A DNA stretch of 43,861 bases from a virus (lineage: Duplodnaviria > Caudoviricetes): positions 1 through 43,861 of the IMG/VR virus record IMGVR_UViG_3300046832_000271. One strand, 5' to 3'. Position 1 is the first letter of the stretch; every line of letters begins with the position of its first letter. Positions 1 to 43,861 of this stretch are shown here, piece by piece. The translations under genes were made by a program, and so were the position numbers. Under the pieces are notes generated by a model that saw only the letters and a program-made list of their open reading frames with translations, was not told the DNA's origin and ran no database searches.

Positions 1-82
1 CGTAACGTTTATATTCTAAACCAAATAGTGCGTTTAGTCCTGGTAAGAGCTCTTTTAGGAGCTGTGCACGTGAAATAGCCAT
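1..82 (-). CDS. Major capsid protein, N-terminal fragment (runs off window edge)
   Basis: Manual translation from ATG at 82: MAISRAQLLKELLPGLNALFGLEYKRY, an N-terminus I recognise from capsid proteins of related aquatic phages; AGGAG RBS upstream; follows scaffold and decoration genes. Confidence 0.8.
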   Translation of the reverse strand, partial: MAISRAQLLKELLPGLNALFGLEYKRY

Positions 83-97
83 GTTTTATTCTCCTAG

Positions 98-688
98 TTA
101 AGCGGCAGCATTGCCAGTTGTTGATAAAAGTTGTGACAAGTTAAGTTTAACAATTGCTTCTACGAACGCATTTGAACCTGTCGCTGTGTCTGTAACAACA
201 TCTACAACTCTGAATGGGAAAGTTGCTGTAACAGCAGCTGAACCACCAAAAATAGATGAAGTTGCATTGCCAGTTGTATCATCAGGAGTGCCAACAATAC
301 CTGTAACGTTTGTGCCGACAATGTTTCTGCCTGCAGCGGTAATTGTTGAGTTATTACCTGTGATTGCAACTTTAAATACCGCAAATGGATCATCAACAAC
401 ATAAGCGATAACGTTAGTTACGCCAGAAGCTGGTGCGTATTGCGCTTGAACTGTTTGACCAGTTGAGTTTGTGTATTGAACGCCTACTGCAACACCAAGA
501 ATGTTACCTTGTGTTAAATCAGAATCGCCTGATACTGTGCCGCCGATAGCTAAAACAACCGGTTGACCGTTATAAATTGCTTGACCAGATGTTACAGGGT
601 ACTGACGTGTAGCACCTGCATATGGTAAGCCGTCTAAACGGTTAATTGGTTTAAAGCCATACGGAGCAGATATGGTTGGATACGCCAT
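98..688 (-). CDS. Putative capsid decoration/cement protein
   Basis: 196 aa, Gly/Thr/Val/Ala-rich beta-type; APYGFKP N-terminal motif; directly upstream of capsid gene; AAGGAG RBS. Confidence 0.6.
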   Translation of the reverse strand: MAYPTISAPYGFKPINRLDGLPYAGATRQYPVTSGQAIYNGQPVVLAIGGTVSGDSDLTQGNILGVAVGVQYTNSTGQTVQAQYAPASGVTNVIAYVVDDPFAVFKVAITGNNSTITAAGRNIVGTNVTGIVGTPDDTTGNATSSIFGGSAAVTATFPFRVVDVVTDTATGSNAFVEAIVKLNLSQLLSTTGNAAA

Positions 689-712
689 AATTATCTCCTT
701 TAAATATTTATA

Positions 713-1162
713 TTAATTACCTTTACCAAAGGATGTCGTAGATTTCTTCTCTGAGAAAAGAGGCATACGTGCATCACTTTGTTTTAAAAAGTTGTTGTCA
801 ACTGCATCGGCTTGTTGTTTTGCTTGTGAAGCATAATGAGCCTTACGTTGTGCAACAAACTCTTCGGGGATCTTGCAAAGTAATAAGCCACCAATTTCAA
901 TACCATCTTTAAAACGGCTGTTTTGGTCGACCATTAACTTCATTTCAGGGTGGTCCGCTAATTTAACGGGTTCCCATCCTTCACGCATTTTTGAAGAGAC
1001 ATTTAGATTATCAGCTTCGTTCATGACACTTGTACGAATCCAACGGTATGCCCAACCTGGTACCTTTTTAAATTCAGGTAATAGGGAGGCAGGTTTCCAG
1101 CTATCTGCACGTTGAAAATCATTTCTTGTATCTTGTTCTCGATCTAATCTTGTATTATCCAT
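713..1162 (-). CDS. Conserved head-module hypothetical protein
   Basis: 149 aa; GWAYRWIR...EGWEPV...GGLLLCKIP motifs typical of this phage head cluster. Confidence 0.7.
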   Translation of the reverse strand: MDNTRLDREQDTRNDFQRADSWKPASLLPEFKKVPGWAYRWIRTSVMNEADNLNVSSKMREGWEPVKLADHPEMKLMVDQNSRFKDGIEIGGLLLCKIPEEFVAQRKAHYASQAKQQADAVDNNFLKQSDARMPLFSEKKSTTSFGKGN

Positions 1163-2198
1163 TTGTGTTCTCCAATTTTAAAGTTTCTCTTGCATATTGC
1201 TCCGGTGTTAGACCAAATTTTTTGGCTAACGCTACTTGTGTCTTCGTCAATCGTACTTTTTTAGGCGCGGTACTACGCGTTGCCGGGGCAACTACAGTCG
1301 AAGGTTTCGTGCGCTGGGCGGGTTGGTCCTCGTCTAGCGTTGCATCCCCAAAGTATTCTGGGAATCGTTTCTGCATCGTACTATCTATACGACGGTAATA
1401 TTCGTCAGAGGTAGGACTGATCCCGCTTCTAACTAATTTTTCATGTACGCCTAATGCTAGGCTTGTCATTTCTTCATCTTTACCAAACCAGTCGTTATTA
1501 TCTTGCCAAGCGACTGCTTTATTGTCTGGTTTAAAAGATTGATTTTGATTTTGTTGTATATATACAGGATTTTCAGGTTCCTGTAAAGCATTTTTAAATC
1601 TAGGCTCATACTGTTGAGCTTGAGATAAACGCATTTGAGCATCATTCATGCGTTGCTGAGCGTTAATAATTTGGTCAGTTTCACCCGCATTATACGCCTC
1701 ACGATAATCTCGTTTAGCTAAATCTAATTGCTGTTCTAGCGAATTTTTAAGTGTTTCAATATAAGTCGATTCGCCAGAGCTTAAAGTAGTTTTTAACTTT
1801 TTATTTTCTTCCGCAATTTGCTGGGCAAATTTAATTGCTTCTTGTCTTTCACGATCAGCGGATTCTTTAGCACGTCTTTCGTCATGCCAAACTTTTTTAA
1901 GCTGCGCCATACGTTGTTTAACACGTTCAGAATAATCTTCTAATGTGTCATTTTCTAGTTCTTCGACTTTTTCTTTGGGTAAAGGTTCTTTGCCTCTATC
2001 CGCAGCTGGGATATCATCTTCAATTTCTAAATCAAAGTCGTCTTGCCTTGCTTCTTTAATAGCAGCTTTTGTTGTTTCATTTGGCTCTATTGGTTTTGGT
2101 TCTAGATCAATTTCTTTTTCATCAGATACTTTACTACCTGGTATTTCGTCATCATCTGGATATTCAAAAACAATATCTCCATCTTTTACGTCAGCCAT
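1155..2198 (-). CDS. Putative capsid scaffolding protein
   Basis: 347 aa; acidic N-terminus, long coiled coil, C-terminal LAKKFGLTPEQYA helix; between portal and capsid. Confidence 0.7.
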   Translation of the reverse strand: MADVKDGDIVFEYPDDDEIPGSKVSDEKEIDLEPKPIEPNETTKAAIKEARQDDFDLEIEDDIPAADRGKEPLPKEKVEELENDTLEDYSERVKQRMAQLKKVWHDERRAKESADRERQEAIKFAQQIAEENKKLKTTLSSGESTYIETLKNSLEQQLDLAKRDYREAYNAGETDQIINAQQRMNDAQMRLSQAQQYEPRFKNALQEPENPVYIQQNQNQSFKPDNKAVAWQDNNDWFGKDEEMTSLALGVHEKLVRSGISPTSDEYYRRIDSTMQKRFPEYFGDATLDEDQPAQRTKPSTVVAPATRSTAPKKVRLTKTQVALAKKFGLTPEQYARETLKLENTNG

Positions 2199-2208
2199 AT
2201 ATTACTCC

Positions 2209-2655
2209 TTATGCGCGAGTGTAGCCGCGAGGATCTGCAACAACCCCCTCAACTGTATCGTCGTTAATAATGCGGAATTCTCTTCCGTGGATTTTAAATC
2301 TTGTACCTGCGTATGCACGTGTCAAAACAAAATCACCCTCTTTACACCATGGACCCGTAGGAAATCTAACTTCATCTTTATAAGCTAGGTCACCTACTCT
2401 TACTACAAACAAAACTACGGTCGAATGTTCTTCTATAGTTCTAGTTGAATCTGCTTTTACAATACCGCCTTTATATGTTTCTGCCGCATCAGGAATTGCA
2501 CAAAGTATCTTGTATCCTTTAGGCTCAGGTAATTGTAATCCACGTTCTTCAATTGGTATATCTTCTGCATCTACTGCGTCTAGCGTTGGAATATTAATTG
2601 GTCGACCACTTGCATCTACCAAATTCTTATTCATCGTAAGGATTTGCTCACTCAT
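2209..2655 (-). CDS. GroES-like co-chaperonin
   Basis: PKGYKIL...GGIV...VGDLAY...KEGDFV...YAGT...EFRIINDDTVEGVV fits Cpn10 motifs; likely start MSEQ at 2655 after GGAG. Confidence 0.85.
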   Translation of the reverse strand: MSEQILTMNKNLVDASGRPINIPTLDAVDAEDIPIEERGLQLPEPKGYKILCAIPDAAETYKGGIVKADSTRTIEEHSTVVLFVVRVGDLAYKDEVRFPTGPWCKEGDFVLTRAYAGTRFKIHGREFRIINDDTVEGVVADPRGYTRA

Positions 2656-2842
2656 CTTCAAACGTCTCCATTCTTTGTGCGAGGTCTTTAATTAAACTTT
2701 CTGCTACGGATAAACCTCGAATATATCCGGTCATATTTTGGTACGAAGCAAAATCTTTTGCTGCTCCGTCTCCTAAATTATTTAAAACTGTTTTGCGCTG
2801 ATCATCTATTCGAGACAATAATAGCTCTAGCGTTTGGTCCAT
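2648..2842 (-). CDS. Hypothetical protein (64 aa)
   Basis: In-operon ORF between portal and GroES; GYIRGL motif. Confidence 0.7.
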   Translation of the reverse strand: MDQTLELLLSRIDDQRKTVLNNLGDGAAKDFASYQNMTGYIRGLSVAESLIKDLAQRMETFEDE

Positions 2843-2848
2843 GATTTA

Positions 2849-5356
2849 TTACTCCTGTGGTTGTTGATTCCTTTTTTGGGCTTGTATTTGTTCCATCTGG
2901 GCACGGTATTGTAGTTGAGCTTGTTCTTTACGTATGTCTTGCTCGTTATTATCTTTAACTGCTTGAATACCTAATTTAGTTCCCTCAACAAATTGTTTAG
3001 CTTCAATGTCTTTATCTGATTTAACTGCTTGCGCACCCAACTGAGCACCAGCAATACGTTCTTGAGATTCAATACGCATCTTATCAAGTTCAAGTCTAGC
3101 TTGTTCTGCTTGAATATCTGCTTGAGTTTTTTGCTGTTTAATTTGTAGATCCTGTGCTTTAAGTTGTAACTCTTGTTGCTGCATTTGAATAATTGGATCT
3201 TGTTGCTGTTGTTGAGCTTGTTCTTGTTGAGCTTCAAAAGCAGACTTAGCAGCAAGTTTCTTAGCCGCTTCAGCCATAACTTTAGATAATTCAAACTCTA
3301 TATCTTCTGGCAATGTTTCATCAGGTTTAGGTAGTGGTACACCTAATTGTTCTTCAAGTTGTTTTCTATATTCAAACGCTACGTGCTCATTAATGTGTGC
3401 CATAGCTGCAGCTTGAATTGCACCGGCTTGTGGATTCTGTCCTACCATTTGTAGAATCTTAGGATCTTGCATAGCTGTCATATGTACTTGAATATGTGCT
3501 TGATGGTCTTGATAAATAAATGCTTTAACAGGTTTACCATTAATAATATTCATATTTTCAGACACAGGATCTTTTGGTGTTTGATCGTCAGACGATGGAA
3601 TAAGCTTGCTAATATTCTTAACACCAAGTACTTCTAACATTTGTTTATTAAGTTCTACTTGGTCATAAATTTGTGGATTAGCTTGTGCCATCTGCATAAC
3701 TGCTTGATACTGAACAACTTTCTGTGACATCGTTGCAGCATTAGGATCACTTACTGGAATAACATCTACGTTATCATAGTCAGCTTGCTTAGCACGACGA
3801 TCACCTACTTCAGGATCATAAGAATATTCTTCTGGCGTGTAATCACGAATAATGCCTTTAAGTAATTTAAACTCTTGTTTCATTGCATAGTAAATACGAG
3901 CTTGTACAGCTGACATTACTTTGAGAGTTCTTTCTAATATAGCAAGGGTTGTGCCCACGGGAGAGTTAGCACTCATGTCAGACACTTTCATATCTGCTGC
4001 TGAAGCAAAACGTCGTCCTTCTTCGATGATCTGATTCATCAATTGGTTAAGAACTTGTGAAGGCTCTTTATAAGGAAGCGGTAAAATGTTGTCACGCACT
4101 GCACCACTTGGTACATCTACGTCACGCCATTCACCTGGTGCAATCGGAGTATCATCGCCTTTAATGCGTAGACCACGAGACTTAAGACCACCTGGTAAAT
4201 TAGCTAGTGTACCTGCATCAACTAACTGACGAAGTATCATCGTGCCAGATTTAGCAAAGGCGCCGATTAAATGAATTAAACCGAAGCAATAGAAACCAAA
4301 ACCTGGAATATAACCATAGTGTACAAAGTGTTGACGTTTAGATTTTAACTTATCATCTGGATTCCAATTACGACGAATGGCTAAGATAGTGCCTGTACCT
4401 TTTTCAATAGTTACTACATAAGGTAATGCAATACCATCTTCACTATCACCATTTTCTAAATCTAAGTTAACATGTAATTCAAGAATTTTATAACGATCAT
4501 CTTCTGTAGGATTGAAACCTAATTTTTCCGCAATCTTTTTCTCTGCTTCATCAATGTCTAAAAACGGTTCACCCAAATCTACATCGCGATAAAAACCTGC
4601 CACTTGTAATCTATGTAATTCATTCTTAGTCTTGCGCATAACATGTGTAACACGCTCAGCTGTTTCTAAGTTAGAAGCCCCGTAAGGTACTACAATATCT
4701 TCAGCTGGAACATACATCGCCACTTGACGCTCTAACGCTGGATCATAATAAACTTTCTTAAATGCATTACCTGATAAACCTAGACCCCATAACATTCTTT
4801 CATGCTCAGGTCTATACTCAGGCATCATGTCCGTGAGCTGATAGTTCATATCATCTTTTACACGTTCAGCAGCATCTTCTTTTTCTTTTGTTTGCTTACC
4901 GATAATTACGGTTTTAACTGGGCCTGCGGCGGGGAATGTTTCCATCATAGTTTCAGCTTGGAACTTAACCAGCGCTTCTGTCATTAAGGGATGATATACA
5001 TTACATGCGCCGGGCCACGGTTCTGTTCTGTCTTCTACTTTTAAGCCTAGTAATTCTAAGCCGTCTACATAAGTAGTTAACCAATCTTTTCTTGAATTAA
5101 TATCGGCATCGTATTCACCAATTAAATCACCTGACAATTCAGTCAACTGACCTTCATCCATATCGTCTGCTAAGTTTGCATTGAATTCATCTCCGGCAAC
5201 ATCTTTACCTGGAATGATTGTAATTTCCATACTACCGTCATCAAGTGTTACACTTTCTGGGTTTTCAATCTCAATAGAAAGGTCTGGTTGACCCATCGCT
5301 AATTCTTCTAGACCTTGAGGTGCTTGACTTATACTTTTATCTACATTGTCTGCCAT
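2849..5356 (-). CDS. Portal protein
   Basis: 835 aa directly downstream of TerL; Gln-rich C-terminal coiled coil as in P22-type portals. Confidence 0.85.
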   Translation of the reverse strand: MADNVDKSISQAPQGLEELAMGQPDLSIEIENPESVTLDDGSMEITIIPGKDVAGDEFNANLADDMDEGQLTELSGDLIGEYDADINSRKDWLTTYVDGLELLGLKVEDRTEPWPGACNVYHPLMTEALVKFQAETMMETFPAAGPVKTVIIGKQTKEKEDAAERVKDDMNYQLTDMMPEYRPEHERMLWGLGLSGNAFKKVYYDPALERQVAMYVPAEDIVVPYGASNLETAERVTHVMRKTKNELHRLQVAGFYRDVDLGEPFLDIDEAEKKIAEKLGFNPTEDDRYKILELHVNLDLENGDSEDGIALPYVVTIEKGTGTILAIRRNWNPDDKLKSKRQHFVHYGYIPGFGFYCFGLIHLIGAFAKSGTMILRQLVDAGTLANLPGGLKSRGLRIKGDDTPIAPGEWRDVDVPSGAVRDNILPLPYKEPSQVLNQLMNQIIEEGRRFASAADMKVSDMSANSPVGTTLAILERTLKVMSAVQARIYYAMKQEFKLLKGIIRDYTPEEYSYDPEVGDRRAKQADYDNVDVIPVSDPNAATMSQKVVQYQAVMQMAQANPQIYDQVELNKQMLEVLGVKNISKLIPSSDDQTPKDPVSENMNIINGKPVKAFIYQDHQAHIQVHMTAMQDPKILQMVGQNPQAGAIQAAAMAHINEHVAFEYRKQLEEQLGVPLPKPDETLPEDIEFELSKVMAEAAKKLAAKSAFEAQQEQAQQQQQDPIIQMQQQELQLKAQDLQIKQQKTQADIQAEQARLELDKMRIESQERIAGAQLGAQAVKSDKDIEAKQFVEGTKLGIQAVKDNNEQDIRKEQAQLQYRAQMEQIQAQKRNQQPQE

Positions 5357-5365
5357 AATTTATCC

Positions 5366-6907
5366 TTATATTGCGTATAATCTGTTTCGAGAACTTTTAA
5401 ATCCTGGTATATCTTCAGGCTCATCACTAGGTAATCTAATAAACCCACCTTGTCTGAATCTCATTAATGCTAACGTTGTTGAGTCAACTAAGTCATCATT
5501 TGCGCCACTTGGAAAGTCGTTGCACTCTTCTATAACCTCATGTGCCCATCGTCTGTCGGGAGCCCACACTATACCACTTCTAAACAAGTCTGACACAGCA
5601 TTAACTCGACTTATTTTGTCTTGTCCTTTACCTGGTGTAAACTCACCGACGGGAATACCCATCCGTCTAAACTCTTGATAAAGTGCAGCACCGTTAGATT
5701 TCTTTTCGACTAGAAATGCATCTGGTTCCCACTCTTTATATTCTTGTATACAAAGCTCTTTTAACTCTGGGAACTCTAGTCGTTGCTTAATGCTATTTAA
5801 TAGTATTATATTATAGTTATTGGTTTCTTCGTTAAAAAAGACGCCCCAAGTGGTGAGCGCGTTATAGTCCGCTCTGTTATTCGCCTCTTGGGCAGCATCT
5901 AAACTCATGATCGTAAACTCACAACTCGGTGGATCTTCTTCTTCCCATATCTTCCACCACTCCCTTTTAACTAAAGCACCTTCTTCTGACACCGGGTTTT
6001 GCAAGTATTGCGCATTCCAGTACCGAACATCTAACGCCGCTTTCTTTGCTAAGAGTTCTTTGAGTGGCCAGAAGTCAGGCCATAGTGATTCTTCTTCACC
6101 TTGTTTATTATGTATGATCGCAGGAAACTCTACGACTTCCCACTCGTCTACGCCTTCTTGTTTTATCATCTGGTTAACAATTTCACCAGTCAAGTCTAAC
6201 TTAGACCACCGAGTCATCACTACGATAATCGCACCACCTGGCATAAGACGTTGAAGAGGGCCAGATTGAAACCACTCCCAAGCAGGCTTAAAGACATCAG
6301 CCCTTCCAAGTTTTGCATCTTGCTCGGAGTGTGGATCATCAATGATAAAAAGATCAGCGCCGCGACCAGCGAGGGCACCACCAACACCAATTGCGAAATA
6401 TTCACCATTAAAATTTGTCCCCCATCGTGATGCCGATTTACTATCTGCTTGTAGTTCTACCTGTGGGAAGATATCTTTATAAGCGTCACTACCCACCAAG
6501 TTTCTAACCCGACGACCAAAATTAACAGCAAGGTCAGCCGTATGCGACGCCATAATAACTTTCTTATTAGGGTATTTACCAAGAAACCAGGCTGGAGCAA
6601 GATATGAAATAAGCTCACTCTTCCCGTGCCTCGGAGCAATGTTAACAATAACTCGTTTCTTGACGCCGTTCGCAATGTCTTCAAATATCTGAGCAAGTTT
6701 CCTATGATGGTCTCCTATCATGTAACCTGGGTATACATGTTGTATAAAATCTAAAAACGTTTCTTTGCCCGATTTCTCGACAACCTTGGTTTTATATATT
6801 TTAAGAAGTTTCTGGAGCTTAACCTTTTGGGCCTCGTCTGCTTCAGGAAAAAGGGCTTGTAACTCCTCGATATCCTTACTCGTCAGTTTTGGTTTCGTCT
6901 CTGGCAT
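5366..6907 (-). CDS. terL: Terminase large subunit
   Basis: Walker A APRHGKS, Walker B LFIIDDP, coupling motif MTRW, nuclease motifs and C-terminal FPSGANDDLVDS. Confidence 0.95.
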   Translation of the reverse strand: MPETKPKLTSKDIEELQALFPEADEAQKVKLQKLLKIYKTKVVEKSGKETFLDFIQHVYPGYMIGDHHRKLAQIFEDIANGVKKRVIVNIAPRHGKSELISYLAPAWFLGKYPNKKVIMASHTADLAVNFGRRVRNLVGSDAYKDIFPQVELQADSKSASRWGTNFNGEYFAIGVGGALAGRGADLFIIDDPHSEQDAKLGRADVFKPAWEWFQSGPLQRLMPGGAIIVVMTRWSKLDLTGEIVNQMIKQEGVDEWEVVEFPAIIHNKQGEEESLWPDFWPLKELLAKKAALDVRYWNAQYLQNPVSEEGALVKREWWKIWEEEDPPSCEFTIMSLDAAQEANNRADYNALTTWGVFFNEETNNYNIILLNSIKQRLEFPELKELCIQEYKEWEPDAFLVEKKSNGAALYQEFRRMGIPVGEFTPGKGQDKISRVNAVSDLFRSGIVWAPDRRWAHEVIEECNDFPSGANDDLVDSTTLALMRFRQGGFIRLPSDEPEDIPGFKSSRNRLYAI

Positions 6908-7538
6908 CTTCTACAATTTCTGCATCTATAATTTCAGATTTAGGTTTTATCAACGCTTTTTGTTTTAGTTCACTAAGCATACTAAGTAATTCTTTTTCAA
7001 CTTCTTCCATCGTCTCCATCTTGTGGATAACTTCGGTCTTCTTCTTAAACGCATCGACACCATCGACTTCACCAATCGATCTTAATGCTGTAATTTGTTC
7101 TTTAAGGTTACTATCCTCATGATGCACAATCTCAACCAACTTGTTTACCACGTATAACTTCAAATCAGCTAGGTCTTTTACGATCATGTGGTTGTATGAC
7201 CCAACAAGTCCACCTAAGTAGGCCACGGTTTCATTTGCGTATAGACCATACTCTTGTTTCATACCTGGGTTTTCTACCATTTTGCGTGCTAAATCTTCTG
7301 CTTCTTTAACATTTTCTGCGTTTGGCGCAATTTCTTCACCCATAATGTCACTTACTTCTTTAATTGTTTTAGCTCGAATCATAACTTCGTCTTCCGACGT
7401 CATACTTGGTAGGGCTTCCCTTGCATTCTTGGGCATAGGTATGTTTTCTTCGATAAAAGGCACAATAACAACCTCGTTACTGGGTTTATCTTGTTGATTT
7501 TCTTGAGTATTTTGGTCTTGCATGTGTCGCTGATACAC
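6876..7538 (-). CDS. Putative terminase small subunit
   Basis: Helical 220-aa ORF overlapping TerL start; assignment by position; true start may be ATG at 7523. Confidence 0.55.
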   Translation of the reverse strand: MYQRHMQDQNTQENQQDKPSNEVVIVPFIEENIPMPKNAREALPSMTSEDEVMIRAKTIKEVSDIMGEEIAPNAENVKEAEDLARKMVENPGMKQEYGLYANETVAYLGGLVGSYNHMIVKDLADLKLYVVNKLVEIVHHEDSNLKEQITALRSIGEVDGVDAFKKKTEVIHKMETMEEVEKELLSMLSELKQKALIKPKSEIIDAEIVEDARDETKTDE

Positions 7539-7569
7539 CTTTGGGTAGAATTTTGCAGCTAATTCGACT

Positions 7570-7620
7570 ATTTTATACTACTTTGGGTTTTAGCCGCAAC
7601 TTATTTAGTATAATAACCAT
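7570..7620. promoter_or_regulatory. Back-to-back divergent -10 elements
   Basis: Inverted repeat TTATACTA (7573-7580) / TAGTATAA (7606-7613); TATAAT at 7609-7614 lies 6 nt before ATG 7621. Confidence 0.45.
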
Positions 7621-7965
7621 ATGAAAACCACGTTGACTAAGAAAAACCTAGAGATCCTATACAACATGGCGTGTAAAATGCCACCCTTCAATAGACTCCC
7701 TATGCCTAAGTCAGACAAAGTTAAGTTCCGTGTCATTAAGAACCCTGCTATCTATGGTTGCTTTGACGAGGTAGACATGGCCATTGAAATAAGTTCTGGT
7801 TCTTGTGGGCACTTCATTACTATCTTCCAAACCCTCCTCCATGAAATGGTTCACTTAGCTCTCTACGTTCGAGGCGATGATGACTTCGATCAGCACGGGG
7901 CTAAATTCATGCGTATTAAAGACGTTTACTCCGAGTTATACAACTTCGATCCTAAAGCTATTTAG
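7621..7965 (+). CDS. SprT-like zinc metalloprotease
   Basis: LLHEMVH (HExxH) followed by HGAKF third ligand, the SprT signature. Confidence 0.75.
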   Translation: MKTTLTKKNLEILYNMACKMPPFNRLPMPKSDKVKFRVIKNPAIYGCFDEVDMAIEISSGSCGHFITIFQTLLHEMVHLALYVRGDDDFDQHGAKFMRIKDVYSELYNFDPKAI

Positions 7966-8158
7966 TTTTCATTCGTTTTATCTTTTTCTTTCCTTTGAAT
8001 GAAACTTTACTAACTAAACTCCCAACTTTTTTTGCAAAATATTTTTTTGATATCCCTTTTATTTTACTAGGGGGTACTTTCTGATATTTGGATTTTATAT
8101 TGGTCGTTCGTGAAAGTCTAAGTGTAGAAGATAAAAAATAATTCCTTTCAAAATTTTT

Positions 8159-8188
8159 GGGGGGTGGGGGGCGGGTAGGGGTCCAGGG
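8159..8188 (+). other. G-tract cluster (G-quadruplex-capable) in non-coding switch region; candidate packaging/terminus region
   Basis: G6-T-G6-C-G3-TA-G4-TCCA-G3, flanked by A/T tracts. Confidence 0.5.
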
Positions 8189-8217
8189 TGGAGGCCTATT
8201 ATCTATTTGCCTATAAT

Positions 8218-8259
8218 TGTAAAATAATACTTGACATATTAAATTTAATTATGTATCCT
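8218..8259 (+). promoter_or_regulatory. Sigma70-type early promoter P1
   Basis: TTGACA 8231-8236, 17-nt spacer, TATCCT 8254-8259; AGGAG RBS downstream. Confidence 0.65.
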
Positions 8260-8299
8260 TGGGCTGTAGTATTTAATTAATCAACTAGGAGTATTAATT

Positions 8300-8620
8300 A
8301 TGTATCAGACAATAAGCGATTATGATTTTAGAAATGCGTTTCACAATATGGGAAGGGGTGAGCAGTTTAGCTATGAGGGCTTAACTATTCTATTCGATGC
8401 GCTCGAACAGTACGAGGTCGACAACGGGGAACCCTTTGAGCTTGATGTCATTGCGTTATGCTGTGACTTCAGTGAGCTATCAGAAAAAGAAGTGAGAGAC
8501 ACTTACGGGGACATGATCGACGAGGCGGACGAGGTCGAGGAGTTCCTACATGATAACACTTGGGTGCTAGGTTCTCACGAGGTCGACGGCGTTAAACATT
8601 TTATATTTCAGCAATTCTAA
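8300..8620 (+). CDS. Acidic early hypothetical protein
   Basis: 106 aa, AGGAG RBS; FSYEGL..LF and ELDVIALCCDFSE motifs recurrent in phage early genes. Confidence 0.8.
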   Translation: MYQTISDYDFRNAFHNMGRGEQFSYEGLTILFDALEQYEVDNGEPFELDVIALCCDFSELSEKEVRDTYGDMIDEADEVEEFLHDNTWVLGSHEVDGVKHFIFQQF

Positions 8621-8630
8621 GGGGGTCACC

Positions 8631-8831
8631 ATGCATTCAATTAAGCAATTCAGAATTACATCTATGCATGATCGGGGTTATTTTACTATGACCCTATTCG
8701 GTCACACATCAGAAGAGAGCGCCATTAAAACATTCATGGACGTTGAAAAGTGTCCACGCTCTGCGATCATCAAAGTTGAAGACTTATCGACAAGGCCTCG
8801 GACATTCGCCGAGGTCACTAGGTTATCTTAA
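8631..8831 (+). CDS. Hypothetical protein
   Basis: 66 aa, G-rich RBS, in operon. Confidence 0.65.
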   Translation: MHSIKQFRITSMHDRGYFTMTLFGHTSEESAIKTFMDVEKCPRSAIIKVEDLSTRPRTFAEVTRLS

Positions 8832-8848
8832 TTATAGGGGGTTATACA

Positions 8849-9004
8849 ATGCACACATTTAAATATCAGGTCACTTGGTTATCTTTTTGGGTTAAGCCTC
8901 AAGTCTTTGTCACAAACAGTGAGGACGATGTAAAAGTATTAAAATACGAGGGCGTCAATCAGCAATACAAGGTTGAGATCGAGGAGGGGGAATTCACTCT
9001 ATGA
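8849..9004 (+). CDS. Small hypothetical protein (51 aa, not in ORF track)
   Basis: MHTFKYQVTWLSF...EGEFTL; G-rich RBS; stop overlaps next ATG (ATGA). Confidence 0.55.
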   Translation: MHTFKYQVTWLSFWVKPQVFVTNSEDDVKVLKYEGVNQQYKVEIEEGEFTL

Positions 9005-9093
9005 ACTACCTAGTATTCAAGGCCACATATCAGCTCATGAGGTTCAACCAAGTAAAACGACGCGAACTCGATGCACAAGGTTCACCCGCGTAA
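9001..9093 (+). CDS. Small hypothetical protein (30 aa, not in ORF track)
   Basis: MNYLVFKATYQLMRFNQVKRRELDAQGSPA; GGAGGGGG upstream; ATGA coupling. Confidence 0.4.
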   Translation: MNYLVFKATYQLMRFNQVKRRELDAQGSPA

Positions 9094-9095
9094 TG

Positions 9096-9121
9096 ACTGG
9101 GTTTAACCTAGTAAACCCAGT
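9096..9121. repeat. Perfect 10-bp inverted repeat
   Basis: ACTGGGTTTA-ACCTAG-TAAACCCAGT. Confidence 0.75.
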
Positions 9122-9127
9122 GAGACT

Positions 9128-9159
9128 AAGCCCTACTTCGTGTGGGGCTTTTTCTTTTT
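9128..9159 (+). terminator. Rho-independent terminator
   Basis: AAGCCCTAC-TTCGT-GTGGGGCTT stem-loop followed by T-tract. Confidence 0.8.
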
Positions 9160-9260
9160 GTAATACCCAAGTAAATTACTCAGGATTAAATTTAGGGGGG
9201 TCTGATCGACACGCGGGAGGGAACAGGTATCAAAGCCAATTGCTCATTTTGACTTCGCCA

Positions 9261-9770
9261 ACCAAGTTTTTACTCGGTTTTTACTCGGTTTTACCTCGTG
9301 TTCCCATGTTCTCACTTTTGTTCACATCCATGTTCTACTTTTTTTTAGCTAAGTGATTGATTTTACTCGTTTGTTCCCATGTTCTCACTTGGTAAACATA
9401 GGACATACAGGGTAAAACTTGGGAAGACTTGGTGAGGACGAGGGTCTTTTGCGCAGTGTAAATTTGAACCCCAATCACTATCGTCAAAGCGTGAGAACAT
9501 AGAACATTGCACAAAAAATAAGCACTATAATAATAATAATAAAAATATTTATTTATATATAACAAGGACTTATCTTTTTTTCTCCCTCTCATTTTCCATG
9601 TTCTCTGTCTCCATTCGTAAAGTTTACCAAGTAGAACATTGAGAACATCAATAGAATCAAGCACTTACGAGGGACTCAAAACCAAGTATAAAAAGGTAAG
9701 TCATTGTTTTAAAAGGGAAACCGAGTTTTAACCGAGTAGAACATAGTAGAAAGGAGGGTAAACCCAAGTA
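9261..9770. repeat. Iteron-like repeat array with IHF-consensus sites and AT-rich core; putative replication origin
   Basis: 19-bp direct repeat TGTTCCCATGTTCTCACTT (9299, 9372); many TGTTC/GAACA and ACT(C/T)GG/CC(G/A)AGT copies; WATCAANNNNTTR matches at 9350-9362(-) and 9655-9667(+). Confidence 0.6.
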
Positions 9771-9871
9771 AAAGAGTAGGGTATTTGGTAGGGACGGAGT
9801 AAAAAAGCGTTATGTAAAATCAAACAGGGTCGTATCATTGCCCGACCTACAAAACCCCCTATAATATAATT

Positions 9872-9911
9872 AGTAAATACTACTTGACATAAAGTATAGT
9901 TTAGGTATGAT
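9872..9911 (+). promoter_or_regulatory. Sigma70-type early promoter P2
   Basis: TTGACA 9884-9889, 16-nt spacer, TATGAT 9906-9911; AGGAGG RBS downstream. Confidence 0.65.
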
Positions 9912-9949
9912 TAATGACAGGCAGTATATTTCATTAACTAGGAGGCAAT

Positions 9950-10402
9950 ATGGAAAAGCAAACAAAAATGTTAAGACCTTATAAATGGTCATCGTGGGAT
10001 TGTGAGATATGGGAAAAGGATAACAAAAAGATATATGTATTCGGCGAACAGAAGTGGGCAGATATCGAGGTGACAGGAAACTATACCCTTGTCCCACTTC
10101 AACAACACGAAGACTTTGAATGGGTAGATATCGCTAGTTTTTCTATGAACCCTAAAGAAGACGAGGACTTATTGTATGTAATTGTAGGGGATAGTTGTAC
10201 TTACGAGGCATCAGATGTAAACGAGAGCATAGACTTTAGAGGCCACACCGAGTTAGAAACAGAGTATGACGAGCAAGCTAAAAAGTTTGAAAAGGAAAAC
10301 GAATACTATCCGAACCCAAACGAAGTATTAGACGCACTCGGATATGAAAGTGTCACAGGGTATCACATCATTAAACTTCAACAACGCAAACTAGGGGAAT
10401 AA
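9950..10402 (+). CDS. Acidic early hypothetical protein
   Basis: 150 aa, AGGAGG RBS. Confidence 0.8.
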   Translation: MEKQTKMLRPYKWSSWDCEIWEKDNKKIYVFGEQKWADIEVTGNYTLVPLQQHEDFEWVDIASFSMNPKEDEDLLYVIVGDSCTYEASDVNESIDFRGHTELETEYDEQAKKFEKENEYYPNPNEVLDALGYESVTGYHIIKLQQRKLGE

Positions 10403-10403
10403 C

Positions 10404-10589
10404 ATGGTTCGAGTATTTTTAGCAAAGGGATACAATTCTTACACCAATAAACAATTAACGAGGGCTTTTTTAGTGCCTACTGATGCAGAGCAATTTTTAC
10501 AGGGACTTACTGACCCAAAGTTTAAAACGCTAACCGCGAAAAGCTATATAGATTTAATTAATGATGTTCTAAAAGGGGAGGCCAAATGA
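10404..10589 (+). CDS. Hypothetical protein
   Basis: 61 aa, tight operon packing. Confidence 0.7.
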   Translation: MVRVFLAKGYNSYTNKQLTRAFLVPTDAEQFLQGLTDPKFKTLTAKSYIDLINDVLKGEAK

Positions 10590-10786
10590 AAAGCTATGAG
10601 ATAAGAGGGTCAATAGGCAAAGGATTTATTTTCAGAGTTAAAGCAGAAAATGAGGAAGAAGCCTACAAAGAATTAGAAGACACAATATCAAATGGGAATC
10701 AAGAAGAGCAAATAGTTTATTTTGATGACTATGACATGGTGTGCGAGTATGAAATTAACGAAGAAGAAAATGAGGTTGCATCATGA
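10586..10786 (+). CDS. Acidic hypothetical protein (VxAxxEEEA motif)
   Basis: 66 aa, GGAGG RBS, ATGA overlap. Confidence 0.75.
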   Translation: MKSYEIRGSIGKGFIFRVKAENEEEAYKELEDTISNGNQEEQIVYFDDYDMVCEYEINEEENEVAS

Positions 10787-10998
10787 TAGTAGAAATCCAA
10801 CGCAATGAGAACGAGTTTATGACAATAGACCTATCCAAAGTAGATGACGAAGATATAGCAGAGGAAGCACGAGAAAGGGACTATGTAGTCATGGAAAGGC
10901 TACCTTTTACCACGTTATACGAGAAACACCGACGAGGTCAGAACATAGACGAGCAGTTAAGAGAGTTATTCATGGAATCAATAGGGAGGATAGTATGA
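10783..10998 (+). CDS. Hypothetical protein
   Basis: 71 aa, ATGA overlap, GAGG RBS. Confidence 0.7.
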   Translation: MIVEIQRNENEFMTIDLSKVDDEDIAEEARERDYVVMERLPFTTLYEKHRRGQNIDEQLRELFMESIGRIV

Positions 10999-11210
10999 AC
11001 TTATTTAACGAAATAGAACGAGTGACCTACGAGATATATAAGGGACATCAAGGTAAAGGCGATATGACCCATGATGAAATCAAAGTAGAGGCATTGAAGC
11101 GAGGCTATACATTTTCAGACGAGGATTGCATCGAACTCATCAAGGGTTCATACATAGGTGAAAAGGTAGAAGACGCAGTTGATGATTATTTAAGAGCATA
11201 CGAGGCATAA
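10995..11210 (+). CDS. Hypothetical protein
   Basis: 71 aa, GGAGG RBS, ATGA overlap. Confidence 0.7.
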   Translation: MNLFNEIERVTYEIYKGHQGKGDMTHDEIKVEALKRGYTFSDEDCIELIKGSYIGEKVEDAVDDYLRAYEA

Positions 11211-11220
11211 GGGGAAAAAC

Positions 11221-11454
11221 ATGAAACTAATTAACGGCACAGAAATGATAGACAATTCACCAAATGAAAAAGCGGGGGAGTTGGCAGAGGCGATCTATGA
11301 CGACGTATTATTTATTTTAGACATAGAACATAAGTGTATCGTCGATGACGAGGACGGCAACACAACCAACACAGAGTATGGACAAGACTTATTTAATGGT
11401 ATCTATGAACAATGTATGGCTTATTTTGAAAGGGAATCACATGAAAAAGTTTAA
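11221..11454 (+). CDS. Acidic hypothetical protein
   Basis: 77 aa, AAGGGG RBS. Confidence 0.7.
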   Translation: MKLINGTEMIDNSPNEKAGELAEAIYDDVLFILDIEHKCIVDDEDGNTTNTEYGQDLFNGIYEQCMAYFERESHEKV

Positions 11455-11614
11455 AGTGACGGCAATGGAAACAATATTTTATGAAAAGATAGTAGAGGCA
11501 GAGAACAAAGATGAAGCATATAACACTTTTGTTGAAACGGCCTGTGAGGAAGATGTAATAGACTCAGCTAATTTTGAGGTAGATGGCATAGACGAGGTGA
11601 TTGACGATGAGTAA
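11441..11614 (+). CDS. Acidic hypothetical protein (VxAxxxDEA motif)
   Basis: Likely start MKKFKV at 11441 (AGGGA RBS) rather than track start 11345. Confidence 0.7.
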   Translation: MKKFKVTAMETIFYEKIVEAENKDEAYNTFVETACEEDVIDSANFEVDGIDEVIDDE

Positions 11615-11804
11615 ATTATATGGCGATGGTTATGCAGTTGTCACATGGAGGGCAGAAGATGTTCAAGCAATAAAAAAGGATTGGTCGCTACCAAGATGTG
11701 AAGAGTGGCTAGAGGATAACGAAGACAACATGAAAGACCGATTAACAGAGTTGGGTTGGGAAGTATTAGACGCATTACTAATGATGGAGGACGACGATGA
11801 GTGA
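11601..11804 (+). CDS. Hypothetical protein
   Basis: GAGGTG RBS; VTW..EDV and GWEVL motifs; start may be ATG 11607. Confidence 0.7.
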   Translation: MTMSKLYGDGYAVVTWRAEDVQAIKKDWSLPRCEEWLEDNEDNMKDRLTELGWEVLDALLMMEDDDE

Positions 11805-11955
11805 TATAAAAAGAATAGTGTCATGGAAGCTAGTAATGGACATCGAATGGGAAGATGGTAAAAAAGAAGAGATAGATTTTCCCGAACACCTAGCACAATA
11901 TGTAGATGACTACCTAACAGAGATAGAAGAAGAACGAGCAGAGGAGGAAGACTAA
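11797..11955 (+). CDS. Small acidic hypothetical protein (52 aa, not in ORF track)
   Basis: MSDIKRIVSWKLVMDIEWEDG...; GGAGG RBS; fills the gap exactly. Confidence 0.65.
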   Translation: MSDIKRIVSWKLVMDIEWEDGKKEEIDFPEHLAQYVDDYLTEIEEERAEEED

Positions 11956-12252
11956 ATGCAATTTTTAAAAGAAAAGGACATAGATAAGTTTGCAAAGTAT
12001 GTAGCTAAAAATGTAGGGCAAGGATTTTTTGGGCACCATGATTTCGAAGTAGATAGAGCAGATGTAGAGGAGTATGAAACAGAGGCAGATGATAAGGAAG
12101 AGGGTGATGAGTCATTACTTACTTCAATTTCAATCGACTTCGCTATAACTAATAACGAATACGATGAAGATGGTTGGATTAAAGTATCAAGAGGTTGTTT
12201 AAAAACTTTTTATCAAGAAGACTTTGAGAGATTTTATAAGGGGGCAATATGA
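11956..12252 (+). CDS. Acidic hypothetical protein
   Basis: 98 aa, GGAGG RBS. Confidence 0.7.
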   Translation: MQFLKEKDIDKFAKYVAKNVGQGFFGHHDFEVDRADVEEYETEADDKEEGDESLLTSISIDFAITNNEYDEDGWIKVSRGCLKTFYQEDFERFYKGAI

Positions 12253-12419
12253 ATAAAAGAGCATTTCAAATATATGAAAATGTAATAAATGCTTTACAAG
12301 ACGCTGATGAGATTGAGGGACTTGAGGGCAAAGACTACCTTAACCTTATGGAAGCTATTCGATTTGCAGTAGTTAAACGCTATAACAATTGTGCAGACAA
12401 CATGGAGGTAAATGTATGA
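12249..12419 (+). CDS. Small hypothetical protein (56 aa, not in ORF track)
   Basis: MNKRAFQIYENVINALQDADEIEG...; ATGA overlaps on both sides. Confidence 0.65.
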   Translation: MNKRAFQIYENVINALQDADEIEGLEGKDYLNLMEAIRFAVVKRYNNCADNMEVNV

Positions 12420-12682
12420 GTGAAGACTTTGATGATTTAGATGACGGCATAACTTATTGTGTTTATTGCTACGATGAAGTACCCGATTGGAAAGGCAGTT
12501 GTTGTGGGGAAAACCATTTTAGTACGGGGTTTGAACTTAAAAAACATTTCCAAGAATGCGACGAAATAGATAGACAAATGGTAAGGGCATCGGGTAAAGT
12601 ATATGACCCACCTATGAGTGATACAGAGCAATACTTATTAAACAAAGAAAGAGAAGAGGAACATAAGAGTTATGACTACTAA
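12416..12682 (+). CDS. Putative zinc-binding protein
   Basis: Start MSEDF (GGAGG RBS); CVYC...CCGENHF cysteine motif. Confidence 0.65.
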   Translation: MSEDFDDLDDGITYCVYCYDEVPDWKGSCCGENHFSTGFELKKHFQECDEIDRQMVRASGKVYDPPMSDTEQYLLNKEREEEHKSYDY

Positions 12683-12836
12683 AAAAGAAAAGCAATACAT
12701 AGTAGAGCAAGTAGTAGTGACAGGGTATGTCATACATGGTAATGGTAGGAAGACACCATTTTCATTTAACAAGAACGATTTAAAGCCCGAAGATTTAGAA
12801 GGTATCTTTAACGGAGTAAGGAGAATATTTAAATGA
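12672..12836 (+). CDS. Small hypothetical protein (54 aa, not in ORF track)
   Basis: MTTKKEKQYIVEQVVVTGYV...; ATGA coupling to next ORF. Confidence 0.6.
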   Translation: MTTKKEKQYIVEQVVVTGYVIHGNGRKTPFSFNKNDLKPEDLEGIFNGVRRIFK

Positions 12837-13000
12837 GTATTGATATGAGAGTGCCAAGTGTTAATGAGATGAGAACTTTTGTGGACGAGTATTTAAGAAG
12901 TAGATATCCGAGGTCTAAATTTGATAACGAAGTATTTGACGATGAAACGATACAAGAAATGTTTACCGAAGTTAATAGCAAATATATAGGAGGAGTTTAA
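12833..13000 (+). CDS. Small hypothetical protein (55 aa, not in ORF track)
   Basis: MSIDMRVPSVNEMR...; AAGGAG RBS. Confidence 0.6.
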   Translation: MSIDMRVPSVNEMRTFVDEYLRSRYPRSKFDNEVFDDETIQEMFTEVNSKYIGGV

Positions 13001-13174
13001 ATGGCAACGACTAAAATTATAGAAGAAGTGCAAAAGGGAATGGCAGAACGATATGACAAAGAGTTTAACGAGATTAGATACTTTGTCGATGAGGCATACG
13101 AACTAGGATTAGCAGAGGGTAGAGCAAAGGCAAAAGCTGAAATCATTAATCTTATACAAGGAGAAAAAGAATGA
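13001..13174 (+). CDS. Small hypothetical protein (57 aa, not in ORF track)
   Basis: MATTKIIEEVQKG...AYELGLAEG; AGGAGG RBS. Confidence 0.65.
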   Translation: MATTKIIEEVQKGMAERYDKEFNEIRYFVDEAYELGLAEGRAKAKAEIINLIQGEKE

Positions 13175-13350
13175 AAACAAAATCAATATTCAGAACACCG
13201 AACTCAACAAGCTATAAAAATTATGAAAGGGAAGTTTATATGAGTGAGTATGTGACGATACCAAAAGCTAGGCTTCGCCGTTTAATTATTACAGAAGTTG
13301 TAGCATGGGGTATCAGTGCTTTTATATTACTAGTGTCTTTAATTAGATAG
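13171..13350 (+). CDS. Small membrane protein (59 aa, not in ORF track)
   Basis: AAGGAG RBS; C-terminal hydrophobic segment VVAWGISAFILLVSLI. Confidence 0.6.
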   Translation: MKTKSIFRTPNSTSYKNYEREVYMSEYVTIPKARLRRLIITEVVAWGISAFILLVSLIR

Positions 13351-13359
13351 GGGAACGAC

Positions 13360-13578
13360 ATGGCATTTATTAAGAATGACAAGGAAGCGTTGACCCATGC
13401 TTTGATACTAGGTATCACCGCGCCTAACGACAAGCTACAAGAGGTGATGGAGATAGCCCAAGTGATAGCCGATAAACTAAGTGATGAAGAGATAGAACAA
13501 TGTAAGAAAGAAGCAATCGCTTGGATCGATGAGCAAGAAATGAAGAAGCGTGACGAAGAAGAATCAACAATACATTAG
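13360..13578 (+). CDS. Hypothetical protein
   Basis: 72 aa; ALILGITAP motif; ends STIH. Confidence 0.7.
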   Translation: MAFIKNDKEALTHALILGITAPNDKLQEVMEIAQVIADKLSDEEIEQCKKEAIAWIDEQEMKKRDEEESTIH

Positions 13579-13587
13579 GAGAAAAAC

Positions 13588-13869
13588 ATGACCAAGTTTA
13601 GCGTAGTAATAGAAGTAAGTATGGCAGATGATTACAAAGAGATGGTAGGTAAGTGGGGTGTAGAACCAAGTGACCATGTGGCTACCATATTGTCCGAGAC
13701 CGCACGAGAGAAGGGTCTTGTTGTCAAGGCATCGGTACTAGAAGTGGAACATAGTCTATTCGACCGACAAAAGAAATACGCAGACCACTTAATCCAAGCA
13801 GATGCATACAATGATTTAGAAAATGAGATCATTAGCCGTGCCTGTGTAGGTGGAGTGTGTGAAGACTAA
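13588..13869 (+). CDS. Hypothetical protein with C-terminal CxGGxC
   Basis: 93 aa, AGGAG RBS; ends ACVGGVCED. Confidence 0.7.
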   Translation: MTKFSVVIEVSMADDYKEMVGKWGVEPSDHVATILSETAREKGLVVKASVLEVEHSLFDRQKKYADHLIQADAYNDLENEIISRACVGGVCED

Positions 13870-13870
13870 T

Positions 13871-14023
13871 ATGGATAGAACATTAGAAGACGTCATACAA
13901 GAACAATCATTGTTCGAAGATAGCGCGTTGGAAGACGCATGTGCATACGCACGCATGATAAACAAAGGATCAGAACGATTTAAACTAAAGGAGAAACAAG
14001 ATGGAACAGATAAGCGTGATTGA
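13871..14023 (+). CDS. Small hypothetical protein (50 aa, not in ORF track)
   Basis: MDRTLEDVIQEQSLFED...; fills gap, overlaps next gene. Confidence 0.5.
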   Translation: MDRTLEDVIQEQSLFEDSALEDACAYARMINKGSERFKLKEKQDGTDKRD

Positions 14024-14273
14024 ACATAGCAATGCAGAACTAAGAGAACATTGGGGTAACCTTGCGAGTAATTTTCTTGTAGGTAAAACTATAAGACGCG
14101 TTAGATATTTGGATGATCGTGAAAGGGAAGACATAGGATGGGATAAATCAGGACTTGTGATTGAGTTTACCGACGGCCATTGGATAATTGCTATGCGTGA
14201 CGATGAAGGTAATGAGGCCGGTAGTATATGGACTTCAAGCCAGTCTAAAATCAACGTGATACCTACGATATAA
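14001..14273 (+). CDS. Conserved phage hypothetical protein
   Basis: LVGKTI..VRY and DDEGNEAG motifs; AAGGAG RBS. Confidence 0.75.
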   Translation: MEQISVIEHSNAELREHWGNLASNFLVGKTIRRVRYLDDREREDIGWDKSGLVIEFTDGHWIIAMRDDEGNEAGSIWTSSQSKINVIPTI

Positions 14274-14274
14274 A

Positions 14275-15234
14275 ATGGATATCTTAAAACGCGAGAGCGG
14301 GAAACGATGGTTAGCCGTGCCATTGTATTGCTGGATTAAAGAAGTTGGATCAATCAACAATCTAGAACCTACATCTTACATGCGAGATAAACCTACAGGT
14401 TGTTCTATTGTGGACGATGTGTTAGAAAGATTCTTTAGGATTCACAAAGTAAAAGTAAAGTCTGCTAAATTTATAGACATCGTAGATCGATGCATTACGC
14501 AATATCGCACGGACTATAAGTTTATAAGAGATGATATAAAAACGCTGATTAGAAACAGACAAGAATATAATGGTTATGCGTTTGTGACTAAGCACGAAGA
14601 AGGTTATAACATCATCACGGCAAAGCAAACAAAGAGACGTAAGAAGCAAGACCGTGAACGACTCATAAGAATAGAGCGATCAATCAGACAGGAAACTGAG
14701 AATCAAGATATAGAGAGACAGTTGTTTAAAGATTTGATTACGCTTGATGAACTTATAATAAAACTAAAAGGATTCTTTACTAAGCGGGACATATTGTATT
14801 TTGCTAAGAATAAATATATGCCATACCATGAAATAGGCGGGTCGCAAGTAGGGTATCGATACAAAGAAGTTATAAGTTGGATTATAAAAAATGCATCAAG
14901 ATATTCTTCTGTGGGAGTCGATGTGCATCCATCGATTATTAGATTTAGAAGTAGGGTTAGAAAAGAAGCTAAGCATTTAATTCCTGATTCATTAAAAGAT
15001 ATAATTAATCTGACCCCCATGGAAATAGGTTATCCGTCAGGTGTTTACTTTTTATGTCAGGATGAAAAGGTAGTGTATGTAGGACAGAGCGTTAAGCCAT
15101 CATCGCGCATACCACATCACTACAAAGATAAGAAGTTTAACAGAGTATTCTTATTACCTGTACCGGAACAAAAACTATTACAAGTAGAACATAAATACAT
15201 TAGAGAGTTTGAACCTTTATACAATAAAACATAA
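14275..15234 (+). CDS. GIY-YIG nuclease-domain protein with possible central HTH
   Basis: C-terminal GVYFL...VYVGQS...R..HH...E..YI..F.PLYN. Confidence 0.75.
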   Translation: MDILKRESGKRWLAVPLYCWIKEVGSINNLEPTSYMRDKPTGCSIVDDVLERFFRIHKVKVKSAKFIDIVDRCITQYRTDYKFIRDDIKTLIRNRQEYNGYAFVTKHEEGYNIITAKQTKRRKKQDRERLIRIERSIRQETENQDIERQLFKDLITLDELIIKLKGFFTKRDILYFAKNKYMPYHEIGGSQVGYRYKEVISWIIKNASRYSSVGVDVHPSIIRFRSRVRKEAKHLIPDSLKDIINLTPMEIGYPSGVYFLCQDEKVVYVGQSVKPSSRIPHHYKDKKFNRVFLLPVPEQKLLQVEHKYIREFEPLYNKT

Positions 15235-15243
15235 GGAAAGAGA

Positions 15244-15531
15244 ATGACACCCGAAGGTAAAGTAAAGAAGCAAGTCAAGAAGATATTAGATGATCTTGGT
15301 GCATACCATTTCTCACCTATGAGTGCGGGTTATGGTAGGAGTGGAGTGCCAGATATCATCGCGTGTTACAAAGGATGCTTCATTGGTATCGAATGTAAGG
15401 CCGGAAACAATGAACCCACGTTGTTGCAAAAACACAACATGAAACAGATCATTGCTCAGAAAGGCTTGGCAATCGTGGTAAATGAAGGTAATATAGAGGA
15501 ACTATTAGCCATGCTAAAGGAGTTAGAATGA
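15244..15531 (+). CDS. VRR-NUC family nuclease (Holliday junction resolvase-like)
   Basis: TPEGKVK...GVPDII...FIGIECKA...LQ motif. Confidence 0.85.
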   Translation: MTPEGKVKKQVKKILDDLGAYHFSPMSAGYGRSGVPDIIACYKGCFIGIECKAGNNEPTLLQKHNMKQIIAQKGLAIVVNEGNIEELLAMLKELE

Positions 15532-15803
15532 CCAGAATGAAGAAAATTCTATCAAGCTACACAGGAAGTAAAGCAGTAAAAGACAATGTGAATCACCCGT
15601 CACATTACACACAAGGCGCAATCGAATGCATTGACGCTATCAAAGAGGCCGTTAAAGGACTATTAGGTATTGAAGCGGTATGCACTGCTAACATTATCAA
15701 ATACGTTTGGCGATGGAAATTTAAAAACGGAGTCGAGGACTTGCATAAGGCAAGGTGGTATCTCGATCGCCTAATCGATGAAGTATCTAATCCAAAGAAC
15801 TGA
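15528..15803 (+). CDS. DUF3310 (SaV / T7 gp1.7-like) protein
   Basis: DNVNHPSHY..G.IECIDAI...NIIKY.WR...KNG.EDL.KA.WYL signature. Confidence 0.85.
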   Translation: MTRMKKILSSYTGSKAVKDNVNHPSHYTQGAIECIDAIKEAVKGLLGIEAVCTANIIKYVWRWKFKNGVEDLHKARWYLDRLIDEVSNPKN

Positions 15804-15832
15804 TACCTGTTCCTAAAGAATAAGGAGTATAT

Positions 15833-16219
15833 ATGCTAGATCAAGCATTGTTATGCCTCGCCACGACCATTTACATGGAGTCGGCTCAAGAACCAAAACA
15901 AGCTCAAATTGCAGTAGGGTATGTGTTAATGCGAAGAGCTGAGTTTGAACACAAGAATGTATGTTATCAAATGAAACGCCCCTATCAATTTAGTTGGTAT
16001 GGAGTAGTTAAACCGCCGTCGGTGATCCGACAGGAATATAAAGATATAGCATACAAAGTATTACATAGATTAGAAGTAGATTATAGTTACGGAGCAACCC
16101 ATTTTCATGACACAACCATTACAAAACCAAAGTCATGGACAGGATTACAACCTGTAGTAAAATGGTCAAACCTAATATTTTATAAACAAGGCGGAAGTAA
16201 ATATGCAAGAAACCCTTAA
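15833..16219 (+). CDS. Cell wall hydrolase, SleB/Hydrolase_2 family
   Basis: CLA..IY.ES catalytic Glu motif, QFSW, GATHFH, H/L-IFY. Confidence 0.85.
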   Translation: MLDQALLCLATTIYMESAQEPKQAQIAVGYVLMRRAEFEHKNVCYQMKRPYQFSWYGVVKPPSVIRQEYKDIAYKVLHRLEVDYSYGATHFHDTTITKPKSWTGLQPVVKWSNLIFYKQGGSKYARNP

Positions 16220-16454
16220 ACAACCATACGCATGGTCAACAGAAGAATTCAATATCAATGGTGATTTAGTATGGTCATCGATAACACAATTTCGCCCCAA
16301 AGAACTATCGTGGATACGAGACTTGCCTAATAAGAAACATTACATTACGATCACCCCTCTCTACAAAGATGAATCGAAAGCAGAGAAAATAACAGGCATT
16401 AAGAGTTATAAGGAATCCACACAAAAAATGATGGAGGCATACAATGGACTCTAA
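16203..16454 (+). CDS. Hypothetical protein
   Basis: 83 aa, PYAW...ITPLY motif, overlapping operon packing. Confidence 0.65.
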   Translation: MQETLKQPYAWSTEEFNINGDLVWSSITQFRPKELSWIRDLPNKKHYITITPLYKDESKAEKITGIKSYKESTQKMMEAYNGL

Positions 16455-16653
16455 TAAATATGAAGGCACAGGGTATATCATAGTAGGACTTATTGTAGGA
16501 TGTTGTATCACTTGGGGAATTATGAAGTATAATAATACACAGACTAAATATAAGACGGGTCTTAAATGCATACAAGGTGAACTCTATGAAGAGGTTAGAA
16601 CTAATATGTTTGTGAAGTCGCACTTAGAATGTTTTGAACAAAGGAGTTTTTGA
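16444..16653 (+). CDS. Small membrane protein
   Basis: N-terminal hydrophobic segment; GGAGG RBS. Confidence 0.65.
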   Translation: MDSNKYEGTGYIIVGLIVGCCITWGIMKYNNTQTKYKTGLKCIQGELYEEVRTNMFVKSHLECFEQRSF

Positions 16654-16835
16654 TGGCAACACAACAGATACACAAAAGTAAACGACACGCTAACCCGCTT
16701 AAAACAAAGACGGGCAAAGATAGATTAAAAGCATTAGCATTAAAAGTATTATATGAGATGCTTGATAAGGTTCAAGAGCCGGGCAAGAAGCGTGCCAAGA
16801 TTGCTAAAGAGATTGCAAGACGAGAAGTAAAGTGA
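16650..16835 (+). CDS. Basic hypothetical protein
   Basis: AAGGAG RBS; Lys/Arg-rich. Confidence 0.65.
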   Translation: MMATQQIHKSKRHANPLKTKTGKDRLKALALKVLYEMLDKVQEPGKKRAKIAKEIARREVK

Positions 16836-16972
16836 TTGTATATCAAGTCAAAGGTTTATTTAGTTTAAGGAAGCGCGTCATTAAAATACGAGTATCAGAT
16901 AAGAACAAAAGATTTTATGACAACTTTCATAAACGCAGAGGACAAAACTATTGGTGGAAGAACGTAGAATGA
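16832..16972 (+). CDS. Small basic hypothetical protein (46 aa, not in ORF track)
   Basis: GTG start overlapping previous TGA; stop overlaps next ATG. Confidence 0.45.
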   Translation: MIVYQVKGLFSLRKRVIKIRVSDKNKRFYDNFHKRRGQNYWWKNVE

Positions 16973-17145
16973 TTCCGTTTAGTTACGCAGTAATAGATAG
17001 TGATGGCGAAGTTATACGTCAATACAGATGGTCAGCCAAAGAAGCTAAGTGGCACAAAGATCAAGGCAAGAACGTAGTCAAACTAGATAAACCGATTGAA
17101 GTTAAGGAAGACTTATTTAAATTAGTAGGGGAGTGTTTGTTTTAA
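16969..17145 (+). CDS. Hypothetical protein
   Basis: Likely start MIPFSY at 16969 (ATGA overlap). Confidence 0.6.
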   Translation: MIPFSYAVIDSDGEVIRQYRWSAKEAKWHKDQGKNVVKLDKPIEVKEDLFKLVGECLF

Positions 17146-17399
17146 TGATTAACAAAAAAACAGATGAACAACTGATCGAAGCAGTAAATCAATATATGGA
17201 AAAGTATCCAAACGCAACGCGTAATCATATTGTATTACATGCAACAGGAAGTGCTACAAGAGTAAGGGAACTAGCCAAACAAGGTTTAATTAAATTACCT
17301 AAAGCATTACCCAAAGGAGCAAATACAAATTGGAATGGATATTTTAAAAACACCTCAGAAACAAATTCATCAAGGAAAGGCATGAAGTATTCAGTGTGA
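17145..17399 (+). CDS. Hypothetical protein, possible HTH DNA-binding
   Basis: Start at TAATG overlap with GGGGAG RBS; RVRELAKQGLI wHTH-like. Confidence 0.6.
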   Translation: MINKKTDEQLIEAVNQYMEKYPNATRNHIVLHATGSATRVRELAKQGLIKLPKALPKGANTNWNGYFKNTSETNSSRKGMKYSV

Positions 17400-17593
17400 T
17401 GGGAGATGATGCCGACGTAGCCAATGATTTAATGCAATATGCAACAGACGTGGCCATTCACAATGCGTCAGCCGAAGCCCATAAGATTGTAAATAGTACT
17501 GGACAATGTATATGGTGTGGTGATAAAGTTAAAGATCAGAAGCGTTGGTGCTCAATAGAGTGTAGAGATGAATACCAAAGATATAAGAAGTAA
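17396..17593 (+). CDS. C4 zinc-finger protein, TraR/DksA-like N-terminus
   Basis: DDADVA motif; CIWC...WCSIECRD. Confidence 0.65.
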   Translation: MMGDDADVANDLMQYATDVAIHNASAEAHKIVNSTGQCIWCGDKVKDQKRWCSIECRDEYQRYKK

Positions 17594-17618
17594 AATTAAA
17601 CAAAATAGGAGAAAAGTT

Positions 17619-17858
17619 ATGGTGTCAACAGACTATGATTTATTTGACAAAGAACAGTTTAAAATTTTTCGTAAGAATGCAAGAAAAGGATATCACTTTT
17701 TTAGGCCTGATACAGTAGGCACACCTACACCACGTTCCGCACGTGAAGCATGGGGTGGCGTATATAAACCAGATCTCACAGATAAATATGAAACACGCAA
17801 TGGAAGAATTATGTTTGTAGTCATAACACTTGTATTAATAGGACTATCCATACTTTAA
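17619..17858 (+). CDS. Membrane-anchored hypothetical protein
   Basis: Start MVSTD after AGGAG; PRSAREAWG motif; C-terminal TM helix. Confidence 0.65.
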   Translation: MVSTDYDLFDKEQFKIFRKNARKGYHFFRPDTVGTPTPRSAREAWGGVYKPDLTDKYETRNGRIMFVVITLVLIGLSIL

Positions 17859-17865
17859 AGTCAAC

Positions 17866-17937
17866 GGGCGAAAGCACTTTATTTATATATGAAAATTCGT
17901 GATGGTATTTTTGCTATTATATAACCGCGAGTAGCCC
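17866..17937 (+). ncRNA. Candidate structured RNA: hairpin with loop-E (GAA/AGUA) motif
   Basis: GGGC-GAA-AGC ... GC-G-AGTA-GCCC closing stem; inner TTATATA/TATATAA and AAAAT/ATTTT pairing. Confidence 0.5.
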
Positions 17938-17945
17938 ACCAAATT

Positions 17946-18037
17946 CTCACAATGCAAGTGAGGGTCATAGTGCCTCCTTAGTAATTATGACCGTGTCAAT
18001 ACGGTACCGCTATCTACCGTTTGCATAGGGTAGCACC
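17946..18037 (+). ncRNA. Candidate multi-hairpin RNA/5' leader of polA with anti-SD loop
   Basis: CTCAC/GTGAG, GGTCATA/TATGACC (loop CCTCCTTA), ACGGTA/TACCGT or GCTATC/GGTAGC stems. Confidence 0.45.
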
Positions 18038-18053
18038 AATTTAAAAGGAAAAT

Positions 18054-19919
18054 ATGCAACTAGTTACACTAGACTTCGAGACCTACTACGATGTAGGTTT
18101 TTCTCTTTCGGGTTTAACTACGGAAGAATATATTAGAGACCCAAGATTCCAAGTCATCGGCGTAGGAATTAAGATTGATGATGGCGAATCACGTTGGATA
18201 ACAGGAACTCACAATGCAATCAAACAAGAACTTGATCAAATCAATTGGAAAGAGTCTGTCCTCTTATGCCACAACACACAGTTCGACGGTGGTATTCTTT
18301 CATTCATTTTTAATATCATTCCTAGTATCTATTTGGATACGTTGTCTATGGCACGGGCTGTGCATGGCGTGGACGTGGGTGGCAGCCTTGCTTTTCTTGT
18401 GGAGAAATACAATCTAGGTCGTAAAGGTACGGAAGTTATCGATGCTAAAGGTAAACGATTAGAAGATTTCAACCAAGTAGATTTAGCACAATACGGTGAG
18501 TATTGTAAGAACGACGTAGAACTTACATACAAACTATTCCAAGTTTTAGCCCCTGAGTTTCCAGAGAACGAAATTAAGTTAATCGATTTAACACTACGCA
18601 TGTATACCGAGCCAGTCCTAGAAGTCGACGACGCCTTATTACAAGCTAGGTTAGAAGAAGTACAGACAGAAAAGTCAGAGTTATTAAAAGGCTTGATGAC
18701 AAGATTAGAATGTGATACAGAAGAATGTGTTCGAGGAAAGTTAGCGAGTAATAAACAGTTTGCTGAGATACTTCAAGAACTAGGTATCACAGTGCCACTC
18801 AAGGTAAGTCCGGCGACAGGTAAGGATACATTTGCCCTAGCTAAAGGTGACCAAGGTTTCTTAGACTTATGCGAACACGAGGATTTATATATTCAAGAAC
18901 TTTGTCGCGTTCGGTTGGGTACTAAATCAACTATAGAAGAGTCTCGCATCGAAAGATTCCTAGGTATTGGGGCGCGTAACAAAGGCAAACTACCTATCCC
19001 GTTGAAATACTATGGCGCACACACAGGACGTTGGGCTGGTTCTGACAAAGTTAATTTCCAAAACTTACCAGCAAGAGATAAGAAAAAGAAAGCCTTAAAG
19101 AATGCCATCATAGCCCCTGAAGGACATAAAGTTATAAACTGTGACTCCTCTCAGATCGAGGCTAGAGTCCTAGTTTGGTTAGCCGGGCAAAATGATATTG
19201 TCAAATGGTATGAAGAAGGTCGCGATGTATATTCAGAATTTGCATCTAAAGTTTATAACAAACAAATTACAAAGAATGATAAGACGGAAAGAGCGGTAGG
19301 CAAGACATGCATTTTAGGTCTAGGTTATGGTACAGGATCGGCTAAACTACAACAGACACTCAAGATATCAGCCGGTGTTATTATGGATGAGCAAGAATGC
19401 AAACGTCTTGTAGGTGTTTATCGTGAAGTTAATAACAAAGTTATGGACTTATGGAAAGCATGTGATGAAGCGTTACAAACAATGTCAGCATGGCCTAAAG
19501 ATAAAAAGCCTTATTACTTAGATACCCACAATGCTTTACTTGTTACACCAAAAGGTATACGACTACCCAATGGATTGTACATATACTATCCTGGCCTCAC
19601 GTGGGATGTATCAGAAGCTAAATCTAAATTTGTATATAAGTCAAGACGCGGCATGATATCAATTTGGGGTGGATCTGTAGTCGAGAATGTGGTACAAGCG
19701 TTAGCTCGTATTATTGTAGGAGAACAGATGATAGAAATTAATAAGAAATACCGACCTGTGCTTACTGTTCACGATGCGGTAGTCAATGTTGTTCCAGAGA
19801 CAGAAGTGGAAGAAGCTCTCTCCTTCATTACGTCCACTATGTCAACTCCTCCTATCTGGGCAACAGGGCTACCCGTAGCGTGTGAAGCTAATCATGGAGC
19901 AAGTTATGGAGAGTGCTAA
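18054..19919 (+). CDS. polA: DNA polymerase family A with 3'-5' exonuclease
   Basis: Exo I LDFET, Exo II HNTQFD, Exo III YCKND; HTGRWAG; motif A DSSQIEAR; motif B RAVGKTCILGLGYG; motif C VHDA. Confidence 0.95.
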   Translation: MQLVTLDFETYYDVGFSLSGLTTEEYIRDPRFQVIGVGIKIDDGESRWITGTHNAIKQELDQINWKESVLLCHNTQFDGGILSFIFNIIPSIYLDTLSMARAVHGVDVGGSLAFLVEKYNLGRKGTEVIDAKGKRLEDFNQVDLAQYGEYCKNDVELTYKLFQVLAPEFPENEIKLIDLTLRMYTEPVLEVDDALLQARLEEVQTEKSELLKGLMTRLECDTEECVRGKLASNKQFAEILQELGITVPLKVSPATGKDTFALAKGDQGFLDLCEHEDLYIQELCRVRLGTKSTIEESRIERFLGIGARNKGKLPIPLKYYGAHTGRWAGSDKVNFQNLPARDKKKKALKNAIIAPEGHKVINCDSSQIEARVLVWLAGQNDIVKWYEEGRDVYSEFASKVYNKQITKNDKTERAVGKTCILGLGYGTGSAKLQQTLKISAGVIMDEQECKRLVGVYREVNNKVMDLWKACDEALQTMSAWPKDKKPYYLDTHNALLVTPKGIRLPNGLYIYYPGLTWDVSEAKSKFVYKSRRGMISIWGGSVVENVVQALARIIVGEQMIEINKKYRPVLTVHDAVVNVVPETEVEEALSFITSTMSTPPIWATGLPVACEANHGASYGEC

Positions 19920-20550
19920 TAAAAAAGAATTGAAAAGGTTGTACGATATAAAATATCGGGCTAAAAACAAAGAAAAAATACAGGCTAGAAATAAAGTTTA
20001 TAGGGCAAAAAACTTAGATAAAATAAAAAAATATTTAGAGTCTAAAAAAGAAATAAGATCAATTCAACGTAAAGAATACTATCAAAGAACTATAGATGCA
20101 CAATTAAAAAGACATAAAAAATATAGACAAGAAAACAAAGATAAAATATTAGAACGTAGTAAAAAACGATATCAAGAGAAAAGAGAAGAAATACGAGTTT
20201 ACGGCAGACTACAATATAGAAAACATAAAGATAAAAAATTAGCCCAAGGAAGAAAATGGGCTAAAGAAAATAAAGAAAAGGTTAGCGCTTATTGGGGCAA
20301 ACGTAGGGCAGATAAACGCAATCGAACACCTAAATGGTTATCTAAAGATGATTTATGGATTTTGGAAAATGCTTACGAGTTAGCTCATATTAGGAGTAAT
20401 ATGTTTAAATTTAAATGGCATGTAGACCATATTATTCCATTAAGGGGTATATCTATTTCAGGATTACATGTGCCTAATAATATACAAGTAGTTCCTGCAA
20501 GTTGGAATTTACGGAAAAGTAATGTACTAATAGAAAGGTTCTTTGGGTAA
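19906..20550 (+). CDS. HNH homing endonuclease with basic repetitive N-terminus
   Basis: WHVDHIIPL.G..ISGLHVPNNIQV...N..KSN; likely start MESAN at 19906. Confidence 0.85.
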   Translation: MESANKKELKRLYDIKYRAKNKEKIQARNKVYRAKNLDKIKKYLESKKEIRSIQRKEYYQRTIDAQLKRHKKYRQENKDKILERSKKRYQEKREEIRVYGRLQYRKHKDKKLAQGRKWAKENKEKVSAYWGKRRADKRNRTPKWLSKDDLWILENAYELAHIRSNMFKFKWHVDHIIPLRGISISGLHVPNNIQVVPASWNLRKSNVLIERFFG

Positions 20551-20552
20551 GT

Positions 20553-20960
20553 ATGGAGCATCCTAGTAAAAAAGCATACAGGGAAAAGAATAAAGAGAAA
20601 ATTTATGCGAGGGTTAAAGCATGGAGACTAAAGTACCCTCATAGAGTATTGATGAATAGCGCTAGACAAAGAGCAGTTAAACGCGGATTAGAATTTAATA
20701 TAGAAGCTGTAGATGTTGAGATTCCTGTTACCTGTCCTATATTAGACATACCGATTATTAAACATATATGTGTAGATGTACGATCAGGACCACATAATAA
20801 TTCTCCTTCTATAGATAGGATAGACAATACTAAAGGATATACAAAAGGAAATATTCAAGTTATTAGTCACCAAGCTAATACAATGAAAGGCAATGCAACT
20901 CCCGAAGAGCTTATTAAATTTGCAAAATGGATATTGAAAACTTATGAAACCGTATTATGA
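20553..20960 (+). CDS. HNH-type endonuclease
   Basis: CPIL...SPSIDRIDNTKGYTKGNIQVIS..AN.MK. Confidence 0.8.
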   Translation: MEHPSKKAYREKNKEKIYARVKAWRLKYPHRVLMNSARQRAVKRGLEFNIEAVDVEIPVTCPILDIPIIKHICVDVRSGPHNNSPSIDRIDNTKGYTKGNIQVISHQANTMKGNATPEELIKFAKWILKTYETVL

Positions 20961-21453
20961 AATAGGTACTAAATCAACCATAGCTCAGGAAGTATTAGAC
21001 TATGCGTTTAGTTCGTCTCCATGGTTTCCTTACTATAACTTTAATGCTAAACCTATACCGCCAGAGATTGTGGCTAAAGACAGTTTCTTAAGATGGCTGC
21101 ACGCAAGGTATGAGTTTCTTGTAGGAGTTTTAAAACTTGACCCTTATATTTGCTATGATTGGCATACAGACACAAGACGTGGCGTCGGCATCAACATGTT
21201 ACTTACACCACACGCCAGAAGTATATGCGCGTTTACTCACAATAGAGAAGACCCAGTATTTAAAATAGAAGAGTTACAATATAAACCCGCTACATATTAT
21301 TTATTTAACACGCAAGTATCACATACCGTGTATAATTTTGAAACGACGCGTTATCTTATGAGCATAGAATTTGCTAAAGATAAAAACGAATTAACCTTCG
21401 AAGACTTAGTAAAAGACATGAGGAATAACTATGAAAAAAACTGCGCAGAATGA
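20944..21453 (+). CDS. Putative 2OG-Fe(II) oxygenase / DSBH-fold protein
   Basis: WHTD (HxD), distal HTVYN and TRY.MS fit the HxD...H...R pattern. Confidence 0.5.
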   Translation: MKPYYEIGTKSTIAQEVLDYAFSSSPWFPYYNFNAKPIPPEIVAKDSFLRWLHARYEFLVGVLKLDPYICYDWHTDTRRGVGINMLLTPHARSICAFTHNREDPVFKIEELQYKPATYYLFNTQVSHTVYNFETTRYLMSIEFAKDKNELTFEDLVKDMRNNYEKNCAE

Positions 21454-21595
21454 TGTAACAGGAGATTGGTTACATAGCAAACCAAACAATGAAATGTTTG
21501 AAAAGAATTTTGATTTAATATTTAGAAAGAAAAAAGAGTTACCTGAGTATGAATTAAATAAATCCACAGGTGAAGTTCAAAAGAAAGAAGACTAA
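21431..21595 (+). CDS. Small conserved phage protein (54 aa, not in ORF track)
   Basis: MKKTAQNDVTGD...NFDLIF; GAGGA RBS; TAATG coupling to next gene. Confidence 0.6.
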   Translation: MKKTAQNDVTGDWLHSKPNNEMFEKNFDLIFRKKKELPEYELNKSTGEVQKKED

Positions 21596-22236
21596 TGAGT
21601 TTTTTAGTAGCTAACATTCCACCTATTAAATGTTTTGTTCGCAAAGAGTTTTTATATAATCACGAGTCAGGCCAAGGAGAATTAGAACCTTGTGTATGGA
21701 TGACTGCTAAAGCAATTAAAGGACAAGCGTTTCGTATTGAATCAATGCTTACAAACTACGGCGCACTCTATGACAAGCTACCCATATCCGCTTATGTATG
21801 GAAAGCGGTTGATAACCCCTTACCCTTAGACTATTTACAAATATGGGATTGTTTATCTTACGATATGGCGGTGATTGAGAAATCAAATTTACGCGGATTA
21901 AAAGTTAAATTTTATGGCAAGGATAGGCAGTTTCATTTTGGTAATTATTTATTCACGATTGATTTTGCTTCTTCTAATTCTAATATAATTGATACAACTT
22001 TTAGTGAAGGCGTTGAAGAACATAAGTCTTATAATTTTATTAAGTTAGATAACGGACAATTTGCATGTCAACCTAACAATAGATGCTTATGGTATGATGT
22101 TTCTCTTGTACCCGCGGAACTAAAGACGCCTGATTTTAAAATACCTACCGAAGTTTATAGTGTAGAAAATCATGCCAAGTGGAGTGCTAAAGATAAATGG
22201 TTTTATGACTTTGAAGAAATTAAGAGAACAAACTAA
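21595..22236 (+). CDS. Conserved phage hypothetical protein
   Basis: ANIPP, LPISA, LQIWDC, LDNGQFACQPNNR motifs. Confidence 0.75.
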   Translation: MSFLVANIPPIKCFVRKEFLYNHESGQGELEPCVWMTAKAIKGQAFRIESMLTNYGALYDKLPISAYVWKAVDNPLPLDYLQIWDCLSYDMAVIEKSNLRGLKVKFYGKDRQFHFGNYLFTIDFASSNSNIIDTTFSEGVEEHKSYNFIKLDNGQFACQPNNRCLWYDVSLVPAELKTPDFKIPTEVYSVENHAKWSAKDKWFYDFEEIKRTN

Positions 22237-22892
22237 TGGCTAATTTTACATGGTCGTACTCATCCCTCAAGCAATATCAAAACTGCCCCAAACAATATTA
22301 TGAAATTAAAGTAGCACAAAACTTTGAGGTTATCCCTTCAGAGAAAATGATTTATGGAACTGAAGTCCACAAAGCTTTAGAAGATTATGTTAAAGACGGC
22401 AAAGAATTAGCAGTAAACTATATAAGATTTAAAGGGGCTGTTGATGAGCTTATTGCTATTCCTGGCGAGAAGTATGCGGAGTATGAGATGGCTTTGGGTA
22501 AAGACAAGTCGCCCTGTGCGTTTGACAATCCTGATCGTTGGGTACGTGGCATTGTTGACTTGCTTATTGTTGATAATGACTATGCTTTCATTGTTGACTA
22601 TAAAACCGGTAGTAATAAGTATCCTGACCCTAAACAACTTCGCTTAATGTCTTTAATGACGTTTGCTCACTTTCCCCAAGTCAATAAGATTAAAGCAGGT
22701 CTTTTGTTTGTGATGCACAATTCATTTATTACAGAAGAATACGAGAGAAAAGATATAGATAAATCATGGGATAAATTTAAGGGGCCACTTGAGAGATTAA
22801 ATAATTCTTATGAAACAAATAGTTGGCCTCCTAACTATACGCCACTATGCAGGTATTGTCCTGTTAAGACTTGTGACTTTAACCAAGGATGA
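22236..22892 (+). CDS. PD-(D/E)XK exonuclease, Cas4/RecB-like
   Basis: WSYSSL...CP, G..VH..LE, RGIVD, IVDYKTG, QL, C-terminal C..CP...C. Confidence 0.9.
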   Translation: MANFTWSYSSLKQYQNCPKQYYEIKVAQNFEVIPSEKMIYGTEVHKALEDYVKDGKELAVNYIRFKGAVDELIAIPGEKYAEYEMALGKDKSPCAFDNPDRWVRGIVDLLIVDNDYAFIVDYKTGSNKYPDPKQLRLMSLMTFAHFPQVNKIKAGLLFVMHNSFITEEYERKDIDKSWDKFKGPLERLNNSYETNSWPPNYTPLCRYCPVKTCDFNQG

Positions 22893-22904
22893 TATAATAA
22901 CGCT
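22890..22904 (+). promoter_or_regulatory. Extended -10 promoter, probably leaderless
   Basis: TG-A-TATAAT 22890-22898, 6 nt before ATG 22905. Confidence 0.5.
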
Positions 22905-23207
22905 ATGCCTTTCGTTAATAAACCAAGACCTATTTATAAAGACTCCCCGTTAGAACATAAGAAACGGATGGAGCGTCAACGTGCACGCCGTGCAATTGAT
23001 AAAAAATATCCTGATAAAAATGGTAATGGTCAAGCAGATATTAGAGAAGGTAAAGATGTATCCCACAAAAAAGCTCTTGACAAGGGAGGTTCAAACAAGG
23101 ATGGATATTTTGTCCAAGATGCAAAAAAGAACCGCTCATTTAAAAGAGATTCCAAGCACAACTTAGTGTCTGAAGCAAGTAAAAGAGAACGAAAAAAAAG
23201 ATACTAA
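22905..23207 (+). CDS. Small HNH-like endonuclease
   Basis: GKDVSHKKAL.KGG.N...NRS motif. Confidence 0.65.
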   Translation: MPFVNKPRPIYKDSPLEHKKRMERQRARRAIDKKYPDKNGNGQADIREGKDVSHKKALDKGGSNKDGYFVQDAKKNRSFKRDSKHNLVSEASKRERKKRY

Positions 23208-23212
23208 GAAAT

Positions 23213-23259
23213 AGTAAATTAATACTTGACATCCTTCTAGAACCTGATATGATACTAGA
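23213..23259 (+). promoter_or_regulatory. Sigma70-type promoter P3, probably leaderless
   Basis: TTGACA 23226-23231, TG-A-TATGAT 23245-23253, 6 nt before ATG 23260. Confidence 0.6.
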
Positions 23260-24825
23260 ATGGAAATTATACAAAACACCGCATTAAAAATTACAGTACC
23301 GGAACACATCGTTCCACACATTACAGACAACATTGCTAAGTCTGAAGTTGTAGAACGCAATGGTAACTTAGCTGAGATGGTTATATTTTGGGATGTTCCA
23401 GAGATGACTAGGCTCAACCAGATTGTTTCTTTCCGAAACAATTTACCCTCACCAATTAAACGAGATTATAACTACCCAGGTTTATATAAACCTTTTGATC
23501 ACCAACGTGTAACTTCTGAATTCTTAAGTATCAATCACAGAGCATTCTGTTTTAACGAAGCCGGTACAGGTAAAACTTCTTCAGTCATTTGGGCAGCTGA
23601 TTATCTAATGACGCAAAAAATAATTAAAAGAGTTCTTGTGATATGTCCTCTGTCTATTATGTATTCTGCATGGCAAGCTGATATTTTAAATACGGCTATG
23701 CATAGATCTGTAGCAGTGGCACATGGCCCTGCTCATAAAAGAACTAAAGTTATACAAGGTCCGTACGAGTTTGTAATTATTAATTATGATGGTGTAGCTA
23801 TTGTTAAAGACGATATTATTAATGGCGGATTTGATTTAGTTGTGATTGATGAAGCCAATGCATATAAGAGTCCTTCCACTGCGCGCTGGAAAACCCTAGC
23901 TAAATTACTTAAACCTGAAACAAGACTATGGATGATGACAGGTACACCTGCGTCTCAATCACCAGTCGATGCATACGGCCTAGCTAAACTTGTGTGCCCT
24001 CAGAACGTACCTAAGTTTGCTATGGCATGGCGGGACAAAGTTATGTATCAAGTGACTCGGTTTAAATGGGTTCCTAAACCTAATTCTAAGAACGATGTAT
24101 TTAAAGCATTACAACCGGCTATTCGATTTGCTAAAGACGAGTGTCTAGATTTACCTGACGTACTTTATACAACGCGTGAAGTTCCGCTTACACCACAAGT
24201 CCAGAAGTATTACAAAATGCTTAAAGAACAAATGATGATTGAAGCCGCTGGCGCACAGATTAGCGCAGTCAACGCTGCAGCAGGACTTAATAAACTATTA
24301 CAAATATCAGGTGGTGCGGTATACACAGATACTAAAGAAGTATTAGAGTTTGATGTTCAACCACGTCTCACAGCTTTAATGGAAGTTATAGATGAGACAG
24401 AACACAAAGTTATTATCTTTGTTCCATATAGGCACACAATTGAATTAGTAGCAAGATATTTAGAAGATAAAGGTATTACTAATAAGATTATTCAAGGTGA
24501 CGTGTCAGCCACACAACGTGCTAATATCATTAACCAATTTCAAACAATGGAAGAACCAAGAGTGTTAGTGATTCAACCACAATCTGCATCACATGGTGTA
24601 ACTTTAACCGCAGCTAACACAGTTGTATTTTGGTCTCCGGTGATGTCCGTTGAAACGTATCTACAATGTATTGCACGTATGGATCGCGTAGGGCAAGTAA
24701 ATAAAATGACAGTAGTACATTTACAAGGTTCAGAAGTAGAGAAGAAGATGTATGCCATGTTACAAGGCAAGGTAGATTTACATACAAAATTAGTTGATTT
24801 ATATCGAGAGGAGTTAGGAGCATGA
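23260..24825 (+). CDS. SNF2-family (SF2) DNA helicase
   Basis: GTGKT, VIDEA, MTGTP, HGVTLTAA, Q..AR.DR.GQ motifs. Confidence 0.92.
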   Translation: MEIIQNTALKITVPEHIVPHITDNIAKSEVVERNGNLAEMVIFWDVPEMTRLNQIVSFRNNLPSPIKRDYNYPGLYKPFDHQRVTSEFLSINHRAFCFNEAGTGKTSSVIWAADYLMTQKIIKRVLVICPLSIMYSAWQADILNTAMHRSVAVAHGPAHKRTKVIQGPYEFVIINYDGVAIVKDDIINGGFDLVVIDEANAYKSPSTARWKTLAKLLKPETRLWMMTGTPASQSPVDAYGLAKLVCPQNVPKFAMAWRDKVMYQVTRFKWVPKPNSKNDVFKALQPAIRFAKDECLDLPDVLYTTREVPLTPQVQKYYKMLKEQMMIEAAGAQISAVNAAAGLNKLLQISGGAVYTDTKEVLEFDVQPRLTALMEVIDETEHKVIIFVPYRHTIELVARYLEDKGITNKIIQGDVSATQRANIINQFQTMEEPRVLVIQPQSASHGVTLTAANTVVFWSPVMSVETYLQCIARMDRVGQVNKMTVVHLQGSEVEKKMYAMLQGKVDLHTKLVDLYREELGA

Positions 24826-25253
24826 GCGAAGAATTAGAACAACCGGTACATGAAAGTCCAAAGCTAGACGAAATGGTTAAAGCGTATATTGCCATTAGAA
24901 CAGCTAGAGAAAACTTGTACAGGCAATATAAAACAAAGGACAATGAATTTAGTTCTGAGTTAACCCAACTTGAACAAGTAATGATAGACGAATGCAATGC
25001 TTTAAATGTAGAAAGTGTTAGAACTAATAACGGTACTATTACAAAGACAGTTAAAGAACAATTTGCATGTAACAATTGGGATGAGTTTAAGCAGTATGTT
25101 TTAGAACATGGCGCGCTAGAGTTATTACAACGACGCATCCATGATGGCAATTTTGCTGAGCACATGGCAAACCATGAAGGTGAAGGACTACCACCTGGTA
25201 TTAGTTCAGTAAGAGCGTTTAGTGTAGTAATAAGAAAACCAACAAGTAAATAA
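24822..25253 (+). CDS. Conserved replication-module hypothetical protein
   Basis: YIAIR, SVRT..GT, LLQRRI, LPPGI motifs; AGGAG RBS. Confidence 0.75.
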   Translation: MSEELEQPVHESPKLDEMVKAYIAIRTARENLYRQYKTKDNEFSSELTQLEQVMIDECNALNVESVRTNNGTITKTVKEQFACNNWDEFKQYVLEHGALELLQRRIHDGNFAEHMANHEGEGLPPGISSVRAFSVVIRKPTSK

Positions 25254-25263
25254 GGAGAAGTAT

Positions 25264-26145
25264 ATGAGTACGGATTTAATTAGTCAGTTACAACAAAATT
25301 CATTAGCGTCACCTAATGGCCTTAACCAAGATACATTGGCTGTTGCAGGGCGCGCTAATAATAGAAAGATTTCAACGGAAGGTCGTAAGTTCACGATGCT
25401 TGTGAATGGTAACGAAGTAGCATCATCACCAGTAAATGGTGAAATGGATATTGTCTTTGTAAAGATGGCGCATACACCATGTAGAACTTTATATGATAGT
25501 ACGTATGTTCCAGGCAAAAAAGCTAAGATTATCTGTTGGGCAAGCGATGCTAGAACGCCCGATCCCGAAGTTAGGAATAAACAAGCTGCGGCATGTAATC
25601 AATGTCCACATAGTATTAAAGGTGCTGCACAACAATGTAAGCTTACATGGAGAACTGCGGTAGTTACACCTAATAAACCTACTGAATTAATTCAATTAAT
25701 TCTTTCACCTAAGTCATGTTTTGGTGATGAGGTTAATGGTGGTCGTCCGTTCCAAACATATATTAGATACCTAGCTGCAAGTGGTATTAATAATAACGCT
25801 GCGGTAACCAAGATGTATTTTGACCCAGCTGCTACGTATCAGAAGTTATTATTCTCACCAAGTGCGCCTGTGCCTATGGAGTTAATTCCAGTACTAACCG
25901 AATTAGCTAATTCAGAAGAAGCGCAGAACTATGTCAAACTTTCTATCTATCAAGAGAAGGAAGAAGAAGATATGTTAGCGGAACCAGTTGTCCCTAATGT
26001 AGCGCCGACAACAACCACTGCTCAGCCAACTGCACCAGTTGCAGATGTAATAGAACCAGTGTTAAGAGAATCAACTGTTCAACAACCGCAGGCACCTAAA
26101 GCTGATGTGAGTAGCATCATCAATAAGTGGGCTGCTAAATCATAA
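25264..26145 (+). CDS. Putative single-stranded DNA-binding protein
   Basis: CxxCP zinc motif, flexible P/A/T-rich tail ending in W; lies between helicase and primase. Confidence 0.55.
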   Translation: MSTDLISQLQQNSLASPNGLNQDTLAVAGRANNRKISTEGRKFTMLVNGNEVASSPVNGEMDIVFVKMAHTPCRTLYDSTYVPGKKAKIICWASDARTPDPEVRNKQAAACNQCPHSIKGAAQQCKLTWRTAVVTPNKPTELIQLILSPKSCFGDEVNGGRPFQTYIRYLAASGINNNAAVTKMYFDPAATYQKLLFSPSAPVPMELIPVLTELANSEEAQNYVKLSIYQEKEEEDMLAEPVVPNVAPTTTTAQPTAPVADVIEPVLRESTVQQPQAPKADVSSIINKWAAKS

Positions 26146-26154
26146 GGAGTTATC

Positions 26155-26466
26155 ATGGCGAGACCTTATAGTGAACAATTTTTAATCAGCCTTCAAAAAG
26201 CTGACCCGACGAGGATAGGTGTACAACTAGGTAGAATTTGTGTAAAAGCAAATCTGCCTACCACCTACGTGGCCGAGGCCTTCAATGTATCAAGAATGTC
26301 TATACATAGTTGGTTCAGAGGTCAATATGTTAGAGAAAAGAATTACGAGAAGATAACTAAATTTATAGAGTTAATTAATAAAGGTATTGACAAGGGTATA
26401 TTACCTGCTACAACGTCTACCGATGCTAAATACTTTATTCAATCTAAAGTTATCGATAAGATATAA
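26155..26466 (+). CDS. HTH DNA-binding protein
   Basis: VAEAFNVSRMSIHSWFRG Cro/XRE-like HTH. Confidence 0.75.
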   Translation: MARPYSEQFLISLQKADPTRIGVQLGRICVKANLPTTYVAEAFNVSRMSIHSWFRGQYVREKNYEKITKFIELINKGIDKGILPATTSTDAKYFIQSKVIDKI

Positions 26467-26486
26467 AACGTAGTAGAATAGATATT

Positions 26487-26565
26487 CCTCCGTGATATTT
26501 GAAAAAACGCAATTTATTGCGGAGGCTTACTGTTGACTAAAAAAAGAGAAGGTCACTGCATATGA
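26487..26565 (+). promoter_or_regulatory. SD-sequestering hairpin plus 10-codon leader ORF upstream of primase
   Basis: CCTCCGTGATA/TATTGCGGAGG stem; GGAGG-7nt-TTG ACT AAA AAA AGA GAA GGT CAC TGC ATA TGA overlapping primase ATG. Confidence 0.45.
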
Positions 26566-29414
26566 TTAAAGAATTTTATAAGAAAGCATTGCCATCTACA
26601 GGCGTATATTGTGTGGCTACTATCGATCCGATAGCTAAGATCACTAAGCACAAATTCGTAGAAAACATAGATGAGTTAGAATCATTTGTTGAATCTAAGA
26701 AGGACTCGAAGACTAATATCTTTGTAGCACTTAGTTCATTCAATGGTTATAGTCGTAAGGCAGAGGAAGCTAAAGCAGTTAAATCTTTCTTTGTAGATTT
26801 AGATGTTGGCGAAGGCAAAGGATATGAGTCTAAAGAAGACGCCCTTGATGCTATCGATAAATTTATATTAGATAACGACTTGCCACCTCCAGTGAGAATA
26901 GATTCAGGGGGTGGAGTTCACGCATATTGGATTTTTGATCAAGATGTACCTGCAGCGGAATGGAAACCCTACGCTGAGAAGTTTAAAAACTTTTGCTTGA
27001 CACACGGTCTGAACATAGATCCTGTAGTGACAGCAGATTTAGCTAGAATTCTACGTTGCCCAGACACGTTTAATCAAAAAACAGATCCACCACTTCCTAC
27101 TAAAGTACTTGGTACTGATATCCCAGTATATTCATTTGAAGAGTTCAAGACTTTTTTAGGTGCAGTAGCACAAACGCATGACGATTTAATTGCAGCGTTA
27201 CCCAAGACAGGACTTAGCGAAGATCAACGTAAGATGATGAAGTTGGATAATTTCCAAACTAAGTTTTCTGATATCGCTGTTAAGTCTTTAGAAGGTAAGG
27301 GATGTAATCAGATTAAGTTTATCTTAGAGAATGCAAAGACCTTGACGGAACCTATTTGGTATTCTGGGTTATCCATAGCACAACATTGTTCTGATCGTGA
27401 CACTGCGATCCACATGATGTCTGAGGAACATCCAGGTTATGACAAGGAAGCCACTAATAGAAAGGCCCAAGCTACACAAGATAAACCACACTCTTGCGAA
27501 ACCTTTAACAACGTTAATCCGGGCGGTTGCGAAGGTTGTCCGTTTAGAGGCAAGATAACAAATCCGTTAGCTATAGGTAAAGAACTACAAGTAGCACAAC
27601 CTGTGACCGAAACGGTACTAGAAACTAAAACAGAAACAATTAACCAAACTACAAAAGTTACAACTAAGCTCAATGGGTTACCACAAGAATTACAACCTTT
27701 TGTCTACGGTAAAAACGGGGGTATCTATTATTTACCACCGCATGAATACGATGAGAACGGAGTACCGATCCCAAAAGATCCTATCATAGTTTCACTCTAT
27801 GATATCTACCCTACGAAACGAATCTTTAGTGTTGCAGATGGAGAATGCCTGCTCATGAAGGCCATGCTACCGAACGATCCTGAAAGAGAATTCTTATTAC
27901 CTATTAAGCATGTATATGCTATTGAAAAGTTTAAAGAAGCTATTGCAAGTAATGGCGTTTTATTTAATCCCGGAAACAAGGAGGTAGGATATCTTATGAA
28001 TTACATAATTAAATGGGGTCAGTACTTAATGAACAAATCCGCTGCAGATGTTATGCGGATGCAAATGGGGTGGACACCAAACAGAGAATCGTTTGTCATT
28101 GGAGCAATTGAATATACACGAGACTTTAAAGATGTATCGTCTCCAACGTCACCACTATGTAGGGGTATCGCTAAACACTTAGCCCCTATGGGTAAGTACG
28201 AAGAATGGAAACTCGCTGCTAATAAACTTAATAAACCAAGTTTAGAACTACATGCATTCACAATGTTAGCAGGGTTTGGCTCCGCGTTAATGGAGTACAC
28301 ATCTACATCAGGGGTCACCATATGTTTAACAGGTGAATCAGGGGCAGCTAAGACAGGTGCTTTATATTCAGCACTAAGTGTATGGGGTAACCCGAAGGAT
28401 TTATCTGTGTTAGACGCAACAGAGAATGGTATGACAGGTCGATACTTAGGCCTACATAATATTCCCTTTGGCCTCGACGAGGTGGGTAATATATTACCTA
28501 AGACACTGTCTCAACTGATACACAAGATATCACAAGGTAAATCAAAGATCAGAATGCAAGCCTCTGTGAATGCAGAACGTGAACACGAGATGTCAGCTTC
28601 ATTGATTGCAATCTTTACATCAAATCATTCTTTATATGACAAGTTAACTACGTTGAAGAAAGATCCTAATGGTGAGGTAGCAAGGCTTATTGAGTTATCA
28701 GTGAGAAAACCGGACATATTTAGAGACGATGCAACACTAGGTCGTGAGATATTTGACTCGTTTAGATTTAACCACGGTTGGGCAGGACCAGAGTTTATTA
28801 AAGCAGTTTATAAGATAGGCGAACTAGAGATAAGTAAAATGATTGATAAGTGGTGTGCTAAATTCTCTAAAGATTTTGGTGAAGATACCGCATATCGCTT
28901 TTATCAAAACTTAGTTGCAGCTGCTATGACATCAGGCGAGATTACTAACGCATCAGGTATTACTGACTTTGATTTAAATAGAATTTATAAAAAGATTGTA
29001 ACTGAAATGATTACTATTAAAGACAATGTAGTTAAAGTCAATAGTATAGATTATGAGTCAGTGCTTTCAGATTATATTAATAAGAATCAAACTGGCATCT
29101 TAGCATTCAAAGATAATAAGATTACGATGGAACCACGTACTGCCCTTGTTATCCGAGTAGAGAATGATGAAAATACAATGTGGATCTCTAAGACTGAATT
29201 TGATAAGTATCTAGGTGAGATGACTATAAGCCGCAAAGAGCTTTTATTCCAGATGAAAGAATCAGGTATTCAAGTAGATGCGGGAAGAGATGTTAAAAAA
29301 CGTATGAATGCAGGATGGAAAGATTTTGGTAAAGCAGCTACAAGTGTTTACAAGGTTAACTTGGCTTCACTTCCTGAAGCAATGTTAAAGGGGTTAGATA
29401 GTGAGTCTCACTAA
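26562..29414 (+). CDS. Primase-helicase (AEP/RepB-like N-terminus, DUF927-like P-loop domain)
   Basis: FFVDLD, SGGGVHAYW, ARILR.P.T.N; C..CP zinc site; Walker A-like GESGAAKT, Walker B LDE. Confidence 0.88.
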   Translation: MIKEFYKKALPSTGVYCVATIDPIAKITKHKFVENIDELESFVESKKDSKTNIFVALSSFNGYSRKAEEAKAVKSFFVDLDVGEGKGYESKEDALDAIDKFILDNDLPPPVRIDSGGGVHAYWIFDQDVPAAEWKPYAEKFKNFCLTHGLNIDPVVTADLARILRCPDTFNQKTDPPLPTKVLGTDIPVYSFEEFKTFLGAVAQTHDDLIAALPKTGLSEDQRKMMKLDNFQTKFSDIAVKSLEGKGCNQIKFILENAKTLTEPIWYSGLSIAQHCSDRDTAIHMMSEEHPGYDKEATNRKAQATQDKPHSCETFNNVNPGGCEGCPFRGKITNPLAIGKELQVAQPVTETVLETKTETINQTTKVTTKLNGLPQELQPFVYGKNGGIYYLPPHEYDENGVPIPKDPIIVSLYDIYPTKRIFSVADGECLLMKAMLPNDPEREFLLPIKHVYAIEKFKEAIASNGVLFNPGNKEVGYLMNYIIKWGQYLMNKSAADVMRMQMGWTPNRESFVIGAIEYTRDFKDVSSPTSPLCRGIAKHLAPMGKYEEWKLAANKLNKPSLELHAFTMLAGFGSALMEYTSTSGVTICLTGESGAAKTGALYSALSVWGNPKDLSVLDATENGMTGRYLGLHNIPFGLDEVGNILPKTLSQLIHKISQGKSKIRMQASVNAEREHEMSASLIAIFTSNHSLYDKLTTLKKDPNGEVARLIELSVRKPDIFRDDATLGREIFDSFRFNHGWAGPEFIKAVYKIGELEISKMIDKWCAKFSKDFGEDTAYRFYQNLVAAAMTSGEITNASGITDFDLNRIYKKIVTEMITIKDNVVKVNSIDYESVLSDYINKNQTGILAFKDNKITMEPRTALVIRVENDENTMWISKTEFDKYLGEMTISRKELLFQMKESGIQVDAGRDVKKRMNAGWKDFGKAATSVYKVNLASLPEAMLKGLDSESH

Positions 29415-29601
29415 AGAACCTGAATGGGTATTTCCGTTTGAAGCAATGAGTGTTGGGGATAGTTTCTTTGTCCCCACCTTAAAGCCCTCGCCTATTATTT
29501 ATGCAATAGAGACCGGTGCTAAGCGTGCAGGATGTGTAGCTAAAGCTTTTGTAACTGAAAAAGATGGATGTCTAGGAGTTAGGGCTTGGCGAATTAAGTA
29601 A
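29401..29601 (+). CDS. Small conserved phage protein
   Basis: FPFEAM.VGDSFFVP...GVRAWR motif. Confidence 0.7.
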   Translation: MSLTKEPEWVFPFEAMSVGDSFFVPTLKPSPIIYAIETGAKRAGCVAKAFVTEKDGCLGVRAWRIK

Positions 29602-32600
29602 CTAGTCGCCGTATTCTTCGATGATTTGATTCTTAAGTTTCTTATTAAGATAAACGCCATCAACAGAGTTTTTAATTCTTTCCATATGACCGCGATAAGA
29701 TCTAGATAAAGTATCGGGAGAAATTTTGTTACTTGGGTATGACTCATTGTATCCTGCAATCTTGTCTTTAATTTCCGCTAACATATCATCATCACCATTA
29801 GACTTAGCTAAGAAATGTAGGTCTAGCAACGAAGTACGTCTCGAAGCAATTTTTTGTTCTGCTTTTTTCATAGATCCGGCTCTCGCGTAAGCTTCTGACA
29901 ATTCGGCATTAGTAAATCCAAAGATTTGCATGAATGCGCTGTATGCACTTACGTCATCAACAATAGGCGCTCCGTTAGTTGTTGTAGCTCCTTCAGTTGC
30001 AAAACGGAAAGCTTTCAGAGGATTACGTACGAAGGACGGCGTAACAGTTTCAAGACCTCTATATACTTGCCCTTCTTTCATAAGCGTAATTGCTCGGCCT
30101 GGGTTCACAAACAAAGCTTGATAGGATGGGCCAAAGAAGTGTTCTATGAAGTACGGAGCAAATCCAACCTCTGCTAAACGTCTTGGATCATCGTGCCATA
30201 CCATACCATTGAAACCTGTTCTCGATGCTATATCAATATTTGTTAACGCATTGATTGGGCCTTTGTAGCCGATGTCCCCCACTGCTGATCGAACTGCTTC
30301 GTCAAAGTCAAACGGCTCATCATCATCACCAAACATAGCTGAAACTGCCGATGCAAACATGTTAGCCGCGCCATAAGTTGGTAAGCCTTGAAGTCCAGAG
30401 AATGCATAAGTCATACCTAAAATACCAGTTAATTGTTTCTGTGCAAGTCTACGTATCTCAGGTTTTTCGCCTTTAAATGCTAGATAGAATAAGCGAGCCA
30501 TGTTATAAATCTGTGCTTGAGCAAAAGACTTAAACGTAAATGCAACCTTACCAAGACCGTTCTGGAACATACGAGGGCCAGCTTCTGATAATGCATGTGA
30601 ATGTGTACGAGTTGTCATATCGATAGCTTCATCAATCGCAGCTTGTTCAGATAAACCATTTTCCCTAGCTAAATTAAATGCAGCAATTAATGTTACTTCT
30701 CTATTCATTCTTTCAGAATTCTGGAATATCCAACCTAAGCCAGTTTCAACCTTAGCTCTAGTACCTGTAAATTCTTCAGTAGTTCTACGTCTCATTTCTG
30801 TAAGTTCATAGCCTACACTGCGACGAATAGTAGAACGACTGACGGCATTGTGATACAAGTTATAATATTTATCTCCGGGTTTTAAATTAGCACCGAAAGT
30901 AAAATCAGGTAAGAACTTACGATTGACGTCTAAGCCGCCTTTAGTATATTGTGAGTATGCTTCTTTTAACATAGCACTTGCTTTAGTCCAGCCATATTTA
31001 CCACCGAGCATAGGAAGCACTACCATAGGAACTTGAGTTAAGTTGACTACAGCAGAAGATACGTTGCCTGCAATATGCCACATATAACTAAACCAGCTAG
31101 CTCTTGAAGAGATACTGTCAGCTACAGGGTTGTCAAGGAATTTTCTTTGGTCAATTAAGTTTTGAACGACTTGAGTAACAGGCACATTATCTTTTAAGTC
31201 TGGATTGGTTAACCTAAAATCAGCTTCATTCTTTTTAACTTCTGCCATAGCTTTATCAAGTAATGGTTTATACTCAAGATTAGAAACTTGATGGGCTAAT
31301 TTAGAACCTACATCCGCATATCCACCTACAACATCTTTAATATAACCTTCAATACCTTGACGAGTACGCATTTGTTGGCGTAAGGATTCATCAGGGAATG
31401 TGTCTAGGTAAGTCTTATAGACTTCATTAATTAAGCTTTCTTTGGCGGCAATAGAATCAGGATCATTAATATCTGCATCTATATTTTGATCTAACAAATC
31501 AATAATGCCTTTTACAAAACCTAATGGAGGCGTGTCTTTATAGTTTAATTCTCTTGTAAGTAGGCTAGTTGATATATCTTGACCATTAGCTTTTTGGGCT
31601 TCTTTAACTGCGATAGCTAATTCAGCCGGAGATTCTTTATGAATTACAACGCGCTCGCCATCTTTATCAAAGTAAGCTAATCTATAATTACCTTTACGTC
31701 TTAATGGCAAGTAGAATGAAATCTTTTCTTGTTCAAACCTTGTTCTTAATTGATCTGCAATAGATTTACCCGCAAAGAGTTCTACTTGTTTAATCATAGT
31801 CTCTCTAGCTTCGCCAAAAGCATCGGAGTATTCATAAGCTAAATTTTGTAATTCTTTAGGAGTATTATTCCACGCAGCCATTAATTGATCATCCCAATTA
31901 TCTTGTTCGTTTTTACCTTTTTTAGGATTAATACGAAGCGCTGTTAATTTATGTGCAACATCATTAAATTTATCTACCACTGGTTTAGGATATTTTTTAA
32001 GTAACTCAAACCCTTTAAATACTCTAGCGTCAACTTCTTGTCTGTATTGTTGTAATGCTCCAGCACGTTTATTAATAATATCTAATAGGTCATTAAGAGC
32101 AGGGAGTTCTTTGCCAAATAAATCTGCTTGTTGAGGTAATGATAAGAATGAAAGACCAATAGCTCTAAGTCTATCTGGGATTGTAGAATAAACATTTCTT
32201 ACATCTTGTGCTAATCTTGAGTTATATATAGGCGTGCTTTTAATTGTATTACCTACAGAGTCCATAATGCCACTAGAATTTTGTGGATCAACGGTAGTAG
32301 TAGGACCTACTTTAGCCATTTGAACTGCAGGCACACCTGCTGCCTCCGCTGCTGGCGCAGCACCTCTTAACGAGGTACGCAATGAATGCAGAATCATATC
32401 TTGTAGGTCTGCAGTAGTAAATTTGTTAGGGTTGTATAAACCCATTTTAATTAGGAAATTTTTTACAGCACCCACTACACGACGAAAAATAGTGTTCTCT
32501 GGCGAAGTTTCACCAATCCGTGCAAGCACTTCTCTTAAATAAGATTCAGAACCAGGTTTTAATTCAGGATACAAATTAGTCACGTGGTCATGTGCGGCAG

Positions 32601-34848
32601 TGACAACCGGGTCCATTTTGTTTAATTGGTTAACTTGGCGTAAGGTTTGTTTATACATGGATTTACCAAGCATGCCTTCGAGCCCATGATGTTCTCCAAC
32701 TTCGTGTAACAAGGTACGTCTAGCATTTGCCGAAGTCATTCGATTAGCAATGATGTAAGACTTGCCTTTTGAGTAAGCACCTACTGCGTTGGGTTGGATA
32801 CTAGATTGTATCTCGGCAGGTAATTGGTCTACTGAGTCTACGATGTTTAGAAGACCGCGCTTCTGTGCGGTTAATATGTTATTACCAAATTCTTTTTTTA
32901 AAGTATCAGTAATAGTCTGCGCAGTTTCTTGTGTTGTAGGTACGGCTTGACGAGATTCTTGGGTAATTGAGGGCTCTACTTTAGGCGCATAAATGACAGA
33001 CCCATATGCAGTATTATCTAAGTCTGGAATTCCTCTGACATCAACCCCTTCATAACCAAGCTTTTTCATTACTTCAGTAGCGGCGGTAGGAACATACTCA
33101 TTTGTATGTATTACTTTTTCTACATTAGGCGCAGTCTTTTTAACTTCTTCTTCAATAAGACTTTTAATTTTTCCGTATTGACCTAAGCCAAGACTCTCAC
33201 TAAGTCTTGAAGCAGCTTTGTCATATAAACTATTTATATTTTCTTTAGCCCCAAAATATCCTTCCCATTCAGTTTTACCTTGGGCTAATTTAGTAACAGC
33301 ATCATTTATATCTTTTAAACCGTCGTGTAATTTAAATGCATCTTTTCTTGTTTCAGGTTTAGCCAAATTATATTTAGAGAAATCTATTTTCTCAACAGGC
33401 CTTTCAGCTTTTAATGAGGTTCCCAATACTTCAGGGCTCCCTACAAAATAAACTCCTGTGCCAAAATGACCTGTACTTCTACCTGAGGACATCCTACCTA
33501 ATGTAGTGTCAAATCCATACCCTAAATCCCCTGCATGATACCCTACATTTTCTTCTAATGCAGTGGGCTGTTGCGCTTCTCGTCCATTAGTTGGTTCAAC
33601 ATCAGTTGTAACCCCAGGAGCTCTAACTCCGAGATCTTCTGTAGTTCCTGTGGGAAGTCCTGGCTCATTGGGTCGTCCAGGTACTTGAAGAGTTTCTCCA
33701 ACTCTTGCGGTGTCAACTTCTCCAGCTCTGGTGATTGGAAGTCCATCTTGTGTCCTCATCTCCTGCACAGCAGGTTCTCTTTTTATTCCTACTATATCAG
33801 ATTCAGGTGTAGGTTCAGGTATTGGAATAGGTTGTGCTTGCGCTTGGGCTCTTTCACTTAGTCTTTCAGGTATAGCTGTAACAGCACCGAATGCGCCCCC
33901 AGCTATCGCACCACGTATACTAGATTCTAGTATGCGATTCCAGCCCTCTGAGTTAAATAACCCAGCATTCTTGTTAATAAAGTTTTCTGCTTTTAAACTA
34001 ATCGCTTCTTGTGCACCTTCAGTTAAACCTTCTAATGCAATAGACTCAGGTACGGCAGCTGTAATCTTACGAAGTAAACTTGGCTCCATGCCAGACTTCT
34101 CTAATACTTTTTCTACCAAGCCAATCTTAGCAGGCTTAGTTAATTTATTCATGATCGCTGCAGGGAACGCAGAATCTAGTCCAGCACTAATAGAACTAAA
34201 TAACAATGCAGCAGCAGGTTCTAATTGACCAGAGGTGTCGTATATGTTTTGAAATACTTCAGGAGCGTTTTGAGAGTATGAACCTAGATAGACACCTAAG
34301 TTTTGACCGAGTGCTTGACGGCTTGCTACTAATTCAGCAGCTTCTTTTGTACCTAGACCCGCAGCTTCAGCAGCACCCATTGCCGCACGGCGGCCAACCA
34401 TAGCACCTACGCCACCTGGTATTAACGCTGTTGCTAAATTAGGAATTTGTTCGCCAATAGTTTCTACGCCGTATTGTAGAGCACTACCTAATCCTTGAAC
34501 GTCTTTATACGAAGGAACACCGGGCGCATACTTACGCGCAATCTCTTCTTGAGTGCCCGCCGCTTCTTCCATTTGGCGTTTAGCATAGTCATCAAAACCT
34601 AATGCCGTTGCACCAATGGCGGGGATAATATCACCAAACGCTGAACTTACTTGCTTACCACCACGAACGACAGAGCGTTTAAAAGCTTCACCCATAGATA
34701 AATCAGGTAGTACAGGTTCTTCTGCTCGTTTTCTTTTTGTTTCTAAATATGCGGGAAGTTCGGTTTCAATTGCATTTGCAATTTGGTCTTGGGTCATACC
34801 ATCAGGAAAATCGATGGGCCCTATACCAGTTACATTTATACGAGGCAT
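29602..34848 (-). CDS. Large polyvalent / internal virion protein (ART-like, zincin and large C-terminal helical domains)
   Basis: N-terminal FPDGM motif; GYHAG...FGTGVYF...GYEGV ART-like segment; LLHEVGEHHG metallopeptidase-like motif; last gene of ejection-protein cluster. Confidence 0.8.
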   Translation of the reverse strand: MPRINVTGIGPIDFPDGMTQDQIANAIETELPAYLETKRKRAEEPVLPDLSMGEAFKRSVVRGGKQVSSAFGDIIPAIGATALGFDDYAKRQMEEAAGTQEEIARKYAPGVPSYKDVQGLGSALQYGVETIGEQIPNLATALIPGGVGAMVGRRAAMGAAEAAGLGTKEAAELVASRQALGQNLGVYLGSYSQNAPEVFQNIYDTSGQLEPAAALLFSSISAGLDSAFPAAIMNKLTKPAKIGLVEKVLEKSGMEPSLLRKITAAVPESIALEGLTEGAQEAISLKAENFINKNAGLFNSEGWNRILESSIRGAIAGGAFGAVTAIPERLSERAQAQAQPIPIPEPTPESDIVGIKREPAVQEMRTQDGLPITRAGEVDTARVGETLQVPGRPNEPGLPTGTTEDLGVRAPGVTTDVEPTNGREAQQPTALEENVGYHAGDLGYGFDTTLGRMSSGRSTGHFGTGVYFVGSPEVLGTSLKAERPVEKIDFSKYNLAKPETRKDAFKLHDGLKDINDAVTKLAQGKTEWEGYFGAKENINSLYDKAASRLSESLGLGQYGKIKSLIEEEVKKTAPNVEKVIHTNEYVPTAATEVMKKLGYEGVDVRGIPDLDNTAYGSVIYAPKVEPSITQESRQAVPTTQETAQTITDTLKKEFGNNILTAQKRGLLNIVDSVDQLPAEIQSSIQPNAVGAYSKGKSYIIANRMTSANARRTLLHEVGEHHGLEGMLGKSMYKQTLRQVNQLNKMDPVVTAAHDHVTNLYPELKPGSESYLREVLARIGETSPENTIFRRVVGAVKNFLIKMGLYNPNKFTTADLQDMILHSLRTSLRGAAPAAEAAGVPAVQMAKVGPTTTVDPQNSSGIMDSVGNTIKSTPIYNSRLAQDVRNVYSTIPDRLRAIGLSFLSLPQQADLFGKELPALNDLLDIINKRAGALQQYRQEVDARVFKGFELLKKYPKPVVDKFNDVAHKLTALRINPKKGKNEQDNWDDQLMAAWNNTPKELQNLAYEYSDAFGEARETMIKQVELFAGKSIADQLRTRFEQEKISFYLPLRRKGNYRLAYFDKDGERVVIHKESPAELAIAVKEAQKANGQDISTSLLTRELNYKDTPPLGFVKGIIDLLDQNIDADINDPDSIAAKESLINEVYKTYLDTFPDESLRQQMRTRQGIEGYIKDVVGGYADVGSKLAHQVSNLEYKPLLDKAMAEVKKNEADFRLTNPDLKDNVPVTQVVQNLIDQRKFLDNPVADSISSRASWFSYMWHIAGNVSSAVVNLTQVPMVVLPMLGGKYGWTKASAMLKEAYSQYTKGGLDVNRKFLPDFTFGANLKPGDKYYNLYHNAVSRSTIRRSVGYELTEMRRRTTEEFTGTRAKVETGLGWIFQNSERMNREVTLIAAFNLARENGLSEQAAIDEAIDMTTRTHSHALSEAGPRMFQNGLGKVAFTFKSFAQAQIYNMARLFYLAFKGEKPEIRRLAQKQLTGILGMTYAFSGLQGLPTYGAANMFASAVSAMFGDDDEPFDFDEAVRSAVGDIGYKGPINALTNIDIASRTGFNGMVWHDDPRRLAEVGFAPYFIEHFFGPSYQALFVNPGRAITLMKEGQVYRGLETVTPSFVRNPLKAFRFATEGATTTNGAPIVDDVSAYSAFMQIFGFTNAELSEAYARAGSMKKAEQKIASRRTSLLDLHFLAKSNGDDDMLAEIKDKIAGYNESYPSNKISPDTLSRSYRGHMERIKNSVDGVYLNKKLKNQIIEEYGD
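33555..33746 (-). CDS. Overprinted nested gene (+1 frame), 63-aa acidic helical protein
   Basis: GAGGA RBS 7 nt before ATG; amphipathic L/E-rich sequence; host frame here is a disordered G/R/P/T linker. Confidence 0.6.
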   Translation of the reverse strand: MDFQSPELEKLTPQELEKLFKYLDDPMSQDFPQELQKISELELLGLQLMLNQLMDEKRNSPLH

Positions 34849-34853
34849 TTTGG

Positions 34854-36428
34854 TTAGTAAAATCCTTGACCCGGAGTATAACCTGTTATTCCAGAAGCAA
34901 ATGAACTAGCTGTAAGTGGGTTTCTAACTTTTTTAGCATACACTTTGCGATAAAGTTTATCAACATCAGCTTGATATTTATCATAATTAGGAGAGCCAGG
35001 TATAACACCTTTGTCGCCATATGTACCTTCTAACGCTTTTAAACCTTCTTTATACTCTTTATCCTCTGTTACAAGCGGGTCAATTTTAGTAGCTCTTTCT
35101 ACCGCATTAGGTAAGTCTTTTTGAGCCGCAGTAATTTCTTTGCCGCGTAAATCATAAATATTATCAAGCAGACGCATTTGCATATCGTTAGCCATCTTCT
35201 TATCAGCAATTTTTTCTTGTGAGTCACGAGCAAGTTGAGCATCACGACTGTCAACACCTTTAGAAGCAATCGCAAGTTGTTCGGCACGTTGTGCTTTAGC
35301 CATGTCATTTACTAATGTAAATCGTTTTTCTTCTAATGCAGCCATTTTATCTTGAGCGTCGCCATAAGATTTAACACCAGCTAAGGCTCCTTTACCAATA
35401 TTAACTAAAGCAAAAGGTGATGTACCTGAAGCTATATTTAATCCTGCTTCTAGCATAGCCATACCTGGCGCTCTGTCTTCCATGCGTTGAGAACGAGCGT
35501 CCATCTTTTCCATTCTTGCTGCTAACTTAGCTTGCATAGGATCTTCACCTACAACATCTCTGAATTCTTTAGCATAATCAGATAGACTCTTAACACCTTC
35601 TCTTGTACCGCCTTTAGGAGCATAGATATCTCTAATAGCTTTTTCTTTTTCTTTAGCTAAATCTCTTTGTTTATCCATAGCTGCTTTATCCGCTGATTGT
35701 TTTAATGCTGCTACGGAAGTAGGGGAATCTGGTCCTCCACCAGTTGGATAATTTTCCGCCGGTCTCATCGATTCATTAATTGTATTCATGCGGTCATAGT
35801 CTTGTTGTGTAGCTTGATTTTTAGACGCTTTTAATCTTAGTCTAGCGTATTCATCAGCTAAGTCAGTTCTAGGCATGCCACTAATAAATGGGTTCATCGA
35901 ACGTTGATTTTCAAAAGCTCTGATAATGTCTTGATCTGGGTTAGGACCAAGTAATCCCTCGCCATAAAGATCTTCACCAAATAGTTTTGGAGATTTATAA
36001 GGATTTATATATTCTTTTACTTCGCCGCCATACAAACTAGGGTTAACGTAGCTACCATAAGGTCCTGCATAACTAGGAACATCGCCACCTTCATCAAACG
36101 CTACGATACCGCCAGTTGCCATGCCTTGACCACTAAACATCTGATCAGGTATAGGAAGACCTGCAACACCTTGTTCTGCTACTGGAGCTTGTTGTGGTGA
36201 CATTGCTGCAATACCTTGTGGTTGCGGTTGAGCTTGTTGTCCTAGGTCTTCTGCTACGCTTGATTGAGGTGCTTGTTGTGCTTGATATTTAGCACGCATA
36301 TCTTTACGGCGTTGTAATTCTGATAATGCTAAATAGCTAGGAACATTACCTGTAGGATTTTGAACATAACCAATTAGTGCATCATCTGGTACACTTTTTA
36401 ATTCATTTTGTAATTTAATAATGTTCAT
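34854..36428 (-). CDS. Putative internal virion (ejection) protein
   Basis: 524 aa; MATGGIVAFDEGG motif, coiled coils; AAGGA RBS. Confidence 0.7.
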   Translation of the reverse strand: MNIIKLQNELKSVPDDALIGYVQNPTGNVPSYLALSELQRRKDMRAKYQAQQAPQSSVAEDLGQQAQPQPQGIAAMSPQQAPVAEQGVAGLPIPDQMFSGQGMATGGIVAFDEGGDVPSYAGPYGSYVNPSLYGGEVKEYINPYKSPKLFGEDLYGEGLLGPNPDQDIIRAFENQRSMNPFISGMPRTDLADEYARLRLKASKNQATQQDYDRMNTINESMRPAENYPTGGGPDSPTSVAALKQSADKAAMDKQRDLAKEKEKAIRDIYAPKGGTREGVKSLSDYAKEFRDVVGEDPMQAKLAARMEKMDARSQRMEDRAPGMAMLEAGLNIASGTSPFALVNIGKGALAGVKSYGDAQDKMAALEEKRFTLVNDMAKAQRAEQLAIASKGVDSRDAQLARDSQEKIADKKMANDMQMRLLDNIYDLRGKEITAAQKDLPNAVERATKIDPLVTEDKEYKEGLKALEGTYGDKGVIPGSPNYDKYQADVDKLYRKVYAKKVRNPLTASSFASGITGYTPGQGFY

Positions 36429-36430
36429 AA

Positions 36431-37543
36431 TTATCCTTTACCTAATACGTTCGCTAAACCAAGTCCTGCTAAACCTAAACCACCAATTTGAGATATGGTT
36501 GAAGGTTGTGGCGTATATTGAACTTGAGTTGAACCCAATGCTGCGGCATTACCACGAAGAATATTACTGAGGTATTCAAGTTGTTGTTTTTGATAGTTCT
36601 GTTGTTCTTGGAATGTTTGATATTTAAGATCATTAATTTGTTGTTGAAGTGCTTGTTTTTCACCTTCAGTAGCAGCTTGTGCTTTAAGTCTTTCAAGGTT
36701 AGCAGTCTGTGTAGCTGCAGCAACAGCGGCTTGTTTACCTGATGCATCAATACCTGTAGTAAGACCTGCAAGTCCAATATCTTTACCAAGACCTGCTTGA
36801 TATTGTTGAGCTTGTTGACCGAGTTGTGCTGCTTGCATACGACGTGCTTGATCACGTTCAAATTGTTGTTGAGCACTTTGAAAGGCAGATTCTTGTCCTT
36901 TAGCTCTAATATCACCAATATTTAAGTTAGCGCCTCTTTCTTGTTCAGCTTGTAATAAAGCTTGACGGGCTCCGCCAAATGTACCGCGACCAATAGATCC
37001 TAATGCGCCTGCTGATTTAGCTAAGTCTCTTTGTTTTTCAGCTTCACGAACTGCAATGTCTGTAACGCCTGTTTGATACGGAGACATATAATATGAAGCT
37101 GCAGGAGCATCAAATGTTCCGCCCGAAATAGCCATAGGGTTATAACCAAACGCTTGACTTAAACCTGTAGCACCCGCACCAAAACCTAAAGTTTGGCCAG
37201 CACCTAATCCTGTAGCAGCTGTACCAAAACCACCTGGCAATGTTAAGCCGCTTACTTCTCTTTGTATAGCTTCTTGTCCTGGAGTAAATCCTGCAATTCT
37301 ATCACCCCCATAAGTAGGCATTGGTTTAACACCCGTAACATTACCTGCTGCATCAGTAGCATAAACATTTTTACCTGTTTGCTTCATTAACTCTTGGTAG
37401 TATGGCTGTGCGTATTCAGGTAAGTTTGTAGAATACGATGTAGAAGTTTGTGGGCCACCACCGCCACCACCTGAGCTACCACCGTAAAAGGTAAATGCTT
37501 CTACTAGGTTAGTTACCCAGTTAAACAAGTTAAATAATTTCAT
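36431..37543 (-). CDS. Putative DNA transfer/pilot (ejection) protein
   Basis: Gly/Gln/Ala-rich; poly-Gly after short leader; FGGARQ motif; C-terminal GLGLAGLG. Confidence 0.7.
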   Translation of the reverse strand: MKLFNLFNWVTNLVEAFTFYGGSSGGGGGGPQTSTSYSTNLPEYAQPYYQELMKQTGKNVYATDAAGNVTGVKPMPTYGGDRIAGFTPGQEAIQREVSGLTLPGGFGTAATGLGAGQTLGFGAGATGLSQAFGYNPMAISGGTFDAPAASYYMSPYQTGVTDIAVREAEKQRDLAKSAGALGSIGRGTFGGARQALLQAEQERGANLNIGDIRAKGQESAFQSAQQQFERDQARRMQAAQLGQQAQQYQAGLGKDIGLAGLTTGIDASGKQAAVAAATQTANLERLKAQAATEGEKQALQQQINDLKYQTFQEQQNYQKQQLEYLSNILRGNAAALGSTQVQYTPQPSTISQIGGLGLAGLGLANVLGKG

Positions 37544-37953
37544 AAATCTTTCTCCACAACGTATCTTACAGTATTAAAATTTGATTTGATTTTATATAGC
37601 CTAGCCTGCGCCTCTTGAGCCCACGCGCTTGCTTTTGTTGCACCTTGCAATTTAGCCCATGTTTCTACTTGGCCAAATGTTTCGTTATTTACAATGCCAT
37701 GACCACCTAACGCTGTTATAAACATCACTCTATCATTAGGACGATTTATAAACTCTACGGTCATAGCTCCGTTAAGTACGCCTTTTTCATCAACAGATAC
37801 TAACAACGTTTGTTCATTTCTACCCAATAATAATTTTAATTGGTCTAGAGTAAAGTCGCCTTCACTTACATTAATTGAAGCATTTAAATATTCTTTTACA
37901 TCTTCCCAAACATTATATATGTTATTGGGCGCTACGATTTGTACGGTGTTCAT
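37540..37953 (-). CDS. Putative GNAT-fold acetyltransferase-like protein
   Basis: FITALGG...WAKLQGA...ARLY pattern; position analogous to T7 gp13 / P22 gp14. Confidence 0.55.
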   Translation of the reverse strand: MNTVQIVAPNNIYNVWEDVKEYLNASINVSEGDFTLDQLKLLLGRNEQTLLVSVDEKGVLNGAMTVEFINRPNDRVMFITALGGHGIVNNETFGQVETWAKLQGATKASAWAQEAQARLYKIKSNFNTVRYVVEKDL

Positions 37954-40193
37954 GCAGGCATGTATTTTTCAGGTTTAATTTGTTTACCTTGTTTTTTATT
38001 TCCTGTACGCGCATGTCTTACTTTATCTAACATTGCATATAATCTTTTTGATCCTGCTTTAGAAGATCCATTACCTAGATGAGAAACAACATCTGCTGGC
38101 ACCACAAATTCACCATCAGCTAAACGAGCGGGTTGTTTACCTTCTATTGTAGCAGGGATTGAGTCAGACATACCATCACCTTGACCGTCTAAATAACCGC
38201 CTTTATTGAATCTTCCATTTTTTGCAACTGCAAAACGCTCATACAGAGTTTGTTCGCCGGGTGGCCTAACACTAAATAATCTATTTAATGCTCTTGCTTT
38301 AGGATCATTAGAATTTTCTAATGCACTTTGAAAAGTATTATAAGATTGTTTACCGGTTTCAACATTAAGTGTAGGAAGTTTATCTAAGTTTAAACTTGTT
38401 TCTCCACCTTCTGCATAACCTTGAGGTGCATTCATGCCAGCAAAATAAGTTGGACCCATAGCTACGGAAGGATTAAAACTTGGTGTTATAGGTTGACTAG
38501 GTGCTAATGATCCTAAACCTTGTAGACTTGGTTGACCTTGTTGCATTGGGTCAGTGCCTCTAATTTGTTTAACAATAGATGCCTCGATAGGATTAGTAGG
38601 TTGGTAGTTAGGATCAGCTCTTAAATTAGCAGTGACTTTAGCAATCAGGCTATCATTACTTTGATCTGGCATTTGACCTTGTGTCATTGGCGCATTTCCT
38701 TGCATACCTTGTGTTGGCTGCATAGCACTTTGTATCATTGCTAAATTACCAGCTCCTGCATTTGGATCCATCGACATATCCGGGGTTAAACTTGGTAGTC
38801 CCATTGCATCTTCTTTATCAGAGTCACCACCATCAGCAAAACTTACTGGACCACCTTCAGCCATTTTAGTACGAGACTTCATCATATTATCATACAGATT
38901 TTGACCGATTGTAGATCCATCGTTTAATTTGGCTTTCATAACATAACCAAATCCTTGACCAGGAGGCCCTGCAAGATCAAACAGTGGACTATTTCCAGTG
39001 TAAAAATCATAGAAAAAGCTTTCTGGGGTAGTATAATTTTGTCTTCCTGTTTCTACATTAAGTGAAGGGACTAAATCTAAGTTTAAAGCTCTTTGTTTAT
39101 CTAAGTTCATTCCCACATCACCACCATCAGCATAACCTAGTGTCTGTGCTTGAGTCATAGCTTGTTCGCCAGCAAGATTATTAAGACGTCCTAAACCAAA
39201 ACCTGAAAGTCCTGGAGATATCGTAGGTTGATTATCTGGTGTGCCATATAAGTCTCTTATGCCACCTGATTGAATAGTACCGCCTGTAGCATATAAACGA
39301 AGACCTGTATCACCAGATAAATTCAATGTTGCATTTGGATTATAAGCTTGTTTCTTTTTTGCCTCATCCATATTAATAGGTTCGCCATAAATATCAGAAG
39401 GTTCTAAACCGCCTAATAATGCACCACCTACGGGCAGACCAATTTTAGTAGCCGCTTGAAAATTAGTTAAAGGTTGGGCTCCATCTACAGCGTATGCATT
39501 TTTAAAAGCATCAAATGCACCTGGTTTGCCAGTAATAAGATCACCAGCTCCTCTACCTGCATTAGATAGTGCTGTGAGTTCTTTATCTAAAAAAGAACCT
39601 GTATTAGGTAATGCGCCCCCTGTTTGTTGAACAGTATTCATTGCAGATTGTAACGCAGGATTCATAACTGTTTTATTGGCTAATCCTGTGTTTATATTGT
39701 AGCCTTGATTAATAAGATTATCTATTCCTGCGCCTTGAGTAACGGCTTGTTTACCGCTTTGCAATAAAGAAGGCACATATCCACCGCCGCCTTGAGCTGC
39801 TGCTCCTGCTGCCCCAGTTGACATATTACCCAACCCAAACGATAAATTAGATCCGCCTACACCACCTAATCCGCCCATAAGACCACCCATTAATGGATCT
39901 TTACCTTGAACTTTAGCAAGAACGCCTCCTGTTAAAGCACCGGCTAATAAAGGCTGCATAGCAAAACCAGCGCCTGGGAACATAGCCCCAGCAAACATAG
40001 GAAGTAGTGAACTAAATACTCCACTTAAACTAAACGCTTCAGGAAGACCTGTGTGTGGGTTTATAGTTAAAGAACCACCTTGAGACATAGCTAGACTTTG
40101 TAATCCTGCTACTTCCGTGGGGTTCATGTGAACGAGCATTGAATCGCCGTTACGGCCTAATGATGCTAATCCCTGAGATGTTTGGTATGCCAT
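37950..40193 (-). CDS. Internal virion protein with repeated (Y/F/M)AxGG motifs
   Basis: N-terminal GRNGD..LVH...TINPHTGLPEAF domain; C-terminal GDGMSDSIPA...LADGEFVVPADVV domain. Confidence 0.7.
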   Translation of the reverse strand: MAYQTSQGLASLGRNGDSMLVHMNPTEVAGLQSLAMSQGGSLTINPHTGLPEAFSLSGVFSSLLPMFAGAMFPGAGFAMQPLLAGALTGGVLAKVQGKDPLMGGLMGGLGGVGGSNLSFGLGNMSTGAAGAAAQGGGGYVPSLLQSGKQAVTQGAGIDNLINQGYNINTGLANKTVMNPALQSAMNTVQQTGGALPNTGSFLDKELTALSNAGRGAGDLITGKPGAFDAFKNAYAVDGAQPLTNFQAATKIGLPVGGALLGGLEPSDIYGEPINMDEAKKKQAYNPNATLNLSGDTGLRLYATGGTIQSGGIRDLYGTPDNQPTISPGLSGFGLGRLNNLAGEQAMTQAQTLGYADGGDVGMNLDKQRALNLDLVPSLNVETGRQNYTTPESFFYDFYTGNSPLFDLAGPPGQGFGYVMKAKLNDGSTIGQNLYDNMMKSRTKMAEGGPVSFADGGDSDKEDAMGLPSLTPDMSMDPNAGAGNLAMIQSAMQPTQGMQGNAPMTQGQMPDQSNDSLIAKVTANLRADPNYQPTNPIEASIVKQIRGTDPMQQGQPSLQGLGSLAPSQPITPSFNPSVAMGPTYFAGMNAPQGYAEGGETSLNLDKLPTLNVETGKQSYNTFQSALENSNDPKARALNRLFSVRPPGEQTLYERFAVAKNGRFNKGGYLDGQGDGMSDSIPATIEGKQPARLADGEFVVPADVVSHLGNGSSKAGSKRLYAMLDKVRHARTGNKKQGKQIKPEKYMPA

Positions 40194-40216
40194 AATTGAG
40201 TCCTTAAATATATGCT

Positions 40217-40226
40217 AATAATATCA
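40217..40226 (-). promoter_or_regulatory. Possible extended -10 promoter for internal-protein operon
   Basis: Minus strand reads TG-A-TATTAT upstream of AAGGA RBS. Confidence 0.3.
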
Positions 40227-40239
40227 TGTTTCTAACGCC

Positions 40240-40599
40240 TTATGCTACTGTAATTGTAGGCGCTATGCCTGTTATTGTTACTGTTGAAGTCGGTACCACG
40301 TTGCCATTAAGTACTCTCGGTGCTACACCCACTAAGTTAACTGAGCCTACTACTCCATTAACGTTGCCTGCTAAAACAATCTTTAAAACGCCGTTATCGT
40401 TATATACCGTGCCTACTCTTTGACCTATTGCACTGGTGGGCAGTGCTAATAAAGTTAAACTATCAATGACTATAGGTGTTGTAGAGTCTAGCTGGCGAAA
40501 ATAAGTATTAAGCGCCCGTATAACTTGGTTAAAGTATTCAGGATCATAAGTACTTGGTGCTAACGGTAGTGAGGGTGATGAAAATAGCTTTAAGCTCAT
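40240..40599 (-). CDS. Putative tail accessory protein
   Basis: LPLAP..YD..Y.NQ...L..YF.QLD motif; downstream of tail tube gene. Confidence 0.6.
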   Translation of the reverse strand: MSLKLFSSPSLPLAPSTYDPEYFNQVIRALNTYFRQLDSTTPIVIDSLTLLALPTSAIGQRVGTVYNDNGVLKIVLAGNVNGVVGSVNLVGVAPRVLNGNVVPTSTVTITGIAPTITVA

Positions 40600-40600
40600 C

Positions 40601-42553
40601 TTAGTTTCTTAGTCCATCAGGCCTTGCATCAACACGAGGCATACCTAGTTGCCATTGAACCCCTACTCCATTAGAACTAATTTTAAAGTTCATCTGCCTA
40701 CCACGTGCTCTTACAAATACTTGGTTTGTATATTGATTAATCGTAGCGGTTGTAGTACCTGTCACAGTCACAGTCTCGGCCGTTGATTCACCTTCTGCAT
40801 TAGTAGTTGACGATGTAGCACCTGGGAAATTACGTACCCCTACCGTTAAAGTTACTTCTGGTGTGAGTGGCGCACTTGTTACACTATTTGTTAAATCGGA
40901 ACTTGTAAAATTCACATCTGGAATCACACGACGTATGAGCATGTATTTATCGCCGTCTTCAATGTCAATGTCTGCAGATTGTATATAGGATTCAATAGGT
41001 AACGGCGGCGCATTCAAGGGTTGTCCATCATCGTGACCTAGTTCGTGTTGGTATAAATAGCCTTGGTCTGTAGCAAGAGGGAAATCAACCACGCCTGCAT
41101 CAATCCACGCAGTTCTTTGTATTTTACCAAAGTACCAAATGTTTTCACTATAATTATAAACAACGTAGCTATCAATTTCAGTAGCACCTAAAGAACAATA
41201 GAACCAAACAACTTCGTTAAACTCCGCATTAGACCCCGCAAAGAAAATTTGTTTTTGGTTTCTATTTAAGTTATCAAAGATATACTGACGTAGTGTACAA
41301 GGTAGCGTATCTACTCGACCTGAATAAATATAGAACTTATCATTACCCATCCAGTAAACCACGTTATTAGCAGATACTACGACATTAGGCCCAGCAATAG
41401 ATAAGTTAGACGCAATAAGTGATTGACCAAATACTTCAGAAGTACCTAAAAATTGTAGTGACGTTAAAGATATATCAGTCCAGATTAAAACTTCTTGTTT
41501 TGTAGATAGCCCAGCAACAATTTGTGAACCTGCTTGTAGTCTTAAGAACCCTGCTGTATTAGTTAAAGTAGGTTGCCAGTTTTCAGGTTCTGGACCAATA
41601 TCAGGATCTACGTTAGACCATCGTACAAGTAGTGGATCGTAAGTTCCTAAGTAATTAGGCGCAGCAGCTGCCGCATTATAATTAGTACAACCAAGGGCTA
41701 GTAAGAAACCTTGTGGCGAGAATAATACTTTAGTCACTTGTTGAGGGACTGCGACAGCACCTGGTATAGCACTTAGTAATACCGCGCGTGTATTAAATAA
41801 AGCGTTATAAACCCAATAATAAATGTTATCGTACTGAATATTAAAAATTAAGTCGTTATTAAATTTGTCTTGGAAAATAAGTCTTGCGGGTAAAAACACA
41901 GGTACCGTTGAACCAGAACCCCACGCACCTCGTGACCACGCACCTGCGCCCCAACCATAACCTACAGCGCTTGAGACTAAACCTGGAGTTATTTGACATG
42001 CAATACTAATGTTTGTACCGCCTTGACTTGATGCAGTACTTGTAGCAGCGGTAGTTACTGTGATAGTAAAGGTTGTAGAATTAAGTACAGTCACTACGTG
42101 TTCAGCGTTGATTTCAGCAATCGGAATGCCACCTATGGTAGGGCCTGTAGCGCCACTTATAGTGACATAGTCACCCGTAGTTAAACCATGTGCAGCTACT
42201 ATAATCGTAACGACTTTAGAAGTAATAGTAGTGTTAATGCAATTATTTGTAGCAGGAGATACAAGGGTAGTTCTTAACGGCGTAATATCGGCTATATTTG
42301 TGCCAAAGGCCACATACACTTTAACATTAGTGCCTATGCCCGTTAAATCACTCGCATCTGTAGTAGACCAATTAAATAAACTACGGGCAACGCCGATGAA
42401 AGGTGTTTGATTTTGTACAACCCAGCCACCTATTTTTTCAGGAAAGCCTGAACGAAAGCGAACTTTATCCATGTCAAACCAACTACCTTCAGAGGCATAA
42501 TTAGTTTGATCTCGGTTTGCACCTGGTTTAAATACTAGTTTACTTAGTGGCAT
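40601..42553 (-). CDS. Tail tubular / DNA stabilisation protein (P22 gp10-like beta-propeller) with FCCH-like insertion
   Basis: VRFRSGFPEKIGGW, VRWS, EVVWFY, YVVYNY.E..W, RARGRQ motifs; HGLTTGDYVTISGA insert. Confidence 0.75.
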   Translation of the reverse strand: MPLSKLVFKPGANRDQTNYASEGSWFDMDKVRFRSGFPEKIGGWVVQNQTPFIGVARSLFNWSTTDASDLTGIGTNVKVYVAFGTNIADITPLRTTLVSPATNNCINTTITSKVVTIIVAAHGLTTGDYVTISGATGPTIGGIPIAEINAEHVVTVLNSTTFTITVTTAATSTASSQGGTNISIACQITPGLVSSAVGYGWGAGAWSRGAWGSGSTVPVFLPARLIFQDKFNNDLIFNIQYDNIYYWVYNALFNTRAVLLSAIPGAVAVPQQVTKVLFSPQGFLLALGCTNYNAAAAAPNYLGTYDPLLVRWSNVDPDIGPEPENWQPTLTNTAGFLRLQAGSQIVAGLSTKQEVLIWTDISLTSLQFLGTSEVFGQSLIASNLSIAGPNVVVSANNVVYWMGNDKFYIYSGRVDTLPCTLRQYIFDNLNRNQKQIFFAGSNAEFNEVVWFYCSLGATEIDSYVVYNYSENIWYFGKIQRTAWIDAGVVDFPLATDQGYLYQHELGHDDGQPLNAPPLPIESYIQSADIDIEDGDKYMLIRRVIPDVNFTSSDLTNSVTSAPLTPEVTLTVGVRNFPGATSSTTNAEGESTAETVTVTGTTTATINQYTNQVFVRARGRQMNFKISSNGVGVQWQLGMPRVDARPDGLRN

Positions 42554-43002
42554 TATTTACCTTCAAAGAGTGCTTTCTCATCTAATCTACGGATTTGTAG
42601 ACCTCGTAGTATTTTACCACCTGCACGACAATATTTCACTAACGATTCCATAGCCGCCTTTTTATCCCCGCGAAGAAGCGCTTGACGGAGTGTTGATCTT
42701 TGAAAGCATCCAAGGCCCAAATTGAAGCAAAAACTAATAATAGCGTCAAATTCATGTTGTCGAAGAGGCACGTTAGGTAGCATCTTATGTACTCCCAACT
42801 CGAAGCGACGTAGGTCGGATTTAAGAATTCCATCTATTTCAGCTTCCGTAAAAGTTCTGTTCCAAGAATCAGGCAAAGATTTGCCATCGCCGATAAGGTG
42901 ACCCACACCAACAGTCCAAAGGTTTGCAGGGCAACGATAGGGACGACTACGCACGCCTTCGTGATGTTTAATAAGAGCAATAGCGGCTTTTGATACCTTC
43001 AC
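42553..43002 (-). CDS. Endolysin, GH24 lysozyme
   Basis: HEG..PY.CPA..WTVGVGH catalytic motif; FCFNLG; GL..RR..E..LF. Confidence 0.92.
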   Translation of the reverse strand: MKVSKAAIALIKHHEGVRSRPYRCPANLWTVGVGHLIGDGKSLPDSWNRTFTEAEIDGILKSDLRRFELGVHKMLPNVPLRQHEFDAIISFCFNLGLGCFQRSTLRQALLRGDKKAAMESLVKYCRAGGKILRGLQIRRLDEKALFEGK

Positions 43003-43488
43003 TTATTTCTTTTCCCAAGTTCTTGAACCAAAGTAGAAACCAATAATAGATGCTACGATAGCCATTTCATCAGTAGAGAATACCTCTTGTGAAGCTACAA
43101 TAAAGTCAACACCAGAATACATAGCCCACGCTAATGATACAAAATTAATAAGCACTAGCTCACCTACAAAGATAAATGCTACTACAGGTCTTACCATAGC
43201 ATTCCAATTCTTGACTGTTTGAGAACCGCCTTCTACTAATTTCTTATCGTGATCATATAAAGCTGTACGTTCTTGAGCGTACGTTTCTGCGTACGTGCCT
43301 TCTAATTCAATAGCTGCAATCTTTTCTTGAGCTACAAAACCTTTTTCTGCCATAAGTAATGCTTGGGCATTTTGTAATTGAGCCATTTCACGCTCGTGTT
43401 TTTGATCTCCCTTTTGTTGGAAGAAGCTTAAAATATTTGGTAGCCCCGCAGTAGCGAAGCCGAGAATTGAGGAGAGGATGGATAGCAT
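43003..43488 (-). CDS. Putative holin-like membrane protein (GTA 3TM-holin type)
   Basis: VRPVV TM segment, C-terminal IIGFYFGSR..EK; adjacent to endolysin. Confidence 0.65.
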   Translation of the reverse strand: MLSILSSILGFATAGLPNILSFFQQKGDQKHEREMAQLQNAQALLMAEKGFVAQEKIAAIELEGTYAETYAQERTALYDHDKKLVEGGSQTVKNWNAMVRPVVAFIFVGELVLINFVSLAWAMYSGVDFIVASQEVFSTDEMAIVASIIGFYFGSRTWEKK

Positions 43489-43489
43489 A

Positions 43490-43861
43490 TTAATTATTCA
43501 ATGGGTTTACCATTGCCTTTCGTAGTTGTTTCATTTCGTCTTTAACGTTTGTGACTGTGTCTGCGATTTTATCTGCAGTAGCTTTAGCAACACTATTAGC
43601 TTCAATAGCACGACCATAAGCTTCGTTTGCTTTTTCTAATGCTCGGTTGTTAGACATCATCACATCAACTAATTGACGCTCAGTAGAACGTGATCTATCT
43701 TCTAAAACTATAATGCGAGTCTCAACAGAGCTCATCTTTTTTACTTCCTCAATCGTCGAGGTCAAATCGTTGAAGAGGGTTATCCCGTAATATACTGCGC
43801 CACCTATTGGCACTAGCACGGATAAGATAATCCCCAGTATCATTTGCGCTGATAAATTCAA
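43490..43861 (-). CDS. Membrane-anchored coiled-coil protein (5' end may lie outside window)
   Basis: N-terminal TM followed by coiled coil, ends NPLNN; lysis cluster. Confidence 0.65.
   Translation of the reverse strand: MNLSAQMILGIILSVLVPIGGAVYYGITLFNDLTSTIEEVKKMSSVETRIIVLEDRSRSTERQLVDVMMSNNRALEKANEAYGRAIEANSVAKATADKIADTVTNVKDEMKQLRKAMVNPLNN

Follow-up and report, generated by a model that had tools for sequence, protein, structure and literature searches.

A small acidic gene nested in the linker of a phage virion-protein gene, whose product may act on the host Lon protease

Some phage genes are embedded on the same strand within another gene: Rz1 of phage lambda lies inside Rz, and gene E of phiX174 inside D. 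Rz1-type o-spanins, nested in the i-spanin gene, carry a lipoprotein signal with a Cys. On the side of proteolysis, T4 PinA is a phage protein that inhibits Lon.

Lon acts as a defence against phages; the phage protein Dap2 inhibits it, thereby protecting a packaging protein (PMC13083879, available part). An autonomous Lon degron is a terminal His preceded by a hydrophobic residue, according to the accessible portion of PMC11986505. In the Lon activator LarA, a helix is followed by a short free tail, whose terminal His and penultimate Val contact a pocket of the Lon N-domain (PMC10665427 and PMC11882793, excerpts). Polyvalent proteins combining ADP-ribosyltransferase (ART) and zincin domains are described in PMC5512222, together with the ART catalytic triad (His on strand 1, Tyr on strand 2, Asp on strand 5) and a HEXXXH variant of the zincin-like peptidase.

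The window analysed here is a whole stretch of 43,861 nt, IMG/VR virus record IMGVR_UViG_3300046832_000271, about 70% complete. Its features of interest (Table 1) centre on one very long gene, the enclosing gene. PHROG matches label its C-terminus DarB-like, and its N-terminus a virion structural protein and virion RNA polymerase-like. The gene is placed in a virion block because the upstream gene of the same block matches a PHROG 'DNA ejection protein'. Across the family described below, the enclosing proteins are 1,700-2,200 aa long. A scan for promoters and terminators gave counts not above those of shuffled sequences.

Table 1. Coordinates of the nested gene, its signals and the surrounding features in the window
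Feature	Position	Strand	Basis
Nested +1-frame gene, acidic, 63 aa	33555..33746	minus	ORF and translation; family conservation
SD-like GAGGA and AGGAG	33753..33764	minus	sequence; SD enrichment in the family
C-terminal tail S-P-L-H-stop of the nested gene	33555..33569	minus	family alignment; comparison with PMC11986505
Enclosing gene, 1748 aa, polyvalent virion/ejection-type protein	29602..34848	minus	PHROG matches
Conserved N-terminal domain of enclosing protein, aa 48-329, upstream of linker	33862..34707	minus	profile comparison
Exchangeable GYHAG domain, aa 433-626, in variable slot	32971..33552	minus	family alignment
Zincin-like metallopeptidase region, HEVGEH motif, aa 646-828	32365..32913	minus	sequence
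C-terminal region of enclosing protein, aa 1032-1744	29617..31755	minus	related to PLxRFG/DarB-like cultured-phage proteins
Upstream same-strand gene, PHROG 'DNA ejection protein'	36431..37543	minus	phrog_4287, E 1.2e-8

The nested gene occupies the +1 frame of codons 368-431 of the enclosing gene, a placement which, like the 63-aa sequence itself, exactly matches the first-pass annotation. That annotation gave the span as 33555..33760; ORF and stop are the same, but the longer interval takes in the leader. The GAGGA that it reported before the ATG is present (33753-33757), although the gap measures 6 nt rather than 7, and an additional AGGAG lies 13 nt 5' of the ATG. A +1-frame TGA at 33756-33758, three codons upstream of the start, closes the frame, and the GYHAG motif begins five codons past the nested stop.

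The composition of the nested frame sets it apart from other shadow frames, as had been claimed. In the 23 genes of the window there are ten ATG-started +1 shadow ORFs of at least 55 aa, and this one is the sole acidic member, with a D+E fraction of 0.21 against at most 0.08 in the rest. It holds 13 D/E residues where synonymous recoding of the enclosing gene gives a mean of 3.9, a count matched by none of 200,000 recodings. The enclosing frame uses GGA for eight of its nine Gly codons within the overlap, against a fraction of 0.167 elsewhere (p ~5e-6). ORF length was dropped as evidence, the same recoding null predicting 2.0 such +1 ORFs where ten are observed.

The decisive evidence for the gene is comparative. 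A +1 homologue is found in 65 of 80 loci fetched with the enclosing protein's N-terminal domain; five of the 15 loci without one are cut contigs, leaving 10 absences among 75 uncut loci, all ten full-length or nearly so. The gene is also missing from all six distant genome loci. It is dispensable, because it is absent both from those ten loci and from the six distant ones. When metagenome loci were instead seeded with a family peptide, all 11 carried the gene in the +1 frame inside a long ORF. In a tree of the N-terminal domains built by a quick method, carriers occupy most branches and absences are scattered. The profile hits of the family fall into at least 437 clusters (50% identity), and its sequence is conserved over loci ranging from 36 to 59% GC. 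Free-standing copies were not seen at the loci examined, which represent a minority of the 437 clusters, and the marine family member P0231 used as query found no locus.

It is the nested frame that is under selection. Counted over 15 close pairs by codon position of the enclosing gene, substitutions number 227/109/60 within the overlap, against 130/87/311 in the flank; those in the overlap concentrate on the silent position of the nested frame (binomial p 7e-23). The nested frame has a pN/pS of ~0.33, and the enclosing frame is unconstrained in the overlap. Three further pairs again show purifying selection on the nested frame. Between the window and locus L002 there are 13 substitutions, of which none alters the nested protein and 12 alter the enclosing one. 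Translation signals are conserved too: a 5-mer SD precedes 39 of 53 family starts and 84 of 8023 background +1 ATG/GTG codons (1.0%), and a 4-mer SD precedes all 53 against 5.7% of the background, counts to be read with the fact that family starts were partly picked by SD. The first-pass reading of this region as overprinted is thus borne out: frame and ribosome-binding site are both conserved, and the nested frame is under purifying selection. There is almost certainly a real gene here.

The protein is predicted to fold as an amphipathic helical hairpin (helices at residues 13-24, 33-36 and 40-59; mean pLDDT 84.5), with hydrophobic faces conserved in the family. Its most distinctive part is the C-terminal tail, for which the family consensus is S-x-[LVI]-[HQN]-stop. 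Of 57 distinct ORFs in the family, 53 finish with [LVI][HQN]-stop; among 1429 other +1 segments the same ending occurs 56 times. Among the best 150 of the 437 profile hits, the last residue is H in 107, Q in 39 and N in 4, the penultimate one L, V or I in 147, position -3 Pro in 50 and L, I or V in 22, and position -4 Ser in 99; the profile that ranked these hits contains the tail, which inflates its conservation. An invariant Glu lies about eight residues before the C-terminus.

No informative match to the family was found in Pfam, PHROGs, NCBIfam, PADLOC, PDB sequences or the ESM Atlas. The model likewise had none in Foldseek searches of PDB or BFVD, and a VIA-wide structural search gave at best generic helices (Z 4.7). 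This lack of fold matches does not show that the fold is new. Cultured phages yielded no match to a family peptide or to the enclosing protein's N-terminal domain, and positions 20,000-57,595 of HTVC027P contain no nested homologue.

The tail, as judged from its residues, resembles the C-terminal His degron of Lon. Of the degron motif x-L/I-L/I/V-H, the terminal His (the residue in the window) and the penultimate L/I/V are matched by most of the 150 best hits, and the antepenultimate L/I is not, the window having Pro there; several proven Lon degrons also depart from the motif at this position (PMC11986505, Table 1). The helix-then-free-tail layout of LarA is the same as that in the nested-protein model. 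Where His is replaced, the family has Gln or Asn. Yersinia Lon handles either ending poorly, with a half-life of ~400 min where His gives 152, and the runners-up to His, Val and Pro, are not the ones used (PMC11986505, Table S1); these preferences may differ from those of the Lon of the phage's own bacterial host. The Gln and Asn endings count against recognition by Lon, yet H to Q is the cheapest change in the overlap. We put recognition of the nested protein by Lon at a little under an even chance.

A mechanism can be outlined on this basis. Ribosomes would initiate internally on the late message of the virion gene to make the protein, very likely using its own ribosome-binding site. The conserved tail of the predicted acidic hairpin would then dock on Lon, and the docked protein would serve as decoy or modulator, shielding late phage proteins from degradation. 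A target outside the enclosing protein is favoured because the gene persists with varied N-terminal, middle and C-terminal parts of that protein. Taken as a whole, this late-made decoy or modulator is the favoured but tentative proposal, rather unlikely to hold in every step, and the degron-like tail could simply make the nested protein short-lived.

Among the alternatives, the tail may bind a bacterial protein other than Lon, the hairpin acting as a host-takeover or counter-defence factor. The tolerance of H, Q and N mismatches the preferences of Yersinia Lon, the frequent Ser at -4 and the invariant Glu suggest a longer specific motif, and the median net charge of the family is about -6; the databases searched with the family supplied neither a candidate partner nor a matching family or fold, and this option is fairly unlikely.

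Unlikely, too, is a short-lived co-translated chaperone for the giant protein (for instance for an N-terminal membrane-active domain) or for another virion protein, with the tail serving to have it cleared ahead of packaging. The gene is always found in the same enclosing gene, after the N-terminal domain and before the variable slot, so that the protein would be made alongside its client, and the predicted hairpin with its conserved hydrophobic faces would fit such a role. Against it, the gene is kept where the N-terminus of the enclosing protein is missed by a profile of the window type and the C-terminus is of the LPD38 type, and it is absent from some uncut loci, as counted above.

A third alternative turns the Lon proposal round: the tail docks, and the hairpin brings in or unmasks a bacterial target for destruction late in infection, as a Lon activator or adaptor like LarA or NblA in function. 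It draws on the same tail evidence as the decoy; LarA uses a tail of this kind to activate Lon (PMC10665427, PMC11882793, parts available), and cyanophage NblA is a small adaptor whose gene partly overlaps its neighbours (PMC12695635, available text). No DUF1150 or NblA match was found in 54 family members (E 0.1), however, LarA has a four-stranded sheet in the LarA sources as available where the nested-protein model is all-helical, and more Lon activity could hurt late phage proteins. It is accordingly graded as quite unlikely.

The first-pass annotation proposed that the nested protein inhibits or chaperones the domain next to it, which it labelled ART-like. The label is plausible: H6 and Y35 are invariant in 17 GYHAG-domain sequences and both lie within predicted strands, D171 and D179 are invariant as well and are candidates for the ART strand-5 Asp, and the nearest Atlas clusters (score 0.92) have PF18760 in 22-35% of members. 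Direct matches failed to back it, since none of the 17 sequences was hit by Pfam PF18760 even with E allowed up to 1, Foldseek against PDB gave nothing for the model at E 0.001, and profile comparison with three ART-PolyVal domains gave an uninformative probability of 2%. The domain is probably a divergent H-Y-x ADP-ribosyltransferase.

The proposed partnership fared worse. The nested gene directly adjoins GYHAG in the window and at L104 and L111, ART-PolyVal fills the slot in two close relatives, and a tail that makes the protein labile would be in keeping with an antitoxin. GYHAG is nevertheless present in only 3 of 68 carriers, and no nested gene is seen at 14 of the 19 loci with GYHAG (about five of the 14 begin at the edge of the fetched DNA); the other 5 have one. 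The slot after the nested gene may hold GYHAG, Pfam ART-PolyVal, an unrelated domain or no recognisable enzyme, with the peptide 87-100% identical throughout; at L002 the peptide is 100% identical, and Pfam finds no enzyme domain over the next 600 residues. The peptide is conserved whatever fills the slot, and its position beside GYHAG in the window reflects a hypervariable slot that starts straight after the linker. A dedicated immunity protein for GYHAG, or a promiscuous antidote for any slot effector, is largely refuted and very unlikely.

Translation solely by programmed frameshift, giving a tail on a truncated enclosing protein or a leader fused downstream, is more improbable still: some copies have an open +1 stretch upstream of up to 115 codons, but the median distance from upstream +1 stop to start is 9 codons, a slippery heptamer occurs in just 5 of 53, and SD and start codon are conserved in phase. 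That the frame is a mere shadow of a Gly/Pro/Thr-rich linker can be discounted almost entirely, common as long +1 shadow ORFs are in this genome, given selection on the nested frame and none on the enclosing one, the SD enrichment and conservation over a wide GC range.

The nested frame is very likely an unannotated gene that selection maintains across dozens of related phages of aquatic origin, whatever domain follows, and its small product may act on the bacterial Lon rather than on the neighbouring toxin-like domain. Gene callers usually throw out nested frames, and for this reason a family of at least 437 clusters goes unnamed in Pfam, PHROGs, NCBIfam and PADLOC. The locus offers a clean case, in a dsDNA phage of more than 44 kb, of selection carried by the nested rather than the enclosing frame, in an arrangement that has outlived exchange of the enclosing protein's ends and middle. 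If Lon binding is true, it would add a widespread phage strategy against a protease recently shown to be an anti-phage factor, and each virion-protein message would also yield its own protease bodyguard. That this is a large family of Lon modulators written into giant ejection proteins of abundant aquatic phages, the linker being chiefly coding space for the nested gene, is a doubtful extension.

Among known systems, the polyvalent proteins of PMC5512222 share with the enclosing gene their architecture, an exchangeable effector slot and the HEXXXH peptidase; the main text of that paper mentions no overlapping or nested gene. Cyanophage NblA is likewise a small, under-annotated, gene-overlapping phage family tied to host proteolysis, but it is host-derived and overlaps its neighbours partly, by up to 110 nt (PMC12695635, available part), where the nested gene lies wholly inside another. 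Dap2 of Pseudomonas phage PaoP5, a Lon inhibitor protecting a late phage protein, has the role proposed here; its gene adjoins dap1 and, in the portion of PMC13083879 available, apparently does not lie in a virion-protein linker, and for the nested family action on Lon is a proposal. The His degrons of SulA, Smg and Y2853 (PMC11986505, in part) and that of LarA are alike in small size and in a free hydrophobic-His end after a helix, but in the nested family most members have Pro or a polar residue at position -3, and endings in Gln or Asn are common. LarA (DUF1150) has no sequence or fold relation to the nested protein, which is phage-encoded and nested. An Rz1-type o-spanin was considered and rejected: the window peptide has no Cys (0.2% across the family) and no membrane helix, and the enclosing gene encodes a polyvalent protein. 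Rz1 in Rz and E in D are likewise small genes wholly within another, in the +1 frame and with their own start. They are lysis genes or belong to tiny genomes; here the surrounding gene encodes a giant virion protein, and the linker of that protein has let go of constraint on its own sequence.

A second gene lies in the +1 frame of the polyvalent-protein gene, where the first-pass annotation had placed it. The nested gene is almost certainly real. It is one of a large family, so far without a name, whose members are overprinted on the linker-coding part of giant virion-protein genes in phages. Its length by itself is no proof, because the 23 genes of the window hold 10 ATG-started +1 ORFs of at least 55 aa against 2.0 expected under the null. 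The observation holds up: a GAGGA ends 6 nt upstream of the ATG and an AGGAG is found 13 nt upstream, the stop falls 5 codons short of the GYHAG motif (after which the adjacent domain is named), and the product is acidic, with 13 D/E residues in the nested frame against a recoding mean of 3.9 and none of 200,000 recodings reaching at least 13. The +1 frame is closed by a stop 3 codons ahead of the ORF, and in the window GGA makes up 8/9 of the host Gly codons in the overlap versus 0.167 elsewhere.

Features of the nested gene, its host gene and related loci
Feature	Sequence	Position	Strand	Description
Host gene	window	29602..34848	minus	1748 aa, polyvalent virion/ejection-type protein
Nested ORF	window	33555-33746	minus	63 aa; +1 frame of the 1748-aa gene, host codons 368-431
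GYHAG domain	window	32971..33552	minus	Host protein aa 433-626, variable slot
Sigma-70-like site (11/12)	window	33367-33395	minus	Inside GYHAG coding region, pointing to zincin and C-terminal part
GroES-like gene	window	2209-2661	minus	Pfam Cpn10; in head block; counterpart HTVC027P gp55
Atypical codon stretch	window	1155-2198	minus	Codons about 241-345; of 23 genes, the one whose codon usage deviates most (z down to -5.2)
Free-standing ORF	window	13360-13578	plus	72 aa; probable helix, then S-T-I-H-stop; no Pfam match
Diverged nested copy	L034	6910-7044		Normal start, diverging after about 22 residues, tail missing; host ORF ends at 981 aa
GYHAG domain	L113	4935-5899		321-aa ORF on 343-kb viral contig; near ORF start, no long N-terminal part before

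The window, ∼70% complete as a virus record, encodes a portal, terminase, family A polymerase, SNF2 helicase and primase; the best cultured-phage matches of the portal are HTVC027P, HTVC023P, DSL-LC04 and CRP-901/902 (38-43% identity). The host protein runs from a conserved N-terminal domain through the linker and variable slot to a zincin-like region with the motif HEVGEH, and its C-terminus has PLxRFG/DarB-like proteins as relatives. The second gene upstream carries the PHROG label 'DNA ejection protein', and such labels suggest that the gene block is late and virion-bound. The atypical codon stretch is possibly another overlap or constraint. Sigma-70-like sites are no more frequent in the window overall than in shuffles.

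Conservation was followed in 80 viral loci with the host N-terminal domain (the best 80 of 132), all of whose +1 and +2 shadow segments were searched with the peptide profile. A homologue is present in 65, always at +1. Among these 65 are some redundant copies, two that are truncated at contig ends and the diverged L034 copy, for which a deletion, a misassembly or decay could account. The other 15 comprise 5 cut contigs and 10 full-length or nearly full-length loci. Three loci from a peptide search bring the carriers to 68/83; six distant genome loci hold no homologue. An independent seed, the family protein P0143, led to 11 metagenome loci, all 11 nested at +1 in long ORFs, and two of three scanned hosts have an LPD38 C-terminus. 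The family profile retrieves 437 clusters at 50% identity (E up to 0.001); in the 10 checked for annotation, any functional name given is 'hypothetical protein'.

Selection acts on the nested frame. In 15 non-overlapping close pairs that align gap-free (30/55 sequences), substitutions at the three host codon positions number 227/109/60 in the overlap, whereas the flank upstream of it gives 130/87/311 (chi-square p = 1e-40); three additional pairs repeat the pattern. Among host-residue-altering changes, 228/334 are silent in the nested frame, giving an uncorrected nested pN/pS of ∼0.33 (p = 7e-23); the matching host-frame figure is 1.4, so the host frame shows no constraint in the overlap. The window and locus L002 differ at 13 sites, of which 12 alter the host protein and none the nested one, and the single difference between L066 and L069 alters a nested residue only. 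With starts chosen partly by Shine-Dalgarno (SD) match and two members excluded because their start was unclear, a 5-base SD precedes 39/53 nested starts and a 4-base SD all 53, compared with 1.0% and 5.7% of 8023 other +1 ATG/GTG codons.

Family members have 55-65 aa and a median net charge of about -6. The predicted structure of the peptide is a helical hairpin from which the last four residues extend freely (mean pLDDT 84.5), and sequence-family, Atlas, Foldseek and wide structural searches matched no known family or fold. Two members, P0216 and P0244, are each matched by the profile in two stretches, which suggests tandem copies of the hairpin. The most telling feature of the product is its C-terminal tail, S-x-[LVI]-[HQN]-stop. 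The [LVI][HQN]-stop ending occurs in 53/57 distinct family ORFs versus 56/1429 other +1 segments. In the top 150 of the 437 profile hits, where ranking by profile inflates conservation, the last residue is H in 107, Q in 39 and N in 4; L, V or I precedes it in 147, and Ser stands at position -4 in 99. The host residues that overlap the tail are variable, so the host frame is not what fixes it. The pattern is also found in 1/56 window ORFs checked, the free-standing one.

A His terminus after a hydrophobic residue acts as an autonomous degron for the protease Lon (PMC11986505). With such a tail, placed behind a helix, LarA binds a conserved Lon N-domain pocket and activates Lon (PMC10665427, PMC11882793), and inhibition of Lon by phage Dap2 protects a packaging endonuclease (PMC13083879). 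Our best guess, a tentative one, is that the nested protein would be made late and would occupy Lon, thereby shielding linker-rich virion proteins. Against this, Yersinia Lon handles Gln and Asn endings, both of which occur in the family, poorly (half-life about 400 min vs 152 for His; PMC11986505 Table S1), L or I is rare at position -3 of the family tail, and a degron might do no more than shorten the life of the nested protein. Action on another target in the bacterial host is somewhat unlikely. A short-lived chaperone is an unlikely reading too. A role as Lon activator or adaptor, as for LarA, seems improbable.

The peptide had first been proposed as an inhibitor or chaperone of the adjacent ART-like domain. 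That identity is a fair lead, although not a confirmed assignment. The GYHAG domain is confidently predicted (pLDDT 90), its invariant His, Tyr and Asp are consistent with the H-Y-D triad of polyvalent ARTs (PMC5512222), and its Atlas neighbours are ART-PolyVal clusters (0.92; family present on 22-35% of members), but neither Pfam nor Foldseek gives a match. The partnership fails. GYHAG is found in 3/68 carriers; among 19 GYHAG loci the nested gene is adjacent in 3, lies 303 and 420 codons away in 2 and is not seen in 14, about 5 of which start right at the border of the retrieved sequence. Among the closest relatives, peptide identity remains at 87-100% while the slot is occupied by ART-PolyVal in L004 and L005, is occupied by another domain in L006 and contains nothing known to Pfam in L002 and L003. 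The nested gene does not travel with GYHAG, which is not its partner, and immunity for the adjacent domain is very unlikely. The GYHAG domains of L008/L013 and the window share 86-88% identity although the N- and C-termini of their host proteins are of different types, which suggests that the slot was exchanged recently.

A frameshift product is still less probable: the upstream +1 stop lies a median of 9 codons from the nested start and slippery heptamers occur in 5/53, which favours independent initiation. An artefact can practically be dismissed.

Phage genes nested at +1 are already known as such, Rz1 and phiX174 E being examples; the protein family is new. No description of this family, or of nested genes in such linkers, was found in the literature searched, which covers few subscription papers, and word searches of the main text of PMC5512222, on polyvalent proteins, found no nested gene there. 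In cyanophages nblA overlaps adjacent genes, by 110 nt at most (PMC12695635), whereas the nested family lies inside the linker of its host gene.
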